Positions 1 through 64,000 of a stretch of 64,000 nucleotides of DNA are shown in pieces (within the stretch, counting starts at the first letter, position 1; the number at the start of each line of letters is the position of its first letter). Under the pieces are notes generated by a model that saw only the letters and a list, made by a program, of their open reading frames with translations, ran no database searches and was not told the origin of the DNA. The stretch is from positions 1,068 through 65,067 of the forward strand of contig CAYFPJ010000002.1 in assembly GCA_964344965.1 (NCBI GenBank), written 5' to 3'. The position numbers and the translations under genes were made by a program. Source of the stretch: an uncultured Gammaproteobacteria bacterium. Its GTDB lineage: Bacteria > Patescibacteriota > Patescibacteriia > Magasanikbacterales > UBA922.

Positions 1-516
1 AAATTCATAACGAAAACGAATTGGCTCACTCTCGGTATGAAAACCTTGGGTCAATTGATTGTGGCCACCCCTGGTCACTTCACCAACCACCCCTTGTCTG
101 CTGACCACAAATATACTAGACCACAAATTGTCACTAGGATGTGGAACAAAATCTGCCTGATAATAATCTGGATCAATGTTTTGCTTTGGCAGCCAATCTG
201 CCACTACATCACGAATAGTCATCCCTCGCATCCGTAATTTTTGGAGACCTTCTTTTTTTGGAATAAGTCGGAGAGCACAGTACTCATCACCACGCTCGTC
301 TAAAAAATTTAAAAATTCCTGACTTCGATTTACAACTTCAGATGCTTGGAAACTAGTAGGCTTATCAAATGGAAAAGGGATAATACTAGCCAGTTCTCCC
401 ATCCTTTCTCTCTTCCAATTATCCTCCTCTCGAAATCTTTCTGTGTCTTCATGATTAATATTAGCAAACCATTCTGACAATGAGATTTGTTTTTTGTACA
501 GGTTGGGGAGGTTCAT
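1..516 (-). CDS. hypothetical protein, C-terminus runs off the window edge; the candidate ATG is the complement of 514-516
   Basis: Manual translation of the minus strand gives MNLPNLYKKQISLSEWFANINHEDTERFREEDNWKRERMGELASIIPFPFDKPTSFQ... with no stop before coordinate 1. It is missing from the ORF track, presumably because it is edge-truncated. Confidence 0.4.
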   Translation of the reverse strand, partial: MNLPNLYKKQISLSEWFANINHEDTERFREEDNWKRERMGELASIIPFPFDKPTSFQASEVVNRSQEFLNFLDERGDEYCALRLIPKKEGLQKLRMRGMTIRDVVADWLPKQNIDPDYYQADFVPHPSDNLWSSIFVVSRQGVVGEVTRGGHNQLTQGFHTESEPIRFRYEF

Positions 517-695
517 AGGGTATTGAGATGTAGAAAAACAAGTCAGTAAGTTCTCTCTCCTTTTAGGAGAGAGACAGAGAGAGGTCTCGTCCGTTTTTTT
601 AAGTTTAATTTACAATTTCAATGATAGTTTAGCTTTGAGAGTGCGAGACCTCAACCTGTCCTTCTCCTACGAGGAGAAGGAACGTGCTGACACAC

Positions 696-1067
696 TCAAC
701 AAGCTTCCGAAAGCATCTCACACCAATCATCGATACATTGCAAAGCAATATCCCGTTCAAACAATATTTCATCATTCAAAAATCTAATAACTATGTATCC
801 TCTCGATTCCAGCCAACTCTGTCTCCTCCTATCATATTCTTTTTGATACTGATGAATTGGACCATCGAGTTCAATGATTAGCCGAAGTTCGTGACAATAA
901 AAATCGACAATAAATTTACCAATGCCAACCTGCCTACGAAATTTCCAATCACGTTTCGAAGCTCTAAGTTCTTGCCACAAAACATATTCAGCTTTTGTAT
1001 TCCTTCTACGCAACCTACGTCGAAATTCCTTCTTTTGTTCATCTTGGATATTTCTATCTCTTTTCAT
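696..1067 (-). CDS. DUF559 endonuclease-domain protein (PD-(D/E)XK, Vsr-like fold)
   Basis: 123 aa with the typical DUF559 signature region (...VDFYCHELRLIIELDGPIHQ...RRRQSWLESRGYIVIRF). Confidence 0.7.
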   Translation of the reverse strand: MKRDRNIQDEQKKEFRRRLRRRNTKAEYVLWQELRASKRDWKFRRQVGIGKFIVDFYCHELRLIIELDGPIHQYQKEYDRRRQSWLESRGYIVIRFLNDEILFERDIALQCIDDWCEMLSEAC

Positions 1068-1085
1068 AGCCCCTCCTATTTATAA

Positions 1086-2102
1086 TTACTTCCCCAAAGT
1101 AGTAATCGGTCGACTTTGGGTAATATAAAATTTGTCAGCAGCAAAAGCCCACTCAATGTCACAAGGAAATCCATAATGCTTCTCAATCTTCACACACAAC
1201 TCTGCTAATTCAATAATCTGCTTTCCAGTCAATTTTTGTTCCTTTCCTTCTTCCTTCAAATCAACCCACACATTGACATTCGTGTCATTCGCGTCGCCAA
1301 CATTCGTGCTATCCTTCACCAACATTTTTTTCTGATGAGCGACATTCACATCCAATAAGGACAGTTCAGACTTCGACACAACATACGAATCCGGTGTAAT
1401 CTGACCAGACACTATCGCTTCACCAAGACCAAGCCCAGCTTCGATGATCATTTGATCATAATCTTCTGTCACCGGGTGGACGGTAAAACATATGCCAGAA
1501 ATTTCAGACTGAATCATCTGCTGGATGACCACTGCCACAGATACTTGAGCGTCGATCAGACCTTTTTCATGACGATAAAAAATTGCCCGCGGTGTGAAAA
1601 GTGAAGCCCAGCATTTTTTGACATTTTCGACCACGTTTTCTCTCGTAATATTGAGAAAAGTATCCAGCTCCCCCGCCCAACTAGCAATCTCACTGTCCTC
1701 AGCCGTGGCACTACTGCGCACCGCCACAAGTGCGTTCCCCTCTCCTTTTAGGAGAGGGGTCAGGGGTGAGGTATTATCCGAAAATAGACCATCAAACCCA
1801 TTCAAAATCTCTTCACTCAAATCCTCTGGCATTGGAGTGTCATGAATGACATCACGCAAGATATTACTAGCCTTGTCGATACTATTCATGTCATCTGGAT
1901 TTACTTCAGCTAATTGGGATTTGATTTCGATATTAATATTTGTCTCCTCGATAAATCTGTCAAAAGCATCTGCAACCACGACAAAACCAGGCGGGGCTGG
2001 GATTCCAGCGTTGGTAAGTTCGCCAAGAGAAGCTCCTTTGCCGCCGGCAGTGGATACATCATTTTTTGATATTTTAGAAAAAATTTGAATATAACCAGAC
2101 AT
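1086..2102 (-). CDS. stand-alone PEP-utilising enzyme N-terminal (PEP synthase / PPDK nucleotide-binding) domain protein
   Basis: GGKGASLGEL, LVAVRSSATAEDS and CDIEWAF motifs match the N-terminal domain of pyruvate,water dikinase-family proteins. It carries an in-frame palindromic insert (see findings). Confidence 0.7.
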   Translation of the reverse strand: MSGYIQIFSKISKNDVSTAGGKGASLGELTNAGIPAPPGFVVVADAFDRFIEETNINIEIKSQLAEVNPDDMNSIDKASNILRDVIHDTPMPEDLSEEILNGFDGLFSDNTSPLTPLLKGEGNALVAVRSSATAEDSEIASWAGELDTFLNITRENVVENVKKCWASLFTPRAIFYRHEKGLIDAQVSVAVVIQQMIQSEISGICFTVHPVTEDYDQMIIEAGLGLGEAIVSGQITPDSYVVSKSELSLLDVNVAHQKKMLVKDSTNVGDANDTNVNVWVDLKEEGKEQKLTGKQIIELAELCVKIEKHYGFPCDIEWAFAADKFYITQSRPITTLGK

Positions 2103-2108
2103 GGTAGT

Positions 2109-2957
2109 TTATTTATACTTGCCACCTTCTATTTCCCGCTGTCCCTCAAAATCCCAACTTATATCGGCTCGACGTTCATTCATTGCCTGTACATATTCTT
2201 GCCTTGCCTCTGTATAATACTTTTCACGCCACTCATTGAGCGGCAAACGATATTCAAGCAGTCCTGGAAGCTCTGCTTGTAAAATTTCTTCAACCCAGGC
2301 ATCGTCTTCTCCTGATGGTTCTTCACCCTGCCTATTCCAAAGCGGTGCCTCTCTGTCATCAACCCATCGTCCACCTTTCTTTAATTCATTCCACATATTT
2401 GTGGTACGAATAAATTCTCGTGCCGCATCTTCACCACCTACTTTTCGCATACCGAGAAGAATAGTCCTCACATATGTCTGAGAAATAGGCCATAATTCTT
2501 GCGGCTTACGCTTCATAGCAGGTGCAGCGCAGTATACATCTGCATTTTCGGGTAATGCAAATCCTTCCCCCAATATTTCCATATCCTGTGGTTTGATCTT
2601 AATATAGCCAGATCCAGCCCCTTCTCTCTTGGCGAGCTTATTCCTAATATCTTCATCTGCTTCGACAAGTACACCATTTGTCGTGGCACCCTCTTGCTCT
2701 TCTACTCCGACGTAGGTGACAAATGTAGCTCCATCACCACCCCAAGTATCTTTACCAGGAGTAGAAGGGACTCCCGGCTCTCCACCAAGAGGATAAATGC
2801 GCCAAATCCAACCTCGCTGTAATCCATGAGCACGGACATATACTTCTTCCTGGTCTCCCCAACCTTCATCAGTTGATTCTCTACTACCACTACTTGCCAA
2901 ACTACCGTAGCCAAACATGTATATTTTTCTTTCTTGAGATAAATCTTTTTCTGACAT
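2109..2957 (-). CDS. ChaC/GGCT-like gamma-glutamylcyclotransferase-family protein
   Basis: N-terminal YMFGYGSL motif characteristic of ChaC/AIG2/GGCT folds. Higher GC than its neighbours. The match is to the family only. Confidence 0.5.
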   Translation of the reverse strand: MSEKDLSQERKIYMFGYGSLASSGSRESTDEGWGDQEEVYVRAHGLQRGWIWRIYPLGGEPGVPSTPGKDTWGGDGATFVTYVGVEEQEGATTNGVLVEADEDIRNKLAKREGAGSGYIKIKPQDMEILGEGFALPENADVYCAAPAMKRKPQELWPISQTYVRTILLGMRKVGGEDAAREFIRTTNMWNELKKGGRWVDDREAPLWNRQGEEPSGEDDAWVEEILQAELPGLLEYRLPLNEWREKYYTEARQEYVQAMNERRADISWDFEGQREIEGGKYK

Positions 2958-2960
2958 AAT

Positions 2961-4151
2961 TTATTTTTTAATTACTCCCAGCATCTGAAAGCAACCATCT
3001 TGCATCAGATTGGTGATAAGATTGTGTGAGGTGCGAGCCATTCCTCCTGCATATTTTCCATTGATCATATATGGTCCGAAATCATGGTTAGTTAATTTTT
3101 TTGTAATAAGACCTTTTTTTGTGATATAAGGCTCATATGATTTTGGAATTTTGATATATTCCTGAGCAATCCAACCACCATGCTTTAATCCTTTTTTAAT
3201 TATTTTTCTCCAAGATTGATCTGATTGCTCTATACCGATAAAGACATTGGCTCCGTAAGTACCGATTGATGGTTTAATAATTAATTTCTTTCTATTGTCT
3301 CTTATATACTCAAGCAAATCCACACTGTAACCAGTCATACCTGTAGTTTTTCTCTTTTCAATAATTCGTGTCCAAGGGCACATATTGCCCAAGATTTCTC
3401 TTTCTTTTGGTGTGATGTACTCGTCAAATTGTTCGTCCGTAAAGAAAGCAAAGAAGGCCTTATGAGCTAAGGCTGCAGAGCTAAGTGGATTGAGAATACA
3501 AACAGCATTGTCATATGATGCCCGTAAGAGATCTTGATAAAGCGGTCCAACTTCATTGAGCAGATGATCCATATCAAACCAGCGTAAGACTAGATCGTAC
3601 TGCGTACCATGATAATCTAGTTTACCATCTCTATAATGAACCTGAACTGGATCACCTACCACCACATGATGTCCCATCCTCTGCAATGCTTGGCAGATCA
3701 TGTCACTGTCTTGATTGTATTGGCCTCCCCAGCGGAGCATCAATATTGGAGGATGAGTATCTTTTCCTCCCCATGCCTGGTATTGTTTCATCAGACCAGC
3801 CCTAAGTTTTTTGTACCAATGGTTGTAATAAGTGATATTATGTTTTTTCTGAAATGTATTCCAAAATGGAAATTCTTCTATTACATTACCAAGCATCTCC
3901 ACCCATCCTGGTGTTGCTGCACAATTGGTGTTCAGCTCATACACTCGCAAGCCGTCTTCTGGTGTGAGGACACTGTCAAATCTACCAAATACAACAGGAT
4001 CATAAAATCCATGATCGGTCTTCAATAGTTTTATTTCTGTTTTGGTCAGGTTGAAATATTTTTGTAAATTTTTTGATTCTTGAAACAAATCACGCAGGCG
4101 ACACAATATTTTGAAATATGTTTCTGTACGCTTTTTGACATGCGTTTCCAT
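2961..4151 (-). CDS. glutathionylspermidine-synthase-family ATP-grasp ligase (YgiC/YjfC-like)
   Basis: Shares the ELNTNCAATPGW, KPSIGTYGANVFI and GGMARTSHNLITN blocks of E. coli YgiC (LENNADTPTS, KPIFSREGANVSI, GIGIREDRALIT). Confidence 0.7.
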   Translation of the reverse strand: METHVKKRTETYFKILCRLRDLFQESKNLQKYFNLTKTEIKLLKTDHGFYDPVVFGRFDSVLTPEDGLRVYELNTNCAATPGWVEMLGNVIEEFPFWNTFQKKHNITYYNHWYKKLRAGLMKQYQAWGGKDTHPPILMLRWGGQYNQDSDMICQALQRMGHHVVVGDPVQVHYRDGKLDYHGTQYDLVLRWFDMDHLLNEVGPLYQDLLRASYDNAVCILNPLSSAALAHKAFFAFFTDEQFDEYITPKEREILGNMCPWTRIIEKRKTTGMTGYSVDLLEYIRDNRKKLIIKPSIGTYGANVFIGIEQSDQSWRKIIKKGLKHGGWIAQEYIKIPKSYEPYITKKGLITKKLTNHDFGPYMINGKYAGGMARTSHNLITNLMQDGCFQMLGVIKK

Positions 4152-4199
4152 GGCTGGGGTGATGAAGCGAGGCTTAATGCCACCAGCGATGAATCTACC

Positions 4200-4348
4200 A
4201 ATAAAAGTAAATTTGGTTTAAGTAAGACTTCATCGGGCCATCCCCGCAGCAAGCTGCGGGGTATTGGCAGAAAATCTTATTTCAACCAATGTTAGTTTTC
4301 ACTTTTTCGATGCAAGCATCGAGGAATAAAACCGCTTAAAGATTAAAA
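4200..4348 (+). repeat. 149-nt structured interspersed repeat, copy A
   Basis: Near-identical to the copies at 18577, 20057, 41992 and 47828. Begins AATAAAAGTAAATTTGG and ends CCGCTTAAAGATTAAAA. Contains the hairpins CCCCGCAG-CAAG-CTGCGGGG and CGATG-CAAG-CATCG. Confidence 0.9.
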
Positions 4349-4520
4349 TATTTATTATCCTCCTTTATTTTATAGCCATTGAAATCTAAAAAATGTGGCA
4401 AGGTTTTTTTGGTCTTTATAAATTTCTTTCTAAATTCATTTATATATTCCAAATCAACTCTGTTGACCAGGTCGAATTCTTTTGGATCAATGATGTATTT
4501 TTTTGACATATGATTACCAA

Positions 4521-5918
4521 TTATACTTTGATAACATGCTTTTCAATGAATTTATCAATCCCCAACTCTTCAAATTCTTTGATCGACTTCATAGCTGGAG
4601 ATTCTCGCCTTTCTATTCTATCATATAGGGGCTCTAGATACTCTTCTTCTCCCAAGCCTCGTTGCTCTAAACCTTCTTTGGCAATATCGACAAGTTGGGT
4701 GGCAAGTGGAATGACTTCGTCTACTAATAAACTTTTTTCAATAGTTTTGTCACGAAGATCAATCCAGTATTGCCAGTCTTTTGAAGCGACCAGTGCTTCG
4801 GCCTTTTCAATATTCTCAATAATTCCTAAAACAAGTGCTGGTGCTGACATGATGCTTGACCATGGTTGCGAGGCAATGCAACGTGTTTCAATATATAATT
4901 TAGTCAGATTACCATCCAATAATTGATCTATCGAACCGTCTTCATACGATTTTTTGAATGACTCTAGTGTGATACTTTCATCAAATTCAAATCGGGGACG
5001 AGCCATTGGCCAACCGTACTGGAGTTGATCTGAGACATCAGCAATATTTGGAATAATGGTTGCTCTCTTTGATTCAGCAACATCAAAGCTTATCCATTTT
5101 TGCTTAGAAAAATATTGACCAATATTGTCCAATTCTCTTATGACATGAACATGTTTGCCAGCATCTCTGATAATCATGAAATGAGGCAAAGACCAGTTTC
5201 TCTCTACATATTTTTGTATATTTATAATTGGCTCAGTGGGAATACCGCGCAATCTTTGATGAAATTCATCATAACCGGTTGCCACAAGATTCCATCTATG
5301 TTCACGTTCTTCATGCACATCTAGAATTTGCTCAGATTCTATTGCAGAATTTGCACATATAGATACCATAACTCCAGACAAAGCATTAACCACATTAAAC
5401 ACTTTCATGGCGTCTTCGTAGTGCACATCAATACATACCTGATGAGCGGCAATATTTGAGAAATAATGGTGATACTCGGCCCAAATTTTAGTCCAGTAAA
5501 AACCCCTATACCAAATTTTTTCTGTTTTCAATTCAGGATAATAATATGGAGTCTTTGGTTGGACGCCAAGATCTATGAGGCCAACACTTAGCCCTTTTGC
5601 AACAGAAAGAAAATCCTTTAAGATAACCGCCATGTTTTGTTCACATTCTGAAATGGTGTCAAAGGGTAAAAAACCAAACTCCACTATGTTCACTCCCGTA
5701 TCAGTATTTATAACCACCTCTCTACCATCTTTCTGGGTATACAAAACCCCCACTGGCTGTTTTGTGCCGTAATCTTTGTATAACTTGACATGACTTTCTT
5801 CAGACCATTTTCTCCAGATCGATTTGATCTGGTCGCGATTTGCAGCTTCGCCTGTAGTGACATCAATCGCAAGAAACTCATATTCAAGCGCTATCTTTCT
5901 GTTTTTCATTTTTGTCAT
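4521..5918 (-). CDS. GCS2-family carboxylate-amine ligase (glutamate-cysteine ligase family 2, YbdK-like)
   Basis: N-terminal ALEYEFLAID matches the GCS2 ...ELE.Q..D block, and there is an internal HVHV motif as in YbdK (HVHVG). Confidence 0.6.
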   Translation of the reverse strand: MTKMKNRKIALEYEFLAIDVTTGEAANRDQIKSIWRKWSEESHVKLYKDYGTKQPVGVLYTQKDGREVVINTDTGVNIVEFGFLPFDTISECEQNMAVILKDFLSVAKGLSVGLIDLGVQPKTPYYYPELKTEKIWYRGFYWTKIWAEYHHYFSNIAAHQVCIDVHYEDAMKVFNVVNALSGVMVSICANSAIESEQILDVHEEREHRWNLVATGYDEFHQRLRGIPTEPIINIQKYVERNWSLPHFMIIRDAGKHVHVIRELDNIGQYFSKQKWISFDVAESKRATIIPNIADVSDQLQYGWPMARPRFEFDESITLESFKKSYEDGSIDQLLDGNLTKLYIETRCIASQPWSSIMSAPALVLGIIENIEKAEALVASKDWQYWIDLRDKTIEKSLLVDEVIPLATQLVDIAKEGLEQRGLGEEEYLEPLYDRIERRESPAMKSIKEFEELGIDKFIEKHVIKV

Positions 5919-6135
5919 ATTTCTTTTTTAAATTACCGACCAATTTATCCCTTTTTTGATCGACTAAAAAGTATAAATTTTGTTCCATTTTCATGACATT
6001 TTTAAGATACTCAAAATCAGCAATGGGCAACATCTTGTCTTCGATTGATTTTTTTATAATCATTTTTGCGCTATCTTCAAAAATATGGGTTTCATCCAAT
6101 AAGGTAAAAAATATTTTTGTGTCTTGATATTCCAT
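5884..6135 (-). CDS. small hypothetical protein (83 aa)
   Basis: ORF only; overlaps the start of the ligase gene by 35 nt; no recognisable motif. Confidence 0.2.
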   Translation of the reverse strand: MEYQDTKIFFTLLDETHIFEDSAKMIIKKSIEDKMLPIADFEYLKNVMKMEQNLYFLVDQKRDKLVGNLKKKYDKNEKQKDSA

Positions 6136-6149
6136 ATGTGTTTTTACTG

Positions 6150-7184
6150 TTATATTTCTCTGGTTGCACCCAAACGTTTTCTTTGGCGTCTGGCAGTGAG
6201 TTCAAGTAAGTTCATCCAAATCCTGCGAGCTTCAGCTGTATTACGAAGTAAAATTTCCTTTGGATCCAACCCCTCTTGTTCCATTGCATCTCCTCTAATT
6301 ATTTTAATCACATGCAACCAATGAGCGACAATATCTGGATGATTTTGAAGAGAGACCACCAGCTCATCATCCTGATCAGCTTCTAGCACACCCTGCCCCT
6401 CACGAAGTGGATGGGCATACCCTTGATGAGGAAAATAATCATTCCAAGCCACAACTTGAATATTGTCTTTTGAAGACGGAGTGATAATTCCTTCGCTGTG
6501 ACTGGCACTCATGGGAGTAGAACCACCATCATCCCAAAATCCCTGCAATAATTGAATTTGTTTACCGAGCCCTGCTTCATCTGGATATAAATCAGGTGTT
6601 CCGAATTCCCTAGTACCTCCACCCACCTTACCAAGAGTTGCACCTTCCGAACGCTGAAACAACTGATGACCAAGACATATCGCTAATCCAGGCACTCTAG
6701 CCTGTTTTAATTTATTCATCACCTCTACAACACGTTTCAACCATGGAGTATTTTCGGTCTCATTACCAGGGTCTAGTTCTGACGGCATATATGCTCCTCC
6801 GGTCGTTACCCAGACATCAGGATATGGTAGAGAAGATAGATCTATTTCTTGATTACGAAAAGCTTCCCAAATTTTTACCCTATCATCACCTTTTTCAAAA
6901 CCCATGAAATCCCTAATGGCACTACCATATGTGGTACGATCACTACCAGCAAATTGAAATTCCTTTGCTCTTCTGCTCAATTCCTCATCTCCACCTTTTC
7001 TTGGATCTTGAACTCCTCCTAGATCCATCACAAAGATGTGAGCATCACGTGCTAGCTGATCTGCTACAAATCTTCTTGCTTCTTCTCGATGTCTTTCGAT
7101 TGTTTCAATTTCTGCTGCAAGCTCTGTTTTTTGTTTTTCCCAAAATTCTGAGCTATACCCTTCTGGTTTTTTTATCTCTACCAT
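6150..7184 (-). CDS. class-I glutamine amidotransferase-like / peptidase C26 (gamma-glutamyl hydrolase-type) protein
   Basis: Nucleophile-elbow motif PGLAICLGHQL and a downstream LQNHPD motif (cf. FHPE) of GATase1/C26 enzymes such as PuuD. Confidence 0.6.
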   Translation of the reverse strand: MVEIKKPEGYSSEFWEKQKTELAAEIETIERHREEARRFVADQLARDAHIFVMDLGGVQDPRKGGDEELSRRAKEFQFAGSDRTTYGSAIRDFMGFEKGDDRVKIWEAFRNQEIDLSSLPYPDVWVTTGGAYMPSELDPGNETENTPWLKRVVEVMNKLKQARVPGLAICLGHQLFQRSEGATLGKVGGGTREFGTPDLYPDEAGLGKQIQLLQGFWDDGGSTPMSASHSEGIITPSSKDNIQVVAWNDYFPHQGYAHPLREGQGVLEADQDDELVVSLQNHPDIVAHWLHVIKIIRGDAMEQEGLDPKEILLRNTAEARRIWMNLLELTARRQRKRLGATREI

Positions 7185-7195
7185 ATATCTTTAAA

Positions 7196-7999
7196 TTATT
7201 TCAAATATTCCCTCCACACTCTCCCCAACCCCCCAATCAAATCCTCCGCATTATAAAAAGTTCCTTTTTCATTTGCCAACTTCTCCCCTGTCAAACCAAC
7301 CAGATGAGAGCCTGCCAAAGTAGAATCAAGCAAATCATTGGTAGTAGAGAGGGCTGCAATAGTGCTGGAAAAGACATCACCAGTCCCTCCCTTCGTCATC
7401 CCGACATGACCACTTTTATTTTCCCACAATTCTTTTCCATCACTAATATAATCATGCTTGCCAGTAAGAGCAATAATGCAATTATATTTTGCAGCCATTT
7501 TCTGGACATTCTCGGCATTGGCTTCACAACCAAAAACATTGGCAAATTCTCTAGAGTGTGGTGTAAGGATGCAATTACTATGCAGACAATCTGGCTTGAC
7601 ATGCCAGAGAGCTGTGGCATCGATCACTATTTTTTTATTTGGATACTTATGTAGGATATCGTGAACTAGTGCAATAGTCTCGGAAGTTTCCGGCAATCCA
7701 GGACCAATCAGAATACTATCAACTATCTCGACAGTCTTGAATAATTCTTTTTTTGACACTCCGATAAATGTTGATATTTCACTTCGCAATTTTTTTATCA
7801 GCTTCAAATTTTCTCTTGTAGAATGAACATAGACCATGTCGACAATCCGCGAAGCAGTCTGTACAGATAGCAGAAGAGCCCCATGAAATTTATCAGAGCC
7901 AGCAATTACAAGAAGTCGGCCATTTTGACCTTTATGACTGTCTGGATTAGCTTGTTGTAATCTAGAAAAAATTGATTTGTCTATAGCCTGCATACACAC
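7196..7999 (-). CDS. nnrD: ADP-dependent NAD(P)H-hydrate dehydratase (YjeF C-terminal domain family); the likely true start is the ATG at 7993
   Basis: SHKGQNGRLLVIAGS... and ...GGTGDVFSS motifs of the carbohydrate-kinase-like NnrD domain. Confidence 0.8.
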   Translation of the reverse strand: MCMQAIDKSIFSRLQQANPDSHKGQNGRLLVIAGSDKFHGALLLSVQTASRIVDMVYVHSTRENLKLIKKLRSEISTFIGVSKKELFKTVEIVDSILIGPGLPETSETIALVHDILHKYPNKKIVIDATALWHVKPDCLHSNCILTPHSREFANVFGCEANAENVQKMAAKYNCIIALTGKHDYISDGKELWENKSGHVGMTKGGTGDVFSSTIAALSTTNDLLDSTLAGSHLVGLTGEKLANEKGTFYNAEDLIGGLGRVWREYLK

Positions 8000-8074
8000 T
8001 ATATTGTGCGTAATTTTATGTATAAAGTCAAATTACGATTACTAAACATAACTGACTTAGATCATAAAACACAA

Positions 8075-8186
8075 AAACTAGGGAATAGAACACGGATGAC
8101 ACGGATCTAATGGATTGACACGGATAAAATCTATTAAAATCCGTTTGATCCGTGTGCCGAAGGCCTGTGTGCTATTCCCTAGTTTT
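8075..8186. repeat. 112-nt long hairpin with perfect 15-bp terminal inverted repeats and internal ACACGGAT direct and inverted repeats
   Basis: AAAACTAGGGAATAG...CTATTCCCTAGTTTT. The interior holds three ACACGGAT units followed by two complementary ATCCGT units. Lies between two minus-strand genes. Confidence 0.8.
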
Positions 8187-8208
8187 ATGATTCAAAGTAA
8201 TTACAAAA

Positions 8209-10164
8209 TCAATTATCAAACCTGACAATCTGATCCTGATCAATTTTCTTAGGCTTGTCCTCACTATCTGCTTTATTCTCTTTTTTAGATCCATTCCCAC
8301 CGCCAGAACCATCTTTGGCAGATCCACCGTTTTTCTTTTTCCTCTTTCTTTTCCTCTTTCGTTTCTTCTTAGGCTTGTCTTCCTTTAATTTTTCTTTCAC
8401 TTCTTCCTTACTTGAGTTTTTGTCTTCGTTATCTTTTATTTCTTCATCCTTTTCTTTTCTTGGCAAAGGTGAAAAGTCTTCTGAATCTTTTAGTTCTTTT
8501 TGCTCTTCATCAAAAAAATCAAGTAGATCCTGATCTTCTTCATCATTAGCTTTTTCTTCATCACTTCCAACCTCATCTTCTTGACCATCTTCTTCATCAA
8601 AAACTTCTGGCAAAGCCTCTCCATCTTTATCTTCGGGAAAATCAAACTTATCATCTGTCGCCAAGTCGTCTTCTTTAGCTTTTTCATTTTTAGGTAACAG
8701 ATCTTCAAGAGAGATATCTTCTTTATCAGATTCTAATTTCTTCTTATCAATCTCTATTTTTTCTTTGTCATCATCTTTTTTATTATCAGTATTTTTTTCT
8801 TTCTTTTTTTCTTTTTCTACTTCTCCACTATCACTACCAGCGATCTCCATCCCACTCCACCTAGTGATCTTCTCTTCGATGATATCACGCGATTTACCAT
8901 ATCTTTCCCGAGATACTCGGATCACTTTGTTAGCGCTCCCAGTAGACGAGCCAAGTGGTGGCATGCCAACCGCGCTGAACGGCTGGGAAGCAACTCCATT
9001 GATCATCAGTTTTAGAAAGATTTGATATTTTGGCAGATTAACAATATGCTCTTCGGTAAAAGTCGGAGCATATTCTTTTGCTAGAGCCTCCGCATCAGCT
9101 GCTCCCACTCGAAAAGTAAGAATACTTCCCACATTGCCAAATACAGCATCAGCTACAGTCTCATCTAGCTGAGCCACGTATTGGTGAGCCATGATCAGAC
9201 CAAGGCGATACTTACGAGCTTCAGACAAAATATTGGCAAAAGACTGAGTAGCAAAATTCTGAAATTCATCTACATAAAGAAAAAAATCATTACGCTCTTC
9301 CTCAGGAATATCTACTCTACTCATAGCGGCCAGTTGGATCTCGGTAATAAGCATTCCCCCGAGAAGACGACTATTGTCCTCCCCAATTCTACCTTTGGAA
9401 AGATTCATGATGAGGATCTTCTTCTGATCCATGATCTCTCGTATATTAATCGTTGATTTCACTTGAGCCACCATATTCCTGATCACACTGGCAGAAAGAA
9501 ACTGACCAATCTTGTTCTGAATTGGAGCGACCGCTTCTTTTTGGTACCTGGGTTCGTAGTTGGCAAATTCTGTAGTCCAAAATGATTTGACGACAGGGTC
9601 TTTCAATTGACGAATAACTTTTCGTCGATATTTCTTATCAGCAAGCATTCTGTTGATCCCAAGTAGTGTAGAGCCTTGAGAATCAAGTAGAGCAAGGAGT
9701 GTATTATTGAGAATGTATTCCATCCTCGCACTCCAGACATCTGGCCAAATCTTCTTGAAGACTCCCATCAGTCCAGAAGCAACAAGATGCTTTTGTTCTT
9801 CAGATTCTACTTCTAGAATATTGAAGCCAATTGGGAACTCTACATCAGCTGGATTGAAGTAAATAACATCATTGGTACGATGAGAAGGAATATAGTCGAT
9901 CAGCTTCTCAGCCATGTCTCCATGAGGATCTACCACTCCGACACCATGACCATTATATATGTCTTGGAGAACCATGTTCTCGAGCATAGTCGTCTTACCC
10001 ATCCCAGTCTTCCCTATCACATACATGTGTCTTCTGCGATCATCTGTCTTGATGCCAAACTTGCGCATCTGATTACGATAATTAGTCTGCGCAAAAAAAC
10101 AGACATGTTGTTTGTCTTCTGTAGATTTTTCTTGTCCCTTTATTTGGAGGTGGTGAGTGGGCAT
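8209..10164 (-). CDS. TraD/VirD4-like P-loop ATPase (T4SS coupling-protein-type AAA-binding domain) with ~230-aa K/E/D-rich low-complexity C-terminal tail
   Basis: Walker A YVIGKTGMGKTT and Walker B FFLYVDEFQNF; overall resembles the TrwB/TraD ATP-binding domain. The tail is poly-charged (KKKRKRKRKRKKK and D/E runs). No other T4SS genes are nearby. Confidence 0.5.
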   Translation of the reverse strand: MPTHHLQIKGQEKSTEDKQHVCFFAQTNYRNQMRKFGIKTDDRRRHMYVIGKTGMGKTTMLENMVLQDIYNGHGVGVVDPHGDMAEKLIDYIPSHRTNDVIYFNPADVEFPIGFNILEVESEEQKHLVASGLMGVFKKIWPDVWSARMEYILNNTLLALLDSQGSTLLGINRMLADKKYRRKVIRQLKDPVVKSFWTTEFANYEPRYQKEAVAPIQNKIGQFLSASVIRNMVAQVKSTINIREIMDQKKILIMNLSKGRIGEDNSRLLGGMLITEIQLAAMSRVDIPEEERNDFFLYVDEFQNFATQSFANILSEARKYRLGLIMAHQYVAQLDETVADAVFGNVGSILTFRVGAADAEALAKEYAPTFTEEHIVNLPKYQIFLKLMINGVASQPFSAVGMPPLGSSTGSANKVIRVSRERYGKSRDIIEEKITRWSGMEIAGSDSGEVEKEKKKEKNTDNKKDDDKEKIEIDKKKLESDKEDISLEDLLPKNEKAKEDDLATDDKFDFPEDKDGEALPEVFDEEDGQEDEVGSDEEKANDEEDQDLLDFFDEEQKELKDSEDFSPLPRKEKDEEIKDNEDKNSSKEEVKEKLKEDKPKKKRKRKRKRKKKNGGSAKDGSGGGNGSKKENKADSEDKPKKIDQDQIVRFDN

Positions 10165-10249
10165 GAATTTTGGTAGTTCAGCTAATATTTCAAAGTATAA
10201 TTATTATAGCACATAACATATAACCTGTAACATATAACTTTCCATTGTG

Positions 10250-10933
10250 TTATGGTTCAAATACTTCCTGTACTGGATATTTGCAAAATCCCTCATGGAT
10301 TCCGTCATTGCCAAATCTTTCCAACCAAGTAGGATTGCTGGAATATTTATACATAAAACTATTTTGCAACGAAGCAACTAACCTGTGTTTGAAAGGATTT
10401 TTCAAAATGTAATTGAAATGTTTCCAGAAGTCAGTAATGTTACGGATGCAGTAATCGTGATATTGGTACCATATTTTTCTGCCTGGTGTTTGGTCTAGTT
10501 TGTTTAACTCACGAGATGAGTCTTTGTGTAGCTTACGAACGAACTCAGTTAGAACATGTTTTTCTTGCTTTGGGACGAAATTCGCTGCGCTCATTTCATC
10601 ATTCCATTCTTTATAGGAAATATTCTCTCGTCTGATAGGAATGACAGATTGAGCCACAGCGAAATCTGTCCCAGTAGGCATATACTTTTTATTAATAGAT
10701 TGCGGCAGTGAAAAAAGTATATGGTAATGATTATCTAATAACACCCATGCATACATTCTGATACTAAACCTTTCAATCGATTGACGAAAAACATTTTGCC
10801 ACAATATCTTTTTATATTCTTTTTCAAAATACTTTTTCCCCTCCCAACACCGCGCCGTCAAAAAATAAGTATGTCCTCCATAAATATGATGCGGTCTATG
10901 TAAATTCCGATTTTGTGTTTGTGACAAGACCAT
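10250..10933 (-). CDS. IS200/IS605-type HUH tyrosine transposase, REP-associated (RAYT-like)
   Basis: HUH motif LLDNHYHILF and a C-terminal YILKNPFKHRLV...YKYSS block (cf. NPVKAGLV...W.YSS of RAYTs). No TnpB partner. Confidence 0.65.
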   Translation of the reverse strand: MVLSQTQNRNLHRPHHIYGGHTYFLTARCWEGKKYFEKEYKKILWQNVFRQSIERFSIRMYAWVLLDNHYHILFSLPQSINKKYMPTGTDFAVAQSVIPIRRENISYKEWNDEMSAANFVPKQEKHVLTEFVRKLHKDSSRELNKLDQTPGRKIWYQYHDYCIRNITDFWKHFNYILKNPFKHRLVASLQNSFMYKYSSNPTWLERFGNDGIHEGFCKYPVQEVFEP

Positions 10934-10954
10934 ACAAAAAATACAAAATTCGGA

Positions 10955-10985
10955 ATGACAAACGAAGCGCAGCGGAGTTTGTCAT
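10955..10985. repeat. perfect hairpin immediately upstream of the RAYT start
   Basis: ATGACAAAC-GAAGCGCAGCGGAG-GTTTGTCAT, a 9-bp stem. It overlaps the stop codon of the methyltransferase gene. Confidence 0.7.
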
Positions 10986-11671
10986 CCACGGATTACACTC
11001 ACAATATTATGCCCCTTCCTCAAATCCCTCCTCTTACCTTTCTTAGAAAAATACTGATCGACTATTTCAAACCCTGAACGAGTGAACAAATCTTCTAACT
11101 CTTCAATTTTAAATCCATAATAATACCTTTCGCCCAGCACTCCCCCGACAGGAGTGATCCAAGGAATGAGGAAATTGGCTCCGTGCTTTTTGAATTTTCC
11201 TTTGTTTACCACTTTGTTGACACTATCAGAAAAAAGATTCCAATTGGTCATCATGATGTGCCCCCCGGGTTTCAAAACTCGTTTCATTTCAGATAATGCT
11301 TTCAGTCTAGATTTTTCATCTGGCAAATGATGCAGTGTAGCGATACAAAAAATAAGATCAAACGTATTATCCTCCAATGGAAGATCCGTCATCTCTGCCA
11401 CTACAAATTTATTATTAGGAAAATCTTTCTTGCCCATCTCTATCTGTCCTTCACTTTGATCGACTCCCACATATTCCATGTCTTGAAATTTATCCAAAAG
11501 ATGGTATAATCGCCCTGCTCCACAACCAATATCAAGAACGCTATCACCATCTTTGATATATTTTTGAAAAGGGAGCATATCGTCCCAAACTTTTTGTCTA
11601 GTAGAAGCAAAAAGTGGCGCGATCTTATCGTAGATATCTTTGTTTTGTTTGATAATTTTTTTTGAATCCAT
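10982..11671 (-). CDS. class-I SAM-dependent methyltransferase, Trm9/ALKBH8-like (Methyltransf_11)
   Basis: SAM motif I VLDIGCGAGR, an acidic motif II and an LKPGG motif. Divergently paired with elp3. Confidence 0.6.
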   Translation of the reverse strand: MDSKKIIKQNKDIYDKIAPLFASTRQKVWDDMLPFQKYIKDGDSVLDIGCGAGRLYHLLDKFQDMEYVGVDQSEGQIEMGKKDFPNNKFVVAEMTDLPLEDNTFDLIFCIATLHHLPDEKSRLKALSEMKRVLKPGGHIMMTNWNLFSDSVNKVVNKGKFKKHGANFLIPWITPVGGVLGERYYYGFKIEELEDLFTRSGFEIVDQYFSKKGKRRDLRKGHNIVSVIRG

Positions 11672-11682
11672 AATTTCTGAAT

Positions 11683-11752
11683 GTAACTCAGGCCTTTAGG
11701 CCTGATAGAACCAATTTTGTTTGATGTAGTCAGGCCTAAAGGCCTGAGTTAC
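11683..11752. promoter_or_regulatory. perfect 23-bp inverted repeat (each arm itself a hairpin) in the divergent MTase/elp3 intergenic region, ending 2 nt before the elp3 ATG
   Basis: GTAACTCAGGCCTTTAGGCCTGA -24 nt- TCAGGCCTAAAGGCCTGAGTTAC. Confidence 0.6.
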
Positions 11753-11754
11753 AT

Positions 11755-13434
11755 ATGTGTATGTCTGAATTTGAACAAATAGTAAAATCTATCATTACCC
11801 AAAATCCTTCCACCAAAGGTGAGCTTGATGATATGAGGAGAAAAATCTGTGGTGAATTGCGTATCAATCAACCGTCTAACCGTAAACTTCTGCAAGCTTA
11901 CCAGAATTTGGTCAAAAAGAAAAGCATTGAGAAAAATCAAAAAATAGAAAGATTACTAAGGAAAGCCGATATTCGCACCCTCTCTGGTGTTGCTGTGATC
12001 ACCTCACTCATCAAACCATACAGCTGTCCAGGACAATGTGTCTATTGCCCAACTGAAGTAAGGATGCCCAAGAGCTATATCGCCACCGAGCCAGCCGCTG
12101 CTCGGGCTCTGTCTCTTGAGTTTAGTCCTTATGAACAAATGCAAAGGAGAATCAAGATGCTGGAACTCAATGGTCATCCAGTCGAAAAAATTGAATACAT
12201 TATCAAAGGTGGTACTTGGAATGCTTATCCGATCAAATATCAATACTGGTTCATCATGGAGTCATTCAAGGCTTGTAATAATTTGTCGCGGAGAAAAAAA
12301 ATAGCAGTGACAAATGAAGTGGATTGGAAAACTAGGCCACTAGCAGATGTGCAAGCAGAACTAGAAAAAGAGCAAGAATACAATGACAAAAAAGCTAGAT
12401 ACAAAATCATCGGTCTAACTCTCGAGACTAGGCCAGATGCCATCAGGCCGAAAACCATCATGCACATGCGTCTGCAAGGCTGTACCAGAATTGAACTTGG
12501 TCTCCAGGCCCCTGATGACAAAATTCTTGAGCTGATCAAACGAGGTCATACTGTCCAGCAGTTCAAAGATGCTATTCTCCTCCTCCGCCAAGCTGGCTTC
12601 AAAGTGGACCTCCACTTCATGCCCGATCTACCAGGGACCACAGCGAAGCATGATGTAGAAATGTATGAGACCATTTTCTCTGATCCTGGATTGAAGCCAG
12701 ATATGATCAAGATCTATCCCTGCACTGTGATTAAATCGGCTGAACTATATGGCTGGCTACAAGATGGTCGCTACAAGCCGTATAGTGGAAAGGAATTATT
12801 CTGGGCGTTATTGGAAATGAAAAAATTGACCCCACGATATTGTCGAATCTCTAGATTGATCCGTGACATCCCAAGTGATGTCATCGAGGCTGGTAATGCT
12901 GTCACAAATCTGCGTGAATATTTGGCGCAAGAAATGAAGAAGAATGGTTGGGTCTGTCAATGTCTTCGCTGCCGAGAAGTGGGACATCAAATAAAGAACA
13001 AAGAACAACTAACAACTAACAAAATTAAATTGTTTGTCGACGAATATGAAACTATTGGTGGGACGGAATATTTCTTGAGTTTTGAAGATGAAAAACGTCA
13101 GGTTGTTTTTGCTTTTTTGCGACTCCGACTGCCAGATAAGCAAAACAAAAATCAAAGCATTTCAAGCCTTTTAGGCCTTTCCAGCTTTTCAAGCCTTTCA
13201 TTCATTCGTGAACTCCACACCTACGGTCAACTCGTCAACCTGGGCAAGGAAAATAAAAAAGCTTCTCAACACAAAGGCATGGGTAAGAAGCTAGTAGAGA
13301 AGGCTGAAGAAATAGCCAAAAAAAATGGATTTGATAGTATGGCAGTTATTTCTGGAGTGGGAGTGAGAGGATACTATAGAAAATTAGGTTATAGAAAAAA
13401 AGGGACTTATATGACAAAAAATCTACTTGCTTGA
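11755..13434 (+). CDS. elp3: Elp3-family radical-SAM / GNAT tRNA-modification enzyme
   Basis: Radical-SAM CPGQCVYCP cluster, full-length similarity to Elp3, and a C-terminal GNAT domain that carries a low-complexity insert (SISSLLGLSSFSSLSF). Confidence 0.9.
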   Translation: MCMSEFEQIVKSIITQNPSTKGELDDMRRKICGELRINQPSNRKLLQAYQNLVKKKSIEKNQKIERLLRKADIRTLSGVAVITSLIKPYSCPGQCVYCPTEVRMPKSYIATEPAAARALSLEFSPYEQMQRRIKMLELNGHPVEKIEYIIKGGTWNAYPIKYQYWFIMESFKACNNLSRRKKIAVTNEVDWKTRPLADVQAELEKEQEYNDKKARYKIIGLTLETRPDAIRPKTIMHMRLQGCTRIELGLQAPDDKILELIKRGHTVQQFKDAILLLRQAGFKVDLHFMPDLPGTTAKHDVEMYETIFSDPGLKPDMIKIYPCTVIKSAELYGWLQDGRYKPYSGKELFWALLEMKKLTPRYCRISRLIRDIPSDVIEAGNAVTNLREYLAQEMKKNGWVCQCLRCREVGHQIKNKEQLTTNKIKLFVDEYETIGGTEYFLSFEDEKRQVVFAFLRLRLPDKQNKNQSISSLLGLSSFSSLSFIRELHTYGQLVNLGKENKKASQHKGMGKKLVEKAEEIAKKNGFDSMAVISGVGVRGYYRKLGYRKKGTYMTKNLLA

Positions 13435-14022
13435 AGATTTCTCTACAACTTTTTCTTTCAATCTTACAGTTGCCACAGGCCTTATCCAAGTAAACTCATC
13501 TAATACATCTGATGATAATTCATAGTTACGGATTGTCTCCTGTTTCAACATATTTGCAATTAATACACAAAGTTCTGATACAGGAACGCCAGACTCTGTG
13601 GCAATGTCATCAAGCCTACTTCCCCCGTATGCTCGTATCTCCAACTCTCTCAAAAATTCCGGAGCATACCATACATATCCTTTTGCACGGTCCTCTTGCT
13701 CAATTTCATACACATAATCATCCCAGAAATCAGGGCGTTCACTTAGCATAGTTTTCGCGATAGGTAAAAGTTTTTTGTCACGATCCATCTCCCATTCACG
13801 TGCAATAGTATTCAAACGAAACCCTCGTCGTTTTATATCTAGCACGTGTCTTATGTCTGTCTGTAATTCAGGTGTGAGCACCTCTCTTATTTTACGATGC
13901 TGATCCGATCTCTTTACAAGTAGACCATCTGTGCCTAATTCATTGCGTCTTCTCCTACGGACAACCTCATCTATAATTGGCTGTAATCCAAAATCTGATA
14001 CAGTATATCCTTCCTCTATCAA
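13423..14022 (-). CDS. hypothetical protein with a possible C-terminal HTH
   Basis: ORF overlaps the upstream gene by 4 nt, suggesting an operon. The segment RLDDIATESGVPVSELCVLIANML is HTH-like. No family assignment. Confidence 0.35.
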   Translation of the reverse strand: MIEEGYTVSDFGLQPIIDEVVRRRRRNELGTDGLLVKRSDQHRKIREVLTPELQTDIRHVLDIKRRGFRLNTIAREWEMDRDKKLLPIAKTMLSERPDFWDDYVYEIEQEDRAKGYVWYAPEFLRELEIRAYGGSRLDDIATESGVPVSELCVLIANMLKQETIRNYELSSDVLDEFTWIRPVATVRLKEKVVEKSSSK

Positions 14023-15260
14023 CTGATTTTAAATGAATGTCTTGTGGGAAGTCTCTCTCTGTCAGCTGTTTCAGGAGGAATAGTGAGTTCATTCCGAATT
14101 TCTGCAACAATCATTTCACAAAGCTTGCGAGTATAGCGATAGTACTCTTTTTCTCCACCGACGGCAAAACTATCCATATCAAATTTTTCATTTGGCTGTT
14201 TGTCTATTGCATGCCGATCTATAATATCTGCGGCTATCTCACCTACTCGCCTTGGAGTAACACGACTCTTTCCAATAGCTGCCAACTCGTCTGAAAACAT
14301 ATCTGACAGATAAGCACTCATGCCACGTTCAGTTAGTGGAAAATCATATAGTAGCTGTTGCTCTTCTTTCCATCTTTCTTCCGCAGTATTGATGACCCAT
14401 TCAGATAAAGGTCTTCGTACCTTATCCCCTCTTTTGTCAGACTTTATATCTCCTGTTCTATCTGGATATTTTTCCTTATATTCTTCCACCATTTCTGGAA
14501 TACGTTTGTAAAGATTAGGATACAGACCTACAGCCTCTGGTCTATAAATCAAGTCAGCACACTCAATTGCAATAGAATCAATCCTTCTTTGCACAAAACC
14601 TCGCAATTTTTTTACACTTAGCCATTCAGGAATTTCTTCTTCTCTCACCAATCCTTCAATACCCTCTTGGACATTCACATCATGAGGTTTATCAAGAGTG
14701 TCGTCCAATGCCTGCTTCCATTCTTTCTCATCTTCACCATCCAGACGAGTCGCATATTCTGATTCAACCAGAGCATCAAGATCCTTTGTAGACATCTTCG
14801 CCAACTGGTACATTTTTTCAGCATTATCTACTCCATAAACACAGTATGTAGCCCTACCAGGAAGATCAGAAACAAATACTAGAACACCTTCACTCGAAAG
14901 CATATACATTGTATAGCCGCGCCCTTTTGTTCGACTTTTTGTATAGATACTCTCTATTTTTTGATGCTCTATTTCTCTCCGACGAAAAACTTTTTCTATC
15001 CACCCATTCCTAGGAAGTGGGGGTTGATCTAGTACAGCTGCTGCTTTTGGTTTTCTTTCACCACGAATTTTTCGCATTTCCACCCCTGAACGCAAAATAG
15101 GAAACCACACCATTCCATTCTTTTGGTGCAATTCGGATACTTCCTCTAGCGTATTTTGTACAGATTGTTCCATGTCTCCTAGAATCTTTACTCTTTCTTC
15201 TAGAAGCCTGCGAGCCTCTTGTTCCAAATCTGGACCACCTGATTCTCCTGCTATATACAC
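14019..15260 (-). CDS. hypothetical protein, paralog of the 20149..21429 ORF
   Basis: Shares the block YTMYMLSSEGVLVFVSDLPGRATYCVYGV with DLFVIPDKGVSIFVSDLHGEGTHIVFV of the paralog. Confidence 0.4.
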   Translation of the reverse strand: MYIAGESGGPDLEQEARRLLEERVKILGDMEQSVQNTLEEVSELHQKNGMVWFPILRSGVEMRKIRGERKPKAAAVLDQPPLPRNGWIEKVFRRREIEHQKIESIYTKSRTKGRGYTMYMLSSEGVLVFVSDLPGRATYCVYGVDNAEKMYQLAKMSTKDLDALVESEYATRLDGEDEKEWKQALDDTLDKPHDVNVQEGIEGLVREEEIPEWLSVKKLRGFVQRRIDSIAIECADLIYRPEAVGLYPNLYKRIPEMVEEYKEKYPDRTGDIKSDKRGDKVRRPLSEWVINTAEERWKEEQQLLYDFPLTERGMSAYLSDMFSDELAAIGKSRVTPRRVGEIAADIIDRHAIDKQPNEKFDMDSFAVGGEKEYYRYTRKLCEMIVAEIRNELTIPPETADRERLPTRHSFKIS

Positions 15261-15307
15261 AATTATTTAAATATTATATTCAAGAATGACTTTCACCGCA
15301 AAATTAC

Positions 15308-16216
15308 TTAACCAAAAGATAAAATGACTACTCCCACCACCATAATACCAATCGCGGATAGTTTCAGCAAGATATTTCTTTTGTCCACTTCTTCCTTTAT
15401 AATACCTGGCGCGAATTTGGTCAGAAGAACTGTCATTGCAAAGACCATTATAGGCTGGGAACCTTCTAGTGAACTTACCAAAGATACAGGCGCCATAGAC
15501 AGAGCTTTAATTTTCAAAAAAATACCAAGCTTACCAATCATATTAATGACAACAATGATTGCAAGCACTTTACAAGTAAAAAAAGATTTTTTATCTTTAC
15601 GAAAATCATGTCTGAATTTTTTGGAAAAAAATAATAACAAACTAAGACAGACAGGAAATATAGTAAAGAAGACAAACATAACCTCAAACGGTAGAGAAAA
15701 TCGGACAGAGACATAGCGAATAATAACATGGTAAGCTGCAAAAAACATTGTAGCTACCAACATCAACAAGAAGGATCTGGAAAAAGTAAATCTACCAAAA
15801 CTTTTGACATGAAGAGAGGCAACCAATCCACCAACAAATAATATGAGGAAAGACAGTAATTGGACGCTATTCAATTCCTCACCAATAAAAACCCAACCAC
15901 CAAACAAAGTAAAGACAGGAACAAAACTCCAAAAAACACTAAGTCTACTAGCTTCCTCAATTTGTAAAGCTCTTACATAGAGGAGCACTCCTGTAAAAAA
16001 AGCAACAGAGCCAATGGCTATAAAAAATAGCTCTAATACAGTAGGAACGAAAAAATCTATAAAAGGAATGACTACTAATACGAGCGCTCCGGCAATAATA
16101 CCAACCACAGCATATACATACGGATTCTTGAACTTCTTATCAACCATAAACTTCTCACCAACATTGGTGAGAGCCCAAAAGAAATGTGTGAGGAGGGCGT
16201 ATGATATCCAGGACAT
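15308..16216 (-). CDS. EamA-family (DMT superfamily) transporter
   Basis: 10-TM hydrophobic profile with duplicated EamA-like halves. Confidence 0.65.
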   Translation of the reverse strand: MSWISYALLTHFFWALTNVGEKFMVDKKFKNPYVYAVVGIIAGALVLVVIPFIDFFVPTVLELFFIAIGSVAFFTGVLLYVRALQIEEASRLSVFWSFVPVFTLFGGWVFIGEELNSVQLLSFLILFVGGLVASLHVKSFGRFTFSRSFLLMLVATMFFAAYHVIIRYVSVRFSLPFEVMFVFFTIFPVCLSLLLFFSKKFRHDFRKDKKSFFTCKVLAIIVVINMIGKLGIFLKIKALSMAPVSLVSSLEGSQPIMVFAMTVLLTKFAPGIIKEEVDKRNILLKLSAIGIMVVGVVILSFG

Positions 16217-16245
16217 AAATATTGTTGCATGTTAAATGCTATGTG

Positions 16246-16752
16246 TTAAATGCTATGTGTTACGTGTTTTGTGTCTCGTGAATACTTACATCCACAATAA
16301 TTTTGTCGATAAATTCCTTTTTCCTTCACCATCTTTCTTACCTTTTCTTGTCTACCACCCTTTTTCCAGTCTTCTTTTAAAAAACCAATATTATATTTTT
16401 CCGCCAACCTCCTACAAATCCCCCCGATAATTTCCATTTTTTTGTTTCGTCCGCTAGTGAGAGTGGTAGAGAAAATATCAAAATTATTTTCTTTAGCATA
16501 CTGAGCAGATTGATTGAGACGCAGATAAAAACACTTTGGACAACGAAGCCCTCCCTCTGGCTGATCTTCAAAACCTTTTATAGCCTCATCCCACCTATTC
16601 ACATCATAATCAGCATCGACCATCTTCACTCCCCACTCATCACAAATACGTACCACTTCTTTTTTTCTTTTCAGATATTCTTCTATTGGATGAATGTTGG
16701 GATTATAAAAATAAACCGTCAGATCATACTGATCTTTTAGGTCTCGTGCCAA
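16246..16752 (-). CDS. queH: epoxyqueuosine reductase QueH (DUF208), lacking the N-terminal CCAPC segment
   Basis: The protein aligns with T. maritima QueH from VTVFFFNPNIHP onward (ours TVYFYNPNIHP). The GGLRCPKC, DIFSTTL and QNYCGC motifs are present. The ORF begins at a TTG, and in-frame stop codons lie upstream. Confidence 0.7.
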   Translation of the reverse strand: MARDLKDQYDLTVYFYNPNIHPIEEYLKRKKEVVRICDEWGVKMVDADYDVNRWDEAIKGFEDQPEGGLRCPKCFYLRLNQSAQYAKENNFDIFSTTLTSGRNKKMEIIGGICRRLAEKYNIGFLKEDWKKGGRQEKVRKMVKEKGIYRQNYCGCKYSRDTKHVTHSI

Positions 16753-17752
16753 TGTTATATGGCTTGTATTTATCTATTTTTATCCTCATCATCCTGTCAA
16801 TTTCATCATCCAGAGAAGAAGAATAATGTCTTCCATTCATTTTGTTATTACGATTGAGAAGCCACTTCATAGAGGAAGTTTCTCCATCGTCCGTTAGCGG
16901 GCTTTCCTGGTGTGCTTTTTGGGCAAATCTCTTTGCCCAGGTGCGTAAAGTCATAAACGGAATTTCCTTATTATATTCTGTTTTAGCGATTTTATGATAT
17001 TTTTTGGCAATATCTTGCTCACTGCGCCATTCCGCAGATGCCACTTCCTTTCCCATAGCAAGTATAATTATTTCTTTTGTCAATCTTGGACCACAATACC
17101 ATGCCATGCCTCTATTTTTATTACAATAGTACCTACCATACTCTTCAGAGAGAATACTATCTCTTTCTATTATTTCCTTTATCAATGAATGTATTGCCTG
17201 TTTATCATGAACTACTGATTTTTCTAATGGTTTCAAAAATCTAGAAATACCTACCAATAATCTAAATCCTTCTGGAGGTGAATCCTTATACTTCTCCATC
17301 TTATGTCCGACATCTTTAGGTAAATTTGCAAATACTTCTGCAAAGTCAGACCCATCATAAATGTCACCTGCCATTCTTTTAGATTGTCGTTCCAACAATT
17401 TTTTTATTGCAATAGCGTCTTTTTCACCAAACCAATCAACAAACAAACCAAAAAATCGTGGCCTCAAAATACCATCAGCAGTACACACTCTTGGATAAGA
17501 TTTCAAAATTTCTGCAAATTCAGGAACGCTAGACTGTCCAATTTCCGGATCGTTTTCAACAATCCTATCTACTAAACTAAAAATTTCAAAATCGGTCCTA
17601 ATTCCCTCCTCATTTAGACCCATGCCCTCCTCAACCTTATCTATATCAAAACCATCCAATCTTTTTTTATCTTCGTGTAGCGCATATACCGCACCCCTGT
17701 AAATATTTTCTGCTTCTGTGGCCATAAAATATTTTTTTAAAAATCTAAGCAA
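16724..17752 (-). CDS. hypothetical protein
   Basis: 342-aa ORF with no recognisable motif; overlaps queH by 29 nt. Confidence 0.35.
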   Translation of the reverse strand: MLRFLKKYFMATEAENIYRGAVYALHEDKKRLDGFDIDKVEEGMGLNEEGIRTDFEIFSLVDRIVENDPEIGQSSVPEFAEILKSYPRVCTADGILRPRFFGLFVDWFGEKDAIAIKKLLERQSKRMAGDIYDGSDFAEVFANLPKDVGHKMEKYKDSPPEGFRLLVGISRFLKPLEKSVVHDKQAIHSLIKEIIERDSILSEEYGRYYCNKNRGMAWYCGPRLTKEIIILAMGKEVASAEWRSEQDIAKKYHKIAKTEYNKEIPFMTLRTWAKRFAQKAHQESPLTDDGETSSMKWLLNRNNKMNGRHYSSSLDDEIDRMMRIKIDKYKPYNIGTRPKRSV

Positions 17753-17787
17753 ACCCCCACCTTCTCGTTTTTAAATCAAAGGTATGA

Positions 17788-17897
17788 ACCCCAGGGCAAG
17801 CCCTGGACCCTTTTTTCCGAGGCAAGCCTCGGGGAACCTGCCTGCCGGCAGGCAGGTTAAACCAACCCCTCGTCCCGTACCGAGGAACGAGGTCGGG
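17788..17897. repeat. cluster of four consecutive GC-rich hairpins (REP-like palindromes)
   Basis: CCAGGG-CAAG-CCCTGG, CCGAGG-CAAG-CCTCGG, CCTGCCTGCC/GGCAGGCAGG and CCTCGT...ACGAGG. The loops match the CAAG loops of the 149-nt repeat. Confidence 0.7.
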
Positions 17898-17972
17898 ATT
17901 AAAAATTATTCAATCAAGATACCAAAAAAATCTCTAATCATAAGTAAAACAAACCTTTACATATATCAAGAA

Positions 17973-19408
17973 TTAATAAAAATAATTTCTATCTTCTAAC
18001 TCTTCCGGCAAATAATCCTGCTCCACCTCTCCCCCAAAATCTGGATTATACTTATAATCTTTACCATATCCAATTTCCTTCATAAAGTCAGTCGGAGCAT
18101 TCCGGAGATGTAAAGGTACACCAAGATGTGAAGTATTCTTAGCATCTCTGGCCGCCCGACCATAAGCTTTGTAAAGTAAGTTTGATTTGGTCGACTTAGC
18201 ACAGTATACCACAGCCTGAGCAAGGTGGACGGTGCACTCAGGCATGCCGATCTTGTGCACTGCATCATACGCTGCGTTAGCTTGAATCATTGCTTCACTA
18301 TTGGCCATGCCGATATCTTCACAAGCGAAGCGAAGCACTCGTCTAGCCACATATAGCGGATCTGCTCCCCCTTCAAGCATCCGAGCAAGCCAATACAGCG
18401 AAGCATCTGCATCACTTCCCCGCATAGATTTATGCAAAGCTGAGATCAGATTGTAAAACTCCTCACCTTTTTTATCAAAAACTAAGTGAGTACGCTGTAA
18501 TGCTTCTTTTATATCGTCAACTGACAAGATAACGCCACCAGATTCACCCCCCCCCTATGAGGGGGAGTCGATCCCGAATAAAAGTAAATTTGGTTTAAGT
18601 AAGACTTCATCGGGCCATCCCCGCAGCAAGCTGCGGGGTATTGGCAGAAAATCTTATTTCAACCAATGTTAGTTTTCACTTTTTCGATGCAAGCATCGAG
18701 GAATAGAACCGCTTTAGATTCAATCGGGACGGAGGGGGTCTCACTGGAAGTCTTCCCAACTACGGCAAGTTCAATACCATTCAAAGCTACTCTCCCATCT
18801 TCCCCACTCAAACTTGCCAAAAATTCGATAGTCTCATTATCAATCTCGACATTATATTTCCCCAATCCTCTATCCTCATCCTCGAGAGCTTGTCTTATAA
18901 GCAGGACAATATCCTCATCACTAAGACTTTTCAAAATAAAAACTCGTGAACGTGAGAGAAGTGGACGGATGATTTCAAAAGAAGGATTTTCCGTAGTGGC
19001 TCCGATGAGTGTAACCACTCCTCTCTCAACATAAGGCAGTAATGCATCTTGCTGGGCCTTATTCCAACGATGAATCTCATCAATAAAAAGCACTGTCTTC
19101 TTATTTTCATTCTGTAACAATTCTGAAGCTTCCTTGACTGCTTTCATCAAATCTCGCTTACCGCTCTCTACTCCTGACAAAGAGACAAACTCTGAATTAG
19201 TTTGCTCAGCTATAATATTGGCGAGACTAGTCTTTCCTACCCCAGGCGGACCCCAAAAAATGATCGAAGATAATTGATCTTGCTCGACCATGCGTCTGAG
19301 TAATTTGCCTTTCCCAACAATTTCTTCTTGACCTACAAATTCATCAAAATTGCGAGGACGCATGCGGTCTGGGAGTGGTCTATTATTCTGTGGCTTTTTT
19401 TCTTTCAT
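17973..19408 (-). pseudogene. rarA: rarA/mgsA (recombination factor AAA+ ATPase) split into two ORFs (18659..19408 and 17973..18527) by an inserted copy of the 149-nt repeat
   Basis: The N-terminal ORF has the Walker A GPPGVGKTSLA and ends with repeat-encoded LDACIEKVKTNIG*. The C-terminal ORF starts at a TTG with ...FDKKGEEFYNLISALHKSMRGS..., which continues the RarA alignment with no residues missing. Confidence 0.7.
18577..18724 (+). repeat. 149-nt structured repeat, copy B (inside rarA)
   Basis: Identical over ~130 nt to the other copies, with a diverged 3' end. It is preceded by an extra C9-TATGA-G6 hairpin. Confidence 0.9.
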
Positions 19409-19418
19409 GAAAATACCT

Positions 19419-20090
19419 TTATCCTTCAGATTTATCTCTCAAATATCCTTCTATAATGGTGTCAGCTTTGGAGAGATTTATTGCTACCAAAACACGAGGA
19501 GGAGTATTGGATTCTAAATAAATCTGCTCTTCCAATGGAATTTTGTGTCCTTCACCTCCCATCAATCTCTCTTGAGCTTCCTTCAAAATTCTAGACATCG
19601 TTATATAAGTTATACCAGCGTATCTAGAACGGATATATTTAGGGCGAACAAAATTTTTATTATTAATCAAAAGACCAAGAATCGTCATCCGTGCAAGCGC
19701 ATCTTCTGCTAAATCTGGACTAAGATATACCTCTCTCCTCAATCTTTCTTTTGTATTGAACTTTTGTGTAAAATGTCTTGAACCATAATTCCGCTGATCT
19801 CCCTCGGGCTTACTTTTGTTACTTTCTTTCATTCTTGATACATTCTCTGCAATTTTCCTTTTATCTAGACCTGTTTTTCTCTGTATGGTTGTCAGAGACA
19901 AGCCATATCTTCCGTCTTCTGGGGGGTATAATCTTCCATCCTCACCTTCCACAGCTCCCAAAAAAATCAAAAATTGTTTTCGATCTTCTTGAATACGACT
20001 CTCAATCATTTCCAAAACCTTAGGACTATATTTGGCATCATATCTTCTATGAGGAAAATAAAAGTAAATTTGGTTTAAGTAAGACTTCAT
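19419..20090 (-). CDS. hypothetical protein with a possible HTH; the annotated start (MKSYLNQIYFY) is encoded by the repeat, and the true start is probably near 20009
   Basis: The first 11 codons lie inside repeat copy C. The segment LSLTTIQRKTGLDKRKIAENVSRM is HTH-like. Confidence 0.35.
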   Translation of the reverse strand: MKSYLNQIYFYFPHRRYDAKYSPKVLEMIESRIQEDRKQFLIFLGAVEGEDGRLYPPEDGRYGLSLTTIQRKTGLDKRKIAENVSRMKESNKSKPEGDQRNYGSRHFTQKFNTKERLRREVYLSPDLAEDALARMTILGLLINNKNFVRPKYIRSRYAGITYITMSRILKEAQERLMGGEGHKIPLEEQIYLESNTPPRVLVAINLSKADTIIEGYLRDKSEG

Positions 20091-20206
20091 CGGGCCATCC
20101 CCGCAGCAAGCTGCGGGGTATTGGCAGAAAATCTTATTTCAACCAATGTTAGTTTTCACTTTTTCGATGCAAGCATCGAGGAATAAAACCGCTTAAAGAT
20201 TTAAAA
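20057..20206 (+). repeat. 149-nt structured repeat, copy C (150 nt)
   Basis: Matches the other copies. It supplies the last 19 codons (TFKSLSGFIPRCLHRKSEN*) of the upstream ORF. Confidence 0.9.
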
Positions 20207-21429
20207 GTAAGATCCTCATCATTACTCACTCTCCCAACAACTTCCTCTATAAGGGTAGCATAAGGTTGGCCATACTTTAATTTAACATAATTATGCAACT
20301 TCATTTCCGTAAACCATTCATCATCTTTTTGTTTTATTTCCAAAAGTAATTCGACCACTTCTACACTATACAGCATCAAACTACGACCTCCAAGGTATGA
20401 TCCTGGTCGTTTAATCTGCTCATCTCTCATCCCCTCATCTCTAAGTCTATCCACCACACCAAGAAGAGAACTATTTATCCAATATTTAGATTTACCAACA
20501 ACAGCAGCAAGAGATCTATTCTTATCACCATCAATATCACCAATAATATACCAACCACCACCTGGACGCTCCATATTTTTAACAAGTTCAACTTCTGCAG
20601 GAACATCATTAAGTATTCTTTCGATTTCAGCCAGCCAGTCTTCCATGTTTGAAAAAGGAATTATTTCATGAGGATGTGGATATGTTTCAAATGAACGCAT
20701 AGTATACTTATCTGGAGTTTGACCTAGAAAATTCTCTATATCTTCCTCTTCAGTACCTGGATTGACAAAAACAATGTGAGTACCCTCACCGTGTAAATCA
20801 GAGACGAAAATTGACACTCCTTTGTCAGGGATAACAAACAAATCATACAAACCATCATAATCACGCACAGTTGATTCAATTTGTTTTTTTGCTCCACTTG
20901 ATAAATCTTCTTTTGATTTTGTTTTTGCACGCACAGAGACAACACCTAATCTTGTCAATAAAATATCAAGTGCTTCTTTTCTCTTATGAGTTTTCCTTTT
21001 CTTTTCCCTATCTTTCTCTCCTCCTTTACCAATTCCAAGTCTTCCTTCTCCAGTGCTAAGTAAAGGCCTGTCAATATATATTGTGTTCACGGCCCCAGTC
21101 ACAACTTCTCCCTCTGGATCAGTCAATTCTACTTCGTCAGAAGTAGAATTGAAAACTAAAGGAAATTCCTCTGCTAGACTTCTCGCCCGCTTTTCTAGGA
21201 TGCTTTCTATACTATTCATATCCTCAGGAGGAATGCCTAAGATGTCTGCAATATCACCTCTATTAAGTCCAGACTCTGTCAAAGCTTCTAATTCACTTGC
21301 AAGACATCCTCTCCAATATTCTACAGCTGAGATGGGAGCAGTCTCAAGACCAGCTTGCTTACCAGCATGTTCACGTAACTTCTTCACCATTATACGGTCA
21401 GCATGAGGTTCAAGATATTTTTTTGACAT
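20149..21429 (-). CDS. hypothetical protein, paralog of the 14019..15260 ORF; its C-terminal 19 aa are read from the repeat
   Basis: Shares the FVSDL-containing block with its paralog; no family assignment. Confidence 0.4.
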   Translation of the reverse strand: MSKKYLEPHADRIMVKKLREHAGKQAGLETAPISAVEYWRGCLASELEALTESGLNRGDIADILGIPPEDMNSIESILEKRARSLAEEFPLVFNSTSDEVELTDPEGEVVTGAVNTIYIDRPLLSTGEGRLGIGKGGEKDREKKRKTHKRKEALDILLTRLGVVSVRAKTKSKEDLSSGAKKQIESTVRDYDGLYDLFVIPDKGVSIFVSDLHGEGTHIVFVNPGTEEEDIENFLGQTPDKYTMRSFETYPHPHEIIPFSNMEDWLAEIERILNDVPAEVELVKNMERPGGGWYIIGDIDGDKNRSLAAVVGKSKYWINSSLLGVVDRLRDEGMRDEQIKRPGSYLGGRSLMLYSVEVVELLLEIKQKDDEWFTEMKLHNYVKLKYGQPYATLIEEVVGRVSNDEDLTFKSLSGFIPRCLHRKSEN

Positions 21430-21470
21430 ATATCTAATAATAATCTAATCTTTACCTATCATATACTAGT

Positions 21471-21947
21471 ATGATAACATACAGTAATAATACCACAAAT
21501 GAGTGCTATTCAAGCAATATGAATCTCCCAACAAACACAATCATTGCCTCAGGTCCAGTAATTATTGAAGATGGTAGAGTCTTGCTTAATCGTGAAATAA
21601 AAAAAGATGGCAAGGAAAGTCCATATTTCATGTTCCCAGGCGGTACTGTAGAAGACTTTTCTTTTCCACTAGAAGACACTGCTAGACGAGAAACTCGAGA
21701 AGAGGTCGGGATTGAGATTGAAATTATCAAACCACTCCGCACACTCTTGGTTAATCGCCCTGATAAAGATAGTCTGGCGATTCTTGTTCATTATTTAGCT
21801 AGAAGAATCGGTGATATCAAACCAGGGCCAGAGACTGTGGAATGGGGCTGGTTTGATATTGATAATTTGCCGGAGAATGTGGCGGGAAACGTGAGGATTA
21901 TTATTAGTGATTATCTTAAGGAACTAGGCCGAGGATCACACAAATAG
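21471..21947 (+). CDS. NUDIX hydrolase (likely start at 21519, MNLPTN...)
   Basis: Nudix box GGTVEDFSFPLEDTARRETREEVGIEI. Confidence 0.85.
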   Translation: MITYSNNTTNECYSSNMNLPTNTIIASGPVIIEDGRVLLNREIKKDGKESPYFMFPGGTVEDFSFPLEDTARRETREEVGIEIEIIKPLRTLLVNRPDKDSLAILVHYLARRIGDIKPGPETVEWGWFDIDNLPENVAGNVRIIISDYLKELGRGSHK

Positions 21948-21964
21948 ACGCTAATAACACGAAT

Positions 21965-22345
21965 ATGTCGGGTAAGGAGGGTATTATTTACAAAGAATTA
22001 TCATATGCTGTAAATGGAATACTTTTTAAAGTACAAAACAAACTTGGTACTAAATTCCAAGAAGTTCATTATGTCAGAGCAGTGTGTTCCTTACTTAAAG
22101 AATATAATATTCCTTTTAGGATAGAAGTGCCGTTTAAAGTAACATTCAATGGAGAATTCCTAGGAAAATTTCGAGCAGATATGATTGTTGATAACAAAAT
22201 TTTGATAGAATTCAAGACTGTTCCCCATCTAACTGACCAACATAGACAACAACTGCTACGATATATCAAATCATTAGACTTGAAACTGGGCTTACTAGTC
22301 AACTTTCGCGCCTACCCCCTCCAAATTTGGCGTGTCGTAAATTAA
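21965..22345 (+). CDS. GxxExxY-family protein (PD-(D/E)XK-like)
   Basis: N-terminal GIIYKELSYAVNGILFKV matches the GxxExxY signature. Confidence 0.75.
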   Translation: MSGKEGIIYKELSYAVNGILFKVQNKLGTKFQEVHYVRAVCSLLKEYNIPFRIEVPFKVTFNGEFLGKFRADMIVDNKILIEFKTVPHLTDQHRQQLLRYIKSLDLKLGLLVNFRAYPLQIWRVVN

Positions 22346-22351
22346 ATATTC

Positions 22352-22402
22352 GTGTAATCCAAAATAATTTGTGTAATTCGCGCACATTAGTGTAATTCCA
22401 AA
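22352..22402 (+). promoter_or_regulatory. three direct GTGTAATYC repeats at ~19-nt spacing upstream of glyA
   Basis: CGTGTAATCC...TGTGTAATTCG...AGTGTAATTCC. A similar AGTGTAATCA lies 12 nt before the hup ATG. Confidence 0.35.
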
Positions 22403-22412
22403 AATAAAACAT

Positions 22413-23684
22413 ATGCAACTACAAAACCAAGATCCAGACATTTACAATCTCATGCAAAAAGAGGTCACCAGACAAAGCGAAGGACTAGAAATGATTCCAT
22501 CAGAAAATCATACTTCCGGTGCTGTACTGGAAGCTCTTGGATCAAGATTGACAGACAAATATTCTGAAGGATACCCAGGAATGCGCTACTATGGAGGATG
22601 TGAAAATGTCGATGATGTGGAAAACATTGCTCGTGACAGAGCCAAAGCACTATTCGGGTCCAGCTGGGCTAATGTCCAGCCCCATTCAGGCTGTCCCGCC
22701 AATCAAGCAGTCTATTTTGCTCTTGTCGATCCGGGCGATACCGTAATGGGCTTGAAACTTTTTCATGGCGGACACATGACCCATGGTTTAAAATTAAATT
22801 TTTCAGGAACTATTTACAACAGTATTCAATATGGCTGTCGTGAAGATGGATTCATAGATCTGGATGAAATGAGAAGGCTAGCTCTTGAACACAAACCAAA
22901 AATGATCGTCACTGGTGGGAGTGCTTATCCTCAAATTTATGAATGGGACAAATACAAAGAAATTGCTGATGAAGTCGGGGCTTACCTTCTAGCTGATATG
23001 AGTCATGTCGCCGGTCTAGTAGCTGGTGGAGTACATCCCAATCCTGTCGGAGTAGCTGACGTAGTTACTACCACTACTCACAAGACTCTACGTGGCCCTC
23101 GTGGCGCCATCATCATGGCCAATGGTAATCCGTCTACTCCACTCAAAAAAACAGAAAGGACAAAAGAAAATATTCCTACATTAATTGATCGAGCAATAAT
23201 TCCAGGACTGCAGGGTGGACCTCACAACCACCAGACTGCAGCCATTGCAGTTGCTCTCAAGGAAGCTAGTCAGCCAGAATTCAAAGATTATGCCAAGCAA
23301 GTAGTAGCCAATGCCAAAGTACTGGCTGAAGAATTGATCTCAAAAGAATATCAACTGGTGACTGGAGGAACAGAAACTCATCTCCTGTTGATCAATCTTG
23401 GAAACAAAAATATTACTGGTAAACAAGGTGAATCAGCTCTTGGTAAAGCTGGTATTACAGTAAACAAAAATACCATCCCTCATGATCCCAGAAAACCATT
23501 TGATCCAAGTGGAATTAGACTTGGCACTCCAGCTCTCACAACAAGAGGAATGAAAGAAGATGAAATGAGGTTAGTAGCTGGATTCATTGACCGAGCTTTG
23601 AGTAATATTGAAAATGAAGAAGAACTAAGCAAGATTGAAGAAGAAGTGAAAGAAATGTGTAAGTCTTTTCCATTGCCACAGTAA
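22413..23684 (+). CDS. glyA: serine hydroxymethyltransferase
   Basis: Full-length SHMT including the PLP-lysine block TTTTHKTLRGPRGA. Confidence 0.95.
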   Translation: MQLQNQDPDIYNLMQKEVTRQSEGLEMIPSENHTSGAVLEALGSRLTDKYSEGYPGMRYYGGCENVDDVENIARDRAKALFGSSWANVQPHSGCPANQAVYFALVDPGDTVMGLKLFHGGHMTHGLKLNFSGTIYNSIQYGCREDGFIDLDEMRRLALEHKPKMIVTGGSAYPQIYEWDKYKEIADEVGAYLLADMSHVAGLVAGGVHPNPVGVADVVTTTTHKTLRGPRGAIIMANGNPSTPLKKTERTKENIPTLIDRAIIPGLQGGPHNHQTAAIAVALKEASQPEFKDYAKQVVANAKVLAEELISKEYQLVTGGTETHLLLINLGNKNITGKQGESALGKAGITVNKNTIPHDPRKPFDPSGIRLGTPALTTRGMKEDEMRLVAGFIDRALSNIENEEELSKIEEEVKEMCKSFPLPQ

Positions 23685-23702
23685 GATAAATTAATTACAA
23701 AC

Positions 23703-23736
23703 AAAAATCACCAAGCTTAGTTGGTGATTTTTTTGT
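23703..23736 (+). terminator. rho-independent terminator of glyA
   Basis: ATCACCAA-GCTTAG-TTGGTGAT followed by TTTTTTTG. Confidence 0.8.
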
Positions 23737-23761
23737 AAATATTAGATTAGAGTTTTCCTTA

Positions 23762-23893
23762 CTCTCTCGCAACCCACCACCTGTCCTCCTCCCTTAAAAA
23801 GGGAGGAGGGACGTACTAATAAGTTTGACCTATGCAGCACGTTCTCCCTCCCTTTCTAAGGGAGGGAGACAGAGGGTGGGTTGCGTGGTGAGA
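23762..23893. other. GC-rich multi-stem structured element in the convergent glyA/murG spacer
   Basis: Outer 10-bp stem GCAACCCACC/GGTGGGTTGC encloses two hairpins, CCTCCTCCC-TTAAAAA-GGGAGGAGG and CTCCCTCCC-TTTCTAA-GGGAGGGAG. Confidence 0.6.
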
Positions 23894-23934
23894 AAAAGAA
23901 CTACAAAAATCCAAACACGTGAATTCTATAAATG

Positions 23935-25008
23935 TCAAGATATTAACTTTCCCAAAACCCCCAAAATATCTTCGCTCTTCGCTACCGGCATCATACTAGC
24001 AAGCCTTTCCCCAATTTCTCTTCTTCCATCTTCATCATCAAGCAATCCCTTGATAACTTTTGCCAAATACAATCCCGTACCAGTCTTTTCACTAACAAAG
24101 ATTGCAGCTTCGGTATCTTTCAAAAATGCAACATTCTCCTCTTGATGTCCAGGCTTAGGGACGAGAATAGCAGCCTTCTTGAGAGCAGCCAGTTCACTAA
24201 TCGTCCCAAATCCTCCACGAGAAATCACTAGATCAGCCACAGCATAAGCATGTTTCATCTCTGAGGTAAAAAATTGATGGACTTGGTAATCTTCAAAATG
24301 TTTTTCCGCGCGCTCGGATAATTCTTGAGGCCGCTCTTTACCAGTTAGGTGGATCACTTGAGCGTAGCCTTGGAGATGATTGATAGATTCCACAACCAAC
24401 TGATTGACTTTTAGAGATCCAGTCCCCCCGCCAGTAACGAATACGGTAGACAAACCAGGTTTCAAATTAAATATTTTTCTAGCTTCTTCTTCTGAGCCAG
24501 ATAGAATATCTTTCCGGATCGGGTTCCCCATCCAGATAGTTTTTCTTTGAGGAAAATCATCTAGTTGGCTCTCCAATACCACAGTAATTTTCTTAGCAAA
24601 TGGTGACATCAATTTATTGGCAAGTCCGACTCGCACATCTTGCTGGTGAATCCAAGTCGGTACTCCCACAAACCATGCCGCCCAGTGCAAAGGTACGGAG
24701 ACAAAACCACCAGCAGAGATACAAACATCAGGATTTTCTTTCCAAAGAAAAATAATAGATTGAAAAACACCAAAACAAATCTTGAAAAAATCAAAAATAT
24801 TGAGTAGTGAAAAATATCTTCGAAACTTCCCAGAAGTAATCGTACGGAATCGGATTCCTTCTTTTTCTACCAATTCTTTTTCTGGACCTTTCTTGGTACC
24901 GACCCAAATGAACTCTGCTTCTGGATATTTTTCTTGGATTGTCTCGTGCATGGCGAGGAGAGGGGTGACAGGACCGAGAGTTCCTCCGCCGGAGAATATT
25001 ATTTTCAT
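23935..25008 (-). CDS. murG: undecaprenyldiphospho-muramoylpentapeptide beta-N-acetylglucosaminyltransferase
   Basis: N-terminal IIFSGGGTLGPVTP and the GT28 C-terminal domain with VFVTGGGTGS. Confidence 0.9.
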   Translation of the reverse strand: MKIIFSGGGTLGPVTPLLAMHETIQEKYPEAEFIWVGTKKGPEKELVEKEGIRFRTITSGKFRRYFSLLNIFDFFKICFGVFQSIIFLWKENPDVCISAGGFVSVPLHWAAWFVGVPTWIHQQDVRVGLANKLMSPFAKKITVVLESQLDDFPQRKTIWMGNPIRKDILSGSEEEARKIFNLKPGLSTVFVTGGGTGSLKVNQLVVESINHLQGYAQVIHLTGKERPQELSERAEKHFEDYQVHQFFTSEMKHAYAVADLVISRGGFGTISELAALKKAAILVPKPGHQEENVAFLKDTEAAIFVSEKTGTGLYLAKVIKGLLDDEDGRREIGERLASMMPVAKSEDILGVLGKLIS

Positions 25009-25033
25009 AAATACTTATTTTTGTAATAGCGTA

Positions 25034-25441
25034 TCATTCCCTATTTTGCAAATCTCTCAATATATTGCCAGCATCTTCAATTAAAGATTGAAAAATCACT
25101 ACAAGTGGAAATCCTTCTTCTTTCATTCTTTTAAATTTGGTACCAAAATATCCTTTCACAACCCTTTTTCCCTCATCATCCAATTCTTCCCAAATAACAC
25201 GCAACAAATCTTCCAATTCTTCCCTTTCATCTCCAGATTCAAGTCGTTCCAGTGCCTCCGTTACCACTGCACGAAGTTGAGCTAGCTCAGCACTTGCCTC
25301 AACCGTAGGTTCGTTACCTACTGCTGTTGCCTCTTCTTCTGTATCAGCTGGCACAATCTCTTCCACTTCTGATGCGGCTGGTTCTGCATCTAAATTCGTA
25401 GGACTATGACCTCCCAGCCCCTCTCTTCGTCTTCTAGGCAT
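25034..25441 (-). CDS. acidic hypothetical protein
   Basis: 135-aa ORF, E/D-rich, with higher GC than its neighbours. Confidence 0.3.
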   Translation of the reverse strand: MPRRRREGLGGHSPTNLDAEPAASEVEEIVPADTEEEATAVGNEPTVEASAELAQLRAVVTEALERLESGDEREELEDLLRVIWEELDDEGKRVVKGYFGTKFKRMKEEGFPLVVIFQSLIEDAGNILRDLQNRE

Positions 25442-25480
25442 ACTTGATATAAGGTTAATTATTAGATATAAAATTACTGA

Positions 25481-25518
25481 ATGTACGAAATTACGAACGT
25501 TACGAAATTTGCGAAACG
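25481..25518 (-). repeat. TTTCGTA-type 8-9-bp tandem repeat array (4 units), oriented toward the 25034..25441 gene
   Basis: The minus strand reads TTTCGCAAA TTTCGTAACG TTCGTAA TTTCGTACAT. Confidence 0.7.
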
Positions 25519-25526
25519 TTACTACT

Positions 25527-25600
25527 GCGATAGGATTACCGCCGAAAGGCGGTCTCTACGAACGTTGTCTGTGCCGGCCTGCCTTTCGGCAGGAATCCTA
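25527..25600. repeat. GC-rich nested hairpins between the two TTTCG arrays
   Basis: CCGCC-GAAA-GGCGG and CCTGCC-TTTC-GGCAGG enclosed by TAGGATT/AATCCTA. Confidence 0.6.
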
Positions 25601-25612
25601 ATATTTGAACCA

Positions 25613-25649
25613 CTTTCGCACCCTTCGTACTATTCGTAATTCCGTACAT
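25613..25649 (+). repeat. TTTCGTA-type tandem repeat array (4 units), plus orientation
   Basis: CTTTCGCACC CTTCGTACTA TTCGTAATT CCGTACAT. Confidence 0.65.
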
Positions 25650-25678
25650 CATCTTCATACTTTCAATACGTTCACGTA

Positions 25679-28651
25679 CTACACCCTAAACTCACAAATA
25701 TCCCTAAAATCACATCTTCCACAAATAAATTTACTTGGCGTAGCTTCAAACTTTCGTTCGTGAATTTGCTCAATAGTTTTGGCCAATTTTCCTTTTAGCT
25801 TTTCCAGTTCTTTTTCTTTCCCGATGAATGATGTCTTTATATTATCATTTAAATAATAAAATGTTAACTTACTGGTCTCACCCACATGCTTATATTCTGG
25901 CAAAGTGCTAGCCACTATCTGATAAATCAAAAGTTGATCCTTCTCTTTACCAACTAATTTCTCTTTACTTTTTCCAGTCTTGTAATCAACAATTTCAAGA
26001 GTGCCGTCTTCCAGTTTGTCGACCCGATCAATACGGCCGGAAATTGTATAGTCCCCTACTTTTACCTTGAAACCACTTTCAAGAGAGATAGGTACATTCC
26101 AATTCCCTTCTTCAGAAGCATAAAAAACTTTTAGAATTTCTTTTCCTTTCTTATGATAATCTTCTCGCTGGCGTTTGCTCACATACCAGTCACTGATCCA
26201 CTTCTCCTCATATATTTGTAGAAGTTCTTCAAAAGACGGCACTTTGATATTGGAATCTATAAACTTATCAGCCGGTAGACCAAAAAGTGAATCCTGCTTC
26301 AAGCCATTTAATTCCTGAATCCGCTCATAAAATTTTTGCAAAGTATTGTGCATGGTCGAGCCAAAACTAAAGCTAGCACTCCCCTTGGTCGGAATTTTGA
26401 GGACATGCGCCAGCTTATACTGATACGGACAAGTCTGATAAGAACTAATCTGCGAATAAGAAAACCTCTTCGGCAAATCATAGATCACCTCACTTTCCTT
26501 TGTATCTTGAATATCCCTCTGTTGAAAAGATATGGTAACGGGTTCGTCGTTCGTCAGGAGCTTGTCCTGAGCTTGCCGAATGGATCGTTCGTCTCTCATT
26601 CCCAACTCCGCCACGAATCTACTTAATTTGGAAGAGCGTACCCCACCATAACTCTCAGCGCTCGTCAAAAAAAGTCTCTCCTTCGCCCTCGTCATCGCTA
26701 CATAAAACAGCCGTCTCTCTTCTTGATAATGATAGTCCCCTTCTGGCACAGTTTCACGAACAAGTTCTTCTGGCAGCTCAATATTGCCACCTTTGCGACG
26801 AGTAGGAAATCGCCCTTCCACACAGTTGACGACGAAAACATACTTGAATTCCAGACCCTTGGAGGCATGTACTGTCATAATGTTCACAGAGTCTGGTGTA
26901 TCGGTCGGCTGGTAGAGCTTGCCATCATCACCAGAAATGATAATTTGGTTATAAAAATCAACAAATCCAAAAACATTGGCATCCGGAATAGATTCTTGAT
27001 ATTTTTCTACAAATTCAAAAAACTGCTTGAGATGTCTGATCTCTCTTATCGTTTTTCTATCCCCATCTTCTTCTGTCTGCGTGAGGTGAGATAGATATCC
27101 ACTGTTTTCGAGAAACTCAATTAGTACTGTGGTTGGTTTCTCAAATCTGGCTCGCTTCATGCCATGGTGGATTAGTTCGATCAATTTATTACAAATTCCA
27201 ACCCCCTCCTCTGATAGCTTGAATTCTCGAGCCCGCTTCAGACCTTCGTAATATGGAATGCTTTTCTTTTTTGATAAGTACAAAATCTTCTGCATATCAT
27301 TTTCGCGCATTCCAAAAAATGGTAAACGAAGAAGGCGGTAGACTGCCACAGAATCATGAAAGTCAGCCAGCACTTTAAAAAAATTAAAGCAATCCATCAC
27401 AATCGGCTGGCGATACAATCCAGAAGAAGCCAAAAATTCGTATGGAATACCTGATTGTTCAAGGCCTTGGATAAACGGACTAGCATGACTATTGGCTCGG
27501 ACGAGGATAGCAACATCATCCCACACAAACTCTTTATCTTCTTTTTGCAATTTCAAAATTTCACTAACAACAGATCTGACTTCGCTTTCTAAATTAAGTT
27601 CATTAACATGCAAAACTGATGGTTGGGAACTATATTCTCCTGATTCTTTATTCCTAATTCCTGATTCTAGTCTCTTATCAATATCAAGCTTCACCTCAAG
27701 ACGATCCGGATTATTATTCTGAATAAGCTGGTAAGCAGAATCAAGGATCTTCTGATTGGAGCGATAATTTTCTGTTAGCACTATTTCTTTTCCTTTTGGA
27801 AAGTCATCTTTGAATCTAAGGATATTGGAAACACTGGCTCCACGAAAGGCATAAACAGACTGATCATCGTCCCCGACCACAGTGAGCTGACTATTGCCAG
27901 CCAGCAATTTTACCAGCTCATACTGAGCATAGTTGACGTCTTGAAATTCATCAACCAGAATATATTTAAATCTTTTTTGCAAACTTTCTAAAATTAATTT
28001 CCTTTTTTTGAGTAGTCCTACTGTATAAAAAATTAGATCGCCAAAGTCTAACGCATTATGCCTGAGCAGAAGCTGATTGTAGCTGTGATAAGCATTGGCG
28101 AGCTCTGCTATCTTGCTTTTCTCTTCTTCGGCATTGTCATGATCTAGTTGTAAATTTTTGGCATATTCCAGATATTCTGCCGGACTGATCAGCTCGTCTT
28201 TACATTTGGAAAAATGAGAGATAAGGGCATAGATATTACGACTGGGATTTCCAAGTGGGCGATAATAATCAAGGTTGAAATCATACAAATTTTCTTTCAT
28301 CAGAAGCCAGGCATCTGTCCCTGTCATTAGTTTGAACTGATTTGGTAAACCCACATCAAGACCATAATTCTCCAAAATATTTTGGCAAAAAACATGAAAA
28401 GTAGAAATCTGTAAATCTAGGTAACCAATATCAAGGAGCACATCAACCCGCTCCTGCATCTCTTCTGCTGCTTTGTCTGTAAAAGTAAGGGCGAGAATCT
28501 CTTCTGGTTTCACTCCTTTTTCCTTTACCAAATAACTAATCTTCTTGGTAATCACAGTCGTCTTCCCAGTCCCCGCTCCAGCAACAATAAGAAGAGGACC
28601 GCCGACATATTCGACGGCCTGTTTTTGTGATTTATTGAGTTTTTTTGTCAT
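25679..28651 (-). CDS. UvrD/PcrA-like superfamily-1 helicase fused to a C-terminal PD-(D/E)XK Cas4/AddB-like nuclease domain
   Basis: N-terminal helicase motifs (GAGTGKT, VDEFQD, TVHASKGLEF). The C-terminal region carries the nuclease motifs and a Cys cluster (CPYQYK...CGRCDFRDIC). Confidence 0.8.
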   Translation of the reverse strand: MTKKLNKSQKQAVEYVGGPLLIVAGAGTGKTTVITKKISYLVKEKGVKPEEILALTFTDKAAEEMQERVDVLLDIGYLDLQISTFHVFCQNILENYGLDVGLPNQFKLMTGTDAWLLMKENLYDFNLDYYRPLGNPSRNIYALISHFSKCKDELISPAEYLEYAKNLQLDHDNAEEEKSKIAELANAYHSYNQLLLRHNALDFGDLIFYTVGLLKKRKLILESLQKRFKYILVDEFQDVNYAQYELVKLLAGNSQLTVVGDDDQSVYAFRGASVSNILRFKDDFPKGKEIVLTENYRSNQKILDSAYQLIQNNNPDRLEVKLDIDKRLESGIRNKESGEYSSQPSVLHVNELNLESEVRSVVSEILKLQKEDKEFVWDDVAILVRANSHASPFIQGLEQSGIPYEFLASSGLYRQPIVMDCFNFFKVLADFHDSVAVYRLLRLPFFGMRENDMQKILYLSKKKSIPYYEGLKRAREFKLSEEGVGICNKLIELIHHGMKRARFEKPTTVLIEFLENSGYLSHLTQTEEDGDRKTIREIRHLKQFFEFVEKYQESIPDANVFGFVDFYNQIIISGDDGKLYQPTDTPDSVNIMTVHASKGLEFKYVFVVNCVEGRFPTRRKGGNIELPEELVRETVPEGDYHYQEERRLFYVAMTRAKERLFLTSAESYGGVRSSKLSRFVAELGMRDERSIRQAQDKLLTNDEPVTISFQQRDIQDTKESEVIYDLPKRFSYSQISSYQTCPYQYKLAHVLKIPTKGSASFSFGSTMHNTLQKFYERIQELNGLKQDSLFGLPADKFIDSNIKVPSFEELLQIYEEKWISDWYVSKRQREDYHKKGKEILKVFYASEEGNWNVPISLESGFKVKVGDYTISGRIDRVDKLEDGTLEIVDYKTGKSKEKLVGKEKDQLLIYQIVASTLPEYKHVGETSKLTFYYLNDNIKTSFIGKEKELEKLKGKLAKTIEQIHERKFEATPSKFICGRCDFRDICEFRV

Positions 28652-28656
28652 AAGTT

Positions 28657-28696
28657 ATGTGCGAAATTACGAAAGCTGCGAAATGTACGAAAAAAA
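28657..28696 (-). repeat. TTTCGTA-type tandem repeat array (4 units) ending 5 nt before the helicase-nuclease ATG
   Basis: The minus strand reads TTTCGTACA TTTCGCAGC TTTCGTAA TTTCGCACAT AACTT ATG. Confidence 0.7.
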
Positions 28697-28760
28697 CTTA
28701 ATCTATTCTATATAATCCTAGCACAATTATGTTGCCTTAACAATTCCAACAACAAACAAA

Positions 28761-28796
28761 TTTCGTAACTTTCGTACTGTTCGTAATTTCGCACAT
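28761..28796 (+). repeat. TTTCGTA-type tandem repeat array (4 units), upstream of the hup promoter
   Basis: TTTCGTAAC TTTCGTACTG TTCGTAA TTTCGCACAT. Confidence 0.7.
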
Positions 28797-28828
28797 AAAT
28801 CATCCTGTGGACAAATATTTTGGCTCTA

Positions 28829-28858
28829 TTGACACAAATATGCATTATCAAGTATAAT
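28829..28858 (+). promoter_or_regulatory. candidate sigma70-type promoter of hup
   Basis: TTGACA -18 nt- TATAAT, lying 40 nt upstream of the hup ATG. Confidence 0.45.
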
Positions 28859-28897
28859 TCCTATAGAAAATAAGTAATTAGTGTAATCAATGTTTAT

Positions 28898-29224
28898 ATG
28901 TCTAAACTCAATAAAGCTGCTCTAGCGGATGCCATCTCTTCAAAGGTAGGTGTCTCAAAAAAAGAAGCCGAAGCCATGCTCGAAGCCTTTGTCCAGATCG
29001 TCACTACTACTCTCCAGGCCAATGACGAAGTTACTATTGCTGGCTTCGGAGCCTTCAGCGCCAAGATGCGTGCTGGCCGGATCGGAGTCAATCCTCAAAA
29101 CCCAAGCCAGAAAATCCAAATCCCACCAGTAAGAGTACCGAAGTTCAAAGCTGGAAAGGGATTGAAAGATGCTCTCAAAAAGAAAAAAGAGGAAGAAGCA
29201 GTGGAAGCTCCTCCAATGATGTAA
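28898..29224 (+). CDS. hup: HU/IHF-family DNA-binding protein with a K/A/P-rich C-terminal extension
   Basis: MSKLNKAALADAIS...GFGAF...RNPQT-like HU fold, plus the tail KFKAGKGLKDALKKKKEEEAVEAPP. Confidence 0.85.
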   Translation: MSKLNKAALADAISSKVGVSKKEAEAMLEAFVQIVTTTLQANDEVTIAGFGAFSAKMRAGRIGVNPQNPSQKIQIPPVRVPKFKAGKGLKDALKKKKEEEAVEAPPMM

Positions 29225-29235
29225 ACACATTTCAA

Positions 29236-29268
29236 ACAAAAAAATCCTGATGCTTATCGGGATTTTTT
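29236..29268 (+). terminator. rho-independent terminator of hup
   Basis: AAATCCTGA-TGCTTA-TCGGGATTT followed by a T-run. Confidence 0.7.
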
Positions 29269-29332
29269 GTTCCATATTTGTCATCCTGAGCGCAGCGAAG
29301 GATCTTTAGCAAGGAAGACATTCTCTAAGCCA

Positions 29333-29358
29333 AAAACCGCCTAATCAGGCGGTTTTAT
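29333..29358 (-). terminator. rho-independent terminator downstream of tRNA-Met
   Basis: The minus strand reads AAAACCGCCTGATTAGGCGGTTTTT. Confidence 0.75.
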
Positions 29359-29360
29359 TG

Positions 29361-29434
29361 TGTCAGAGGTGGGGATTGAACCCACGACCTTAGCGTTATG
29401 AGTGCTACGCTCTAACCAACTGAGCTACTCTGAC
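29361..29434 (-). tRNA. tRNA with CAT anticodon (Met; an initiator or lysidine-Ile2 identity is not excluded); CCA not encoded
   Basis: Manual fold: acceptor GTCAGAG/CTCTGAC, D-arm GCTC-AGTTGGTTA-GAGC, anticodon loop CTCATAA, T-arm GTGGG-TTCAATC-CCCAC. There is an A-C mismatch at positions 31-39. Confidence 0.8.
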
Positions 29435-29549
29435 CGGGCTCCATTTTCGCTTCGCTCAAATTATGCCCGGCAGGCCCGGGGCTTTCTGGGCAAAAAAATA
29501 ATAATTGGCCTGCCCGGCGCAATCACGACAGAGTCGGGATGGAGACGGG

Positions 29550-29621
29550 TAGCCCCAAGGGGAATCGAACCCCTGTTCCCAGGATGAGAACCTGGTGTCC
29601 TAACCACTAGACGATGGGGCC
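29550..29621 (-). tRNA. tRNA-Glu (anticodon CTC); CCA not encoded
   Basis: Manual fold: acceptor GGCCCCA/TGGGGCT (G1-U72), anticodon stem CCAGG/CCTGG with loop TTCTCAT, T-arm GGGG-TTCGATT-CCCC. Confidence 0.8.
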
Positions 29622-29680
29622 TTATTCAACAATTAACATTTTACAATTGACAATTAACTTTTGACTAATGAGACGAAAAG

Positions 29681-29709
29681 ATTATATACGATTTAACCAA
29701 ATTAGTCAA
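29681..29709 (-). promoter_or_regulatory. consensus sigma70 promoter of the tRNA-Glu/tRNA-Met operon
   Basis: The minus strand reads TTGACT -17 nt- TATAAT; the predicted TSS is ~50 nt upstream of tRNA-Glu. Confidence 0.6.
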
Positions 29710-29790
29710 TAATTACGTTCTGTATCACTATTTTAGATACGTTATTGACAAAATCAATAGTATATAAGATTGGAATTAAAAAAATGTTTT

Positions 29791-29818
29791 AGTGCTTAGG
29801 TGTTTAAGTGTTCAAGTG
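29791..29818. repeat. AGTGYTTAR octamer tandem repeats directly after the ftsI stop codon
   Basis: AGTGCTTAGG TGTTTAAG TGTTCAAG TG; as RNA this reads CACUUGAACACUUAAACACCUAAGCACU and is G-poor. Confidence 0.7.
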
Positions 29819-29823
29819 AAAAA

Positions 29824-31599
29824 CTAGCGGACCGGCGGCACTTGATAATATTCCAAAATAGATTTAGCAATATCTCCAAACACTGGGGCCGCTGTGCTAG
29901 AAGAATATTTTCTCTTTGGTTTTTCAAACTTAACTATCATCACAAACTTAGGATCATCTACCGGAGCAAATCCAATGAAAGAATGATTGGTATCTTCTGT
30001 ATATCCTCCCCGGCCAGCAATCTGAGCTGTCCCAGTCTTTCCCGCTACATAATGACCATTCACACCAGCCAAGCCAGCCTGACCACTATCCACAACTTTC
30101 ACAAGCATGGCTCCCAAAAGAGAGGCGCTTTTTTTGTCCAAAATTTCCCCAGTAGACTCTGGATGAGTCTGGTCTATCCTACCATCTGCGTATTCTATTC
30201 TCTCTACCACATAGGGTTTCATCATCTCCCCTCCATTGGCAATTGCTCCGAATGCAGTAACTGCCTGAAGAGGTGTAGCTGTAAGTCCCTGACCAAAAGA
30301 AGCAGTCGCCGTGTAGCAATCAAAACGATCTTTGCTATTTTCATAAAGAGAATCTATTGTACCAGAAGATTCACTATCAAGCTCAATACCTGTCTTCACC
30401 CCAAAACCAAATTTTTCAATATATTCAATAAATTTTTCTTTACCAACCTCTTCAGCCACATGGACCATTCCCGTATTAATAGAATTTTCCAACACACCTG
30501 TCATGGTCTGATCTTTGTATATTTTTTCTCCAGCATTTTTGATTGGCTTTTGACATACGCCATCTCTACTACCAGAATCATAAAAATATGTATCTGGAGT
30601 GATAACCTCAACATCTAGAGCGGCAGCCATAGCAATTGGTTTGAAAATTGAACCAGGCTCATATGGCGTGAAAATACTAGAATTATTATAAAAATTTACG
30701 TCATCAATGTTCCCATAATTATTGAGTTCAAAGTCTGGCAAAGAACACATCGTTCGAATTGCACCAGTACTAGGGTCTAAAATAATAAGAGATGCTCCGC
30801 TTGCACCATATTCTTCCATACCTTGACGCAAACGCTCACAAGCCTTGAATTGGAGTGTCCTATCAATAGTAAGGAAGATATCTGCCCCATCTTCAGCTGG
30901 CTCGAACGACCGACCAGCTAGTGGGATGAAGCTCCCTGCCAACCCTTTCTTTCCTTCAAGAAACCCTCCCTTACCGCTGAGCTCCTGCTGCCAATACCCT
31001 TCTATACCATAACGTCCAATATCATTACCGTCTTCATCTTTACCCACAAAACCTATCACATGAGACCCGAGATGTCCTTCTGGATAGTAGCGTTCTTGTC
31101 GACGAACAAATCCGATTCCTTCCAAATCTTTTTCTTTCAAAATATCAACCACACTTTCTTCCACTTTTTTCTCTATCGGTTCGTAGGGGTCTGTACGCTT
31201 ATTTAGTTGTAAATAAAGTTGGAATTTTTGCTCGTCATCATAGCCAAACACTTCAGACAGTACTTCTGAAATACTCTCGGCAGTTTCATCATCCTCAATA
31301 TCACGAGTATCTGCAAATACTGTAAAAAAATCCTTATTGAGAGCAGCAGGATAAGCTTCTCCAGTATCATCATCTTCTAGAAAAAAAATCTCCCCTCTCT
31401 CGGGAAAGAGCTGCTCATAGAGTGTATGAGAGCCAGCAGCAAGAGCTGTATAAAATCCATGCTGGATGACCATTAAGACAAAAAGGCGAGCTATCACAGC
31501 AAAGGTAAAGATGCTCAAAAAAACAACCGCGATTCTAAGACGTTTGTCTGTGGGATTAGAGAGATCTTCTTTGTATTTTCTTTTTTTATTTTTATACAC
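29824..31599 (-). CDS. ftsI: peptidoglycan D,D-transpeptidase (PBP2/FtsI-type class B penicillin-binding protein)
   Basis: N-terminal TM segment, PBP dimerisation domain, and transpeptidase motifs SIFKP (SxxK), SIN-like and KTGTA. Confidence 0.85.
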   Translation of the reverse strand: MYKNKKRKYKEDLSNPTDKRLRIAVVFLSIFTFAVIARLFVLMVIQHGFYTALAAGSHTLYEQLFPERGEIFFLEDDDTGEAYPAALNKDFFTVFADTRDIEDDETAESISEVLSEVFGYDDEQKFQLYLQLNKRTDPYEPIEKKVEESVVDILKEKDLEGIGFVRRQERYYPEGHLGSHVIGFVGKDEDGNDIGRYGIEGYWQQELSGKGGFLEGKKGLAGSFIPLAGRSFEPAEDGADIFLTIDRTLQFKACERLRQGMEEYGASGASLIILDPSTGAIRTMCSLPDFELNNYGNIDDVNFYNNSSIFTPYEPGSIFKPIAMAAALDVEVITPDTYFYDSGSRDGVCQKPIKNAGEKIYKDQTMTGVLENSINTGMVHVAEEVGKEKFIEYIEKFGFGVKTGIELDSESSGTIDSLYENSKDRFDCYTATASFGQGLTATPLQAVTAFGAIANGGEMMKPYVVERIEYADGRIDQTHPESTGEILDKKSASLLGAMLVKVVDSGQAGLAGVNGHYVAGKTGTAQIAGRGGYTEDTNHSFIGFAPVDDPKFVMIVKFEKPKRKYSSSTAAPVFGDIAKSILEYYQVPPVR

Positions 31600-31640
31600 A
31601 AAAACAAATTCCTATTATCTAGAAAATGGACGAATGCAAA

Positions 31641-31714
31641 TTCTTTTTTGCTTTTTTGGTGGAGCCAACAGTCTGCTCCTCTGCGATTTTGGGCCATCAA
31701 AAAAGCAAAAAGAA
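31641..31714. other. conserved-loop / variable-stem hairpin, copy 1
   Basis: Stem TTCTTTTTTGCTTTTTTG / CAAAAAAGCAAAAAGAA encloses GGAGCCAACAGTCTGCTCCTCTGCGATTTTGGGCC. Confidence 0.7.
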
Positions 31715-31746
31715 TTTGGTAGTTCATTTTACAATTTTTAAGCAAA

Positions 31747-32859
31747 CTATATCTTCCGATGTCTCCCAGTCCTATTCTCTGCCACTTCTTCTGTAATAAG
31801 TCCATCTTTCAATAACTGCTTTATAGAGTTATCCATAGTAATCATCCCCTCTTTCGCTCCGGTCTGAATAGAGCTCTGGATCTGAGCAATATTATTCTCT
31901 CTAATCAAATTACTAATTGCTGGAGTGTTGACCAAAATTTCTCTAGCAGCAACCCTCTTACCATCTGCAGCAGGCACTAGCTGCTGAGCCACCACACAAC
32001 GAAGAACAGCAGAAAGCTGAATCAAGACCTGCTTTTGCTTTGCCCCCTCAAAAACATCTACTATACGCTCTACAGCTTCAGCAGCAGTAGAAGTATGAAG
32101 AGTAGAAAATACCAGGTGACCAGTCTCCGCAGCAGTGAGGACAGTGGCAATAGTCTCTGGATCACGCATTTCTCCTACAAAGACGACATTGGGGTCTTGC
32201 CGAAGGACATGCTTGAGAGCAGAATCAAAAGATCTGGTATCCACCCCCACTTCACGCTGCTCAATAAGACTTTCTTTATCTTCGAAATTAAACTCTATTG
32301 GGTCTTCAATCGTAATGATGTGAGACTTCCTGGTCTTGTTGATCTCTTCAATCATACTGGCGATAGTAGTAGACTTACCATGCCCTGTCGGACCTACCAC
32401 AAGCACCAGACCGTCTAGAAGGTTGATACAATTCTTGAGAGCTGGCTCAAAACGAAGATCTTCTGGAGTAGGAATGTCCTTGGGGATAAGACGAGCAGCC
32501 AGACCGATCTTACCGTCTTGTCTGTGAACATTGACTCGAAAACGAACTTCACCCACCTCATATCCTAGATCCAACTCAGCCTGGTCAATAAATCTCTTTT
32601 TTTGTTTGGTAGAGATAATATCCATGATATAACCCTCTAGCTCATTGGCAGGCAAAGGACCCTCTTCCCAATACTGAAGCACTCCTTCAATACGTATTGC
32701 TGGCTTTTCATCTCCTACAAGATGTAAATCTGACGCACCACTGTCAATAGCAACTTGAAAATATGATTTTAGTGATTTCATAGATAAAGGCTTAAAAATG
32801 CTTGAAAAGCTAAGAAGGCTTGAAAGACTTAATATCCTTTCTAGTTTAGCACAAAACAA
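31747..32859 (-). CDS. pilT: type IV pilus retraction ATPase PilT (probable start at 32781, MKSLKSY...)
   Basis: Walker A GPTGHGKST and the PilT-specific HLVFSTLHT and AIRNLIRE-like (ISNLIRENN) motifs. Confidence 0.85.
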   Translation of the reverse strand: MFCAKLERILSLSSLLSFSSIFKPLSMKSLKSYFQVAIDSGASDLHLVGDEKPAIRIEGVLQYWEEGPLPANELEGYIMDIISTKQKKRFIDQAELDLGYEVGEVRFRVNVHRQDGKIGLAARLIPKDIPTPEDLRFEPALKNCINLLDGLVLVVGPTGHGKSTTIASMIEEINKTRKSHIITIEDPIEFNFEDKESLIEQREVGVDTRSFDSALKHVLRQDPNVVFVGEMRDPETIATVLTAAETGHLVFSTLHTSTAAEAVERIVDVFEGAKQKQVLIQLSAVLRCVVAQQLVPAADGKRVAAREILVNTPAISNLIRENNIAQIQSSIQTGAKEGMITMDNSIKQLLKDGLITEEVAENRTGRHRKI

Positions 32860-33076
32860 AACTACTAGCTAACCTATCATTTTAGAATCCACATGGGGGT
32901 TTGGGGGAGAAGCTGTTTGAGCCCTGTTGCTAAGTGTAGATGATATTAATAGCACCTCACGGGCGAGTTCTTCTCCCCCAACACTTTTTGTTACTTTTTG
33001 GTGTCAAAAAGTAAGTGGAGAATATATTAACGTCGGGAGTTTGAGAGGTGGGTCGGAGGGAAAGACTTCATGATAA

Positions 33077-33107
33077 AAAAATCCATCATGTAGATGGATT
33101 TTTTTAA
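33077..33107 (-). terminator. bidirectional rho-independent terminator after the YtxH-like gene
   Basis: AAAAAAATCCATC-ATGTA-GATGGATTTTTTT. Confidence 0.75.
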
Positions 33108-33113
33108 TATTAA

Positions 33114-33440
33114 CTATTTCTTCCTACCACCAATTTCTCTCTGTATACTTTTCCACTGCGAGCTGACCAGCTTCACTACCATATTTTTAACATTATCAGC
33201 CAAACCATTTTGAATAGCATATTTGTCCACAGTCTCTCTGACCAAAGTAACATATTTATTCTTGGTCATCTTACCAAATTGATCAGAGGTGGCAACCCTC
33301 TCTTTGACATCAGCATATACATCGGCCGCATAGTCAAAAATTTGGTCACGCACTTCCCTGCCCTTCTTAGTAGTAGAGAGCCACATAAGTCCTGCTCCCA
33401 AGAGACCACCAAATACTAAGCCTTTTTTAAATTTACCCAT
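33114..33440 (-). CDS. YtxH-like small membrane-anchored protein
   Basis: N-terminal GLVFGGLLGAGLMWL TM segment followed by KKGREVRDQI, as in the YtxH family. Confidence 0.45.
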   Translation of the reverse strand: MGKFKKGLVFGGLLGAGLMWLSTTKKGREVRDQIFDYAADVYADVKERVATSDQFGKMTKNKYVTLVRETVDKYAIQNGLADNVKNMVVKLVSSQWKSIQREIGGRKK

Positions 33441-33463
33441 ATTTTTTAGAATATAAAACTAAA

Positions 33464-33576
33464 CTCTTCGTCATTGCGAGGAGTCTGAAAGAACGACGTG
33501 GCAATCTTAGTGTTTGTAAATAAAACAATGAGATTGCCACGTCGTGCTTGCTTCGCGCACTCCTCGCAATGACGAG
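33464..33576. repeat. 113-nt long two-segment hairpin between co-directional genes
   Basis: CGTCATTGCGAGGAGT/ACTCCTCGCAATGACG and ACGACGTGGCAATCT/AGATTGCCACGTCGT, both perfect arms; GC-rich relative to the flanks. Confidence 0.75.
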
Positions 33577-33627
33577 ATTGTAATATTATGAACTCAAAAC
33601 ATTTCACTATTTAGTATAGCAAATCCT

Positions 33628-34806
33628 CTAAGCCCCGGCAAGATCCTCGTACAAAAGTTCCAAGATATCCACAATAGGGCCCCAAGAATATTTCCTCTCC
33701 ACCGCCAATCTAACATCTTGACCAAACCCAAAACGATCCACACTCCCAGAAAAATACTCTACTATTCTGTCTGCTAAATCTGAAGCATCTCCAGGATTGA
33801 AGACTACACCACCATCTGCAGCCACAGTCCTCACTCCTGGCAAATTGCTTGCAATCACAGGTACTCCACTAGACATAGACTCTAAGAGGACCATTCCAAA
33901 AGCTTCTCCTTGATGAATAGAAGGCAAGACTGTCAGGTCAGCCATATTGTAATAATATGGCAACTCCTCCTGACTCACTCTACCCACAAAACGGACAGAT
34001 CTAGATAATCCAAAAATTTTAGCTCTAGACTCAAAATCAGCTCGCAGCTCACCATCTCCCACAAAAACTGTCTGGATTTCCAAATCCATTTTTTTTAATA
34101 AACGCAAAGAATCTAAAAAAACTGGCACTCCTTTGAAGTAGTGGGCTGCATCCATGCCCCCCACAAACAATAAGAGTGGCATATCTGGATTCAAACTGTG
34201 ACGCAAAAAAAGGGCCTCTGGCTTACCTACACGAGGTCTAAAAGTGCTAGTATTAACACCAAAAGGAAGCTCTGCCCATTTATTTTTTTGGGTGAAAAAA
34301 ATGTTGGCAGCACTGCTGTGTTCTATATAATCAAATGAACTAGCTATGATAAGATCTGCAACATCAAGAATTTTCGGCATCCAGTATTTGGCGTAATATT
34401 TGAAAATCAGACCTTTCCATCCAGGTCCGCGTGTGTCCATATGATAAGTGACAACGAGAGGCTTGTCTGGATTACGAAGTTTCCACTTTCGGACCAAGTT
34501 GGCTGTCCCAAAAAATGGATAGTGTAGATGGACTAAATCAAAACGGTCTAACTCTTTTCTTACCTGCGGCAATCTGGCTGCCTTACCGTATTGAAAGCTT
34601 GGCTTTAGAAATTTGGCATATTCGATCTGTTCTTGAATTTCTGGCTCATAGTCTGATTCTTTTTGGGGCAGTTTTTCTTGAAATGTCGGTGTCAATACTT
34701 CCACCTCATGCCCACGTTTGGCCAGTTCGCTAATCGTCTGTAGCACAACATTGCCCATGCCGCCGTAGTAGGGTGGGTAGCTGCAGACTATATGGGCGAT
34801 ACGCAT
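33628..34806 (-). CDS. GT4-family glycosyltransferase
   Basis: N-terminal MRIAHIVCSYPPYYGGMGN and the C-terminal EGFGMVLLE.. E-x7-E region. Confidence 0.85.
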   Translation of the reverse strand: MRIAHIVCSYPPYYGGMGNVVLQTISELAKRGHEVEVLTPTFQEKLPQKESDYEPEIQEQIEYAKFLKPSFQYGKAARLPQVRKELDRFDLVHLHYPFFGTANLVRKWKLRNPDKPLVVTYHMDTRGPGWKGLIFKYYAKYWMPKILDVADLIIASSFDYIEHSSAANIFFTQKNKWAELPFGVNTSTFRPRVGKPEALFLRHSLNPDMPLLLFVGGMDAAHYFKGVPVFLDSLRLLKKMDLEIQTVFVGDGELRADFESRAKIFGLSRSVRFVGRVSQEELPYYYNMADLTVLPSIHQGEAFGMVLLESMSSGVPVIASNLPGVRTVAADGGVVFNPGDASDLADRIVEYFSGSVDRFGFGQDVRLAVERKYSWGPIVDILELLYEDLAGA

Positions 34807-34812
34807 ACAAAT

Positions 34813-35148
34813 TTATTTTTTGTCTATCTCTTCAAGAGAGTCCTGACGTATAACCTTGGTAAAATCACGTTTCAGACCCTCCATCTTAACATGAAGCTTG
34901 AAGAGAAGATAAAAGATAGCAGCAATTGAAAGATAAATTACCAAATCAGCTCCACGACCTATACCAATGTAGTCAGCAAGACGCTGGACAATATTCGGCC
35001 AGACAACCACTACTGCCACCACCATCCAAAATAAAATCCAAAATAAAGCCCCCTTCGGACCAAGTAAATCATCTTCTTTTCTCTTCAAAACCCCCACAAT
35101 GGCAAAAAGACAAAACAAAACCAACAAAACTTGAAATACAACTAACAT
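34813..35148 (-). CDS. DUF2304-family small membrane protein (GT2 partner)
   Basis: Three TM segments; sits upstream of a DPM1-like GT2, the usual genomic context of this family. Confidence 0.5.
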   Translation of the reverse strand: MLVVFQVLLVLFCLFAIVGVLKRKEDDLLGPKGALFWILFWMVVAVVVVWPNIVQRLADYIGIGRGADLVIYLSIAAIFYLLFKLHVKMEGLKRDFTKVIRQDSLEEIDKK

Positions 35149-35175
35149 ACTGCAGAAATTTAAAACTTAAGAATA

Positions 35176-35835
35176 TTAATTCAAAAATTTACCAAAAAAC
35201 AAATCTTTCAAAACTTTCAAACCACCCACCGCTCGTTGTCCATATTCATGATACGTCACTTTGACTGGAAATTCAATATATTTCAAACCATGCCGTTTTA
35301 TCAATTCAGGAATCTCTGAAGCATGAGCCATCCTGTCTTGTTTAATTCTAATTTTATCAAGAGCATTTTTATTCAAAATACGAAAGCCATTATGGACATC
35401 AGTGAGCTTTATCCCCCCAAAAGCACGACTGACCAATCTACCAAGTGGCAATAAAATATGTTTTTTGAACCAAGGAATACGAGAACGGTCATCCAAAAAA
35501 CGAGAACCAAGTAAAACATCCGCCTCCTTCTCTCTCATTTTCTGTAATGCTGGGTTGATATCCAAAGCATCAAATTGATTGTCACCATCAAAATGAAGTA
35601 CATATTCTGCTCCATGCTTTCTTGCATATTCATGACCTGTCTCCAGAGTAGCCCCTTGGCCACGATTGATCTTGTGCCGTATCACCACAGCTCCAGCCTC
35701 TCTAGCTTGCTTTCTCGTACCATCCTTGGAACAATCATCTACAACAACAATCTCATCAACATGTCCAAAAAGGCTCCGCACAACGGAACCTATTCTTTCT
35801 TCTTCATTATATGCCGGAACTATAGCAAGAAACAT
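35176..35835 (-). CDS. GT2-family glycosyltransferase (polyprenyl-phosphate sugar synthase-like)
   Basis: AIVPAYNEEERI...VVDDCSKDGT and the DGD motif (HFDGDNQ). Confidence 0.85.
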   Translation of the reverse strand: MFLAIVPAYNEEERIGSVVRSLFGHVDEIVVVDDCSKDGTRKQAREAGAVVIRHKINRGQGATLETGHEYARKHGAEYVLHFDGDNQFDALDINPALQKMREKEADVLLGSRFLDDRSRIPWFKKHILLPLGRLVSRAFGGIKLTDVHNGFRILNKNALDKIRIKQDRMAHASEIPELIKRHGLKYIEFPVKVTYHEYGQRAVGGLKVLKDLFFGKFLN

Positions 35836-35903
35836 ATTTCAAAATACACCAATTAAGCCAGAGCAGTTAACTACCATATGAGAGGTAAATAATTCCAATT
35901 CAA

Positions 35904-35957
35904 AAGTGTTTAAGTGTTTAAGTGTTTAAGTGCTAAAGTGCTAAAGTGCTAAAGTGC
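35904..35957. repeat. AGTGYTTAA/AGTGCTAAA octamer tandem repeats (3+3 units) directly after the epimerase stop codon
   Basis: (AGTGTTTA)x3 (AGTGCTAA)x3 AGTGCC; as RNA this is (CACUUUAG)x3 (CACUUAAA)x3 and is G-poor. Confidence 0.8.
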
Positions 35958-35962
35958 CAAAA

Positions 35963-36973
35963 TCACGTCATCATCTCCTTATTGGCAATAGTATAGTTGA
36001 TGGTCCTCTTCAGACCATCATCAATCCTAATCAATGGAATCCATCCTAACCCTTCTTTAGCGCGAGTCAGATCTGGCATTCCTTTGGCAGTAAGAAACTC
36101 TAATGGGTCTTCAAATACCACTCTAGAATTGGAACCTGTCATAGCAATAATCTTTTCAGCAATAGCAGACATCTTATGGATTTCATCATGACCCAAATTT
36201 ACTAAGTATATCTCAGGACCAGCATGCATCAGGCGAACCAATCCGTCAACAGTATCTGAGACAAAACAAAGTGACTGGACAAGCGTATCATCACCATAGA
36301 TCACCAGGTCCCGCCCGTCAAGTGCATCTAGGATAAAATCTGGTATCAAGAGACCATCACGAAGCTTCATACGCGGTCCGTAAGTAGTGAAAACTCTGGC
36401 AATTTTAGCATCAAGACCATAAACTTGTCTATAGGTCTCGACACAAGTCTCAGCAAACCTTTTTCCCTCATCATAAGAGCCTCTTGGAGAGAGGTGATTG
36501 ACCTGACCTTCGTCAGACTCAGTAAAAAACCTTTTTTCTGGAGAGGAGGGACCATAGACTACAGAGCTGGAAGTGAAAACATACTTGGAGCGATACTTTA
36601 CAGCCAGATCTAGAGTGTTGAGCATTGCCCTAGAGTTGGCATGCAAGGAGTGTAGTTTTAAATCTTCAAAATTCTTAGGGCTGGTAGGACAAGCCAAATG
36701 ATAAATTTCTTGTATACCTTGAAATTTCAATTTGAATTTTTCTAACTCTGGAAAATCTTTTAGATCAATAGGAAAATTTACGTCATACTTTATAAATTCA
36801 AAGTCAGGATATTGCAACAGATGTTCAACATTTTGGATAGTAGAATTGGACAGATCATCCATACAAATCACATTGGCTTCTCTCAAAAGACGCTCACATA
36901 GATGAGACCCTAAGAAGCCAGCCCCACCAGTCACTAAGACATTTTTCTTTTCAAAAATAGGTGTTTGATCCAT
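35963..36973 (-). CDS. NAD-dependent epimerase/dehydratase (UDP-glucuronate decarboxylase / UXS-like)
   Basis: VLVTGGAGFLGSHL Rossmann motif and a YxxxK-containing SDR core; overall UXS-like. The match is to the family only. Confidence 0.65.
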   Translation of the reverse strand: MDQTPIFEKKNVLVTGGAGFLGSHLCERLLREANVICMDDLSNSTIQNVEHLLQYPDFEFIKYDVNFPIDLKDFPELEKFKLKFQGIQEIYHLACPTSPKNFEDLKLHSLHANSRAMLNTLDLAVKYRSKYVFTSSSVVYGPSSPEKRFFTESDEGQVNHLSPRGSYDEGKRFAETCVETYRQVYGLDAKIARVFTTYGPRMKLRDGLLIPDFILDALDGRDLVIYGDDTLVQSLCFVSDTVDGLVRLMHAGPEIYLVNLGHDEIHKMSAIAEKIIAMTGSNSRVVFEDPLEFLTAKGMPDLTRAKEGLGWIPLIRIDDGLKRTINYTIANKEMMT

Positions 36974-36980
36974 AACATCA

Positions 36981-39005
36981 CTAATTATAAACAGGTGCAG
37001 AAATTAAATTAATATCATTCTGCTTTGTAAAAAAATATTTCTGATCAATTTTTTTTCCAAATTTATCCCAAACACGTGCCGGTTGTCCTCCACCTCTTGG
37101 TATTGCAAACAAATCATCTTCTCCATCATTGTCATAATCTCCGACAGCAAAAGAAAAAGATTTTTTATAGGATCCGTAAGCTAAAAACTTTCTTATTACA
37201 CTACCGTCATCATCATAAAAAACAATCATTGGTCGCTCTCCATCTCCACCTCCTACCACATATTCAAGATTATCATCTTTATCCAAATTAATCGTAGCAA
37301 TTGGACCAATTTTAGAAAAAGATTCAACCAAAAAACTTTCTAAAACCTCTCCATCTCCTGTAATTTTTTCTAATATTAGATTGGAGTCAGCCTCATACAA
37401 CACCACTATGTCATACTTATTGCCTGATTTTGAAAAAGATCTAGAGACAGAAACTCCGTTATGCTTAGAATCTAACTTATGCACATATTTTTCTTCACCT
37501 GTCAAAGAATAAATACTAAATACTGTGTTACTAGACTCCTGTGGCACTATCACTATCTCAAATTCTTTGTCGTCCATCACTTGAATCACTTCCAGACTGA
37601 CTTTTCCGGAAGGGGAGATAATAAAACTATCTTCTCTCTCCCATTGAGAATTGTAAATACTAATTCTTGTCCTCTTGCTATCAAAAGGCTTGGCTGTGAC
37701 AAAAAAAGTTTTACCAGCATATTGATATGAATCAAAGTCATCAATACCAGATAGAGAAATTTCTTTATTGATTATATTTTCTCCTTCTGATTTTAGATCC
37801 CAAGATTCACTATCACCACCAATATTATCTAAAATAAAAATATTTCTTAATGGCCTATTGTTGACAAACTTTTCTAAAGCATAATTTACAGCCTTGTCTA
37901 TTTGCAAAAGACCAGCCCCAAACAGATTGGCGTATATTTCTTCATCTTGACCAGGTGTATGGTGGGTGGTAGATAGGAGGGCTTTATAAATATTTTTTGG
38001 ACCCCAACTTGGTTGGATGCTCTTGATTAATGCTGCCGCACCACTGACCAAGGGGGTGGAAAATGAGGTGCCATTCCAACCTTTCATATACTTTTCCTTA
38101 AGACCATATTTGGGAGAATAACGTACTGTGCTGGCCAAATCCTCTCCAGGAGCTGTGATGTCAATGCAATCTGAACCAATATTAGAAAAGTTAGCAATAT
38201 TATGATTTTTATTGATTGCACTTACTCCAATAATTTTATTTACCTTTTCCCCAGCATCAATACAGATCGGATAGGTGGGATAATCATTCAGATTATAATA
38301 ATTGTTACCAGCTGCTGCGACCATGGCTACTCCATTTTTGTAAGCATAATCCACAGCCTCTTCTATACCTGAAGTGATATCTCCCACTACACTCATGTTT
38401 ATGATATCAGCACCATTATCCACCGCATAGTAGATAGCATTGTGAAGTTTGGCAAAAGAACCAATACCATCCTCATCAACTACACGAAGGTTCATCAATT
38501 TTACATTTGGACTTACACCCGAACCATTCTTCCCATTATCCCCAACAGCTCCAATAATCCCAGCAACCACAGATCCATGATGTACTATTCCGGCATCTTT
38601 TTCGCTTTGAGTCAATTTGTCTACTCTCGGCCGTGGATTGTTATTTCCTTTTTCTTCTTCTTTGCTTATTTTTCTATCTCCGTCAGTGTCTTCTGGAACA
38701 AAACTCCATCCCCAGACATCATCTACATACCCATTGTTGTCATCATCCAAATTATTATTTGGTATTTCTGCTTTATTTTTCCAGGCATTCTTCCTTAAAT
38801 CGGGATGAAATGTGTCAAACCCATTATCAATTACAGCTACCACCACATCTTTTGAGCCCAAAGTATAATCCCAGGCTTTGTACACATTTGTATCAGCATA
38901 AGCCCATTGTTCGACAAAAGGATCATTCAGTTTTTTTGCCTCGACCACTTCGAAAAACAAAAAAGAGAGAGATGCGTAAATTAAAATTAATACAAAATTT
39001 TTCAT
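36981..39005 (-). CDS. secreted subtilisin-like S8 serine protease with C-terminal FG-GAP/beta-propeller-like repeats
   Basis: Signal peptide. Catalytic triad in VAVIDNGFD, HGSVVAGIIGA and GTSFSTPLVSGAAAL. The C-terminal region has DNDGEDD-type repeats. Confidence 0.85.
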   Translation of the reverse strand: MKNFVLILIYASLSFLFFEVVEAKKLNDPFVEQWAYADTNVYKAWDYTLGSKDVVVAVIDNGFDTFHPDLRKNAWKNKAEIPNNNLDDDNNGYVDDVWGWSFVPEDTDGDRKISKEEEKGNNNPRPRVDKLTQSEKDAGIVHHGSVVAGIIGAVGDNGKNGSGVSPNVKLMNLRVVDEDGIGSFAKLHNAIYYAVDNGADIINMSVVGDITSGIEEAVDYAYKNGVAMVAAAGNNYYNLNDYPTYPICIDAGEKVNKIIGVSAINKNHNIANFSNIGSDCIDITAPGEDLASTVRYSPKYGLKEKYMKGWNGTSFSTPLVSGAAALIKSIQPSWGPKNIYKALLSTTHHTPGQDEEIYANLFGAGLLQIDKAVNYALEKFVNNRPLRNIFILDNIGGDSESWDLKSEGENIINKEISLSGIDDFDSYQYAGKTFFVTAKPFDSKRTRISIYNSQWEREDSFIISPSGKVSLEVIQVMDDKEFEIVIVPQESSNTVFSIYSLTGEEKYVHKLDSKHNGVSVSRSFSKSGNKYDIVVLYEADSNLILEKITGDGEVLESFLVESFSKIGPIATINLDKDDNLEYVVGGGDGERPMIVFYDDDGSVIRKFLAYGSYKKSFSFAVGDYDNDGEDDLFAIPRGGGQPARVWDKFGKKIDQKYFFTKQNDINLISAPVYN

Positions 39006-39014
39006 ATCTATTTA

Positions 39015-40577
39015 TTATAATGGATGTAAACTGTTATTTTTACCAAGCAATGTTGGATATTTTATATTTTCAGTACCCGCTTTTATAGATCCTTTAGATT
39101 TCAACTTCATGCCAATGGCTGAAGAGCCATAAATTACAAATTTTTTATGAAAATTATTCGAAGAAAATACTTTTCCACCTATATTTCCAGAAATTGCATA
39201 AAACAAGTCATCAATGTATTGGTAATATATTTGATTTTTGTTTGGATGCTTTACAACAGAACCTCGAGGATACTGATAGCCGGCACTGCTAAAAATTTCT
39301 AAACCAGAAAGAAGGTTCCCGGATAGTGCATCCGCCAAATCACTAAAGCCATTGCCAGTAGTGTCTTTTATATCCGGATCTGTAAACCAATAAAAAATTT
39401 CCTCATGGTCAGTAAGGCCATCACCATCAGAATCGTGTTTCAAATCACTTGTGCCATATTCCTTTTCTGTTTCACTGTCTACTCCATCGTGATCCTTGTC
39501 GACAATATCTTTATCTCCCACATCATAGCTTCTAATCTGATAAAAGCTACTCTGTGATGATTCCAAAGTGATTACTCTTTTGTCCCAATTGTTACCATAT
39601 AGGAGCTTAGCTTCTACCTCTGAACGGATTGGTCGCAATTGACATCCCGGCTCTGGTGCATATACTTTTGGAGAATGGTCAAAACTTACCAACCAAGTCC
39701 CAGCCCTAACACAAATAGGCTTCCCAACCAAATATTGACTAATCTTCGGATTACTAACATAAAAGATATTAGAAATGCTATCATACCAAGAATGCAAAAC
39801 TGCCGGATGAGAAAAGGGATGAATATAACCATCAAATCCCAAATAATATATTGGAGTGTTCTTACCCTTTATCAAGCTACCTTCTGGAATATAAGTAGGA
39901 GATTGATTATATTGAATTGTCTTGCTAATTATTTTTGTTTTGCCATCAGCATCTTTGAATTGCATGTAAACTTTTTTCTGTCCACTACCGGCAGAAAGCA
40001 TCCAAGATATTTTCTTGGTGATAGGCATAAAATCAAATAAAGAAAAATCCTCTTGGTTGCTCACAAATATTGACTCGACACTTTTTGAAAAACTGATATC
40101 AAGAGAAACAGAACGAGAATCTGTCTCCTCATCACCATCATTGATAATAAAATTAACTTCCATGTTTTCTGGTACAGACAAGGTGATGGTATCCTTGTAT
40201 ATTTTTTCTTCGTCAGCATCACCTCCTTTAAACTTAATATAAACAGTTTTTGTACCCTTGCCATAATCCAGATACCATTTTTTTGTTTTAGCATAAGATT
40301 CCCAGTCTATATTATCAAAATCAAGTTTATTAGAAATTTTCATTTTCTTGGTACCATCTGGGGCAGAAATATAGAGAGTCACCTTACGGACAGAAGTTTC
40401 AGATTTATTTTTATTTATATTAAAATAAATATCTGAGGAAGCACTTTGAACTGTCTCAAAAAATACAAGCAATACTACCAACAAACAGAGAGTAGCCAAG
40501 AGAATAATGTGGTGTTGATTTTTTAGCCTAAATAACATATAATCTCGATAGAAGTATACTAAAAAATTGGCCCTCAT
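39015..40577 (-). CDS. secreted or membrane-anchored hypothetical protein with calcium-binding DxDxDG (TSP3-like) motifs
   Basis: N-terminal TM segment and DKDHDGVDSE...DSDGDGLTDHEE. Its start overlaps the divergent gene's start, so one of the two starts is probably miscalled. Confidence 0.4.
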   Translation of the reverse strand: MRANFLVYFYRDYMLFRLKNQHHIILLATLCLLVVLLVFFETVQSASSDIYFNINKNKSETSVRKVTLYISAPDGTKKMKISNKLDFDNIDWESYAKTKKWYLDYGKGTKTVYIKFKGGDADEEKIYKDTITLSVPENMEVNFIINDGDEETDSRSVSLDISFSKSVESIFVSNQEDFSLFDFMPITKKISWMLSAGSGQKKVYMQFKDADGKTKIISKTIQYNQSPTYIPEGSLIKGKNTPIYYLGFDGYIHPFSHPAVLHSWYDSISNIFYVSNPKISQYLVGKPICVRAGTWLVSFDHSPKVYAPEPGCQLRPIRSEVEAKLLYGNNWDKRVITLESSQSSFYQIRSYDVGDKDIVDKDHDGVDSETEKEYGTSDLKHDSDGDGLTDHEEIFYWFTDPDIKDTTGNGFSDLADALSGNLLSGLEIFSSAGYQYPRGSVVKHPNKNQIYYQYIDDLFYAISGNIGGKVFSSNNFHKKFVIYGSSAIGMKLKSKGSIKAGTENIKYPTLLGKNNSLHPL

Positions 40578-41967
40578 GCAATTATTTTATAGGATTAGAC
40601 AGTTAATTCTACTAGCTGGAGACATGATTGTCTTCATTTTTGCGTTTTGGATCAGTCTGGCAGTAAGGTATTTCCAAATTCCAGCTTGGGAAATTGTTTT
40701 GCAAAATATAGTGGTATTACCCGTCCTCTTACTGATTTGGATAGTTTTAAACTATATAAATGGTCTTTACGACTTAGTCAAATATAGCGATATTAAAAAT
40801 TTTTCAAAAAGAATACTGGAAACATCTGTTGTTTCTCTGGTTGTCAGCATTATATTATTTTATATCATTCCCCAAAAAGATCTCACACCAAAAACAATTC
40901 TGGTGCTGGCTGTATTTTTTGGTTACAGTTTTGCATTTTTGTGGAGGCTATTATACAGTCAAATCATTGGCAACAAGGGACTGAAAGAGAAAATACTATT
41001 TGTTGGACATAGTAAAGAAATGGATGAGCTGGTGGATATAATTACCAAACTCCCTCAAAGAGGTTATGAAGTGTGTGTTTGGGTGGATCCAGAAAAAAAC
41101 ATAAAAAAAGAAAAGTGTGAAAAAATTGAAGTATATGAAAGATTACAGACCATAAGACCCGCCATAACCAACCATCATATTAGTACTATAGTGATTGCCC
41201 CTCACTTGCGGTACGAAGAGAAAGTACTTCGAGAATTATATGAATTGTTATTTTGGGATGTACGAATTATGGACATGGCCTCATTTTATGAAGCAATCAC
41301 TGGTCGTATTCCTCCTTCTACTTTTTCAGAAGGGTGGTTTTTGGATCATATTGGTAATAATGATTTACCAGTCTATCAAAAAATAAGAGTAGTCTTAGAC
41401 TATATAACTGCTATAATGCTTGGTCTTTTGTTTTTAATTCTTTTTCCTCTAATTACTCTTGGAATCAAGGCCACTTCCAGAGGCCCAATATTTTTTAAAC
41501 AAAGAAGAGTAGGAAAATATGGCGAGCATTTTCTGTTGTACAAATTCCGTTCCATGTACTCCTTGGCAGAAGATGGCAGTGCTGAAACAGAAGGTGCTCA
41601 ATTTGCCAAAAAAAACGATAAGCGAGTTACTCCTTTTGGAAAATTCTTAAGAAAAACTAGACTGGACGAACTACCACAATTCATAAACATACTCAAGAGA
41701 GATATCACTCTCATTGGACCACGTCCAGAAAGACCAGAAATAGTGCAACAATTGGAAGAAAAAATGCCTTATTATTCACTACGTCACATCATTGAGCCTG
41801 GTTTGACTAGCTGGGCAGTACTTCACCAAAACTATACTGATACACTGGAAACTTCTTTGCAAAAGCTGCAGTACGATTTATATTATATAAAAAATAGGTC
41901 ATTTTTGCTTGACCTATCTATCTTGCTCAAAACTATCAACCTGGTCGTCAGGGGGATGGGTCAATGA
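40567..41967 (+). CDS. polyprenyl-phosphate hexose-1-phosphate transferase (WbaP/CpsE-like bacterial sugar transferase)
   Basis: N-terminal TM segments, then a C-terminal PF02397-type domain (RGPIFFKQRRVGKYGEHFLLYKFRSM...DELPQFINILKRDITLIGPRP). Confidence 0.85.
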   Translation: MALMQLFYRIRQLILLAGDMIVFIFAFWISLAVRYFQIPAWEIVLQNIVVLPVLLLIWIVLNYINGLYDLVKYSDIKNFSKRILETSVVSLVVSIILFYIIPQKDLTPKTILVLAVFFGYSFAFLWRLLYSQIIGNKGLKEKILFVGHSKEMDELVDIITKLPQRGYEVCVWVDPEKNIKKEKCEKIEVYERLQTIRPAITNHHISTIVIAPHLRYEEKVLRELYELLFWDVRIMDMASFYEAITGRIPPSTFSEGWFLDHIGNNDLPVYQKIRVVLDYITAIMLGLLFLILFPLITLGIKATSRGPIFFKQRRVGKYGEHFLLYKFRSMYSLAEDGSAETEGAQFAKKNDKRVTPFGKFLRKTRLDELPQFINILKRDITLIGPRPERPEIVQQLEEKMPYYSLRHIIEPGLTSWAVLHQNYTDTLETSLQKLQYDLYYIKNRSFLLDLSILLKTINLVVRGMGQ

Positions 41968-41991
41968 CGATAGTTACAAATTACTAGTTAA

Positions 41992-42140
41992 AATAAAAGT
42001 AAATTTGGTTTAAGTAAGACTTCATCGGGCCATCCCCGCAGCAAGCTGCGGGGTATTGGCAGAAAATCTTATTTCAACCAATGTTAGTTTTCACTTTTTC
42101 GATGCAAGCATCGAGGAATAAAACCGCTTAAAGATTAAAA
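41992..42140 (+). repeat. 149-nt structured repeat, copy D
   Basis: Full-length match to the other copies; lies between convergent genes. Confidence 0.9.
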
Positions 42141-42178
42141 ATAAAATGCCCAAATTTAAATTGGGAATTTTATTTTTA
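42141..42178. terminator. bidirectional terminator hairpin
   Basis: CCCAAATTTAAATTGGG flanked by A/T runs, between convergent genes. Confidence 0.6.
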
Positions 42179-42230
42179 ATTTGAAACTAGCTTTCAATCG
42201 TGGTCTCAAGTCAAAAGGAAATTCTGAAAT

Positions 42231-43166
42231 TTAGTCTATTCCCCATTCTTTTTTCAACTCTTTAATCCCATCTTCTAGCGTGATTGTAGGCTCCCATCCG
42301 AGGAGTTCTTTTGCTTTTGTGATATTGGCTTCTGTATATCGGACATCCCCTGGTCTCTCATCAACATTTACAAAGTCTCCACCAATCATTTTCACAATGT
42401 CATTTACTGAGTTAGGATTGTTGTTGCCAATATTGATAGTCTCACCTTTACCGACACTACTCTTTGTCATGGCAAGGATATTGGCACGCACTACATCTGA
42501 AACATGGGTATAGTCACGATAATACTCTCCGTCACCACAGACGGTCATCGACTCGCCATTCTTGACTTGCTGTAAAAACTTAGCAATAACAAGAGCATAA
42601 GCACCATTGGGGTCTGCGTATGGTCCATAGACATTAAAGTACACTAATGACACTGTCTCTAGTCCATACAAATCTGCAAACTGACGACAATAGTGCTCAC
42701 CAATCAATTTATGTAAAGCATAAGGAGCAATCGGTAGTTTGTTAATTTTGTCTTCTACTAGTGGATAAGCCTCTCTAGGCTGATCGCCATAAGTAGATGA
42801 GGAGGATGAAAAAACAACTCGCTTCACACCAGCATCTCTAGCAGCAAGAAGGACATTCAAAGTACCGTTGACATTGGTGTTATGAGTTTCTTGAGGATGC
42901 TCAACAGAATATGTCACTCTAGGAAGGGCAGCCATGTGAAATACTCCATCGACTCCTTCCATAGAAGGAAGCAATATATCCATATCTCGAATATCCCCTT
43001 CAATATATTCCACACCGTCCTGGATTCTTTCTTCTTTTTTGCCACCAGCGTAGTTGTCTATCACTTTTACATCGTGACCTTCTGCCAGAAGTTGTTTGGC
43101 CAAATTTGTACCGATGAAGCCAGCGCCGCCGGTTATTAAATATTTCATAAATACTACAATGTCCAA
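42231..43166 (-). CDS. UDP-sugar 4-epimerase of the GalE/WbpP family (likely start at 43148, MKYLITGG...)
   Basis: ITGGAGFIGTNL and the YxxxK core. Overlaps the dehydrogenase gene by 13 nt, suggesting an operon. Confidence 0.75.
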   Translation of the reverse strand: MDIVVFMKYLITGGAGFIGTNLAKQLLAEGHDVKVIDNYAGGKKEERIQDGVEYIEGDIRDMDILLPSMEGVDGVFHMAALPRVTYSVEHPQETHNTNVNGTLNVLLAARDAGVKRVVFSSSSSTYGDQPREAYPLVEDKINKLPIAPYALHKLIGEHYCRQFADLYGLETVSLVYFNVYGPYADPNGAYALVIAKFLQQVKNGESMTVCGDGEYYRDYTHVSDVVRANILAMTKSSVGKGETINIGNNNPNSVNDIVKMIGGDFVNVDERPGDVRYTEANITKAKELLGWEPTITLEDGIKELKKEWGID

Positions 43167-44458
43167 TAATTAATGTCTATATTTTCTATCTCATTTTTGG
43201 TGTATAACTTTTTTATATCTACCAAAAGTAAATTATCATGATTCATCATATCTTTCAACTGATCAAAAGTCAAAGATCTAAATTCATCATGAGCAACAGC
43301 TACGATCAGTGTATCTGCCTTTGGTAAATCTTCTTTTTTGGTTAGTTCTATTCCATATTCCCTTTTCACTTCTTCTTGGTCTGCGTATGGATCACAAACT
43401 ACAGGAATAATTCCAAAATTTTTCAATTCATTATACATTTCAGCTACTTTTGAATTACGTACGTCAGGAATGTTCTCTTTGAAAGTAATACCTAAAATAA
43501 CAATGTTTGATTTTTGCATATCCTTCCCCATTCCAACCATTTTCTTGATAATTTGATGGGCAACAAACTTATGAAAACTATCATTGATACCACGTCCAGC
43601 CAAAATAACTTCTGGATTATGCCCCACTTCTCGAGCTTTGTATGTCAAGTAATATGGATCTACACCAATACAATGACCACCAACAAGTCCAGGTTTGAAT
43701 GGAAGAAAATTCCATTTTGTATTTGCAGCGTCCAAGACATCGTACACACTAATGTCCATTTTATTAAACAGAATTGCCAACTCATTCATAAGGGCGATGT
43801 TGATATCTCTTTGGGTGTTTTCAATAGCTTTGGCTGCTTCTGCTACTTTTATGGAAGATGCTTTGAATGTATTTGTGATTGTACCATATACTTCAGACAT
43901 GAGATTGACTGAATCTTCATCCATACCGGCCACAACTTTGATAATTTTATCAATAGTATGCTCTTTGTCGCCAGGATTGACTCTTTCTGGAGAGTATCCT
44001 ATTTTGAAATCAATACCAGCCTGAAGACCAGACTGATTTTCCAAAACAGGTAAACAAATATCTTCTGTAACACCAGGATAGACAGTCGATTCATAGACTA
44101 CCACTGAATCTTTTGTTAAATTTTTACCGACCATTTCAGTGGCTTTTTTCAAAATTGATAAATCTGGAATTTTATTTTCATCTATTGGAGTTGGAACAGA
44201 TACGATAATAAACTTTGAGTTACTGATCTCTGTCTGGTCGTCGGTATAATGAATATGAGAAACTGTCAAATCTTTATCATTTACCTCCCCTGTTTTGTCT
44301 GTTCCGTCTTTCAAATCATTTATTCTAAGAGAGTTGATATCAAAGCCAATAACATCAAAATGTTTGGAAAATAAAACTGCGAGCGGTAAGCCTACATATC
44401 CTAGTCCGACGATACAAACTTTTTCTTTTTTTGATTGTAAATCTTTAAAATTGATCAT
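43154..44458 (-). CDS. UDP-N-acetyl-D-glucosamine 6-dehydrogenase (WbpA/TviB/WecC family)
   Basis: N-terminal VCIVGLGYVGLPLA and overall nucleotide-sugar dehydrogenase architecture. Paired with the WbpP-like epimerase, as in the UDP-GalNAcA pathway. Confidence 0.8.
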   Translation of the reverse strand: MINFKDLQSKKEKVCIVGLGYVGLPLAVLFSKHFDVIGFDINSLRINDLKDGTDKTGEVNDKDLTVSHIHYTDDQTEISNSKFIIVSVPTPIDENKIPDLSILKKATEMVGKNLTKDSVVVYESTVYPGVTEDICLPVLENQSGLQAGIDFKIGYSPERVNPGDKEHTIDKIIKVVAGMDEDSVNLMSEVYGTITNTFKASSIKVAEAAKAIENTQRDINIALMNELAILFNKMDISVYDVLDAANTKWNFLPFKPGLVGGHCIGVDPYYLTYKAREVGHNPEVILAGRGINDSFHKFVAHQIIKKMVGMGKDMQKSNIVILGITFKENIPDVRNSKVAEMYNELKNFGIIPVVCDPYADQEEVKREYGIELTKKEDLPKADTLIVAVAHDEFRSLTFDQLKDMMNHDNLLLVDIKKLYTKNEIENIDINYWTL

Positions 44459-44464
44459 AGAAAA

Positions 44465-45298
44465 TCAAAAAATCATCAATATAACCCCAATGACAAGTAA
44501 TAATAAAAAAATAATTTTTGTGAGTATGGTTCTTTCTTTAAAGTAGACATAACCTGACAAAAGTGACCATGATATACTAAAAGATCTCTTGGCAGCAATA
44601 ATTACTGAAGCTGGGGCAAACAAAAAAGCAAAACTAGCAAATACAGTAGAAAGACCACTACTTAAAGACTGGAAAAAAAAGATTGGTTTTTTCAAGAATA
44701 CAAACGGATTTTCCTTCTTTCTAACCATAGCCATAATAAAAAAGTAAATTAATAGAACAAAAATTGTAATAGACTGTTCAGCTTCCACAGAATTGAAGTA
44801 GGTTATATTATACTTAAACAAGGAGAGAGTTGCAACAGCATTGACGGCAGTAAAAAGTACTAGCCATCTCCCTTTTTTCTTCATCTTATTGTTTAGAAAT
44901 ATCAAAATAACAACAATAAATATCAAACTAATGCCAATAAACTGAAAAGTACTAATACTATACCCCAAAACAACATCTACAAAAAGTAGTAGTGGAATGG
45001 TCAGAGTCCTGATAAAGCTGAAAGTGGTCCTGTCTGCTGTCACTATGGCCCAAATAGTCACATGGGCCTGGAGGACCTCTAGGAATAACTTGGGTACAAA
45101 AGTGGGTAGAGAAGAGACAGAAAATAAAAATTCTCCTCTAAAAAAAGAAATCAACAGAAAGAAAAGAAAGGAGAAAAAAAAGATCAAAAAACCCATAGTG
45201 TAGAGGCTCTCCTCTTTAGCCTCTACTTTCTTTTTTCCCAAACTATCAGAAAACTCCTGAAAAAAAGTGCCTACAAATGTAAGGAATATTCCAAACAT
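44465..45298 (-). CDS. polytopic integral membrane protein of unknown function
   Basis: ~9 predicted TM segments; no family motif. Confidence 0.4.
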   Translation of the reverse strand: MFGIFLTFVGTFFQEFSDSLGKKKVEAKEESLYTMGFLIFFFSFLFFLLISFFRGEFLFSVSSLPTFVPKLFLEVLQAHVTIWAIVTADRTTFSFIRTLTIPLLLFVDVVLGYSISTFQFIGISLIFIVVILIFLNNKMKKKGRWLVLFTAVNAVATLSLFKYNITYFNSVEAEQSITIFVLLIYFFIMAMVRKKENPFVFLKKPIFFFQSLSSGLSTVFASFAFLFAPASVIIAAKRSFSISWSLLSGYVYFKERTILTKIIFLLLLVIGVILMIF

Positions 45299-45305
45299 AA
45301 ATATC

Positions 45306-45442
45306 TAACGAGTAGTGTGAATTAATTTTCACAATTGGCTGAATTGAACTATTTTTGAAGCGAGGACTGTTTGAGCGAAGCGAGTTTCGCAGCGAAAAAA
45401 TAGCTCAATTCAGACAAAAAAATTAATTCACACTACTCGTTA
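45306..45442. repeat. 137-nt element with perfect 24-bp terminal inverted repeats (MITE-like long hairpin)
   Basis: TAACGAGTAGTGTGAATTAATTTT...AAAATTAATTCACACTACTCGTTA. A nested second inverted repeat and GCGAAG/GCGAAA repeats lie inside. Confidence 0.8.
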
Positions 45443-45443
45443 T

Positions 45444-46835
45444 CTATTGTCGTCCTACCAAAAATGGGCTGCCTACTGCTACTATATCAAATCCAGCCTT
45501 ATTCAAATCACCATAACGATGCTGCAACATCCTCCGTCCATCCATGATGAGAGGTTTATCTCCTTGACACTCTTTCGAGAGTAAATCTGCTAGCCCTCGA
45601 AATTGTGGCCAATCTGTGGAGATAATCACCACATCAGCATTTTCTATTGCTTTTTCCTCTTCTGTGGAATAGACAATTTGATCAGAAGCTGGAAACTGTT
45701 GTCTAAACATGGGTACAGCGACAGGATCAAATATTTGAATTTTTCGGACATTTTTTTCTTGTAGAAATCGAACTATATCAATACTTGGTGAATTACGAAT
45801 ATCATTGGTATCTTGTTTGAAAGCAGTACCCATTATTGCGACAGTCTTTCCTGACCAGTCCAGCTCTGCTTCTTTTTCTGCTCTATTCAAAAATAATTCT
45901 AATTGTCGTTTGTTGGCTAGATAGACTTCACTAACTAGCGAGGCACTCTGTCCAGCAGTCTGTAGCTGATGAGCCAAAGAACGCGCATCCTTGATAAAAC
46001 AGCTACCTCCAGCATAAAGGCTGTCATAAAATCCCCAGCCTGAAATCCTAGACTCTGTAGTGATGACTTTCCGCAAATTCTCAAATTGAACATCTGAAAA
46101 CGTCTCGCTGGTACGACCAATGACATCAAAACAGAGTTGTAATTTTGCAAATAAATAAAAATTTGCCAGTAGTTTTCCTGCTGCTGCTTCTTTTGGATTA
46201 ACTTCGATGTAAGCAATACCAGAAGAATCATAAAATCGGCGATACAGTTGGCGCATCACCTGGAAATCCTTTTCTTCCCAAGCACCGACCACCACCCGAT
46301 CAGGATGAAGTGATCCTTCGATCGCTTTTCCCTCTACCAGGAATTCGGGGTTAGATACTACGCCATAATTTTTTACCCCAGACTCGTCCATGATACGCTT
46401 GGTCTCATCAACCATCTCTACCGGCACAGTACTTTTGTTGACGATTACAATATATTTTTCTTGTTTCCCTTTATTTCTCTTGGTCAAAGCTTGAGATAGC
46501 TGCTCGGCAGCCATATTGTAATACTTGAGGTCACTCTCCCCTGTCTCACCAATTTCTGGGGTAGGCAGGCACATCAATATGATATCACACTGGTCAAGAA
46601 AATTTTCAACTTTGCCATAGTCTGTCGTGAACTCGATACGTTCCTTATTGCGGATCAAAAGATCAGCCAGACCTTCTTCAAATAGGCAGGACTGAATAAT
46701 ATCTCGATCATTTGAGCCGAGTTTTTTTATTTTATTTTCATCGATGTCATAGACCAGAACCTGGTGGCCGCTGTCAGCCGAGACTGCTGCTGAGCAGGCT
46801 CCCACAAAGCCAGATCCGATGTAGAGAATGTTCAT
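45444..46835 (-). CDS. ugd: UDP-glucose 6-dehydrogenase
   Basis: NILYIGSGFVGACSA Rossmann motif and catalytic-Cys region (GGSCFIKD); full length. Confidence 0.85.
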   Translation of the reverse strand: MNILYIGSGFVGACSAAVSADSGHQVLVYDIDENKIKKLGSNDRDIIQSCLFEEGLADLLIRNKERIEFTTDYGKVENFLDQCDIILMCLPTPEIGETGESDLKYYNMAAEQLSQALTKRNKGKQEKYIVIVNKSTVPVEMVDETKRIMDESGVKNYGVVSNPEFLVEGKAIEGSLHPDRVVVGAWEEKDFQVMRQLYRRFYDSSGIAYIEVNPKEAAAGKLLANFYLFAKLQLCFDVIGRTSETFSDVQFENLRKVITTESRISGWGFYDSLYAGGSCFIKDARSLAHQLQTAGQSASLVSEVYLANKRQLELFLNRAEKEAELDWSGKTVAIMGTAFKQDTNDIRNSPSIDIVRFLQEKNVRKIQIFDPVAVPMFRQQFPASDQIVYSTEEEKAIENADVVIISTDWPQFRGLADLLSKECQGDKPLIMDGRRMLQHRYGDLNKAGFDIVAVGSPFLVGRQ

Positions 46836-46838
46836 AAT

Positions 46839-46875
46839 TATGTACGAAATACGAAAAATTCGAAAATTACGAAAA
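46839..46875 (-). repeat. TTTCGTA-type tandem repeat array (4 units) ending 4 nt before the ugd ATG
   Basis: The minus strand reads TTTTCGTAA TTTTCGAAT TTTTCGTA TTTCGTACAT AATT ATG. Confidence 0.7.
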
Positions 46876-47118
46876 TGGATGAATTAACATTTTTCTTTAA
46901 AAAAAGCTATAGTAGTGTAGCATAAATTGGTGTTTTTTTCAATACTTGTACTTTTGAACAAATTTGCCTAAGTATAAGAAAAAAATGGCAAAAATAAATA
47001 TTTTAATCATACACAAATTCTCTCTCCAAAAATACAAAAACATATCCACAGCTTAATATGGTGTATATTGAAAAATCTGCTAAACTTATCATATCTAAAT
47101 TGTTAATAATAAAATTAT

Positions 47119-47259
47119 ATGACTACCGAACGTGAAGAGAAACAATGTCCAATTTGTGGAGCTCCAGAAAGAGGCTGCAATTGCATAAAAGAAATTGAAA
47201 AAAAGGCTTTGATGCAAATTTGGTCATTGGTGAAATCCCAAATCATGAAAAACTAGCCA
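47119..47259 (+). CDS. possible small zinc-ribbon-like ORF (46 aa)
   Basis: MTTEREEKQCPICGAPERGCNCIKEIEKK... Absent from the track because it is under 60 aa. Overlaps the next ORF in another frame. Confidence 0.2.
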
Positions 47260-47849
47260 CACAAATTGCTACTTTCATGGATACTGATGCCACTGAACCA
47301 AGTGAGGGTAATATCAGAGAAGGATGGACCTCTGACGCACATTTGCGCAAATTAGAAAGTGTAGTAATGCACGAAAACCACCAAAACCAGACTTTTGCTG
47401 ATATTGCAGAAAATGCTGGAGAAAGAAGTAAAAGCCCTGCTGTAAAAATTCTTCTGAAAATAGGCGGACAAATTAACGGATTGAGGCGCATGACCGATAA
47501 AGAACCGATCAAAGACGAAGTTGACAAACTAATCAGAGAGGCCGCAGAGGAAATTGATCAGCTGGAGGATGGAACTAAAAAAGAACGCCTAGACTCACTG
47601 TTGGATTATAATGCTGGTGAGTGGAATAGAGTTATGGGAAATTATGACCTGGCTGCTGAATTGAAAAAACGCTCTGCAACCAAAGCCGAGACAAGCGGGG
47701 ATAGAGTAGGTGCCTCTATCGGGTATGTCGGTGAAAGTGTTCAGAAAGTGAATGAAGCTTTGGTAAATGGTGACCAAACAGAAATAGCTGCGAATCTAGA
47801 AGAAATGATTAGTCGTTCTGATCATCTAATAAAAGTAAATTTGGTTTAA
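47220..47849 (+). CDS. hypothetical protein (TTG start in the track; the last 6 codons, IKVNLV*, come from the repeat)
   Basis: ORF with higher GC than its neighbours; no motif. Confidence 0.35.
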   Translation: MVIGEIPNHEKLATQIATFMDTDATEPSEGNIREGWTSDAHLRKLESVVMHENHQNQTFADIAENAGERSKSPAVKILLKIGGQINGLRRMTDKEPIKDEVDKLIREAAEEIDQLEDGTKKERLDSLLDYNAGEWNRVMGNYDLAAELKKRSATKAETSGDRVGASIGYVGESVQKVNEALVNGDQTEIAANLEEMISRSDHLIKVNLV

Positions 47850-47976
47850 GTAAGACTTCATCGGGCCATCCCCGCAGCAAGCTGCGGGGTATTGGCAGAA
47901 AATCTTATTTCAACCAATGTTAGTTTTCACTTTTTCGATGCAAGCATCGAGGAATAAAACCGCTTAAAGATTAAAA
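47828..47976 (+). repeat. 149-nt structured repeat, copy E
   Basis: Full-length match; separates two GC-richer ORFs. Confidence 0.9.
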
Positions 47977-48024
47977 GAATGCACTGGAGAAACTTATGAT
48001 GAGACCCGCTGGAAATATCTAAAC

Positions 48025-48417
48025 ATGCCAGCCCATGTCCTGCTAGCTCATGTTTGGGCTAATGCTCCGCTAGAGGATACTGATCGTTTTGGAGACCTGC
48101 TCCGTGAATATAGCAACATAGATCCTGCAGTGGCAGAAAGTCATAAGCATGATATAACTGCCTTTGCAGCTTGTGAAGCTTGGTTGCAAAATGATACAAC
48201 AAGGGCCAAGAAGCTAGCTGAAGAAGTACTGGTAGCAGATCCAACTCCACACGAACAGAGCACCACAACTGCCAAACTAATCCTGGCAAGGGTTGTTGCT
48301 GGGGAAGGCGATACCACTAGAGCGAAAAATCTTCTAGAGGAGATATCTGCACCTGGGCACTACATGCACCAAGTACGAACTATTGCCGAGCGTGAACTGG
48401 CTGACTTGGGAAATTAA
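48025..48417 (+). CDS. hypothetical protein with an internal repeat (TTRAKKLAEE / TTRAKNLLEE)
   Basis: ORF followed by a terminator. Confidence 0.35.
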   Translation: MPAHVLLAHVWANAPLEDTDRFGDLLREYSNIDPAVAESHKHDITAFAACEAWLQNDTTRAKKLAEEVLVADPTPHEQSTTTAKLILARVVAGEGDTTRAKNLLEEISAPGHYMHQVRTIAERELADLGN

Positions 48418-48425
48418 AAAATTGT

Positions 48426-48460
48426 AAAAAAATTCTCTACTTCAGGTAGAGAATTTTTTG
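48426..48460 (+). terminator. rho-independent terminator
   Basis: AATTCTCTAC-TTCAG-GTAGAGAATT followed by TTTTTG. Confidence 0.8.
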
Positions 48461-48537
48461 TCTGTTGTTTTTGTGTGTTTTGAACTAATCTACAACTCGA
48501 TATCAGTGTAATCTACTAAAATCTAAGTAATCTGTAT

Positions 48538-49578
48538 TTAGACCTCAAAATCCAAACCATCAATCGAAGTCAGCATCTCCTTGATCTCATCAGTAGTCAT
48601 CAGCTGCTGATCTTTGGAAGAGTACTCTTTGAATTCAGCGCCTTTGGTGCCTGGATACTCAATAGATTTGATGTCATTAAAAATTTCATAACCCACATCG
48701 GGACGCAAAATATACATATCTTCTGTCTCAAGAGCATTTTCTGATTCAGCCAGGCTAAGCAGCTTCTCATGTTGTCTTTCACCAGCTCTCCGACCAATTA
48801 TCTTGGTCTCTATATCTTTTGGCAAATCATTTTTTTCCTTTACTATCTCTAGGACTGACTGCGCTAGGTCACCAATAGTTGCCACCGGCATCTTGAGAAT
48901 AAAAATCTCTTGACCTCTGGTCATGGTACTAGCCTTAAAAATGAGATCCACAGCTTGGTGAGTACTCATAAAAAATCTGGTCATATCTGCATCTGTCACA
49001 GTCACTGGTCCACCTTCCTTGATCTGTCTGATAAATAATGGCAAGACAGAACCACGAGAACCAAGGACATTACCAAAGCGAACCGAACAAAACTTGGTTT
49101 GCTTTTTTCCTTTATAAAAAAATGATGATAAGATTAATTTCTCTGCCAAAAGCTTGGTACAGCCCATCACATTGGTCGGATCAGCAGCCTTATCTGTGGA
49201 GATACTGACTACTTTGTCCACTTTGTTGGCAAAAGCACAAGAAATGATGTTTTGCACACCACCGACATTGGTCTTCACTGCCTCAAAAGGATTGAGTTCA
49301 CATGACACAACATGCTTGAGAGCCGCTGTATGAAAGACGATGTCTACATTTTCCATTGCCATCATCAGACGCTCCTTATCACGCACATCTCCAACCAAAA
49401 ATCTCATTCTAGGATCTCTGCCCAATCTATGTGCTAATTCAAACTGTTTGGTTTCATCACGACTGTAGACCCTCACCTGTCTGACACCAGCTTCGAGAAG
49501 CTGTCTTGTTATCTCCGAACCAATGGAGCCTGTACCTCCAGTTACCAAAACTGTTTTGTTTTTGAATTGTTCTTTCAT
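48538..49578 (-). CDS. UDP-N-acetylglucosamine 4,6-dehydratase (PseB/FlaA1/CapD family)
   Basis: VLVTGGTGSIGSE and the CapD-type extended SDR fold. Confidence 0.8.
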   Translation of the reverse strand: MKEQFKNKTVLVTGGTGSIGSEITRQLLEAGVRQVRVYSRDETKQFELAHRLGRDPRMRFLVGDVRDKERLMMAMENVDIVFHTAALKHVVSCELNPFEAVKTNVGGVQNIISCAFANKVDKVVSISTDKAADPTNVMGCTKLLAEKLILSSFFYKGKKQTKFCSVRFGNVLGSRGSVLPLFIRQIKEGGPVTVTDADMTRFFMSTHQAVDLIFKASTMTRGQEIFILKMPVATIGDLAQSVLEIVKEKNDLPKDIETKIIGRRAGERQHEKLLSLAESENALETEDMYILRPDVGYEIFNDIKSIEYPGTKGAEFKEYSSKDQQLMTTDEIKEMLTSIDGLDFEV

Positions 49579-49714
49579 ATAATTTTTAGTTTACCTTCTA
49601 GATATTACACATCCAGACCTGAAGGAGGAAAAATATATCTAATTGTTTGAGCGCCATTGCTTGCGACTCTTGGTTGGCGCCAAACAATTAGATATATTTT
49701 TACGACTGAAGTGG

Positions 49715-50578
49715 TTATTTATAAAAAATTAAATATTTTTGATACATTTTTTTAATCCCCAAGTCTAGATCATATTCCAAATCTTGTCCAATAATATTCT
49801 TCAATTTACTGCCATCTCCTATTACTGAAAATTTTTCAAAAACAGATTGGCCAAATCTATAATTTAATTTTTTGTATGTCACTTTTTCCACCAACCCAAT
49901 AAGATCCAAAATCGATACCCCCTCACCTGTACACAAATTGAAAACTTCGATTTTTTCCTTTTGGTCAAACTCTACAATAGCATTCAACAATCTTGATACA
50001 TCTCCCACAAATATATAATCCCTCACTTGTCCTCCATCACCATTGATAATAAATTGTTGATTACTGATCAATGCTAATAATATATAATTCAAAATTCCTT
50101 TATTTTTGACATCACCATAGACATTTGCCAATCTAGCTATACACAACTTTATATCATTCCTATCAACAAATTCTTTAAGCAATTTTTCTTCTTCATATTT
50201 TGCTTTTTCATAATCAGTCTTAGGTTCTGGCACCACTTCTTCATCATGTATTTGCGATGAATCTGGATAGACTAGTAAAGTGGATAAATATACGATCTTT
50301 TTCAAACCATTTGCTGATTCCAGAGCCATCATAATATTCCCCATCCGAACACTACTTGGCTGCACGGCTATCACCACCACTTCTATGTCATCCAAAATAT
50401 TTTTTAGCGACAAAAAATCATTATTTAAATCTATTTTTTGATAACAAACCCCTTCTATCGCTTCATTTTTAGATAATTCAGTAGCATGCACGGCTACCAC
50501 TTCTTTTCCACAATTCACCAAGTCACGACACAAATACCCACCGACAAATCCTGTACCACCTATCACAAGTACCTGCAT
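49715..50578 (-). CDS. NAD-dependent epimerase/dehydratase family protein
   Basis: VLVIGGTGFVGGYL Rossmann motif. Confidence 0.6.
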   Translation of the reverse strand: MQVLVIGGTGFVGGYLCRDLVNCGKEVVAVHATELSKNEAIEGVCYQKIDLNNDFLSLKNILDDIEVVVIAVQPSSVRMGNIMMALESANGLKKIVYLSTLLVYPDSSQIHDEEVVPEPKTDYEKAKYEEEKLLKEFVDRNDIKLCIARLANVYGDVKNKGILNYILLALISNQQFIINGDGGQVRDYIFVGDVSRLLNAIVEFDQKEKIEVFNLCTGEGVSILDLIGLVEKVTYKKLNYRFGQSVFEKFSVIGDGSKLKNIIGQDLEYDLDLGIKKMYQKYLIFYK

Positions 50579-50579
50579 A

Positions 50580-51731
50580 CTAATATGTTATTACTTTTTG
50601 GATTGGAGGAAGATCAATGGTTTCCAAAATCTCAACTATCTGCTTGGCTGTATTACCACGGTCATAAGGATTTTTTCCTTTTTTGACACTAGCGATAAAT
50701 TCCTCATCAGTCAAGGCCTTCACGATCCCCTTCTCAATAGCCTCTTGGTCGTTTGGCACATCAATCACATTGACCCCTCGTTCACGACGCTGCTGTCTGG
50801 TCCCTATATTGACAGTGGGTAGACCAAACGAAGGAGCCTCATGAATACCAGAACTAGAATTGCCAACCAAAACGTCAGCCACGTTCAACAGCCGTAAAAA
50901 ATCTTCATAAACTATGTGGGGCAAGACATGAATTCCTGCTTTTTTGATAGATTCAATTATTCTTCGACCGCCAGCATCGTGATTGGAATAAATGGCCAAA
51001 ACTTCCAAATCATGAGTCTCTTTCGTTTTTTTGATAGCAGCAATGCTTTTGTCTATTTGTTGTTCTACCTCTTCTACTTCAGTAGTAACCGGGTGTTGCA
51101 AAAATATAGCTAATTTTTTGGCCAGGTCAATGTCGTATTTCTTGCTAATATCCTCTTTGCTTGGATAATCTATTGATTTGATAGTATCAAGACTAGGACT
51201 ACCAACCAAAAATACATAGCTGGGGTCTTCTCCCAATTTTACAATTCTCTCCACACTTTGCTTGGTAGCAGCGAAATGAAGATGAGCAAACTTGGTACAA
51301 GCATGACGCAGTATTTCATCTATCGTGCCAGTAACTTCCCCACCCTGCATATGAGCAACATGGATATTCAAATGGGTGCCTGTGATAGCAGCAGCAAGAT
51401 GTGCCCCTAGATCAAATCCACAAAATACTATATCTGGCTTCAGCTTTGGGATAATGTCTGCCATGCCTATCAAGGCCTTACCCATAGCCCTAACCATCGA
51501 AGCACCATCATCCGGATCATCCTCTGCAAATATAGGAAGGGTGGCATCTATTTCAAAACCATCTTCCTTGACCACTTTTTCTGTTTCACCAAAATTTTTG
51601 AGAAGGTGAGCACCGGTGATAAGCAAAAGAAGCTCTAGCTCTTCGCTAGCCTGCACAGCTTTCATGATTGGCTTTAGTCTACTATAATCAGCTCGCCTCT
51701 CAGTAACAAATAAAATTCTTCTTTTAGACAT
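50580..51731 (-). CDS. neuC: UDP-N-acetylglucosamine 2-epimerase, hydrolysing (NeuC/LegG-like)
   Basis: Epimerase_2 fold with the typical HVEAGLRS-like (HVAHMQGGEV) and HPVT blocks. Confidence 0.8.
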   Translation of the reverse strand: MSKRRILFVTERRADYSRLKPIMKAVQASEELELLLLITGAHLLKNFGETEKVVKEDGFEIDATLPIFAEDDPDDGASMVRAMGKALIGMADIIPKLKPDIVFCGFDLGAHLAAAITGTHLNIHVAHMQGGEVTGTIDEILRHACTKFAHLHFAATKQSVERIVKLGEDPSYVFLVGSPSLDTIKSIDYPSKEDISKKYDIDLAKKLAIFLQHPVTTEVEEVEQQIDKSIAAIKKTKETHDLEVLAIYSNHDAGGRRIIESIKKAGIHVLPHIVYEDFLRLLNVADVLVGNSSSGIHEAPSFGLPTVNIGTRQQRRERGVNVIDVPNDQEAIEKGIVKALTDEEFIASVKKGKNPYDRGNTAKQIVEILETIDLPPIQKVITY

Positions 51732-51733
51732 AT

Positions 51734-52783
51734 TTATAAATCTATATCATTATATTTTAAATGTGTATCTATAGGGATGTCATTTCTTACGATCTTACCA
51801 AGCAACCCCTCATATTCTCCTGCCTTTATCTCTCCAGTACCCGGACGCTTCACCCAGATATTTTCTTTTGTTAATTTTTCGCCTTCTTTTATATCTTGTA
51901 TTGTCACTACAGTTGCAAAAGCAAAATCTATTGTCACTTGTTCCTCTTTGGCTGCTTCTTTTTTGCCACCACGCATCTTGAATATCTCTCCTGAATCAAA
52001 AATCAAATTCTCAAGAGCTTCAGGATCCATGGAGTTGACAATGTCTGGGCCAGGCCTATCCATACTATCTGTGAAATGCCTCTCGAGGATATCAGCTCCA
52101 AGAGCTGTAGCAGCCAAACAAGCCAAATTGGATACTGTGTGGTCGGACAATCCTACGACAGCATTGGAGAATTCTTTTTGCAATTCTTGCATCCCCCCTA
52201 GTCGAACTAAGTGCGGAGGCGTGGGGTAGAGATTGGTGGTGTGGAGAAGCGCATAAGGAACATTATATTTCTCTACTATTTCTACAGCCTTCTTGACGCT
52301 TGCTATATTATTCATGCCTGTACTTATGATCATGGGCTTACCAAACCCTGCAATGTGCTCGACAAGAGGATAATTATTGCACTCCCCTGATCCAATTTTA
52401 TAGGCAAGCACTCCCATTCGCTCCAGACGATCAGCTGCTGCTCTAGAAAATGGGGTACTAAGAAAAATCATCCCTTTTCCTTCTACATATTCTTTCAATT
52501 TTATTTCATCTTCTTCATTAAGAGCACATTTCTCCATGATGTCATAAATTGAATCTGTAGAATTGCCTGGGATAACTTTTTTGGCCTCTTTGCTCATCTC
52601 ATCCTCTATCACATGGGTCTGGTGCTTGATCACTTCTGCTCCAGCCTGATGTGCAGCATCGACAATGGCAAAAGCCACTTCCAAATCACCTTCATGATTG
52701 ATCCCAATATCGGGAATAACAAAAGTAGGAAAGTCTGGACCGATCTTCCTGTCTCCAATTTGAATGAAATTATTTTTTGGCAT
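51734..52783 (-). CDS. neuB: N-acetylneuraminate (nonulosonate) synthase, NeuB family
   Basis: [23 protein letters not shown], and the SDHT-like block (LSDHTVS), plus a C-terminal SAF domain. Confidence 0.85.
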
Positions 52784-52831
52784 AAAACAGCAATAGATTT
52801 CTCTCCAATTTTTATTTTAATAAAGTTAATA

Positions 52832-52902
52832 AATAGTAGGATATTTTTGTCAGCAACAGTCTGCTCCTTTTAGATTTTGATGGCTAAAATATCCTACTAT
52901 TT
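52832..52902. other. conserved-loop / variable-stem hairpin, copy 2
   Basis: Stem AATAGTAGGATATTT / AAATATCCTACTATT encloses TTGTCAGCAACAGTCTGCTCCTTTTAGATTTTGATGGCTAA. Confidence 0.7.
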
Positions 52903-52943
52903 ATTGATGGTCACAAAAATTAGTTAATGTTCATTATTAAAAT

Positions 52944-53942
52944 CTACAAATCTTTAAAGCCATCCAAAAAACCAAGGATACGTTCATCTTCCTGAAATGT
53001 ATACGGAAATTCTTTCTTTCCTTCTACAGCCTGGAGAAAATCACCAATCTCCGCTTCATACGCTTCTTCACCTGTATTGTATTGTCCCACCTTCTTCCCG
53101 CTGTCAAGATCAATTACCTCAGTATCTCCTTTTTCTGTACCAAAAATACTAATTTTTTTACCCAACCAATCCCAATCTATGGTCCCTTCTGTCCCAATTA
53201 TTTTCAAAGTTCTGCCAGCCTTTCTGTTTATGAGATCAATCATCATATTCCCCACTATACCATTTTCAAATTGTGCGGTGGCAGCATAAATATCATCTGC
53301 TGTCATTTCTAAATCTGATATTTTTCCACGCAAGCCGTAAACTTTCTTTACTGAACTACTGAACATGTCTATCAGCCAGACCAGCTCATAGGCAAACATC
53401 TCAGGACAACCCCCAGTATCCTTCTTGGCAAAGTAAACTTCTTTGTAATCTTCATACGGATGCCAATCTGGCAGATATTGCCCAAGATAATGATTAAAAG
53501 ACAGTGGCTTACCTATTCTTCCTGACAAAATTAACTCTTTAATTCTTTTGACAGCAGGAAAATAACGGAATGTACAAGACGGTGCTGCCACAAAATCATC
53601 ACCAAGCAAAGGATAAAGCTCTTGGTAACCGTCAGGCTTGGTAGTCACTTCTACAAAAAAATGCTTTTTCTTTTTGGCAATCTGTAAAAAATACTGATGA
53701 TGCAAATTTGGCGGAGTAGAAATGATGTAGGCATCTGGATTTATCTCTTGCTCTGCTTCTTCAAAATTTACAAAAGTTTTTATCCCGTATTCTTTGCCAA
53801 CCTCTGTACTTCTCTCTTCTGAAGGGTCAAACCCAAAAATCTGCTCCGCTGGAATTTGATGAAATTTCAAATTTCTAATGCGGCGCTTACCCATCGAACC
53901 AAGTCCAATGATAAGAAATTTTTTATCTGTTTTCACTGGCAT
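52944..53942 (-). CDS. Gfo/Idh/MocA-family oxidoreductase
   Basis: N-terminal KFLIIGLGSMGKRRIRNL Rossmann motif. Confidence 0.75.
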   Translation of the reverse strand: MPVKTDKKFLIIGLGSMGKRRIRNLKFHQIPAEQIFGFDPSEERSTEVGKEYGIKTFVNFEEAEQEINPDAYIISTPPNLHHQYFLQIAKKKKHFFVEVTTKPDGYQELYPLLGDDFVAAPSCTFRYFPAVKRIKELILSGRIGKPLSFNHYLGQYLPDWHPYEDYKEVYFAKKDTGGCPEMFAYELVWLIDMFSSSVKKVYGLRGKISDLEMTADDIYAATAQFENGIVGNMMIDLINRKAGRTLKIIGTEGTIDWDWLGKKISIFGTEKGDTEVIDLDSGKKVGQYNTGEEAYEAEIGDFLQAVEGKKEFPYTFQEDERILGFLDGFKDL

Positions 53943-54873
53943 ATTTCTTTAAATCTTCTATTATTTCTACATCGTGTATTGCCTCATCTACGTTGGAAAA
54001 GTAATCACCCTTTTGGAGAGAATCTATAAAAAAATCAATCTCTCTCTCATACATATTGTTGCGTTCCAGTTCTATTTTTTCACTCAAAATAACACTCTCA
54101 TGATTCTTGACAACAATCGTATTGTTATCGCTATTCCAGACTAGAGTACCCTGGTCCCCAGCTATCTCCAAATATCTACCATAGGGAACGCGGATATAAT
54201 CTTGGTGAATTGATACTATCACTCCAGAATCACTAACTAAAACACTCTCTGCACAATCCTCAGTATCTATCTCCAAACTTGAAATTTTGTCTAGATAACA
54301 AATTTTGGCTTGCAACTTTTCTCCCAATAGCCAGGCCGGATAGTTTATTTCATGCACTAAGTCAAGCATTACTCCCCCGCCATCATCCTTACTAGATGAA
54401 TAACACTGGCGATAATCTCGCTCTCTCCACTGGAGCAAATCCTGTCCAACTGAAACGCGCATATAATAAATACGACCCAAAATTTTATCCTTCAAAATTT
54501 TCTTAATGTGGAGAAATGGTTCAAAAAAATGAAAATTATAAGCTACCCAAGAACTAATTTCTTTTTGCTTCATTTCTTCCGCCAGCTCTGTCAACATTTT
54601 GATGTTATTTGAAAGAGGCTTTTCAATCAACAGTGCTTTTGGATTGAGCTTAATACATTTTTCAATTGTTTCCACGTGCTTCGATGTCTCGTTGGTAATA
54701 AAAAATGCGTCAAAAGGACCATGCTTGGCTAGCTCATCCCAAGAAGAGACAGTTGTAATGTTTGACAAATCAGTTCGCTTGGATAAAACAACAGTATCGA
54801 CATCTTTATAAAACTGCAAATTCTCTAGATGCCTTTTTCCAATTGAACCAAATCCAATTATGCCAATTTTCAT
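53923..54873 (-). CDS. Gfo/Idh/MocA-family oxidoreductase
   Basis: N-terminal MKIGIIGFGSIGKRHLENL. Confidence 0.75.
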   Translation of the reverse strand: MKIGIIGFGSIGKRHLENLQFYKDVDTVVLSKRTDLSNITTVSSWDELAKHGPFDAFFITNETSKHVETIEKCIKLNPKALLIEKPLSNNIKMLTELAEEMKQKEISSWVAYNFHFFEPFLHIKKILKDKILGRIYYMRVSVGQDLLQWRERDYRQCYSSSKDDGGGVMLDLVHEINYPAWLLGEKLQAKICYLDKISSLEIDTEDCAESVLVSDSGVIVSIHQDYIRVPYGRYLEIAGDQGTLVWNSDNNTIVVKNHESVILSEKIELERNNMYEREIDFFIDSLQKGDYFSNVDEAIHDVEIIEDLKKYASENR

Positions 54874-55619
54874 AGACCTTTTTTTTCTTGTTCTAATTCT
54901 AGAATTCTATCTTTCATTTTTTCTTTATTTTGATAAAAAAGCTCAGCCATGGCCCACTCTTCTGGATCATCTAGGTCAACCGAACGCCATTTTGGACAAA
55001 CCACTGCTTTGGTCTTCTTGGTAATCACCAATTTTTCTTTCAATAAAGCTCCCATCTCAATGATATAAACAAAACAACCATTTAGTAGATAGGCCTTCTC
55101 CCAAGTCTGTGTATTATTAGAATGTGTCTCTAATCCATTGACAAGAACTGTGTCATTTTCTGTGCTAAGATGATATAGCTTAGGATGAGTCGGGCAGACT
55201 GTCAAAACTGTTGTGGCATCAGTGTCTTGCATCATCTGCCAACAATCTTCAATATCTTTAATTTCTCGCAAAAGAGAAGTGGTTTGTAAAATCATCAAAT
55301 GTGTCGGCTCATATCCTTCATCATTTTTTAATTTTTCCAAAGTATAGAGAATACTGTCGACGACATTGGCACTATCCGATGCCAAATGTTCAGGACGCAA
55401 AAATGGTACATCTGCTCCATACTTTTTTGCCACCTTAGCGATCTCTTCTGAATCAGTGTCTACGACTACTCTATCGATAAATGGCACGGACAAAGCCTGC
55501 TCAATAGCATAAGCAATCAAAGGTTTACCCAAAAAATCCTTGATATTTTTACCAGGAATTCTTTTGGAGCCAGCCCGAGCTGGGATGTAGGCTAGTATAC
55601 GCTGCTCTTTCTTATCCAT
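54870..55619 (-). CDS. neuA: CMP-nonulosonate synthetase (acylneuraminate cytidylyltransferase, NeuA family)
   Basis: LAYIPARAGSKRIPGKNIKDFLGKPLIAYAIE. Confidence 0.8.
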   Translation of the reverse strand: MDKKEQRILAYIPARAGSKRIPGKNIKDFLGKPLIAYAIEQALSVPFIDRVVVDTDSEEIAKVAKKYGADVPFLRPEHLASDSANVVDSILYTLEKLKNDEGYEPTHLMILQTTSLLREIKDIEDCWQMMQDTDATTVLTVCPTHPKLYHLSTENDTVLVNGLETHSNNTQTWEKAYLLNGCFVYIIEMGALLKEKLVITKKTKAVVCPKWRSVDLDDPEEWAMAELFYQNKEKMKDRILELEQEKKGL

Positions 55620-55620
55620 A

Positions 55621-56655
55621 TTATTCTAAATCTTCTTTAAGAATATGTTCGCCATTTTTAATATTTCTTTTTACTTTTTTGTCAACCAAAGTGTCAAATT
55701 CTTCGATAGATATATGCCCATCTTCAGGCCGATATGGACGAATAGACATAAGATCATCTGGCTCGAGCACTGATCCGACTGACAAATCTTTGTGTGCACA
55801 AATTGCCTTATGAGCCCAAGTCTTGTATTGCAATACTTCATCATCAATCTGATAATTTCTAGTTATTTGATAAATCTCATCTACATCTGCTAGCATCTTT
55901 TTGAACTGATCTGGAACAATACCAACTGAAATATCAAGACTCTCAAATTTTGGTTTGACCTTATGTTCTGGAAGACAGATATGCTTTTCCATAATCGTCA
56001 CTTCCTCCATGCCTGCTGCTACCAAGATAGCATTGGTCCCAGCCACATGATCAGAATACCCAAAGTTAAATTCTGGAAATTTGGACTTCATTTTCTCGAT
56101 CAACCTCAAATTGGCCAGACGTGGCGGTGTTGGATAAATGGTTGTACAGTGAAATATAATTAACTGATCAGCGTAATTTTGGTATTTTTCTAAAACCCGC
56201 ATTACTTCTTCTTCTTGCAAAAGACCAAGAGAAAGTAAAACTGGCTTGCCTGTGCCAAGAGCCATATCTATCATTCGATAGTTATTGCTATCACCAGACC
56301 CAATTTTTAAGACTGGCATCCCAGCTTCGGCTAGCTCTACCAAATCATACTCATTGTGGGTAGTAGCAAAACAAGTGATTCCTTTTTCTTTCCCATACTT
56401 CATGATTTCAAGAAAATCACTTTTACTCAACGCTCTTTGACTAAGACGCTCTCGCCAATGAACGTCTATCTCACTAACTACATTTTCTGGAGTAATACTT
56501 TGGAATTTTAAAAGTCTAATACCCGCCTTTATGGCTTCATCTACGAATTTTAAACCTACTTCTTTTTCACCAAATGTCAAAACACCAGCCTCTGCGATTA
56601 CTTCTGGTTTTTTGTTTGATCCAACTATAATACCCCTATCTAATTCTATATTCAT
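55621..56655 (-). CDS. NeuB-family nonulosonate synthase, second paralog
   Basis: KIGSGDSNNY, YSDHVAG, and a C-terminal SAF domain. Confidence 0.75.
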   Translation of the reverse strand: MNIELDRGIIVGSNKKPEVIAEAGVLTFGEKEVGLKFVDEAIKAGIRLLKFQSITPENVVSEIDVHWRERLSQRALSKSDFLEIMKYGKEKGITCFATTHNEYDLVELAEAGMPVLKIGSGDSNNYRMIDMALGTGKPVLLSLGLLQEEEVMRVLEKYQNYADQLIIFHCTTIYPTPPRLANLRLIEKMKSKFPEFNFGYSDHVAGTNAILVAAGMEEVTIMEKHICLPEHKVKPKFESLDISVGIVPDQFKKMLADVDEIYQITRNYQIDDEVLQYKTWAHKAICAHKDLSVGSVLEPDDLMSIRPYRPEDGHISIEEFDTLVDKKVKRNIKNGEHILKEDLE

Positions 56656-56700
56656 AAATTAGTAGTGAGTTATGCTTATATTATTTACAAACAAAGCCGA

Positions 56701-56774
56701 AAAATGAATTGATTTCTTGGACAGCAACAGTCTGCAAGAGGTGTGATTTTGCTGGCTAAAAAATCAATTCATTT
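56701..56774. other. conserved-loop / variable-stem hairpin, copy 3
   Basis: Stem AAAATGAATTGATTT / AAATCAATTCATTT encloses CTTGGACAGCAACAGTCTGCAAGAGGTGTGATTTTGCTGGCTAAA. Confidence 0.7.
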
Positions 56775-56823
56775 GAGGCAACATAGGGAAAACCTATTAT
56801 TTAAATTCGATAGTTATGATAGT

Positions 56824-57996
56824 TTATTTCTTCTGCTCCCACTTTATTTTTGGAGTAATAGTATCTTTATTAATATTATCCCTGTAATCCATAATCTTCT
56901 TCAACATACTATCCACCAATACATCAGACAATTTATTTGGCTTCAGCCCAAGATCCAACAACTTGGTGTGCACAGGATTAAAGTAATGCTCTTCTGCTTC
57001 TTTGCGAGGATTTTCAATATGCTCAATTCTCGGATTCAACCCAAGCTTTTGTCCGGCACTTTGAACCATTTCTGCCAATTCTTTGACAGAAAATAACTCT
57101 GTAAACTGGTTGTAAATTCTAAATTCCCCCCTATCTGCAGGATTCATAGCGGCAATTTCAACACATTGCAAGGTGTCTACAATATTTAAGTATCCTCTAG
57201 TCTGCCCACCTTTACCGTAAGGAGTAATCGGCATATCAGCCACAGCCTGGACACAAAAACGATTAAGAGCAGTCCCGAATACTGCATCATAATGTAAGCT
57301 GGTGGCCAGACGCTCATCTTTTTTTGTTTCTTCGGTCTCAATACCATAGACAATACCCTGATTCAAATCTGTAGCTCTGAGATCCCAAATCTTACAGGCA
57401 AAATAAATATTGTTACTATCATGCACTTTAGATAAGTGATAAAAAGAACCTGGATTTTTTGGGAAAAGCATCCGATCAGTCCTTCCTTTGTGCTCAATAT
57501 CAATGTACCCTTCTTCAATATCAATATTTGGTGTACCGTACTCTCCCATGGTTCCAAGCTTTACCAGATGAGCATCTGGACAATTTCTCTTCATGGCAAA
57601 CAAGACGTTTAGAGTGCCCATGACATTATTCATCTGAGTGTTGACAGCAGTAGAATTGGTCATCATGGAGTAAGGAGCTGAGGGCTGTTCACCATAGTGA
57701 ACAATGACATCAGGCATGAATTGGACAATAAACTTATTGACAAACCTCTTGTTCAATAGATCTCCAATGTATGGAGTGATTGTCTTTCCGGAAACTTCTT
57801 TCCAAACTTTTATTCTTTCGTGCAATGTAGATATTGGGATAAGAGGCTCTACCCCTTCTTCCAGTTCCCACTTTCGTTTGTTAAAATTATCTACTACAGC
57901 CACTTCATGACCTTTGTTTGAAAAGTACATTGCTGTTGGCCATCCCAGATAACCATCTCCTCCCAAAATAAGAATCTTCATATATTCAATATACAA
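56824..57996 (-). CDS. sqdB: UDP-sulfoquinovose synthase (SqdB/SQD1)
   Basis: Near-colinear match to plant/cyanobacterial SQD1. Shared blocks include ILGGDGYLGW (SQD1 GGDGYCGW), HYGEQPSAPYSM, HLVKLGTMGEYGTPNIDIEEGYI, FYHLSKVHDS, ATDLNQG, AVFGTALNRFCVQA and PYGKGGQTRGYL. Confidence 0.85.
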   Translation of the reverse strand: MYIEYMKILILGGDGYLGWPTAMYFSNKGHEVAVVDNFNKRKWELEEGVEPLIPISTLHERIKVWKEVSGKTITPYIGDLLNKRFVNKFIVQFMPDVIVHYGEQPSAPYSMMTNSTAVNTQMNNVMGTLNVLFAMKRNCPDAHLVKLGTMGEYGTPNIDIEEGYIDIEHKGRTDRMLFPKNPGSFYHLSKVHDSNNIYFACKIWDLRATDLNQGIVYGIETEETKKDERLATSLHYDAVFGTALNRFCVQAVADMPITPYGKGGQTRGYLNIVDTLQCVEIAAMNPADRGEFRIYNQFTELFSVKELAEMVQSAGQKLGLNPRIEHIENPRKEAEEHYFNPVHTKLLDLGLKPNKLSDVLVDSMLKKIMDYRDNINKDTITPKIKWEQKK

Positions 57997-58009
57997 AATA
58001 GTAATTAAA

Positions 58010-59287
58010 TTAATTAGTTTTTTTTTCTACATCACAAATGACTCCACAAGCTACAGTATTATTACTCATCTCATCGATCAAAATGAAATTGCCAGTATTT
58101 TTGTTTTCACTATATTTGTCAAACAACAAAGGATTGCGTGCGGAAATAGAAACAGCACATATATCATTTATATACATACTATTTCCACCAGATTTTTTTT
58201 CCAAACTATCAACATCTAGGTAATAATAAATATTGTCTACACAGCATCTTTGTGTCTGTGTGGTATGCTTTATCAAATAGCTTCTTTCCAGTTTTTGCAT
58301 TGGCTCTTTGTCAAACCAAAATAATAACGCATCAATTCTCTTATTTATTTTCGGGCTATTAGAATTCTTGACTATCATATCTCCCCTACTGACATCCACT
58401 TCCTCTGTCAATGTCAATACGACAGATTCAGGGTCAGATGCTTCTTCCTTTTCTCTATCAGCTACAAAAATAGACTTGACATGTGTACTAGTGCCAGATG
58501 GTAATATAGTGACTTGGTCACCTTTTTTTATAGACCCTCCCCCTACTTTACCAGCATAGCCTCTCCAGCTTCCTTCTCCTCTCACCACGTATTGAACCGG
58601 AAAACGAAATACATCAAGGTTACCTTGTGTTGAATGAGGTACGTCTTCCAAGAACTCCAAGACGGTCTTACCGCTAAACCAATTCATATTTTCACCACGG
58701 TTGACTACCATATCGCCTTTAAGAGCTGACACTGGGATGAAGTCAACATCTTCAACACCTAAACCAGAGAGATAGATAAGGAAGTCTTTTTTTACTTTAT
58801 CAAAAGCAAATTGGTCATATTGTACCATATCCATCTTATTTATCAATATCACTATGTGCTTTACACCTAGACTAGCTGCAATGTAGATGTGCCTCTTTGA
58901 TTGCTTTGTTACGCCCTTCTTTACATCAATCAAAAATAAGGCGACATCAGCACGAGATGCTCCAGTAGCCATATTTCTAGTATATTGTTCATGACCAGGA
59001 ACATCCGCCACTATAATCCTTCTTTTTGGGGTGTTTAGGTATCTGTAAGCCACATCTATTGTAATTCCCTGTTCACGCTCAGCAGATAAGCCGTCGGTAA
59101 ATAGAGAAAAATCTATATCTTCACTCGCCCCTCTAGTGCTATCCTTTTTTAATTTAGAAAGTTGATCTTCATATATTGCCCCACAATCAAAAAACAATCG
59201 GCCTATCAAAGTTGATTTACCATCATCGACACTGCCTGAAGTCGCTATCCTCAAAAGTTCTGAATTTTGTGCATCTTTTATGTGCAT
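58010..59287 (-). CDS. cysN: sulfate adenylyltransferase subunit 1 (GTPase; not fused to an APS-kinase domain)
   Basis: ATSGSVDDGKSTLIGRL, DVPGHEQY, and the NKMD G4 motif. Confidence 0.85.
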   Translation of the reverse strand: MHIKDAQNSELLRIATSGSVDDGKSTLIGRLFFDCGAIYEDQLSKLKKDSTRGASEDIDFSLFTDGLSAEREQGITIDVAYRYLNTPKRRIIVADVPGHEQYTRNMATGASRADVALFLIDVKKGVTKQSKRHIYIAASLGVKHIVILINKMDMVQYDQFAFDKVKKDFLIYLSGLGVEDVDFIPVSALKGDMVVNRGENMNWFSGKTVLEFLEDVPHSTQGNLDVFRFPVQYVVRGEGSWRGYAGKVGGGSIKKGDQVTILPSGTSTHVKSIFVADREKEEASDPESVVLTLTEEVDVSRGDMIVKNSNSPKINKRIDALLFWFDKEPMQKLERSYLIKHTTQTQRCCVDNIYYYLDVDSLEKKSGGNSMYINDICAVSISARNPLLFDKYSENKNTGNFILIDEMSNNTVACGVICDVEKKTN

Positions 59288-59299
59288 ATTTATTTTATA

Positions 59300-59542
59300 T
59301 TACTCTTCTTTTGCCACTCCCCAATCTATGCTATTCCAAAACCGTTCATGACCATAATAAAGGATCATCTTGAAGAAAACCTCAATAGACCCAATACTAA
59401 AAGCAATAAGAAAGTCTTTTGTCAATAAATAAGAAATTGTTACTGTTGCCAAAGTAGCAATGATTCTCCAACTGATTGTTTTAGTGAAAGTTCTAATCTG
59501 TTTTTCTTTTTTACTCATATTTTTTTGGTTACTCGCGATCAT
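59300..59542 (-). CDS. DUF2061-family small membrane protein
   Basis: 80 aa with two TM segments; this family is typically encoded in sulfate-activation loci. Confidence 0.45.
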   Translation of the reverse strand: MIASNQKNMSKKEKQIRTFTKTISWRIIATLATVTISYLLTKDFLIAFSIGSIEVFFKMILYYGHERFWNSIDWGVAKEE

Positions 59543-59688
59543 TATTACACTGAAGAGGAGCGGAACAAAGTATTATTCCTTTTTTACCTGACCACTGTGT
59601 GAGTCAAAGCGAGTTTGGTAAGGTAAAAAAGGAATAATACTTTGTGGAGTGAAAAAATCCTGTAAATACAATGAATATTTACAAATAT

Positions 59689-60591
59689 TCAAAAATATCC
59701 TTCCTTTTTCTTTTGTTCCATCGAAGATGATGAGCCGTGATCAATAGCTCTCGTCTCTCTTTCAGAATTTTTTGCCAGATACAATTCTTCAATAATGCCA
59801 TCTATGGTCGTAGCCAAAGAAGGTACACATCCAGTCGATGGCGAACAACCCAGAGTCCTGTAGCGAAACATATCTTCTATAATTTCTTCATCACCAGCTT
59901 TGACATATTTATCAAGACGTAAGTATACTCCTCTTTTTTTGATAACTCTTTGTTTTTTGGAAAAATAAAGAGGAACTATTTCGATATTTTCTTTTTTTAT
60001 ATATTCCCAAATGTCTACCTCTGTCCAGTCTGAAAGTGGGAAAACTCTCATCGATTGCCCCTCATGCAGGCGAGAATTATAAAGATGCCAGAGCTCTGGT
60101 CGTTGATTCTTAGGATCCCACACTCCCCCCTCACCACGAACAGAGAAAATTCTTTCCTTAGCTCTTGATTTTTCTTCATCTCTTCTCGCACCACCAAAAG
60201 CTAGATCAAAATTATGTATATCAAGTGCTTCCAGGAGGGGTTTGGTTTTTTTGTAATATATGTACTCCTCTGTATGAGCTTGTTCTGGATTCATGTTCAT
60301 AGCTATCACTTCCTCATTTTTATGGACTATGAGATCTACTCCTATTTTTTTGGTATAGTAATCTCGAAATTCAATCATCTCTGGAAATTTATAACCTGTG
60401 TCTATATGAAGAAGAGGAAAAGGAATCTTACCAGGATAAAATGCTTTTTGCACTAATCTAAGCAATACTGAAGAATCCTTCCCTATCGAATAAAGTAAGA
60501 CTGGATTCTTACATTCGGCCACTGCTTCACGAATGATAAAAATACTTTCCATCTCAAGTTGTTCCAAATAACTCAAACTACGCTGTGACAT
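59689..60591 (-). CDS. cysD: sulfate adenylyltransferase subunit 2 (the track ORF extends to 60654; the likely start is MSQRS at 60591)
   Basis: Collinear with E. coli CysD (LEQLEMESIFIIREAV...LYSIGKDSSVLL...FGGARRDEEKSRAKERI...KKKEGYF). Confidence 0.9.
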   Translation of the reverse strand: MSQRSLSYLEQLEMESIFIIREAVAECKNPVLLYSIGKDSSVLLRLVQKAFYPGKIPFPLLHIDTGYKFPEMIEFRDYYTKKIGVDLIVHKNEEVIAMNMNPEQAHTEEYIYYKKTKPLLEALDIHNFDLAFGGARRDEEKSRAKERIFSVRGEGGVWDPKNQRPELWHLYNSRLHEGQSMRVFPLSDWTEVDIWEYIKKENIEIVPLYFSKKQRVIKKRGVYLRLDKYVKAGDEEIIEDMFRYRTLGCSPSTGCVPSLATTIDGIIEELYLAKNSERETRAIDHGSSSSMEQKKKEGYF

Positions 60592-60595
60592 AAAA

Positions 60596-61252
60596 TTATC
60601 TAGTATGTAAACCACATTCACTAGTGGTATCATTTGTATTATGAAAACGACCAAACCTCTCTTCGCTGGTGTTACTTTTCTTTGTGCATGGCTGACAACC
60701 TAAAGATGGATAGCCTTGATCATATAGTGGATGATAGCTGAGATTTCTTTCCTTTATGTATTGCCAGATATCATCTTTGGTCCAAAAAACAATTGGGTTT
60801 ATCTTGGTGATATCTTCTTCTACTTCTGTAATTTCTGTATCCTTGCGACTTTCTGCCTCATCTCTTCGCAGACCAGTAACCCAACTATCATGTGCTTCAA
60901 TTACTGGTTTTATAGCTGGTTTTTTCATAGCACAACACTTGTACTTTCCATCCTTGATCATCTCATCACCAAAAGAATTCTCAATATCTTCTTTTTCTTC
61001 TGGAGTTGGTCTAATCCATTTAAAGTTCATGCCTGTTTCTTGTACTAGCTGGTCTGCAAAATCTAGTGTCTCTTTGAATTCATAGCCTGTATCAATTCCA
61101 ACAAAATTCGCTTGGGGGTCGACACTCATTACCAAATCTACAATCACTCTTGAATCTTTACCAAAAGAACAAGTAACAAAAACTTTCTTATTTTCTTCAA
61201 ATAGATCTTTGATAATTGTTTTACTTTGTTTGATCTTTTCGGCAAGTTTCAT
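60596..61252 (-). CDS. cysH: APS-reductase-type phosphoadenosine phosphosulfate reductase family protein (Fe-S type)
   Basis: PAPS_reduct fold (FGKDS), C-terminal ECGLH, and the Cys pairs KCCAMK and GCQPC that characterise APS rather than PAPS reductases. Confidence 0.8.
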   Translation of the reverse strand: MKLAEKIKQSKTIIKDLFEENKKVFVTCSFGKDSRVIVDLVMSVDPQANFVGIDTGYEFKETLDFADQLVQETGMNFKWIRPTPEEKEDIENSFGDEMIKDGKYKCCAMKKPAIKPVIEAHDSWVTGLRRDEAESRKDTEITEVEEDITKINPIVFWTKDDIWQYIKERNLSYHPLYDQGYPSLGCQPCTKKSNTSEERFGRFHNTNDTTSECGLHTR

Positions 61253-61255
61253 AAT

Positions 61256-61969
61256 TTATGTGTTATTGTTCTTTTGTCTATATTCCAAAAAAATTTTTAT
61301 CGAATCAAGATCCTCTGGATAATCAACATCCATTGAGTAAAATTGATCTATTACTAAAGGATAGTTTCTTTTACCTTCCATTTTCTTTTCACTAGTCAGT
61401 GTCTCGAAACTAGACAACCAGAGGTTGGCTGCTTTATAAAATTTTGGCTTTTGCTTATTTTCTACATTTTGGTAATGAAGTTCGTCTTGCCAAAAGACAA
61501 TCGTACCATCTTCTTTGATCTCTCGAATATTATAAGGATGATTCAAGGTATCCACTTCTGATACTGCCACTACTGAGTCTGCTTTTTTGTCTATAGCTAG
61601 ACTCACCGCTGTGTCAATCTGCTTGGTGTCGATAAGAGGTGAAGCAGCTTGTAACAAAATTACATAGTCGGCTTTATAACCTTCGTCTTTTTCCAATTTT
61701 TCGACAGTATAAACCATGGTATCAATGACTGGACTATCATCTCTAGCCAACTCTGCTGGGCGTATAAATGGTACATCTGCTCCATGCTCTTTCGCAACTC
61801 TAGCAATTTCATCATCATCAGTAGAGACAATGACGCGATCAACCAATGAAGATTTTTTGGCTGCTTCAATTGACCAAGTCAAAAGAGGTTTGCCTTGCAA
61901 CAAAGCTAGGTTTTTACCAGGAAACCTTTTACTACCCCCTCGTGCCGGGATTATTACCACTACATTCAT
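61256..61969 (-). CDS. NeuA-family cytidylyltransferase, second paralog
   Basis: VVIIPARGGSKRFPGKNLALLQGKPLLTWSIE. Confidence 0.75.
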   Translation of the reverse strand: MNVVVIIPARGGSKRFPGKNLALLQGKPLLTWSIEAAKKSSLVDRVIVSTDDDEIARVAKEHGADVPFIRPAELARDDSPVIDTMVYTVEKLEKDEGYKADYVILLQAASPLIDTKQIDTAVSLAIDKKADSVVAVSEVDTLNHPYNIREIKEDGTIVFWQDELHYQNVENKQKPKFYKAANLWLSSFETLTSEKKMEGKRNYPLVIDQFYSMDVDYPEDLDSIKIFLEYRQKNNNT

Positions 61970-61978
61970 ATATTCAAA

Positions 61979-62980
61979 TTATTTTTGAGCGATAAATCTC
62001 AATTTTAGACCAATACCAAGTTCATTCATTTTGTTTTCCAATATCTTTTCATTTTCAGGATCCAATATAAAATCCCTGAATTTTTTTGGCAAAAAATCAT
62101 ATATTTCATCACCAAAGGGATCCAAAAATTGAAAACTATTAATCATTGAATCCTTCCCTGTATAGCATGTGTTCACTTCAATATTTTCATTCTTCCAACC
62201 AAGATTTGAGAATAAGTATCTCAAAGTATCTTCTGAAAAATAGGAAAGATGCAGACGGCCAGTAAATGTACGAGACATTTCATGTAGTGTCATACAGACA
62301 AGACTCTGTACATTAGGGCAAATTCCCAAAAATATTCCACCTGGCTTTAAAATACGATAAATATCTTTGACGACATCAATCGGTTCAGGCAAATGTTCGA
62401 TCACACCAAACATAGTGACAAGATCAAAACTATTATCCTCAAAACCACACTCATGCAACAATTTTCTCTCTACCTTTACTCCATACATCTCTTCAGCATA
62501 CTTAGCAGTCCTTTCATTTAGCTCCAGACCAAGTGTGTCATAACCCCTCTCTTTGGCTGTGTGCAAAAATCCTCCCACGGAACATCCGATATCAAGCACT
62601 CTGCCAGATGGAACCTGATCTTGAATTTTGTCTAAAAAATAATTATATAATTTACCTCTAATCTCCTGATGCTTTTCAGACGATAAAAAATCAAAACCAG
62701 CATCATTGGTGTCAGATTCTTCATTGTACTGCTTTACTACCGCTTCTTCATTAGCTTGGGGATTGACATAGACATGTGCACAATTACTACAACGCACAAA
62801 ATCAAAGCCATTTTTTGTAAAAAGCACAGTGAAATTTGGTGAATGACAAAGTAAACAATTTATTTTTTTTACCAAGTGTTCAAAGACCTTACCAGTCTTT
62901 GGGTCAACTAGTTTGTCCAATTCTTTATCACGTTCTTCAAAAAATCTTTCTCCTTTTGTCTGTTTATCAAATGTACTCAT
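61979..62980 (-). CDS. class-I SAM-dependent methyltransferase with an N-terminal Cys4 zinc-ribbon
   Basis: CLLCHS...CSNCAH ribbon, then VLDIGCSVGGF motif I and LKPGG. Confidence 0.65.
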   Translation of the reverse strand: MSTFDKQTKGERFFEERDKELDKLVDPKTGKVFEHLVKKINCLLCHSPNFTVLFTKNGFDFVRCSNCAHVYVNPQANEEAVVKQYNEESDTNDAGFDFLSSEKHQEIRGKLYNYFLDKIQDQVPSGRVLDIGCSVGGFLHTAKERGYDTLGLELNERTAKYAEEMYGVKVERKLLHECGFEDNSFDLVTMFGVIEHLPEPIDVVKDIYRILKPGGIFLGICPNVQSLVCMTLHEMSRTFTGRLHLSYFSEDTLRYLFSNLGWKNENIEVNTCYTGKDSMINSFQFLDPFGDEIYDFLPKKFRDFILDPENEKILENKMNELGIGLKLRFIAQK

Positions 62981-62990
62981 ACGTATAAAA

Positions 62991-64000
62991 TTAATAAGTT
63001 ATTCTTTTGCGTAAAAGTTTTTTGTTTATTTCTAATTTTTTAATAATTTTTATAATTTGTTCCGAGACATCACCTTCTCCAAGGCGATTACCGCACTTGC
63101 CCAATCCTTTTATATAACCACTGTCTTTCAACACAAAGTGTATTTTCTTTACTATATCTTCTTTGTCAGCCAAGGCATCAACCACATTCTTTTCTCTTGC
63201 TCTACCAAGTTGCCTATTACCAATATTTATTGCTGGCAACCTGAGGTAAGGAGCCTCCACCAATGCACATGATGAATTGCCTATCAAAAACTGGGCATTA
63301 TCAAGAAGACTCAAAAAATCCAGATGCTCAATATTTTTATAGATCAAAAACTGTGGATCATCCTGTACTTCTTCTATGGCATTGACCACTTTTTCATACC
63401 CAGGATCTGAGCATGGGTATATAATGAAAGCTCTATTTTCTGATGACGATTTGACCGCCTCGATGATGGAGTGCATGTATTCTCCATTCTTATCTGGGGA
63501 CTCAAATGTGTCTGGATGGGTCAGTATTATACTATATTTTTCGCCTTTTTTCAAGCCGTATTTAGGTGCTATTTTTTCGATGGTTGGGTACATTTTTTTG
63601 ACAATTCTATCTATATATAGAGATCCTACGGTATGAATACGCCATTTTTCTTCTCCCATTTTTTTTATTCTTTCTGTTGAATCATCTGATTCAGGAAAGT
63701 GTAGGTGGGCTAGCTTGGTAATGGCATGTCTCTGAATATCATCTATATTTCCAGATACATCACCACCTTGGGTGTGAGCAATAACAACACCCAGATTAAG
63801 AGCAGCAAGAGCCATCACCAGGTGCTCCCCCCTATCCCCGTGAACAAAAAGGATGTCTGGACTTAATTCAGATAATAATTTTGCAGATTTTTGGAGACAG
63901 ACGCCAAGATTTTCTGTACGTGCAATCGGTGAGTCGACTCGTCCAGCTCCCATTTCAATAATTTCTAATGTAGAATTTGGGAAGAGCGATTGCGCTTCTT
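62991..64000 (-). CDS. hydrolysing UDP-GlcNAc 2-epimerase (NeuC-like), second paralog, N-terminus beyond the window edge
   Basis: Epimerase_2 C-terminal blocks (HTQGGDVSG, HPDTF). The in-frame reading continues upstream of the listed Met to coordinate 64000. Confidence 0.7.
   Translation of the reverse strand, partial: EAQSLFPNSTLEIIEMGAGRVDSPIARTENLGVCLQKSAKLLSELSPDILFVHGDRGEHLVMALAALNLGVVIAHTQGGDVSGNIDDIQRHAITKLAHLHFPESDDSTERIKKMGEEKWRIHTVGSLYIDRIVKKMYPTIEKIAPKYGLKKGEKYSIILTHPDTFESPDKNGEYMHSIIEAVKSSSENRAFIIYPCSDPGYEKVVNAIEEVQDDPQFLIYKNIEHLDFLSLLDNAQFLIGNSSCALVEAPYLRLPAINIGNRQLGRAREKNVVDALADKEDIVKKIHFVLKDSGYIKGLGKCGNRLGEGDVSEQIIKIIKKLEINKKLLRKRITY

Follow-up and report, generated by a model that had tools for sequence, protein, structure and literature searches.

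A probable RAYT locus with REP-like hairpins in front of and inside the transposase gene in a Magasanikbacteria genome

Introduction

A stretch of 64,000 nucleotides from a Magasanikbacteria genome (hereafter the window, meaning the whole stretch analysed) carries a single gene for a small HUH transposase, and a hairpin stands just in front of it. Is this gene a REP-associated tyrosine transposase (RAYT) that has been kept together with its own hairpins, or is it the tnpA of an insertion sequence of the IS200 type? The gene is an intact open reading frame of 227 codons on the minus strand (10250..10933), with an ATG start. The original prediction, made from the letters of the DNA, described it as a solo IS200/RAYT-like transposase and proposed several palindrome families of the window as its possible substrates. 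Here, we compared the protein, its hairpins and its neighbours with those of homologous loci in other genomes and in metagenomes.

Results

The HUH motif of the protein, N68-H69-Y70-H71 (NHYH; 10721..10732, minus strand, by direct reading), is invariant in 27 aligned homologs. The C-terminal block reads FNY175ILKNPFKHRLV...YKYSS, and it includes the catalytic-tyrosine motif Y175-I-L-K-N179-P180 (10394..10411, minus strand), where Y175, N179 and P180 are also invariant in the 27 homologs. Residues of the HUH motif, the tyrosine motif and the KHRLV...YKYSS segment are invariant or nearly so across this alignment. We found that the invariant residues of the family include N68, H69, Y70, H71, W155, Y175, N179, P180, H183 and S199, and that the window protein carries every family-invariant residue. 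Its homologs come mainly from Patescibacteria, above all from Magasanikbacteria, with the best relative among species representatives being 66% identical, and remoter relatives are spread over many uncultured lineages.

We then examined profile and structure matches. The NCBIfam model REP_Tyr_transpos scored 78.1 bits on the window protein, barely under its equivalog cut-off of 80, and matched all 27 aligned homologs (best 6.5e-36). The Pfam model Y1_Tnp ('Transposase IS200 like') barely passed its cut-off of 23 with 24.2 bits, the NCBIfam IS200 models gave no match to the window protein, and one of them, transpos_IS200, matched 8 of the 27 homologs weakly. When the sequence was searched against solved structures, the sole find was PDB 4er8, the E. 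coli TnpAREP; the HUH and YI..NP.KH blocks align with it, YILKNP lying opposite YIYINP of the E. coli protein. With the family profile, 4er8 was matched at 1.4e-13 and ISDra2 TnpA at about 0.8. The AlphaFold2 model has a mean pLDDT of 77 and a core above 90, and Foldseek placed 4er8 first (E 1.9e-7), with IS608, ISDra2 and IS200 next at about 1e-4. The Y---NP motif is the signature of class 2 TnpAY1/RAYT proteins, whereas class 1 IS200 proteins carry Y---Q (PMC6006769, Table 1). The tyrosine motif, the profile matches and the PDB and Foldseek matches therefore identify the protein as an intact RAYT/TnpAREP-type Y1 HUH enzyme of class 2, not a canonical IS200 TnpA. Thus, the REP_Tyr_transpos match and the profile and Foldseek matches to 4er8 agree with the original assignment to RAYT, which had been made from the HUH motif and an NP..K..LV...YSS block.

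The hairpin reported ahead of the start codon is present as described. It has a perfect 9-bp stem, ATGACAAAC-13 nt-GTTTGTCAT, at 10955-10985, and it lies 21 nt upstream of the RAYT ATG. Together with a GGAAT tag and an apical GAAGCGCAGCGGA, it forms the element that we call REP-A (10952..10985, plus strand), which can be dissected as GGAATGACAAAC-GAAGCGCAGCGGA-GTTTGTCATCC. An exact search and a 3-mismatch search of the window with the 10955-10985 hairpin returned only the hairpin itself, and one hairpin match was found in 5 of 100 shuffled windows. Its fold is modestly unusual when taken alone (DNA MFE -8.8 kcal/mol, z -2.4). The significance of REP-A comes from its membership in a family, recognized by a covariance model from other genomes, and not from the fold alone.

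That family was described with two covariance models. The first, R1, gave three significant matches in the window and nothing else, scoring REP-A at 38.6 bits. The second, R2, was rebuilt solely from 59 matches in other genomes, and it recovered the same three copies from the 64-kb window (E 8e-10, 2.3e-9 and, for REP-A, 35.7 bits and 8e-8), the next best match having an E value of 0.07. REP-B (10638..10671, plus strand; GGAATGACAGATT-GAGCCACAGCGA-AATCTGTCC; R2 42.6 bits, E 8e-10) and REP-C (10573..10605, minus strand; GGAATGATGAAAT-GAGCGCAGCGA-ATTTCGTCC; R2 41.1 bits, E 2.3e-9) both lie inside the RAYT ORF. Neither model found a copy downstream of the RAYT gene or a dispersed copy in the remaining ~63 kb of the window.

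All three copies carry GGAAT as 5' tag, ATGA as the foot leading into the stem and a conserved apex, and their AT-rich stems of 8-9 bp differ in sequence yet stay complementary. In an alignment of 25 copies, 92% of the stem cells were paired, versus 24-48% when the partners were slid, and 7 of 11 stem pairs showed compensatory changes. The conserved apex GAGCGNAGCGA could form a GNA mini-hairpin (GCG-N-AGC) flanked by G.A pairs, a proposal made because of established DNA chemistry. None of the three feet conforms to GT[AG]G; all are ATGA. In relatives, the feet that follow the conserved GGA are GTGA, GTAG, TTGA, TTAG and ATAG. Feet other than GT[AG]G have also been reported for subclass 2.6 and class 3 (PMC6006769).

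Simpler searches were discarded. Neither REP-A nor REP-B was recovered by a strict regular expression for the loop (GAGCGNAGCGA plus stem), which found few relatives. A generic scan for a GGA-N-T tag followed by any hairpin gave 40 matches in the window, against 11-40 with control tags, so the GGA-N-T tag alone is not diagnostic. Two loop-only matches beside a tRNA-Met gene (29283-29303 and 29441-29463) had model E values of 0.4-2 and were not counted as members. An Rfam search returned no family for these elements and only two tRNAs.

To determine where the hairpins lie in other genomes, we examined 80 genome loci (454 kb) centred on RAYT homologs. Of the 59 model matches, 56 are inside a RAYT gene (20) or at most 200 nt from one (36), a zone that makes up ~17% of the sequence; this clustering is to be read with the model having been trained on copies near genes. 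Flanking hairpins with a GGA-N-T tag occur in many relatives, some with different stems. The window RAYT has one copy upstream. Its relatives have hairpins on one side of the gene or on both, and inserts within the homologous genes are hairpins of the same kind, usually an inverted pair (four hairpins in locus L019). This bears out the link drawn between the upstream hairpin and the RAYT gene, as the same structured hairpin family flanks RAYT homologs in other genomes.

The hairpin type tends to track the RAYT lineage. In the group of L011, L012 and L017, the hairpin inside the gene is GGAATGGCGAAC-GTAA-GTTCGCC and a nearly identical one lies upstream; L020, which has no insert, has GGAATAACTCAC...GTGAGTT on both sides of the gene. 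L015 is a counter-example, with internal and flanking hairpins that differ.

The gene upstream of the RAYT gene encodes a class I SAM methyltransferase (10982..11671, minus strand; Pfam Methyltransf_11, 1e-25), and its TGA stop codon (10982-10984) sits in the far arm of REP-A. REP termini often provide stop codons for flanking ORFs (Di Nocera et al. 2013, PMC3733652), and REP-A supplies one to the methyltransferase ORF in the manner described there. It is improbable that REP-A is merely the terminator or an mRNA 3' stabiliser of the methyltransferase gene, unrelated to the transposase. REP-A does start at the methyltransferase stop, a T-rich stretch follows 6 nt later on the coding strand, and REPs are known downstream of ORFs, as donors of stop codons and as RNA elements (PMC3733652). 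But the terminator scan does not call REP-A, which has an AT-rich stem (3 of 9 pairs are G-C), a 13-nt loop and its T-rich stretch 6 nt beyond the stem. Its tag, stem register and apex are also common to the two copies inside the RAYT ORF, and similar hairpins flank RAYT homologs with other neighbours; the hairpin-RAYT association persists without the methyltransferase in L008, L009, L014 and L019. The roles of terminator and RAYT partner are compatible, and the disfavoured part is that REP-A has nothing to do with the transposase. As a RAYT-linked hairpin, REP-A may additionally stabilise an RNA 3' end or work as an attenuator between the methyltransferase and RAYT genes.

We identified an inverted, REPIN-like pair within the RAYT ORF. 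REP-B has the orientation of REP-A, and the coding strand there encodes TDFAVAQSV, while REP-C is inverted relative to REP-B and encodes NDEMSAANFV. The pair (10573..10671) has its tags inward and corresponds to the in-frame residues 88-121. The original prediction had overlooked these two copies, inverted and read in frame within the ORF. REP-B and REP-C fold as a single long hairpin (DNA MFE -23.4 kcal/mol, z -5.0), and the value was equalled by 0 of 200 shuffles. In the homolog alignment, residues 88-121 fall in a segment of variable length from the HUH strand to the next helix. The predicted surface loop that the REPs encode sits between the HUH strand and the helix preceding the catalytic tyrosine. 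AlphaFold2 predicts residues 76-123 to be disordered (pLDDT below 50), and the REP-encoded residues lie within them. Equivalent hairpin pairs occupy the same protein position in homologs.

It is very unlikely that the RAYT gene is a decaying relic, broken by repeat insertions and encoding a non-functional protein. About 34 repeat-derived residues do lie in the middle of the protein, and the relatives at L016, L018 and L064 are frameshifted or split at exactly that point. The window ORF is intact, however, with all invariant residues present, and the insert is in frame and has been kept in homologs of 60-68% identity. Moreover, the core is predicted with confidence, the insert being modelled as a peripheral disordered loop, and the same tolerance has been reported for subclass 2.4 (PMC6006769).

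The pair in this intact gene could be a selected part of the system and not a tolerated insertion, but we consider this doubtful. Compared with its closest DNA relative, the window has a third-codon-position identity of 0.91 and 0.73 in the REP-encoded codons (11 codons each), versus 0.47-0.49 in the core, which hints at DNA-level constraint or gene conversion in these codons. Pairs inside RAYT ORFs have their tags inward in 13 of 16 cases in the clade, and tags outward were found in 27 of 33 flanking and free-standing pairs (both counts include redundant strains). If the pair is selected, the gene itself could be a target of the enzyme, which might for instance bind the DNA or mRNA hairpins for autoregulation, or might excise or invert the 5' half of the gene as a self-limiting switch. 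In the window, the start codon and the HUH half of the gene stand between REP-A and REP-B, which are direct repeats. We dropped the idea that hairpins of one orientation enclose the N-terminal half in all cases, as the start-codon hairpin occurs in either orientation in relatives.

Beyond RAYT loci, the hairpins were traced in JGI metagenomes, where 52 contig stretches match ACGAAATGAG-N4-8-CGAATTTCGT exactly; 12 of these have a RAYT homolog over the match or at most 84 nt from it. The other 40 have no RAYT in the fetched stretch, and in at least 24 of the 40 more than 700 nt separate the match from either stretch end. Many of the 52 stretches are the same site in related strains, leaving about ten distinct free-standing sites versus eight RAYT-linked ones. 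Most free-standing copies are inverted doublets of ~80-100 nt in intergenic DNA, with tags at the outer ends, and a few lie in G+C-rich, non-Patescibacteria contexts. The 16-mers that flank group 4 RAYTs of Bertels occur about 14 times per replicon (PMC5581495), and the metagenomic distribution fits a low-abundance REP/REPIN-like family of that kind.

The genome was said to be rich in palindromic repeats, and this was confirmed: in the window we found a 149/156-nt repeat in 5 near-identical copies, partly self-complementary and all in one orientation, as well as several other palindrome families. There is little chance that the 149-nt repeat or other palindromes are the true substrates of the RAYT, with the three small hairpins being incidental. 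The abundance of the repeat in 64 kb, its partial self-complementarity, the breaking of short-read contigs at its copies and the lack of dispersed copies of the RAYT-type hairpin in the window speak for such a role. Against it, no repeat copy lies within 6 kb of the RAYT gene, and the repeat has no hairpin with a GGAAT foot; neither R1 nor R2 gave a match within any of the five copies at E values up to 5-10. The repeat was also missing from each of the 132 loci fetched from other genomes and metagenomes, including all loci of RAYT relatives. In every RAYT system described, the gene has its cognate repeats on its flanks (PMC6006769). The proposal that the 149-nt repeat, the CAAG-loop hairpins or the GC hairpins could be RAYT substrates found no support: they show no relation to the RAYT hairpin, and none adjoins the gene.

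Finally, we examined copy number and neighbourhood. A tblastn search found no second RAYT copy in the 64-kb window, all other matches having E > 0.6. The neighbours of the RAYT gene are the methyltransferase gene and a gene for a TraG/TrwB-like ATPase, and ten TnpB-sized ORFs elsewhere in the window contain no TnpB domains. The description of the gene as solo and lacking TnpB is thus correct for the window. The methyltransferase gene is a conserved upstream neighbour, and the order of a divergent ELP3-like gene, the methyltransferase gene and the RAYT gene is shared with seven other Magasanikbacteria genomes (loci L006, L007, L011, L013, L015, L018 and L064). At these loci, the methyltransferase is 55-61% and ELP3 63-70% identical to its counterpart in the window. 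The RAYT is 43-56% identical at the six loci where the match is full-length; L064 is left out of this range, as its contig contains just the first 78 RAYT residues. The genomes differ in whether the syntenic locus has hairpins, in how many and of which type. Some relatives have two or three RAYT paralogs per genome, and these are divergent rather than near-identical.

The single copy in the window, the synteny kept in seven other genomes and neighbours that are not tnpB together represent the behaviour of a domesticated, vertically inherited RAYT and not that of an insertion sequence. That it is instead a canonical autonomous IS200-type element, its tnpA bounded by end hairpins and the upstream hairpin being its left end, is hardly credible: the shared Y1 HUH fold with IS608, ISDra2 and IS200 matched at ~1e-4, the Y1_Tnp match over threshold, the weak transpos_IS200 matches to 8 of 27 homologs and the two or three paralogs of some relatives are compatible with it, but the tyrosine motif is Y---NP and not Y---Q, TnpAREP is matched far better than IS200/IS605 TnpA, there is one copy in 64 kb with no downstream hairpin and no tnpB, the methyltransferase-adjoining position is kept in seven other genomes at a RAYT identity of 43-56%, and paralogs within a genome are divergent.

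Discussion

Taken together, we consider it probable that this locus is a small 'REPtron', made up of a domesticated RAYT/TnpAREP and three cognate REP-like hairpins. The RAYT would be a vertically inherited Y1 HUH nuclease and ligase of single-stranded DNA. The enzyme would bind the folded hairpin on single-stranded DNA and read the nucleotides of the foot, by analogy with IS608 TnpA and E. coli TnpAREP. It would then use Tyr175, together with a metal bound by His69 and His71, to cleave close by, and the ends could be rejoined, so that hairpins may be copied or moved. The enzymatic activity itself is predicted by homology.

In the alignment with 4er8, the E. coli guide-contact residues Q95 and H101 are both replaced by Tyr and E100 by Asp, and the equivalents of W94 and R104 are kept as W155 and R164. 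The points that count against the REPtron reading are the lack of a dispersed hairpin copy in the window and of one downstream of the gene, the ATGA foot and the change of two guide-contact residues.

The E. coli RAYT (YafM/TnpAREP, 4er8) is the best sequence and structure match, with an HUH and tyrosine core and cognate hairpins, but its identity to the window RAYT is ~18%. Unlike the window RAYT, it shares its genome with hundreds of REPs that are dispersed and have a GTAG foot, none of them inside the gene. The IS200/IS605 TnpA proteins (IS608, ISDra2) share the Y1 HUH fold, and their recognition of imperfect hairpins in single-stranded DNA provides the mechanistic model. They differ in having Y---Q and in belonging to multicopy mobile elements with left and right ends and often tnpB, and none of this applies to the window RAYT.

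Among described RAYTs, the window protein appears closest to subclass 2.8 or 2.4, judging from the motifs in the table of PMC6006769 and not from a tree. In-frame REP insertions within tnpAREP genes are known from both subclasses (Quentin et al. 2018, PMC6006769), and the signature of subclass 2.8 is NHYH and W[YH] (PMC6006769). The window RAYT has NHYH, W followed by Y (W155-Y156), Y---NP, an in-frame REP insert, a low copy number and REP hairpins flanking the gene. Its Y motif is YILKNP, versus YIHYNP in subclass 2.8 and YIxNNP in subclass 2.4, and of the proline-rich N-terminus of subclass 2.8 it has just HRPHH. The hairpins also differ, with ATGA after a conserved GGA in place of the GT[AG]G foot, and AT-rich instead of G+C-rich stems. 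Patescibacteria (Magasanikbacteria), the hosts here, are not mentioned in PMC6006769.

The pair inside the gene resembles REPINs (Bertels and Rainey 2011), which consist of two inverted REPs with a short spacer and can fold as one long hairpin, and relatives of the window hairpin form such doublets in intergenic DNA. In contrast to those free-standing doublets with outward tags, the window doublet lies inside the RAYT ORF with its tags inward. Rickettsia palindromic elements (RPE) and intragenic REPs (PMC3733652) are likewise in-frame palindromes tolerated in protein loops, but here the host gene is the repeat's own presumed transposase. The arrangement has thus already been described in other phyla, and what is new is the host phylum and the atypical ATGA foot.

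These results extend the association of RAYTs and REPs, including REPs translated within the transposase gene, to the Patescibacteria, whose very small genomes would not usually be expected to maintain repeat systems. With a GGA-NT[GA][AG] foot, AT-rich covarying stems and a candidate GNA apex, the hairpin would be missed by published searches for GT[AG]G feet and G+C-rich REPs, and the covariance model can be used to annotate such elements in the genomes of candidate phyla. If the intragenic pair were indeed selected, a master copy of the repeat within the gene would guarantee that gene and repeat are inherited jointly. Furthermore, the conserved position next to the methyltransferase gene provides a set of orthologous loci in which hairpin gain and loss can be dated, and these loci bear on the question of which role RAYTs play for their hosts.

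Repeat families in the window

Five copies of a 149/156-nt repeat were identified in the window (4193-4348, 18570-18725, 20050-20205, 41985-42140 and 47821-47976), all in a single orientation and with 97-100% identity. The copies are intergenic or overlap genes only at the predicted gene ends, and short-read contigs of the same organism stop at this repeat (fetched locus L001). Its self-complementarity is partial (74% over 100 nt), and it contains two CAAG-loop hairpins, CCCCGCAG-CAAG-CTGCGGGG and TCGATG-CAAG-CATCGA. The repeat was found in 0 of 132 loci of other genomes, and Rfam gave no match for it. The repeat resembles either a species-specific MITE or a family of small structured RNA genes.

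Three intergenic elements (11681-11754, 25481-25650 and 28657-28797) are long palindromes, 74-170 nt in length, which begin with ATGT(A/G) and end with (C/T)ACAT. The first, located in the intergenic region from which ELP3 and the methyltransferase gene diverge, is composed of two TCAGGCC-TTT/TAA-GGCCTGA hairpins; repeated ACGAAA(T) motifs are present in the second and third. At the ELP3-methyltransferase intergenic site, other species carry different palindromes in their syntenic loci, such as the GC-rich CCTGCCTGCCGGCAGGCAGG in L013. This sequence occurs at 17835-17858 of the window and in the Magasanikbacteria loci L012, L013 and L017, and is another small palindrome family common to the window and other Magasanikbacteria loci. 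A further palindrome of ~135 nt (45307-45441) has 24-nt outer arms (AACGAGTAGTGTGAATTAATTTT...) and, in its centre, GCGAAGC-type mini-hairpin motifs (GAAGCGAGGACTGTTTGAGCGAAGCGAGTTTCGCAGCGAA).

Polypyrimidine/polypurine hairpins were located at 552-574, 659-681, 1737-1759, 23785-23809 and 23843-23869 (such as TCTCTCTCCT-ttt-AGGAGAGAGA or CCTCCTCCCTT-aaa-AAGGGAGGAGG); they may be terminators of a type specific to this organism. Tandem 8-nt units (AGTGYTTA/AGTGCTAA) occupy two sites separated by 6 kb, 29783-29823 and 35897-35961.

Hairpins resembling those of the RAYT, and genes at RAYT loci

Two short hairpins, one on each side of tRNA-Met (29283-29303, with the sequence GTCATCCTGAGCGCAGCGAAGGATC, and 29441-29463), have the apex GAGCG(C/A)AGCGA, identical to that of the hairpins of the REP-associated tyrosine transposase (RAYT). 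They are without the tag and stem of the RAYT hairpins, and the covariance model of that family scored them at E 0.4-2. The motif GTCATCCTGAGCGCAGCGAAGGATC is present in many bacterial genomes.

Downstream of the RAYT gene lies a gene on the reverse strand (8209-10164) encoding a TrwB/TraG-like coupling-protein ATPase, with an extremely Lys/Glu/Asp-rich C-terminal tail of ~230 aa. In L014, the RAYT homolog likewise has a homolog of this ATPase (82% identical) on its downstream side. Several RAYT homologs (genome loci L016, L018 and L064/L021) show a frameshift, a truncation or a split between contigs at the intragenic hairpin insert, which could be due to gene decay or to an assembly break at the repeat.

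In the metagenome loci L132, L124 and L093/L099, a larger inverted repeat (...CTGTCCAAAAA... / ...TTTTCGGACAGTCTGA...) encloses free-standing doublets of RAYT-associated hairpins, a nesting that suggests compound palindromic elements.

Follow-up and report, generated by a model that had tools for sequence, protein, structure and literature searches.

Genes at the locus

The window, by which we mean the whole 64,000-nt (64-kb) stretch of DNA that was analysed, contains two divergent genes. The first is an open reading frame (ORF) on the reverse strand (10982-11671) that encodes a Trm9-like class I SAM-dependent methyltransferase of 229 amino acids. The second lies on the forward strand (11755-13434) and encodes a protein of 559 amino acids predicted to be Elp3, a radical SAM and GNAT/KAT enzyme that would synthesize cm5U at U34 of tRNA. 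Both reading frames were confirmed as originally predicted. An inverted repeat separates their start codons, and a gene resembling REP-associated tyrosine transposases (RAYTs) lies beyond the stop codon of the methyltransferase gene.

Elp3

By its family score, structural matches and motifs, the predicted protein is a genuine Elp3. It scores 544.3 bits with the Elp3 model TIGR01211 (cutoff 350) over residues 9-557, and it matches the solved structures of M. infernus Elp3 (MinElp3; 6ia8, 9e-109) and D. mccartyi Elp3 (DmcElp3; 5l7j, 1e-103). The CxxxCxxC motif of the radical-SAM domain is formed by C91/C95/C98. The zinc cysteines, which have been described for prokaryotic Elp3 (PMC6367351), are C401/C403/C406 in the alignment with MinElp3, and the acetyl-CoA motif of the GNAT/KAT domain (QHKGMG) is found at residue 505. 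According to the aligned N-termini of relatives, the second ATG at 11761 (MSEFEQIV...), 6 nt past the repeat, may be the true start of elp3.

Like the studied bacterial Elp3 of Dehalococcoides mccartyi, the window Elp3 is a stand-alone bacterial protein. DmcElp3 has a short N-terminus, whereas the alignment of the window protein with the longer N-terminus of the archaeal MinElp3 begins at about residue 45; the window protein is also paired with a Trm9-like gene. In reviews on Elongator, bacterial Elp3 is called rare or confined to Dehalococcoides. The original prediction likewise called bacterial Elp3 homologs rare, which was overstated. The best 120 database matches to the window Elp3 are all at least 61% identical to it, those with a named source come from Magasanikbacteria or Patescibacteria, and NCBI routinely names these matches Elp3. 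A literature search returned no paper tying Elp3 to Patescibacteria in the bacterial sense.

The methyltransferase

The methyltransferase belongs to class I by its fold and contains SAM motif I as well as the acidic residue that binds ribose; its AlphaFold model has a pLDDT of 94.7. Pfam Methyltransf_11 matches it at 1e-25. No NCBIfam model matches it at its cutoff, and the NCBIfam matches to small-molecule methyltransferases of the UbiE/BioC-like type are all far under their cutoffs. These generic matches would also suit an enzyme that is not equivalent to Trm9 but methylates something else, be it a small molecule, a protein or tRNA at another position, and is linked to Elp3 by some other shared role. 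Fold searches do not discriminate between the two. The same reading is favored by the fusion of some homologs to NUDIX domains, by four distant relatives with no Elp3 in their flanks, and by the lack of a match to Trm112 (PF03966) at E <= 0.01 among the 52 small ORFs of the window.

However, the best full-length solved relative is Trm9. A family-profile search of the PDB ranked Y. lipolytica Trm9 first (5cm2_Z, 84.6 bits, residues 22-214), and in a single-sequence search Trm9 was the only high-ranking match that covered both the N-terminal STR..W and the C-terminal PW/RYY motifs. In ScTrm9, R29, D72, H116, W145, W168, R241, Y243, and N271 are needed for activity (PMC4678810). The first seven of these residues align with R25, D71, H115 (H114/H115), W144, W171, R182, and Y184 of the window enzyme, each of which is either invariant or conserved in 90% or more of 55 members of the methyltransferase family. 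N222 is also invariant in the family and is probably the counterpart of N271, although less certainly, as the two were equated only by their position near the C-terminus. In the JGI annotation, two homologs are named TRM9. The conservation of Trm9-specific residues outside the SAM-binding core and the tight head-to-head linkage with Elp3 across deep divergence (see below) make a role other than that of Trm9 quite unlikely, and the analysis supports the prediction of a Trm9-like rather than a UbiE/BioC-like enzyme.

Relatives conserve, close to the pair, a gene for a 54-aa zinc-ribbon protein that was a candidate Trm112. This candidate was rejected, as Pfam places the protein in the LysW zinc-ribbon family, and the window does not encode it.

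Conservation of the divergent pair

About 16 distinct related loci have the same divergent arrangement, with methyltransferases that are as little as 33% identical to that of the window. It is present in every close relative inspected, including the closest one (locus L001), in nine of 13 distant methyltransferase relatives from metagenomes, and in six further loci of Magasanikbacteria. In addition, 26 pairs of methyltransferase and Elp3 homologs share the same longest-contig size, in some cases just 3.4-7.4 kb, which counts in favor of pairing. In L125, L126, L128, L131-L133, L207, L209, and L213, the distance between the start codons is just -2 to 14 nt. The lineage of the window, Candidatus Magasanikbacteria of the candidate phyla radiation, and other uncultured lineages thus keep the two predicted genes head to head, with start codons that abut or overlap in many loci. 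Clustering of Elp3 with Trm9 has already been noted in Sulfolobus (PMC6144793).

The original prediction regarded the methyltransferase and Elp3 as a functional couple, and family scores, Trm9 residues and conserved pairing support this assignment at the level of sequence. It had named two outcomes that would speak against the couple, namely grouping of the methyltransferase with UbiE/BioC and a pairing that is not conserved. The UbiE/BioC-like matches in NCBIfam are below cutoff and the pairing is kept; given the Trm9-like matches and the conserved pairing, neither outcome therefore refutes the couple.

Transcription of the pair

A promoter-like site, TTGAAA-16-(TG)TATAAT, is located on the forward strand at 11483-11510, inside the methyltransferase ORF and facing elp3. 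It has 11 of 12 consensus matches and an extended -10 element, and it is conserved in seven related loci. L001 and L213 have the site at an identical codon position, and its sequence is also found in L205, L208, L209, and L210, where synonymous codons are held fixed. A conserved promoter-like site for the methyltransferase gene was not found inside elp3. The window has only a 9/12 match at 11828-11856, and a scan of elp3 in L001 over its first ~290 nt gave no such site at the threshold used.

The 11483-11510 site may serve as the elp3 promoter. In the sub-clade of the window, elp3 would be transcribed from a promoter that is embedded about 165-190 nt inside the methyltransferase ORF, and the two transcripts would overlap in antisense at their 5' ends. 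Any real coupling of the pair is more likely to arise from such overlapping divergent transcription than from the repeat.

A possible mcm5U34 pathway

The window pair resembles the eukaryotic and archaeal Elp3/Trm9(-Trm112) pathway for mcm5U34 in several respects. Its Elp3 is full-length, has an extended N-terminus and contains the radical-SAM, zinc and KAT motifs. The methyltransferase has the active-site residues of Trm9, and the genes are physically clustered, as in Sulfolobus solfataricus. Unlike that pathway, the pair belongs to a bacterial host of the candidate phyla radiation, and its product is predicted. The genes are arranged head to head with start codons abutting or overlapping in many loci, other Elongator subunits are not expected in the host, and the search for Trm112 within the 64-kb window gave no match.

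In the proposed mechanism, Elp3 would use its radical-SAM and acetyl-CoA (KAT) domains to place a carboxymethyl group onto C5 of U34, yielding cm5U. The Trm9-like methyltransferase would then use SAM to methyl-esterify the carboxylate, and mcm5U would be the product of the pair. We tentatively propose, at slightly less than even odds, that Magasanikbacteria and other uncultured bacterial lineages install mcm5U34 with a stand-alone Elp3 and a Trm112-independent relative of Trm9, encoded by head-to-head genes with adjoining or overlapping start codons; with the elp3 promoter inside the methyltransferase ORF, the genes would be coupled by antisense or overlapping transcription. The Elongator literature that was searched describes no such bacterial xm5U route. 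If mcm5U34 is made, a large group of ultra-small bacteria would decode with an Elongator-type wobble modification, which reviews still treat as essentially archaeal and eukaryotic, Dehalococcoides being the only bacterial case they name. A compact unit of two genes, perhaps one that does not depend on Trm112, would also be convenient for reconstituting the chemistry from cm5U to mcm5U.

The inverted repeat

There are exactly two copies of the 23-mer GTAACTCAGGCCTTTAGGCCTGA in the window, at 11683-11705 (forward) and 11730-11752 (reverse), where 100 shuffles gave an expectation of none. Perfect complementarity extends to 25 nt in each arm (11681-11705 and 11730-11754), and with the 24 nt between the arms (11706-11729) the unit measures 25 + 24 + 25 = 74 nt (11681-11754). 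The perfect inverted copies and their 24-nt spacing had been recognized correctly; the predicted length of 23 bp was slightly too short. Because the perfect arm reaches 11754, the right arm directly adjoins the elp3 ATG at 11755 and does not end 2 nt before it, as had been assumed. Each arm can also form a hairpin of its own, in line with the original prediction, with a 7-bp stem and a 4-nt loop (TCAGGCC-TTTA/TAAA-GGCCTGA). The predicted folding energy of the 74-nt unit is -29 kcal/mol as DNA (z -9.6) and -50 kcal/mol as RNA (z -7.8).

An Rfam scan returned nothing at gathering thresholds except two tRNAs, and the below-threshold matches of the repeat to miRNA precursors merely reflect its perfect hairpin. 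The identical doublet is present in three other assemblies (L004-L006) that derive from two sequencing runs, which rules out an assembly artefact.

The repeat had been interpreted as a shared operator, at which a dimeric or tetrameric regulator would co-control the divergent methyltransferase and elp3 promoters. A perfect palindrome that lies centrally between divergent starts, far beyond chance, is what such an operator would look like. However, the doublet is absent from all orthologous loci examined (L001, L125-L133, and L205-L213), even though the pair is kept down to 33% identity, and many relatives have no intergenic room for it between their start codons. The sole strong promoter-like site lies outside the repeat, within the methyltransferase ORF. 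To our knowledge, a 74-nt nested double hairpin is atypical as operator architecture, which counts further against this interpretation. Together with the insertion and the occurrence of the same tagged repeat family elsewhere, both described in the next section, these observations make a shared operator very improbable.

Insertion of a probable REP doublet

In L001, exactly 9 nt, AATAGCATC, lie between CAT and ATG. The window has a native spacer of the same size, AATTTCTGA (9 nt, 11672-11680), plus the 74 nt of the doublet. The close spacing of the start codons in relatives and the 9 nt of L001, against 9 + 74 nt in the window, mark the repeat as an insertion. Its perfect arms suggest that this insertion is recent.

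A scan of genome contigs with the 18-nt hairpin gave 130 copies in 118 loci from many phyla, a set that included neither the genome of the window itself nor other copies from Magasanikbacteria. In 94 of the 130 copies the hairpin is preceded by a tag, GTAGC in 85 and GTAAC in nine. In other phyla the 23-25-mer is found unchanged, in unrelated surroundings and in arrays, a distribution that also argues against an operator. Stem variants with compensatory changes, as well as arrays, are seen in Desantisbacteria, Falkowbacteria, and others. One unrelated genome (L036) carries a doublet of ~75 nt that shares the ends ATGTAAC...GTTACAT and has a spacer of 25 nt.

These features are close to those of GTAG-tagged REP dimers and REPINs (Bertels & Rainey 2011; Di Nocera et al. 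2013; Ton-Hoang et al. 2012). The window unit likewise consists of short GC-rich hairpins with a 5' GTA(G/A) tag, in inverted copies with the tags outward and a spacer within 20-100 bp. GTAG-tagged REP "HH dimers" with spacers of 20-100 bp have been described (PMC3733652), which the window doublet matches, and the REPIN definition (PMC3337134) fits it as well. It also shows presence/absence polymorphism at an orthologous site, as REPINs do.

Other features differ from those of the described systems or count against a REP. The tag of the window doublet is GTAA, extended to GTAAC, and not the canonical GTAG. The 64-kb window contains a single doublet of the GTAAC/TCAGGCC type, and within-host repetition is not seen there. 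REPs usually lie downstream of genes (PMC3733652), and not between divergent starts as the window doublet does. The host, a small genome of the candidate phyla radiation, also differs from the described hosts of REPINs.

The RAYT-like gene

The RAYT-like gene (10250-10933, reverse strand) encodes 227 amino acids and lies 748 nt from the doublet. Its product scores 78.1 bits with NCBIfam REP_Tyr_transpos, just under the cutoff of 80, and 24.2 bits with Pfam Y1_Tnp (cutoff 23). The motifs are intact, with an HUH motif (HYH) at residue 69 and NYILKNP with its tyrosine at 175. The gene is located directly downstream of the methyltransferase gene in L206, L208, L209, and L210-L213, a fixed position shared by five related lineages. 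Vertical inheritance at a fixed position has been described for RAYTs (RAREFAN), and a nearby, vertically inherited RAYT gene is a further likeness to REPINs. Unlike REPINs, the doublet does not lie on both sides of the RAYT gene but is separated from it by the methyltransferase gene, which counts against a REP. When the RAYT served as tblastn query against the 118 REP-bearing loci, no RAYT turned up in these 8-kb pieces, and no copy of the GTAAC/TCAGGCC REP was found in the loci of RAYT-bearing relatives.

Taken together, the insertion, the tagged hairpin in unrelated genomes and the RAYT gene nearby lead us to read the doublet as a REPIN. We consider it probable, at roughly 75%, that the locus holds two things side by side, namely an Elp3/Trm9-like modification couple and an inserted REP doublet, with no ancestral operator. 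The gene pair and the doublet are both of known kinds. The doublet would consist of two GTAA(C)-tagged REP hairpins that are inverted, with tags outward, around the 24-nt spacer. REPINs are non-autonomous and are moved as single-stranded hairpins by a RAYT-type HUH/Y1 transposase. One such element would have landed in the native 9-nt spacer, right before the elp3 start codon, and this particular RAYT may have mobilised it. The case is a caution in that an operator-looking perfect palindrome between divergent genes appears as a REP/REPIN insertion once relatives are compared. It would also add genomes of the candidate phyla radiation to the hosts of RAYT/REP systems.

The inserted doublet could have been co-opted in this strain, as a long hairpin in the 5' UTR of one or both mRNAs or as a DNA cruciform, and might now adjust translation, the stability of the mRNAs or transcriptional interference for the pair. 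With a functional embedded promoter, the doublet would lie in the 5' UTR of elp3, and its predicted -50 kcal/mol RNA hairpin would end at the start codon. Conservation of the promoter-like site upstream and the intact methyltransferase and Elp3 ORFs are in keeping with co-option, and REPs are reported to act as RNA elements (PMC3733652). However, the doublet is not conserved at the locus, so there is no sign of selection, and the apparent youth of the insertion points the same way. We regard co-option as unlikely and retain the reading of a REPIN inserted beside the modification couple.

A further hairpin, GGAATGACAAAC-N13-GTTTGTCATCC (10952-10987), is found between the stop codon of the methyltransferase gene and the start of the RAYT gene. 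In L208 and L209 the RAYT gene is preceded by hairpins of a similar kind, GGAATGGCGAAC-GTAA-GTTCGCC. A partial inverted copy of the window hairpin is present inside the RAYT ORF at 10574-10605.

The divergent elp3 and methyltransferase genes

The divergent pair consists of a class I methyltransferase gene (10982-11671, minus strand, 229 aa) and elp3 (11755-13434, plus strand, 559 aa), both recognized by ORF and family matches and separated by 83 nt. The window is from a genome of Candidatus Magasanikbacteria (candidate phyla radiation), and for both proteins the nearest named homologs belong to Magasanikbacteria too. Elp3 scores 544 bits against TIGR01211 (cutoff 350), and solved Elp3 structures match over the length of the protein (Methanocaldococcus infernus, 9e-109; Dehalococcoides mccartyi, 1e-103). 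The radical-SAM CxxxCxxC (C91/C95/C98), the zinc cysteines C401/C403/C406, a trio typical of prokaryotic Elp3, and the acetyl-CoA motif QHxGxG are all present.

Bacterial Elp3 had been described as rare in the original prediction. This is not so in the present lineage: all of the best 120 database matches share at least 61% identity with the window protein, every named one comes from Magasanikbacteria or Patescibacteria, and these homologs already carry the name Elp3 at NCBI. The searchable Elongator literature still terms bacterial Elp3 rare or confined to Dehalococcoides, and a 2026 paper credits it to "numerous bacteria". In the literature searched, we found no paper tying Elp3 to Patescibacteria or to the candidate phyla radiation in the bacterial sense.

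The pairing itself is strongly conserved. The closest relative locus (L001) has the same divergent pair, with 75% (methyltransferase) and 70% (Elp3) identity, within a wider shared synteny of MgsA-QueH-EamA-hypothetical-Elp3/methyltransferase. Scanning metagenomes with a profile of the methyltransferase gave 13 clear family members (30-44% identity). Elp3 is divergent and directly upstream in nine of them (L125-L133) and absent from this position in the other four (L134-L137). Six further Magasanikbacteria loci, fetched via methyltransferase or RAYT (REP-associated tyrosine transposase) homologs, also have the pair. Among 26 pairs of methyltransferase and Elp3 homologs, the longest contigs are of identical size, several of just 3.4-7.4 kb. 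Clustering of Elp3 and Trm9 genes had been reported earlier for an archaeon, Sulfolobus solfataricus (PMC6144793). The gene-pair idea is right, and what stands out most is that bacteria of the candidate phyla radiation keep an Elp3/Trm9-like module in an unusually tight head-to-head layout.

Two further features concern this region. QueH, an epoxyqueuosine reductase that also modifies tRNA position 34, is encoded three genes from elp3 (16246-16752, minus strand) and is syntenic in L001. The elp3 gene contains, at 13156-13198, three imperfect 16-nt direct repeats (AGCATTTCAAGCCTTT) that encode a serine/leucine-rich stretch just ahead of the conserved SFIRELH in the C-terminal GNAT region; the matching segment of L001 Elp3 is much longer and different in sequence.

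A Trm9-like methyltransferase

Library models give the methyltransferase generic matches only, and against the NCBIfam small-molecule enzymes (UbiE, BioC and others) it falls far below every cutoff. An affinity with UbiE/BioC combined with a pairing not conserved in relatives, the outcome that would have spoken against a tRNA modification couple, was not found. Of the high-ranking matches among solved structures, one alone, Yarrowia lipolytica Trm9 (5cm2_Z), covers nearly the whole protein, including the N-terminal "...STRxxxW" and C-terminal "PW ... RYY" segments. Trm9 rises to the top structure match (84.6 bits) when a profile built from 55 family members is used. In yeast Trm9, alanine mutants of R29, D72, H116, W145, W168, R241, Y243 and N271 lose activity or retain strongly reduced activity (PMC4678810). 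By alignment, the counterparts of the first seven in the window protein are R25, D71, H115, W144, W171, R182 and Y184, each of which is invariant among family members or conserved in 90% or more of them. The invariant N222, matched by position only, is probably the counterpart of N271. JGI labels two homologs TRM9. The AlphaFold model is confident (pLDDT 94.7), but comparing folds fails to discriminate. We call the enzyme Trm9-like on the basis of its active site and genomic context, not of fold or phylogeny.

By homology, Elp3 would make cm5U at U34, from which the Trm9-like methyltransferase would then yield mcm5U. No Trm112 was found in the neighbourhood of the pair within the 64-kb window, and bacterial mcm5U formation by such a module is directly testable. 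NUDIX-fused Trm9-like homologs of about 375 aa are common (P0054, P0056, P0058-P0061, P0064, P0065, P0069, P0070 and others), and stand-alone NUDIX genes recur close to the pair (window 21471-21947; L001; Magasanikbacteria loci L205-L208).

The inverted repeat between the two genes

A perfect inverted repeat of hairpin-capable copies does separate the two genes, as had been noticed. There are exactly two copies of the reported 23-mer in the 64 kb, one inverted relative to the other, against none expected by chance; perfect complementarity extends to 25 nt in each arm (11681-11705 and 11730-11754), with a 24-nt spacer. Each arm self-folds into a 7-bp stem with a 4-nt loop, and the complete repeat, whether as DNA or as RNA, is much more stably folded than shuffled sequence. 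Since three other assemblies from two sequencing runs hold the identical sequence, the repeat is real and no assembly artefact.

The repeat was proposed to be an operator shared by the two genes. In relatives, the start codons are spaced by -2 nt (L128, L131, L132; overlapping as CATG), 0 nt (L126, L133; abutting as CATATG), 2 nt (L207), 9 nt (L001), 11 nt (L209, L213), 14 nt (L125), about 30 nt (L129), about 63 nt (L210/L212), 96 nt (L208), about 110 nt (L127) and 118 nt (L205), and the repeat is found in none of these intergenic regions. The L001 spacer reads CAT-AATAGCATC-ATG, and that of the window CAT-AATTTCTGA-[74-nt palindrome]-ATG. Taking out the 74 nt leaves the 9-nt spacing of L001; the repeat has therefore been inserted into a spacer that could not accommodate an operator, and the operator idea is wrong. 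Instead, we read the repeat as a REP/REPIN-type insertion of two inverted tagged hairpins beside a RAYT gene.

At least 118 stretches of other genomes contain the 18-nt hairpin TCAGGCCTTTAGGCCTGA, often in several copies per genome. Its hosts include Acidobacteriota, a deltaproteobacterial bin, Clostridia, Desantisbacteria, Woesearchaeota and, in the candidate phyla radiation, Falkowbacteria and Paceibacter. The copies in other genomes are preceded by GTAGC (85 of 130) or GTAAC (9 of 130) at the position of the window's GTAAC. Related hairpins carry compensatory stem variants (TCAGGGC/GCCCTGA, TCAAACC/GGTTTGA, GCAGGGC/GCCCTGC) and also form tandem arrays and doublets. A doublet in a low-GC genome bin (L036) has the same ATGTAAC...GTTACAT ends, an unrelated 25-nt spacer and a covarying left stem. 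GTAG-tagged REPs are described as "HH dimers" with spacers of 20-100 bp (PMC3733652), and such dimers are also called REPINs, non-autonomous elements whose mobilisation is attributed to RAYT transposases (PMC3337134). The window doublet matches this anatomy. Against a REP identity, its tag is GTAA rather than GTAG, just one doublet of the GTAAC-tagged type is visible in 64 kb, it does not directly flank the RAYT gene, and it lies between divergent starts, whereas REPs are more often downstream of genes (PMC3733652).

Tandem arrays of GTAAC/GTAGC-tagged hairpins are seen in Desantisbacteria (L040, 2254-2379 and 4280-4460) and in the deltaproteobacterial bin (L054, L055); their periods are 25, 37 and 60 nt, and their stem variants alternate. 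They form large REP clusters, in phyla other than that of the window, with the window's hairpin sequence.

The RAYT-like gene (10250-10933) lies directly downstream of the methyltransferase gene. Its product scores 78.1 bits against NCBIfam REP_Tyr_transpos, just below the cutoff of 80, passes the Pfam Y1_Tnp cutoff and has intact HUH and Tyr motifs. A RAYT gene with 47-55% identity occupies the same site in five other lineages, and Magasanikbacteria loci L206 and L208-L213 have a syntenic RAYT-like gene next to the methyltransferase. This fixed position fits the vertical, single-copy inheritance reported for RAYTs (RAREFAN). The window RAYT has an insert of about 44 aa relative to the RAYT profile, and hairpin-like sequence lies inside the ORF (window 10574-10605; L206 4945-4987). 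A PALP-domain gene (PF00291) is found just downstream of the methyltransferase or RAYT gene in RAYT-less relatives and most RAYT-bearing ones. In the window, the gene next to RAYT (8209-10164) instead encodes a coupling protein of TrwB/TraD type that has a long charged tail, and synteny therefore breaks there.

A promoter-like site within the methyltransferase gene

A strong promoter-like site of near-consensus extended -10 type, TTGAAA-16-TG-TATAAT (11/12 matches), lies at 11483-11510, antisense in the methyltransferase coding sequence (codons R-L-Y ... K-F-Q) and pointing to elp3. The site is at the identical codon position in L001 and L213 and is also kept in L205, L208, L209 and L210. The synonymous codons Leu TTA and Phe-Gln TTT CAA are fixed in L205 and L208-L210, with other codons in more distant relatives; across seven loci, the synonymous positions of the site are conserved. 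We infer from these sequences that transcription of elp3 may start inside the methyltransferase gene. The resulting 5' UTR, roughly 164 nt long in L001 and 238 nt in the window, would be antisense to the methyltransferase 5' end; in the window it would include the REP doublet, terminating at the start codon. A conserved promoter for the methyltransferase gene was not found.

Other repeats in the window

A dispersed repeat of about 144 nt (AATAAAAGTAAATTTGG...CCCCGCAGCAAGCTGCGGGG...CCGCTTAAAGATT), with two hairpins within, is present in five near-identical plus-strand copies (about 4200-4343, 18577-18720, 20057-20200, 41992-42135 and 47828-47971). An Rfam search of it returned no match; its appearance suggests either a miniature mobile element that is active or a small RNA present in multiple copies. 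One copy lies in a 188-nt insertion (18534-18721) that cuts the mgsA/rarA ortholog (17973-19408, minus strand) in two. Residues 12-241 of L001 MgsA map to 19408-18722 and residues 240-424 to 18533-17979, and the Pfam halves fall one in each of two separate ORFs.

A second hairpin-doublet family (542-691, 23768-23885 and 1737-1759) has polypyrimidine/polypurine stems, e.g., TCTCTCTCC-TTTT-AGGAGAGAGA, flanked by ACGT(C/T)-like and CAGRGG motifs. These doublets resemble CGTC-tagged REP dimers, and similar hairpins are also present in L125 and L205.

Follow-up and report, generated by a model that had tools for sequence, protein, structure and literature searches.

The proteins pSK1 Par, RacA, and RocS are MerR-type winged-helix proteins for DNA segregation or anchoring (PDB 8csh, 5i41/5i44). 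Each has a single winged helix at the N-terminus, then a coiled coil, and finally a tail that binds the membrane or a partner. The unnamed protein family analyzed here shows no match to Par, RacA, or RocS at the sequence level, and unlike them it is predicted to carry 3 to 8 tandem winged-helix units after, or fused to, other domains. The family also lacks the dimerization coiled coil and the effector domain of MerR, and matches no Pfam model at threshold, whereas the MerR regulators and the phage excisionases (HTH_17/Xis) do not have the tandem-array architecture. To our knowledge, tandem arrays of MerR-type winged helices have not been described before. The locus analyzed here also contains a 149-nt repeat akin to bacterial MITEs, Correia elements, and REP/BIME-type repeats, which are short, non-coding, near-identical, self-complementary, and mostly intergenic. 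Like them, it can interrupt genes and supply translation signals.

The window analyzed here is a stretch of 64,000 nt. The four ORFs from the first-pass annotation, designated as A1, B1, A2, and B2, are all present on its minus strand. The features of the locus are as follows.

13423..14022, minus strand: B1, 199 aa, TTG start, about three putative winged-helix units
14019..15260, minus strand: A1, 413 aa, with an N-terminal coiled-coil-like stretch upstream of the family N-domain
about 14664-15065, in A1 (residues ~66-199): family N-domain, from the N-domain HMM and hhalign
14835-14915, in A1 (residues 116-142): conserved block
residues ~208-392 of A1: about two putative, divergent winged-helix units (by inference only)
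16246..16752, minus strand: queH, without its first ~26 codons, among them those of the HTCCAPC segment
16724..17752, minus strand: C, an ORFan of 342 aa, inserted between rarA and queH
17784..17900, no strand: four GC-rich hairpins, clustered upstream of C
17973..19408, minus strand: rarA, in two out-of-frame pieces
17973..18527, minus strand: rarA C part (MgsA_C)
18540..18723, plus strand: insertion splitting rarA, composed of a 149-nt repeat copy (18577-18723) and 37 extra nt
18659..19408, minus strand: rarA N part (AAA+ domain)
19419..20090, minus strand: B2, 223 aa as annotated, native part 19419..20056
20057..20205, plus strand: copy of the 149-nt palindromic, MITE-like repeat that separates A2 from B2
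20149..21429, minus strand: A2, native part 20206..21429 (about residues 1-408)
about 20581-21315, in A2 (residues ~39-283): family N-domain
20767-20847, in A2 (residues 195-221): conserved block
residues ~287-366 of A2: one putative unit, followed by the first ~42 aa of a second unit

With 199-426 codons in a genome of 38% GC, the four ORFs are all long open frames, a property that would also suit maintained separate genes.

The FVSDLxG block reported earlier as common to the two large ORFs was recovered, with 11 identities in 27 positions. Its similarity was indicated with pairwise BLASTP (E 3e-5), tblastn against the whole window (E 0.002), an ungapped 20-aa window score 6.2 sd above shuffles, and a Smith-Waterman Gumbel P of ~0.004. 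Given the many ORF pairs, this pairwise similarity alone is only suggestive. The homology is solid because an outside profile extends the likeness to ~130-240 residues. A1, A2, B1, B2, and C are ORFans, and the first four have no match in Pfam, PHROG, PADLOC, or NCBIfam. An exhaustive phmmer search of 1.84 billion representatives revealed a single match to A1, P0004 from GCA_964650255.1 (E 7.7e-5), which covers the conserved block. With ORFs from four further contigs (L107, L096, L055, and L137), P0004 constitutes the unnamed family. An N-domain HMM made from five relatives, none of them from the window, was scored against 658 ORFs; A1 ranked first (E 1.1e-8) and A2 second (E 5.2e-6), with the third best at E 0.27. 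The alignment with hhalign to the family N-domain gave 93% and E 2.8e-7 for A1, and 90% and E 1.7e-6 over 213 columns for A2. These profile matches show that the N-domain of A1 and A2, ~130-240 aa in length, belongs to a family seen only in metagenomic, CPR-like contigs, and on this basis the two are true, very distant paralogues.

The N-domain is characterized by the motifs GEGE..G.G, IPR..ELLSEL, Y..f.i...lvfvNDE.gNATFiih, and W..i...L. The family-invariant V-N-D-E-x-x-N-A-T-F block corresponds to VSDLPGRATY in A1 and VSDLHGEGTH in A2; the invariant N, E, and N are lost in both, while the D and the hydrophobic residues that flank the block are all that remains. Thus, A1 and A2 share a homologous N-domain with the family, while they differ from it in their low identity (~20%), the replacement of N-D-E..N, far more degenerate units, and the splitting of both copies. 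The segment IFVSDLHGEG of A2 resembles motif I (D-x-H-G) of the calcineurin-like metallophosphoesterases. This likeness is superficial, as was already supposed: no Pfam match to Metallophos was found in A1, A2, B1, or B2 even at E<=1. Membership in that superfamily was rejected; the His of motif I is Pro in A1 and is absent from all relatives, which have V-N-D-E-x-x-N-A-T-F, and motifs II-V are absent.

In the intact relatives, the N-domain is followed by tandem copies of a ~68-aa unit, 3 to 8 in number, within a single ORF of 445-798 aa. The unit consensus is APEGW.T...LA..L....I.kiA..fR..HPEWF..Y....g...EhYHPDLV..I, and a unit HMM based on an alignment of 11 rows detected the units of the relatives with E-values from 1e-27 to 1e-119. 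One relative-type unit was predicted by AlphaFold with pLDDT 84. The model indicates with good confidence a MerR-type winged helix, composed of a strand, helix, turn, helix, beta-hairpin wing, and helix. Among solved structures, it is closest to the centromere-binding domains of pSK1 Par and RacA. The units of the relatives also show matches to HTH, MerR-like, and excisionase models in Pfam and PHROGs, all below threshold. Assignment to the MerR family of regulators was rejected, since no Pfam MerR match reached threshold and a tandem array is present instead of a single winged HTH. The variable positions of the unit cluster where helix 1 ends, in the turn, where helix 2 begins, and in the wing. 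Contigs L125 and L072 encode fusions of the array with helicases, either ResIII or SNF2, the latter together with a methyltransferase. From the predicted fold and the fusions to ResIII and SNF2 helicases, we infer that the array binds DNA.

The regions downstream of the N-domains of A1 and A2, together with B1 and B2, would be degenerate copies of this array. With unit HMMs and hhalign, units in the C-terminal halves of A1 and A2, in B1, and in B2 did not score above real-protein controls. The scores ranged from E 0.04 to >1, the best being 0.043 for C and 0.08-0.28 for B2, and the window segments ranked 11 to 110 of 357 with hhalign. Among 658 ORFs, B2 ranked second with the first unit HMM at an E of 0.076, and C ranked third in another unit HMM search (E 0.043). 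Smith-Waterman alignment to the array of an ORF in the closest syntenic genome (L024) gave P 0.006 for B2 and 0.011 for C. As the units of the window escape HMM and hhalign detection, their reading as an array rests on architecture, weak pairwise scores, and by-eye alignment.

The intact relatives are single ORFs of 798 aa (L107, eight units), 627 aa (L096, five units), and 445 aa (L055, three units). The combined lengths of A1 and B1 (~612 aa) and of A2 and B2 (~620 aa) are within the length range of the family. P0004 is split, like both window copies. It is overlapped by a 165-aa ORF in the -1 frame, which carries the repeats on from the middle of a unit, and one more T in a T5 run would generate a single ORF of ~673 aa. 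The split of P0004 is a T-run frameshift within a unit.

The frame of B1 is -1 with respect to that of A1, the overlap is 4 nt (TTGA), and the sequence of B1 is the same in three independent assemblies. The 3' end of B1 overlaps the 3' end of an ELP3-like gene by 12 nt. In L024, the same slot with the same convergent ELP3 overlap, there of 18 nt, is occupied by a single ORF of 469 aa, in which an HMM built without this ORF detected three significant units (E 1.5e-8). A1 and B1 would formerly have been one gene of ~610 aa, cut by a -1 frameshift, with B1 as the C-terminal continuation.

The boundary of A2 and B2 is located inside the 149-nt repeat, which interrupts rarA as well. Five copies of the repeat are present in the window, 97-99% identical and all in one orientation. 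The repeat folds with -48.8 kcal/mol (z -5.2) and includes an imperfect palindrome of ~100 nt. It is multi-copy, short, non-coding, mostly intergenic, and strongly self-complementary, and thus a MITE-like repeat. It has no match in Rfam and is absent from IMG/VR; neither a common target-site duplication nor clear terminal inverted repeats were identified at its flanks. On the minus strand, the repeat contributes the last ~17 codons and the stop codon of A2 (residues 409-426; ORF end 20149), as well as the ATG (20090) and the first ~11 codons of B2 (residues 1-12). B2 starts 58 nt past A2 and lies 10 nt upstream of rarA. The 58-nt spacer, within the repeat, contains a hairpin (CCCCGCAGC..GCTGCGGGG) and an SD-like GGGGA. 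The native part of B2 opens inside the C-terminal 'Y-S-P-x-V-L-E-x-I' helix of a unit, with its first native Met within the helix motif, and continues with about two further putative units. Removal of 148, 151, or 154 nt between A2 and B2 generates a single open frame of ~620 aa, compared with a conserved repeat core of 149 nt. Across the rejoined junction, the spacing from W to 'SP' is 48 residues by hand count, against 48-50 in canonical units. A2 and B2 would formerly have been one gene of ~620 aa that the repeat interrupted within a unit, donating a stop codon to the upstream half and an SD sequence and ATG to the downstream half.

It is likely, with a probability of about 0.68, that a single gene type is present here in two very divergent paralogous copies, A1 with B1 and A2 with B2, and that each copy has been broken into one large and one small ORF. 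The weak unit scores, the mismatch between the 149-nt core and the lengths that restore the frame, the replaced residues of the conserved block, and the lack of detectable similarity between B1 and B2 weigh against this reading.

The surroundings of the two copies are disrupted as well. The truncation of queH was verified as an N-terminal loss: positions 17-173 of the Pfam QueH model align from residue 4, and the HTCCAPC segment is kept in the 194-aa QueH of L024. The 3' end of C takes the place of the queH 5' end. C is a possible, not established, N-domain-less member of the same repeat family. The split of rarA reported earlier is likewise real, and the gene is intact (429 aa) in L024; the 37 extra nt of its insertion comprise a C9 run (18547-18555) and a small hairpin. 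Of the three repeat copies reported between the two modules, two 149-nt copies were recovered (18577-18723 and 20057-20205), while the rest is the GC-rich hairpin cluster at 17784-17900, in which two of the four hairpins share their GCAAGC loop with those of the 149-nt repeat. The syntenic block of L024 is MT-ELP3-[other ORFan]-EamA-queH-rarA-NUDIX-SHMT, with queH and rarA intact and without C, B2/A2, and the PDDEXK_3 gene. The segment is thus variable relative to L024, in agreement with its description as accessory, and A1, B1, A2, and B2 represent insertions specific to this lineage within a conserved block of housekeeping genes.

It is also conceivable, while unlikely, that both copies, and perhaps C, are recently inactivated, functionless pseudogenes in a CPR genome eroded by the MITE-like repeat and indels, as in queH and rarA. 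Four genes are disrupted within 8 kb (A1|B1, queH, rarA, and A2|B2), each protein is an ORFan, consistent with weak constraint, and A1 and A2 lack the family-invariant residues. However, none of the five ORFs contains an internal stop codon, while 199 open codons at ~0.066 stops per codon have an estimated probability of ~1e-6. It follows that any inactivation must have been recent, or that selection still acts on the pieces. A start codon is likewise present in every downstream piece, accompanied in B2 by an SD-like sequence from the repeat.

Less probable still, at low odds, are genuine bicistronic modules, in which the large protein (N-domain) and the small protein (HTH) are separate co-translated partners, such as a regulator and effector or a TA-like or defence-like pair, duplicated in an accessory region. 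The first-pass annotation proposed such modules. The layout of a large ORF followed by a small ORF with HTH-like segments stood, while its interpretation as a two-gene module did not. The 4-nt TTGA overlap of A1 and B1 is typical of coupled genes, every ORF is intact and long, P0004 likewise consists of overlapping large and small ORFs in the -1 frame, and the region varies relative to L024. Against this, the intact relatives are single ORFs, and the only other split, in P0004, is a frameshift whose small ORF begins in the middle of a unit and would be joined to the large ORF by one more T. The pairing is not conserved elsewhere, which counts against the modules on the annotation's own terms. 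B1 and B2 show no detectable similarity (best E 0.79). The boundary of A2 and B2 is made by a mobile repeat, and each of the three splits arose in a different way. No support was found for a TA or defence system: PADLOC gave no match, no Pfam toxin or antitoxin was matched, and the genomic neighbours of the relatives are housekeeping genes.

An assembly artefact, by which the repeat copies led to the wrong placement of a 1.5-kb piece with B2 and the rarA N part, so that A2 and B2 are not true neighbours, is very improbable: at least five repeat copies are present in 64 kb, an independent ENA assembly has the B2-rarA N piece as a separate, repeat-bounded contig of 1,587 bp, contigs break at the rarA insertion, and all contigs, including those of A2 (k127_55646, in the copy at 20057..20205) and of rarA-C, end inside repeat copies, leaving the A2-repeat-B2 adjacency without independent confirmation, but the N part of rarA has to connect to its C part, L024 synteny (rarA adjoins NUDIX) makes A2, by NUDIX, and B2, by rarA, parsimonious neighbours, and the split unit fits over the junction with canonical spacing.

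Under the preferred reading of two broken paralogues, the intact protein would be cytoplasmic, and its array would place a series of winged helices along DNA. The mode of DNA contact described for Par and RacA (PMC11500499) suggests by analogy that the recognition helix would occupy the major groove, with the wing against the backbone. The array may bind extended or repeated sites, with the N-domain supplying a second activity or oligomerization. Given the modular nature of the arrays and the long open frames that every piece retains, the halves may still be made. More speculatively, and with little confidence, the tandem arrays could be a modular DNA reader of uncultivated small-genome bacteria, in which each unit reads a short site and the array reads long or repeated targets, such as the 149-nt repeats, the GCAAGC hairpins, or centromere-like sites. 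Such a reader could organize chromosomes or control repeats in a manner similar to Par and RacA, with the array reused to target helicases and methyltransferases and the N-domain as a new effector or oligomerization fold.

For annotation, these results remove the false lead of a duplicated TA or defence pair, and indicate how seeming two-gene modules can arise in MAGs through frameshifts and a short mobile repeat. In this genome, the 149-nt repeat is a practical marker of assembly breaks and gene disruption. A family of uncultivated bacteria is defined from scratch, for which Pfam, NCBIfam, PHROG, and PADLOC have no model. If the arrays do read long DNA targets, the family would have a bearing on chromosome organization in CPR bacteria.

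The ORFs A1, B1, A2, and B2, which the first-pass annotation had described as two paralogous two-gene modules, are most likely two broken paralogues of a gene encoding a DNA-binding protein, composed of an N-terminal domain (N-domain) and an array of tandem winged helices; we give this reading a probability of roughly two in three. All ORFs of that annotation were found as it had described them, and are given here with C, an ORFan between rarA and queH.

ORFs of the region
B1, 13423..14022, minus strand, 199 aa
A1, 14019..15260, minus strand, 413 aa
C, 16724..17752, minus strand, 342 aa
B2, 19419..20090, minus strand, 223 aa
A2, 20149..21429, minus strand, 426 aa

A1 and B1 overlap by 4 nt (TTGA), and a gap of 58 nt separates A2 from the start of B2. 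The conserved block noticed earlier in A1 and A2 was recovered as 27 residues, YTMYMLSSEGVLVFVSDLPGRATYCVY in A1 and YDLFVIPDKGVSIFVSDLHGEGTHIVF in A2, with 41% identity (BLASTP e-value 3e-5 pairwise, and 0.002 against the six-frame translation of the window). Its score was 6.2 standard deviations above shuffles, and gapped Smith-Waterman alignment gave P ~0.004. No similarity was detectable between B1 and B2. The scans with Pfam, PHROGs, PADLOC, and NCBIfam gave zero matches for A1, B1, A2, B2, and C. The toxin-antitoxin-like or defence-like function once suggested for the modules has no support. The neighbours were clear in the same scans: EamA, RarA in two pieces, and QueH at model positions 17-173 only, in agreement with the truncated queH and split rarA recognized at first.

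A1, A2, and the ORF from the closest syntenic genome (L024) are each ORFans, with only self-matches in a word-indexed search of 5.8 billion proteins. An exhaustive phmmer search with A1 against 1.84 billion representatives revealed one remote match, P0004 (508 aa; genome GCA_964650255.1, locus L029), with the e-value 7.7e-5 and 26% identity; A1 residues 66-218 correspond to P0004 residues 100-254, the block included. A phmmer match of A2 to an ORF of locus L007 was set aside, the sequence reading as ATP-grasp-like by inspection.

The C-terminal half of P0004 consists of four obvious tandem repeats of ~69 aa. These repeats are carried on from mid-unit by a 165-aa ORF that overlaps P0004 in the -1 frame, and one more T in a T5 run would make P0004 and this ORF a single ORF of ~673 aa. 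A U_UUU_UUG heptamer is present, but the -1 frame is family-like already upstream of it, which makes a mutation of the T5 run a more likely cause of the split than programmed -1 frameshifting. At L029:5879-12409, P0004 and its frameshifted tail have a histidine kinase on one side and a response regulator on the other; ~4 kb upstream is bAvd, the gene for an accessory protein of diversity-generating retroelements.

The unit alignment proved too variable for scanning loci, and a degenerate DNA pattern (HPDLV..P[EK]GW) was used instead over metagenome contigs, together with a repeat HMM.

Further family members from metagenome contigs
L107, 798 aa, intact single ORF with the N-domain and 8 units
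L096, 627 aa, intact single ORF with the N-domain and 5 units
L055, 445 aa, intact single ORF with the N-domain and 3 units
L137, L101, and L046, partial family members
L125:3916-6474, ResIII/DEAD helicase fusion (Pfam), array C-terminal
L072:7132-11361, SNF2 helicase and methyltransferase fusion (Pfam), array N-terminal

The helicase parts of the two fusions match PADLOC models, e.g., PbeA, type IV REase, ZorD, and DpdE. On either side of the intact gene in L055 are paralogous small zinc-ribbon ORFs (2-316 and 1932-2231; ..WYCA.CE..G...CPRCGSED.FEDE..). Neither the N-domain nor the unit is covered by a Pfam, NCBIfam, PADLOC, or PHROG model; the HTH, MerR-like, and excisionase matches of the family in the Pfam and PHROG scans were all sub-threshold. 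The L107 protein had no tblastn match in phage or plasmid collections, IMG/VR contained nothing for A1, A2, C, or the 149-nt repeat of the window, PDB sequence searches gave nothing meaningful, and literature searches on the project PRJEB17505 and on tandem winged helices in CPR found nothing. An A3 profile match to 8vd6 ("CAP REPEAT"; e-value 6.8e-5) covered only profile positions 9-37 and was judged spurious.

An N-domain HMM was built from five members outside the window and run against 658 ORFs, those of the window together with ORFs of related loci. A1 ranked first (e-value 1.1e-8, residues 82-199) and A2 second (5.2e-6, residues 110-278), the next best e-value being 0.27. The hhalign comparison with the N-domain gave 93% (e-value 2.8e-7) for A1 66-192 and 90% (1.7e-6) for A2 39-283. 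The paralogy of A1 and A2 is thus correct, and their homology reaches far past the 27-aa block. The part of this block resembling metallophosphatase motif I reads V-N-D-E-x-x-N-A-T-F in relatives, and its derived S-D-L form is common to A1 and A2. A single-sequence AlphaFold model of A1 had a pLDDT of 38, too low to use.

The structure of the unit, an element of ~68 aa, was modelled with AlphaFold2 from repeat 3 of P0004 and an 11-row unit alignment. The model (pLDDT 84) shows, in this order, a strand, two helices, a beta-hairpin, and a helix. Foldseek against PDB and BFVD returned winged-helix matches, all weak; structural likeness was seen to the N-terminal domain of P1 ParA, to that of Vibrio ParA2, and to numerous domains of the MerR-family, GlnR/TnrA, and excisionase kinds. 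Both Par and RacA, whose winged helices are of the MerR type, bind repeated centromere-like DNA by inserting helix alpha2 into the major groove and resting the wing on the backbone (PMC11500499). Based on the model and on these proteins, the family unit is predicted to be a MerR-type winged helix, arranged in tandem.

B1 and B2 would then be the remainder of the winged-helix arrays of A1 and A2. In every N-domain relative, the array follows in the same ORF. The L024 ORF in the A1+B1 slot is a single ORF with three significant units (e-value 1.5e-8, with an HMM built without this ORF). Smith-Waterman comparison with the L024 array gave P 0.006 for B2 and 0.011 for C, and the unit HMM ranked B2 and C 2nd-8th of 658, below significance. 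In an alignment chosen by eye, the GW, PE-W, Y, and Y-S-P-[DE]-L-V motifs line up in each column with the putative units of B1, B2, A2, and C. Unit HMMs, some extended with L024 units, found no units in A1, B1, A2, or B2 above real-protein controls; hhalign with window proteins and reconstructed fusions gave no significant unit matches, and an ungapped-window search for internal repeats was not significant. A1, B1, A2, and B2 are all still long open frames, which maintained separate genes would fit too.

As for the cause of the splits, the A1/B1 gene would have been cut by a -1 frameshift. The sequence of A1/B1 is identical in three assemblies; a programmed frameshift was rejected, the available ~10-nt window having no slippery site. 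Between A2 and B2 lies a palindromic, MITE-like repeat, first traced as a 138-nt direct repeat (18577 vs. 20057). The full element is 149 nt long, and its five copies in the window are 97-99% identical and in one orientation throughout.

Copies of the 149-nt repeat
4200-4348, copy 1
18577-18723, copy 2, splits rarA
20057-20205, copy 3, between A2 and B2
41990-42141, copy 4
47828-47976, copy 5

Its predicted fold (-48.8 kcal/mol, z -5.2) is a long imperfect hairpin with a small one beside it, and neither the repeat nor the region had a match in Rfam. The minus strand of the element contains an SD-like GGGGA and an ATG from which 11 codons (MKSYLNQIYFY) read open past its end. The minus strand of the copy at 20057-20205 provides the last ~17 codons and the stop of A2, the A2-B2 spacer, an SD-like GGGGA, and the ATG and first ~11 codons of B2. 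The A2/B2 gene would have been cut by a mobile repeat which happens to bring a stop and an SD with ATG. Against this reading, no exact ends or target duplication of the repeat could be defined. With 148, 151, or 154 nt excised there, A2 and B2 come to lie in one open frame of ~620 aa. At this junction, 'DDEWFTEMKLHNYVKLKYGQPYATLIEEVVGRVSNDEDLT' and 'FPHRRYDAKYSPKVLEMIESRI' form a single unit with a W-to-SP spacing of 48 residues (canonical 48-50), and the first native Met of B2 falls within a helix of this unit.

In a second ENA assembly from this project, made independently, contigs stop within the repeat copies, and B2 and the N part of rarA lie on a separate 1,587-bp contig, where the gene call for B2 starts at an internal Met. 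That A2 and B2 are neighbours is therefore the arrangement favoured by parsimony; these contigs, which end at the repeat without spanning it, do not independently confirm it.

The rarA interruption consists of the repeat copy and 37 extra nt adjoining it (18540-18576); these 37 nt include a CCCCC..GGGGG hairpin and, at 18547-18555, a C9 homopolymer. The ATG frame of the repeat is off by one base from the rarA C-terminal piece across the C9 run, so that a length change there could in principle fuse both. Between C and rarA, four GC-rich hairpins are clustered (17784-17900; GC 0.63-0.67 vs. the 38% GC genome), with no others like them in the window; a GCAAGC loop is observed in two of the four and in both hairpins of the 149-nt repeat.

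The DNA comes from a CPR bacterium close to Candidatus Magasanikbacteria; the ELP3-like protein of the window shows at most 72% identity to its relatives. The best syntenic relative, L024 (PFPK01000044.1), has the gene order MT, ELP3, one 469-aa ORFan, EamA, queH in full length, rarA unbroken (429 aa), NUDIX, and SHMT. The 469-aa ORF occupies the position of A1+B1, with a convergent 3' overlap with ELP3 of 18 nt vs. 12 nt for B1. What the window has in addition to L024 is C plus the hairpin cluster, B2+repeat+A2, and a PDDEXK_3 gene; in place of the 5' end of queH stands the 3' end of C. This comparison bears out the proposal that the segment is a variable or accessory region.

In queH (16246-16752), the first ~26 residues are missing, including the HTCCAPC segment kept in L024 QueH, and the enzyme is probably inactive. 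The small PDDEXK_3 (GxxExxY-type) gene (21965-22345) lies between NUDIX and SHMT, a position where L024 has none. The Elp3-like radical-SAM protein (11755-13434) matches, in its ENA gene call, Pfam Radical_SAM and Radical_SAM_C, and its acetyltransferase part is presumed by us from the Elp3 family. Its gene is convergent with the variable ORFan slot, running into the slot at the 3' end; together with the adjoining methyltransferase gene, it is conserved across these CPR genomes, with matches in Woesearchaeota contigs as well. In L009, L012, and L013-L016, the ELP3-like proteins are 46-64% identical to that of the window and always adjoined by the methyltransferase gene, and L012 has the full NUDIX-SHMT-queH-rarA order of the Magasanikbacteria loci. 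Several TPA_asm MAG titles of these loci ("uncultured Gammaproteobacteria", "Saccharibacteria") look unreliable.

The three splits, that of P0004 included, have three different causes, which argues against a designed two-gene architecture. Within the same 8 kb, queH and rarA are damaged too. The splits are in keeping with recent decay, or with repeat arrays that tolerate such breaks through their modularity.

Follow-up and report, generated by a model that had tools for sequence, protein, structure and literature searches.

The stretch of DNA analysed here (the window, 64 kb) carries on its minus strand two neighboring open reading frames that together encode RarA. They are separated by a gene-less repeat and by a short GC-rich segment in the linker of the protein. 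The following features make up the locus.

18659-19408, minus strand: N-terminal rarA reading frame (249 aa), with AAA/RuvB_N by Pfam
18718..19408, minus strand: rarA's own N-terminal coding sequence (AAA+ module and beginning of the lid), up to and including the target ATTGAAT (18718-18724)
18725..18739, minus strand: left part of an older GC-rich linker insert, ACCCCCTCCGTCCCG, read as TPSVP, assigned by homology to the insert of relatives
18577..18717, minus strand: rarA copy of the gene-less element, 141 nt
18528..18576, minus strand: right part of the older GC-rich linker insert, CGGGATCGAC TCCCCC-TCATA-GGGGGGGGG TGAATCTGGTGGCGTTATC, containing a tract of nine G (G9)
18509..18610, minus strand: 33-codon reading frame from the ATG of the element, MKSYLNQIYFYSGSTPPHRGGVNLVALSCQLTI followed by a stop, in the native rarA frame up to G9
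17973..18527, minus strand: C-terminal rarA reading frame (184 aa; end of the lid and MgsA_C by Pfam)

As called, the N-terminal reading frame reaches 18659 by way of 19 codons and a stop supplied by the inserted element. The sole possible start of the C-terminal reading frame is the TTG at 18527, with GGTGG 7 nt upstream. Neither half contains an internal stop, and the lid domain AAA_assoc_2 is divided between them at profile positions 40/48 (Pfam). A preliminary description of this DNA had placed the two half genes at 18659..19408 and 17973..18527 and had stated that essentially no residues are missing at their junction. Both statements were confirmed: Pfam domains could be placed on either half, and the joined protein could be aligned gap-free with 11 full-length RarA proteins of Magasanikbacteria at 74-80% identity.

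A search with the joined protein returned RarA of Candidatus Magasanikbacteria and Patescibacteria. Each of the best 120 homologues is a single protein of 397-468 aa in which both AAA and MgsA_C are present (top identity 80%), and in the closest relative (locus L122), which shows the gene order NUDIX - rarA - QueH, rarA is one gene. The comparison of orthologous rarA loci suggested in the preliminary description thus yielded uninterrupted genes, indicating that rarA was interrupted here and ruling out an ancestrally split gene. Compared with the nearest relative, dN/dS is 0.085 and 0.03 for the two halves, but because dS is saturated these values reflect ancient constraint only and are uninformative on the time since insertion. 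The notion that both halves look under coding constraint, with no further stops or frameshifts, holds for the lack of internal stops and frameshifts in either half; the constraint is read from a saturated comparison.

The two genes flanking rarA in the window (19419-21429 and 16724-17752, both minus strand) have no counterpart in the NUDIX-rarA-QueH locus of the closest relative. In the gap that separates the rarA stop from the next gene, three consecutive GC-rich hairpins are found at 17816-17897 (82 nt, -45 kcal/mol). The third of these, TTCCCCGAGG-CTTG-CCTCGG, resembles IS200-type left-end hairpins and is present as a single copy in the window.

The repeat between the rarA halves occurs five times in the window, always on the minus strand. 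Apart from the rarA copy, all copies are 100% identical over 142 nt:

4200..4341, minus strand: copy splitting an ATP-grasp (glutathionylspermidine-synthase-like) gene into 4509 to 4342 and 4199 to 2961, based on homologues and an empty site
20057..20198, minus strand: copy between the reading frames 21429 to 20199 and 20056 to 19419, which are fused in frame on its removal
41992..42133, minus strand: intergenic copy between convergent epimerase and sugar transferase genes
47828..47969, minus strand: copy splitting a plus-strand gene (47220-47827 and 47970-48417), whose homologues are continuous

All five copies lie directly 3′ of the motif TT[T/A/G]AAT (TTTAAT three times, TTAAAT once, and TTGAAT once, the latter at the rarA copy), which is nearly equally frequent on both strands of the window (92 vs 95). 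The preliminary description had assigned 149 nt to the repeat and had counted TTTTAAT as part of it. The mobile unit in rarA instead comprises 141 nt (18577-18717), and the first 7 nt of the longer version, ATTGAAT (18718-18724), are the host target; TTTTAAT is likewise host sequence.

The rarA copy differs from the four identical copies at three positions, which all fall into its first 13 nt. We estimate the chance of such a clustering under uniform mutation at ~0.001, and random decay does not explain it; the left end of this copy may be a distinct variant, or it may have suffered damage that immobilizes the copy. At 18705-18717, the left end reads CTAAAGCGGTTCT in rarA and CTTTAAGCGGTTTT in the four identical copies. 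Covariation of the altered end with the TTGAAT target was considered as well and is needless, since one of the identical copies uses TTAAAT. No decayed copies were found in the window.

For the ATP-grasp gene, Pfam alone gave no proof that the copy at 4200-4341 splits a gene, which was instead provided by an exhaustive protein search. Homologues match the downstream reading frame from its first residues and possess ~55 extra N-terminal residues, which align to a mini-ORF upstream of the copy, and the homologues P0121-P0124 align across the junction KYFN/GRFIAGG (the slash marks the junction). In an 83%-identical relative (L132), the gene is uninterrupted and reads ...TACTTCAAT/GGTCGATTC..., with the empty site ...TTCAAT/GGT.... 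In the window, the left flank ends with ...TATTTTAAT and the right flank begins with GGTAGATTC..., so that the empty site of the relative equals the two flanks base for base, with zero duplication and zero loss.

Exact deletion of 142 nt restores a single reading frame at three sites other than rarA. The conserved gene at 47828-47969, to which the element is antisense, has two homologues (35% and 32% identity, 97-98% coverage) that cross the junction uninterrupted. At 20057-20198 the host is a 622-aa orphan with no homologue but itself among 5.8 billion proteins, and the gene split at this site is therefore a presumptive one. Taken together, four of the five copies are located inside reading frames, three in sense and one in antisense orientation. 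Because 90% of the window is coding, with 80% of the coding sequence on the minus strand, this proportion is what insertion without selection against genic sites predicts. An exact 56-mer of the repeat gave zero matches in GTDB species genomes. Matches to a left-end 23-mer in JGI metagenomes and to an 18-mer in viral contigs lay inside GC-rich coding sequence and were rejected as chance.

The preliminary description had also included a ~48-nt hairpin segment in the insertion. This segment and the 22 nt upstream of the element (ACCCCCTCCGTCCCGATTGAAT, the last seven of which are the ATTGAAT target) form a GC-rich palindromic linker insert with homologous, in-frame counterparts in the RarA proteins of relatives. 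The insert (53 nt in the window) is older than the transposon and separate from it. Several Magasanikbacteria RarA proteins reach 449-468 aa because they contain ~50 extra residues at exactly the same linker. In their DNA (L128:1501-2850 and L129:1501-2907), a GC-rich element of ~150 nt, with inverted ends of ~40 nt and a folding energy of ~-75 kcal/mol, is translated in frame within the lid linker as EFPSLVGKGQGRVS...ETPSQPPPIRVRS; its right end, GAGACCCCCTCCCAGCCTCCCCCTATAAGGG..., encodes ETPSQPPPIR. Without the transposon (^), the sequence of the window is GAGACCCCCTCC-GTCCCGATTGAAT^CGGGATCGAC-TCCCCCTCATAGGGGGGGGG and aligns to this right end, compared with which it has an extra 19-nt perfect hairpin, TCCCGAT-TGA-ATCGGGA. 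The transposon sits inside this hairpin, after its TTGAAT. Palindromic repeats that reside in frame within coding regions are known as Rickettsia palindromic elements. The older linker is comparable to them as a palindrome at a permissive surface loop that is in frame in relatives, but it differs in sequence family and host, and the window keeps only a 53-nt remnant that is one base out of frame.

This frame offset can be traced within the linker. The upstream part is read in the frame of the N-terminal half, as in the relatives, and the conserved downstream codons (GTT..TTG...GAC GAT AT) are in the frame of the C-terminal half. The stretch between the two measures 23 nt where a multiple of three is needed, and an exact 141-nt deletion therefore leaves rarA one base out of frame, with a stop after ...PPHRGGVNLVALSCQLTI. 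The G9 tract (18547-18555) is the most evident site for the missing base, and addition of one G to it yields an uninterrupted 431-aa RarA.

These frames bear on the claim that rarA is cleanly bisected by ~197 nt with a length of 2 mod 3. Both figures are correct, but the 197-nt junction is in frame only because the older linker segment is removed along with the transposon; the claim holds as arithmetic, whereas it merges two segments that differ in age, and removal of the 141-nt element alone leaves a frameshift. An intervening sequence that is removed at the RNA level like an intron, so that full-length RarA is made, would profit from the in-frame, gap-free junction left by the 197-nt span, from the strong folding of the insert (z = -4.8), and from the pairing of its flanks TCCCGAT/ATCGGGA, which brings the insert ends together. 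These flanks, however, are the pre-existing hairpin of the older linker insert. Moreover, the boundaries of the other copies enclose exactly 142 nt, and when the corresponding unit is taken out of rarA the frameshift remains; an identical copy lies antisense in a conserved gene; and the element (CUUUAAG...UUAUU) has neither the group II ends GUGYG...AY nor a terminal G as in group I. Rfam searches at the gathering score and at E ≤ 10 returned nothing but two tRNAs, with no intron or ribozyme in 17700-18900. Repair at the RNA level is thus argued against by the antisense copy and the residual frameshift, and we consider it highly improbable. Of the two possibilities offered in the preliminary description, pseudogenization or removal from the RNA, it is insertional disruption by a mobile repeat that is supported.

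The same observations (no Rfam core at E ≤ 10, the antisense copy, and the frameshift after removal) led us to reject self-splicing introns of group I, group II, or the IStron type. IStrons are group I introns fused to an IS200/IS605-type element. The repeat resembles them in its genic insertion beside a short target motif and in its transposition chemistry, but it lacks a group I core, one copy is antisense, and precise removal leaves rarA unrestored. Translational bypass was dropped in view of the gap of 141-197 nt, the antisense copy, and the N-terminal frame, which extends into the element by 19 codons.

Alternatively, the two halves could be functional as a two-piece RarA, in which a truncated AAA+ N-terminal half associates with an MgsA_C half (the oligomerisation domain) made from the TTG at 18527. 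The latter would be translated perhaps by termination-reinitiation after the 33-codon reading frame that starts at the ATG of the element, since the stop of this frame at 18509 overlaps the TTG at 18527 with its upstream GGTGG. In agreement with this idea, both halves are free of stops and frameshifts, the split is located in a linker where relatives accommodate insertions of ~50 aa, and at the copy at 20057-20198 the ATG of the element is in frame with the entire downstream half. Such a translational restart is not general to the copies, however, because the frame of this ATG stops after 12 codons at 4200-4341 and the element is antisense at 47828-47969. In addition, the split falls inside the AAA_assoc_2 lid domain, 0 of the 120 best homologues are split, the start signal of the C-terminal half is weak, and with saturated dS the dN/dS values attest to ancient constraint only. 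We therefore regard a two-piece RarA as unlikely.

The arrangement of the locus was compared with independent assemblies, which also bears on sequencing error as a cause of the split, a caveat raised in the preliminary description. MEGAHIT contigs of ENA sample ERZ930061 reproduce both the N-half/repeat and the repeat/C-half junction of rarA, and a contig from a different run (ERR2281805) contains the insertion at 47828-47969 and differs by a single SNP in the flanking gene. An artefact, such as a misjoin caused by the repeat or an error in a homopolymer, might be suspected because short-read contigs break inside the repeat and G9 is a homopolymer. The joins across the repeat are nevertheless correct, since both flanks of each copy stem from the same gene, and with the junctions recurring in independent contigs and in a second sample, an artefact is extremely improbable as an explanation of the locus. 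Only the length of G9 is still open to error: it could be an assembly error, and a MEGAHIT contig from the ERR2281801 assembly also has G9. Empty-site alleles of the interrupted genes were absent from the protein collections searched, and the insertions appear fixed in the sampled population.

The element contains no ORF. It consists of two CUUG-loop hairpins, a left-end hairpin (TCGATG-CTTG-CATCGA) and a long imperfect hairpin of 100 nt with the tip CCCCGCAG-CTTG-CTGCGGGG, and overall forms one long imperfect palindrome. Its ends, CTTTAAGC... and ...CTTTTATT, are not mutual inverted copies. Stops in all frames are present at its 5′ end, and an SD-like GGGGA followed by an ATG is directed outward across its 3′ end. 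Between the GC hairpin and the right end there are 42 nt, and the foot of the 100-nt imperfect hairpin lies 3 nt from this end.

The second hairpin contains a 20-nt CUUG hairpin, CCCCGCAGCTTGCTGCGGGG, that we found at more than 118 loci in GTDB species genomes of many bacterial and archaeal phyla, whereas about 1-17 occurrences of this exact 20-mer are expected by chance (estimate). In the full-length elements examined, this hairpin is followed by 9 nt ending in TTCATT (hairpin ~9-10 nt from the right end). Most of these loci (L002-L119) are ~150-nt two-hairpin elements that end 9 nt past the hairpin in TTCATT. Such elements from Nitrospira and Deltaproteobacteria MAGs are 75-90% identical to each other and are not represented by an Rfam family.

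At four loci and in one contig of a viral collection, CCCCGCAGCTTGCTGCGGGG or a near-identical copy flanks a gene for a protein of ~150 aa. A scan of three of the four gene products gave matches to Pfam Y1_Tnp, the IS200-like transposase, with E values of 1e-33 to 1e-40. The hairpin is positioned at the left end, the right end, or both beside the Y1_Tnp genes (L033, L036, L069, L105, and L127). Among the proteins encoded beside the 118 hairpin loci, the Y1 transposase (four loci) is the only recurrent one, with no TnpB or other partner. A CRISPR repeat, of which the hairpin and GGGGATGGCCCG are reminiscent (type I-E), was rejected, as the 118 loci show a single hairpin, no array, and contexts of IS200-like ends. 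A literature search for the hairpin sequence returned nothing. GC skew has a single sign across the window, and the top strand of the element is the G-rich strand; going by this skew, it is presumably the lagging-strand template.

On insertion, the left end of an IS200/IS605 element invariably comes to lie 3′ of a tetra- or pentanucleotide specific to that element (PMC5027513), and instead of terminal inverted repeats, members of the family contain sub-terminal imperfect palindromes that are recognized by the Y1 transposase (PMC3597680). Their excision regenerates the original sequence and leaves scarless donor joints (PMC10055086). Hairpins, a fixed motif, and the lack of a duplication are hallmarks of this "peel-and-paste" transposition (PMC3597680, PMC5027513, PMC10055086). 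The family includes gene-less elements, termed PATEs, that are mobilized in trans by TnpA (PMC10055086; the term is also listed for PMC3119063). The repeat described here shows scarless insertion, a fixed 5′ motif, CUUG hairpins, and one strand orientation. We conclude that it is a non-autonomous, PATE-type element of the IS200/IS605 family, with the mechanism and the identity of its transposase deduced from these features. It is a new member of this type, while the kind of event is already known. Like PATEs, it is ~140 nt long without an ORF, has hairpins rather than terminal inverted repeats, a fixed motif 5′ and no duplication, keeps to a single strand orientation irrespective of how the host gene is oriented, and bears a hairpin identical to those flanking IS200-type tnpA genes. 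It differs from PATEs in the distance of 42 nt between its strong hairpin and the right end, in a body formed by a single long imperfect palindrome, in the location of four of five copies within reading frames, in its host, a candidate-phyla-radiation bacterium, and in a transposase that is predicted to be encoded elsewhere. The 42-nt distance, in place of the ~9-10 nt of the full-length elements examined, is a point against the assignment, although the foot of the long hairpin reaches to within 3 nt of the end.

A further point against it is that no IS200-type tnpA is encoded in the 64-kb window. The only Y1 (HUH) transposase-family gene in it, identified by profile matches, is of the RAYT type:

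10250..10933, minus strand: RAYT-like gene (NCBIfam REP_Tyr_transpos 78.1 bits, cut-off 80; Pfam Y1_Tnp 24.2, cut-off 23)

Its product is no more than a candidate trans-acting enzyme for the repeat, since the flanks of the gene (10165-10249 and 10934-10981) carry other palindromes and not the hairpins of the repeat. The HUH and Tyr motifs of the RAYT-like protein are separated by ~40 extra residues (10571-10673). These coincide with a 17-nt inverted repeat pair at 69-nt spacing and are possibly a palindromic element read in frame. Related palindromes with GTCATTCC are found just upstream of the gene, at 10952-10983.

REPINs are REP doublets associated with a domesticated Y1 transposase, the RAYT (PMC3333891, PMC3479197). 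The repeat shares with this system a long hairpin of two imperfect inverted arms and the presence of a RAYT-like gene in the window. In contrast to REPIN/RAYT systems, the flanks of the RAYT-like gene bear different palindromes, and the copies are mostly intragenic and identical, which points to a recent burst. REPINs, by comparison, nearly always lie outside genes, on either side of their RAYT gene. Mobilization of the repeat as a REPIN was therefore rejected, as the RAYT flanks lack copies of it and four of five copies are intragenic. A classical MITE of a DDE transposon was rejected as well, because terminal inverted repeats are lacking and no copy shows a target-site duplication.

Based on these results, we propose the following course of events. 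A Y1 HUH transposase encoded elsewhere would recognize the hairpins of the element on one DNA strand and excise that strand as a circle. The circle would then be pasted 3′ of TT[T/A/G]AAT in single-stranded DNA at a replication fork, without duplication or loss. One copy landed in the loop of the small hairpin in the already expanded, GC-rich lid linker of rarA, where it ended the N-terminal frame after 19 foreign codons. Independently, the linker has a 1-nt frame offset at its G9 tract, with both halves of the gene otherwise undecayed. Altogether, it is quite probable that rarA has suffered a recent insertional disruption by a PATE-type IS200/IS605 element nested in an older linker insert, in addition to a homopolymer frameshift. 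Most likely, rarA is thus a pseudogene of recent origin that carries two lesions, provided that G9 does not stem from an assembly error, and RarA function has presumably been lost. Because the rarA halves are undecayed and four disrupted genes are apparently fixed, tolerance or even a function of the split genes is possible.

Another reading considered is a reversible, phase-variable switch, in which scarless Y1 excision and slippage from G9 to G10 regenerate an intact rarA in part of the population. The rarA donor joint would then read ...GATTGAAT/CGGGATC..., that is, ...CCCGATTGAAT/CGGGATCGAC.... Excision of IS200/IS605 elements regenerates the original sequence (PMC10055086), the insertion described here is scarless, and one extra G gives the full 431-aa reading frame with a linker like that of relatives. 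On the other hand, two independent events are required, the mutations within the first 13 nt at the left end of the rarA copy could prevent its excision, and 5.8 billion proteins include neither an empty-site nor a full-length allele above 80% identity. We therefore hold such a switch to be very unlikely. More generally, the insertions could represent a maintained reversible state, in which the element would persist within genes and now and then undergo scarless excision by a Y1 transposase, its retention perhaps being enforced by a guide RNA encoded in the element together with a TnpB-like nuclease encoded elsewhere; this we rate as very unlikely as well. If it were true together with slippage at G9, rarA and its three neighbors would be population-level on/off switches in a bacterium with a reduced genome.

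The window also contains repeats of other kinds. An 8-nt unit, AGTGYTTA, forms short arrays at 29783-29823 and 35897-35961, 6 kb apart. Repeats of ACGAAA / TTTCGTA units are located at 25481-25516 and 28650-28803; among them, an inverted pair of 43 nt, separated by a spacer of 68 nt, precedes a UvrD-like helicase gene.

The preferred reading of rarA as a gene disrupted by a PATE-type element removes a candidate bacterial protein-gene intron from consideration. In its place stands what appears to be a recent burst of a derivative of single-strand transposons in the genome of a candidate-phyla-radiation bacterium, with genes struck as often as expected in the absence of selection. Interrupted genes are currently called as two separate proteins, one for either half, and the exact boundaries, target motif, and empty site determined here can be used to annotate such elements and the resulting pseudogenes in Patescibacteria assemblies. 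In the Magasanikbacteria clade, palindromic insertions have entered the lid linker of RarA repeatedly, which marks this linker as a permissive site.
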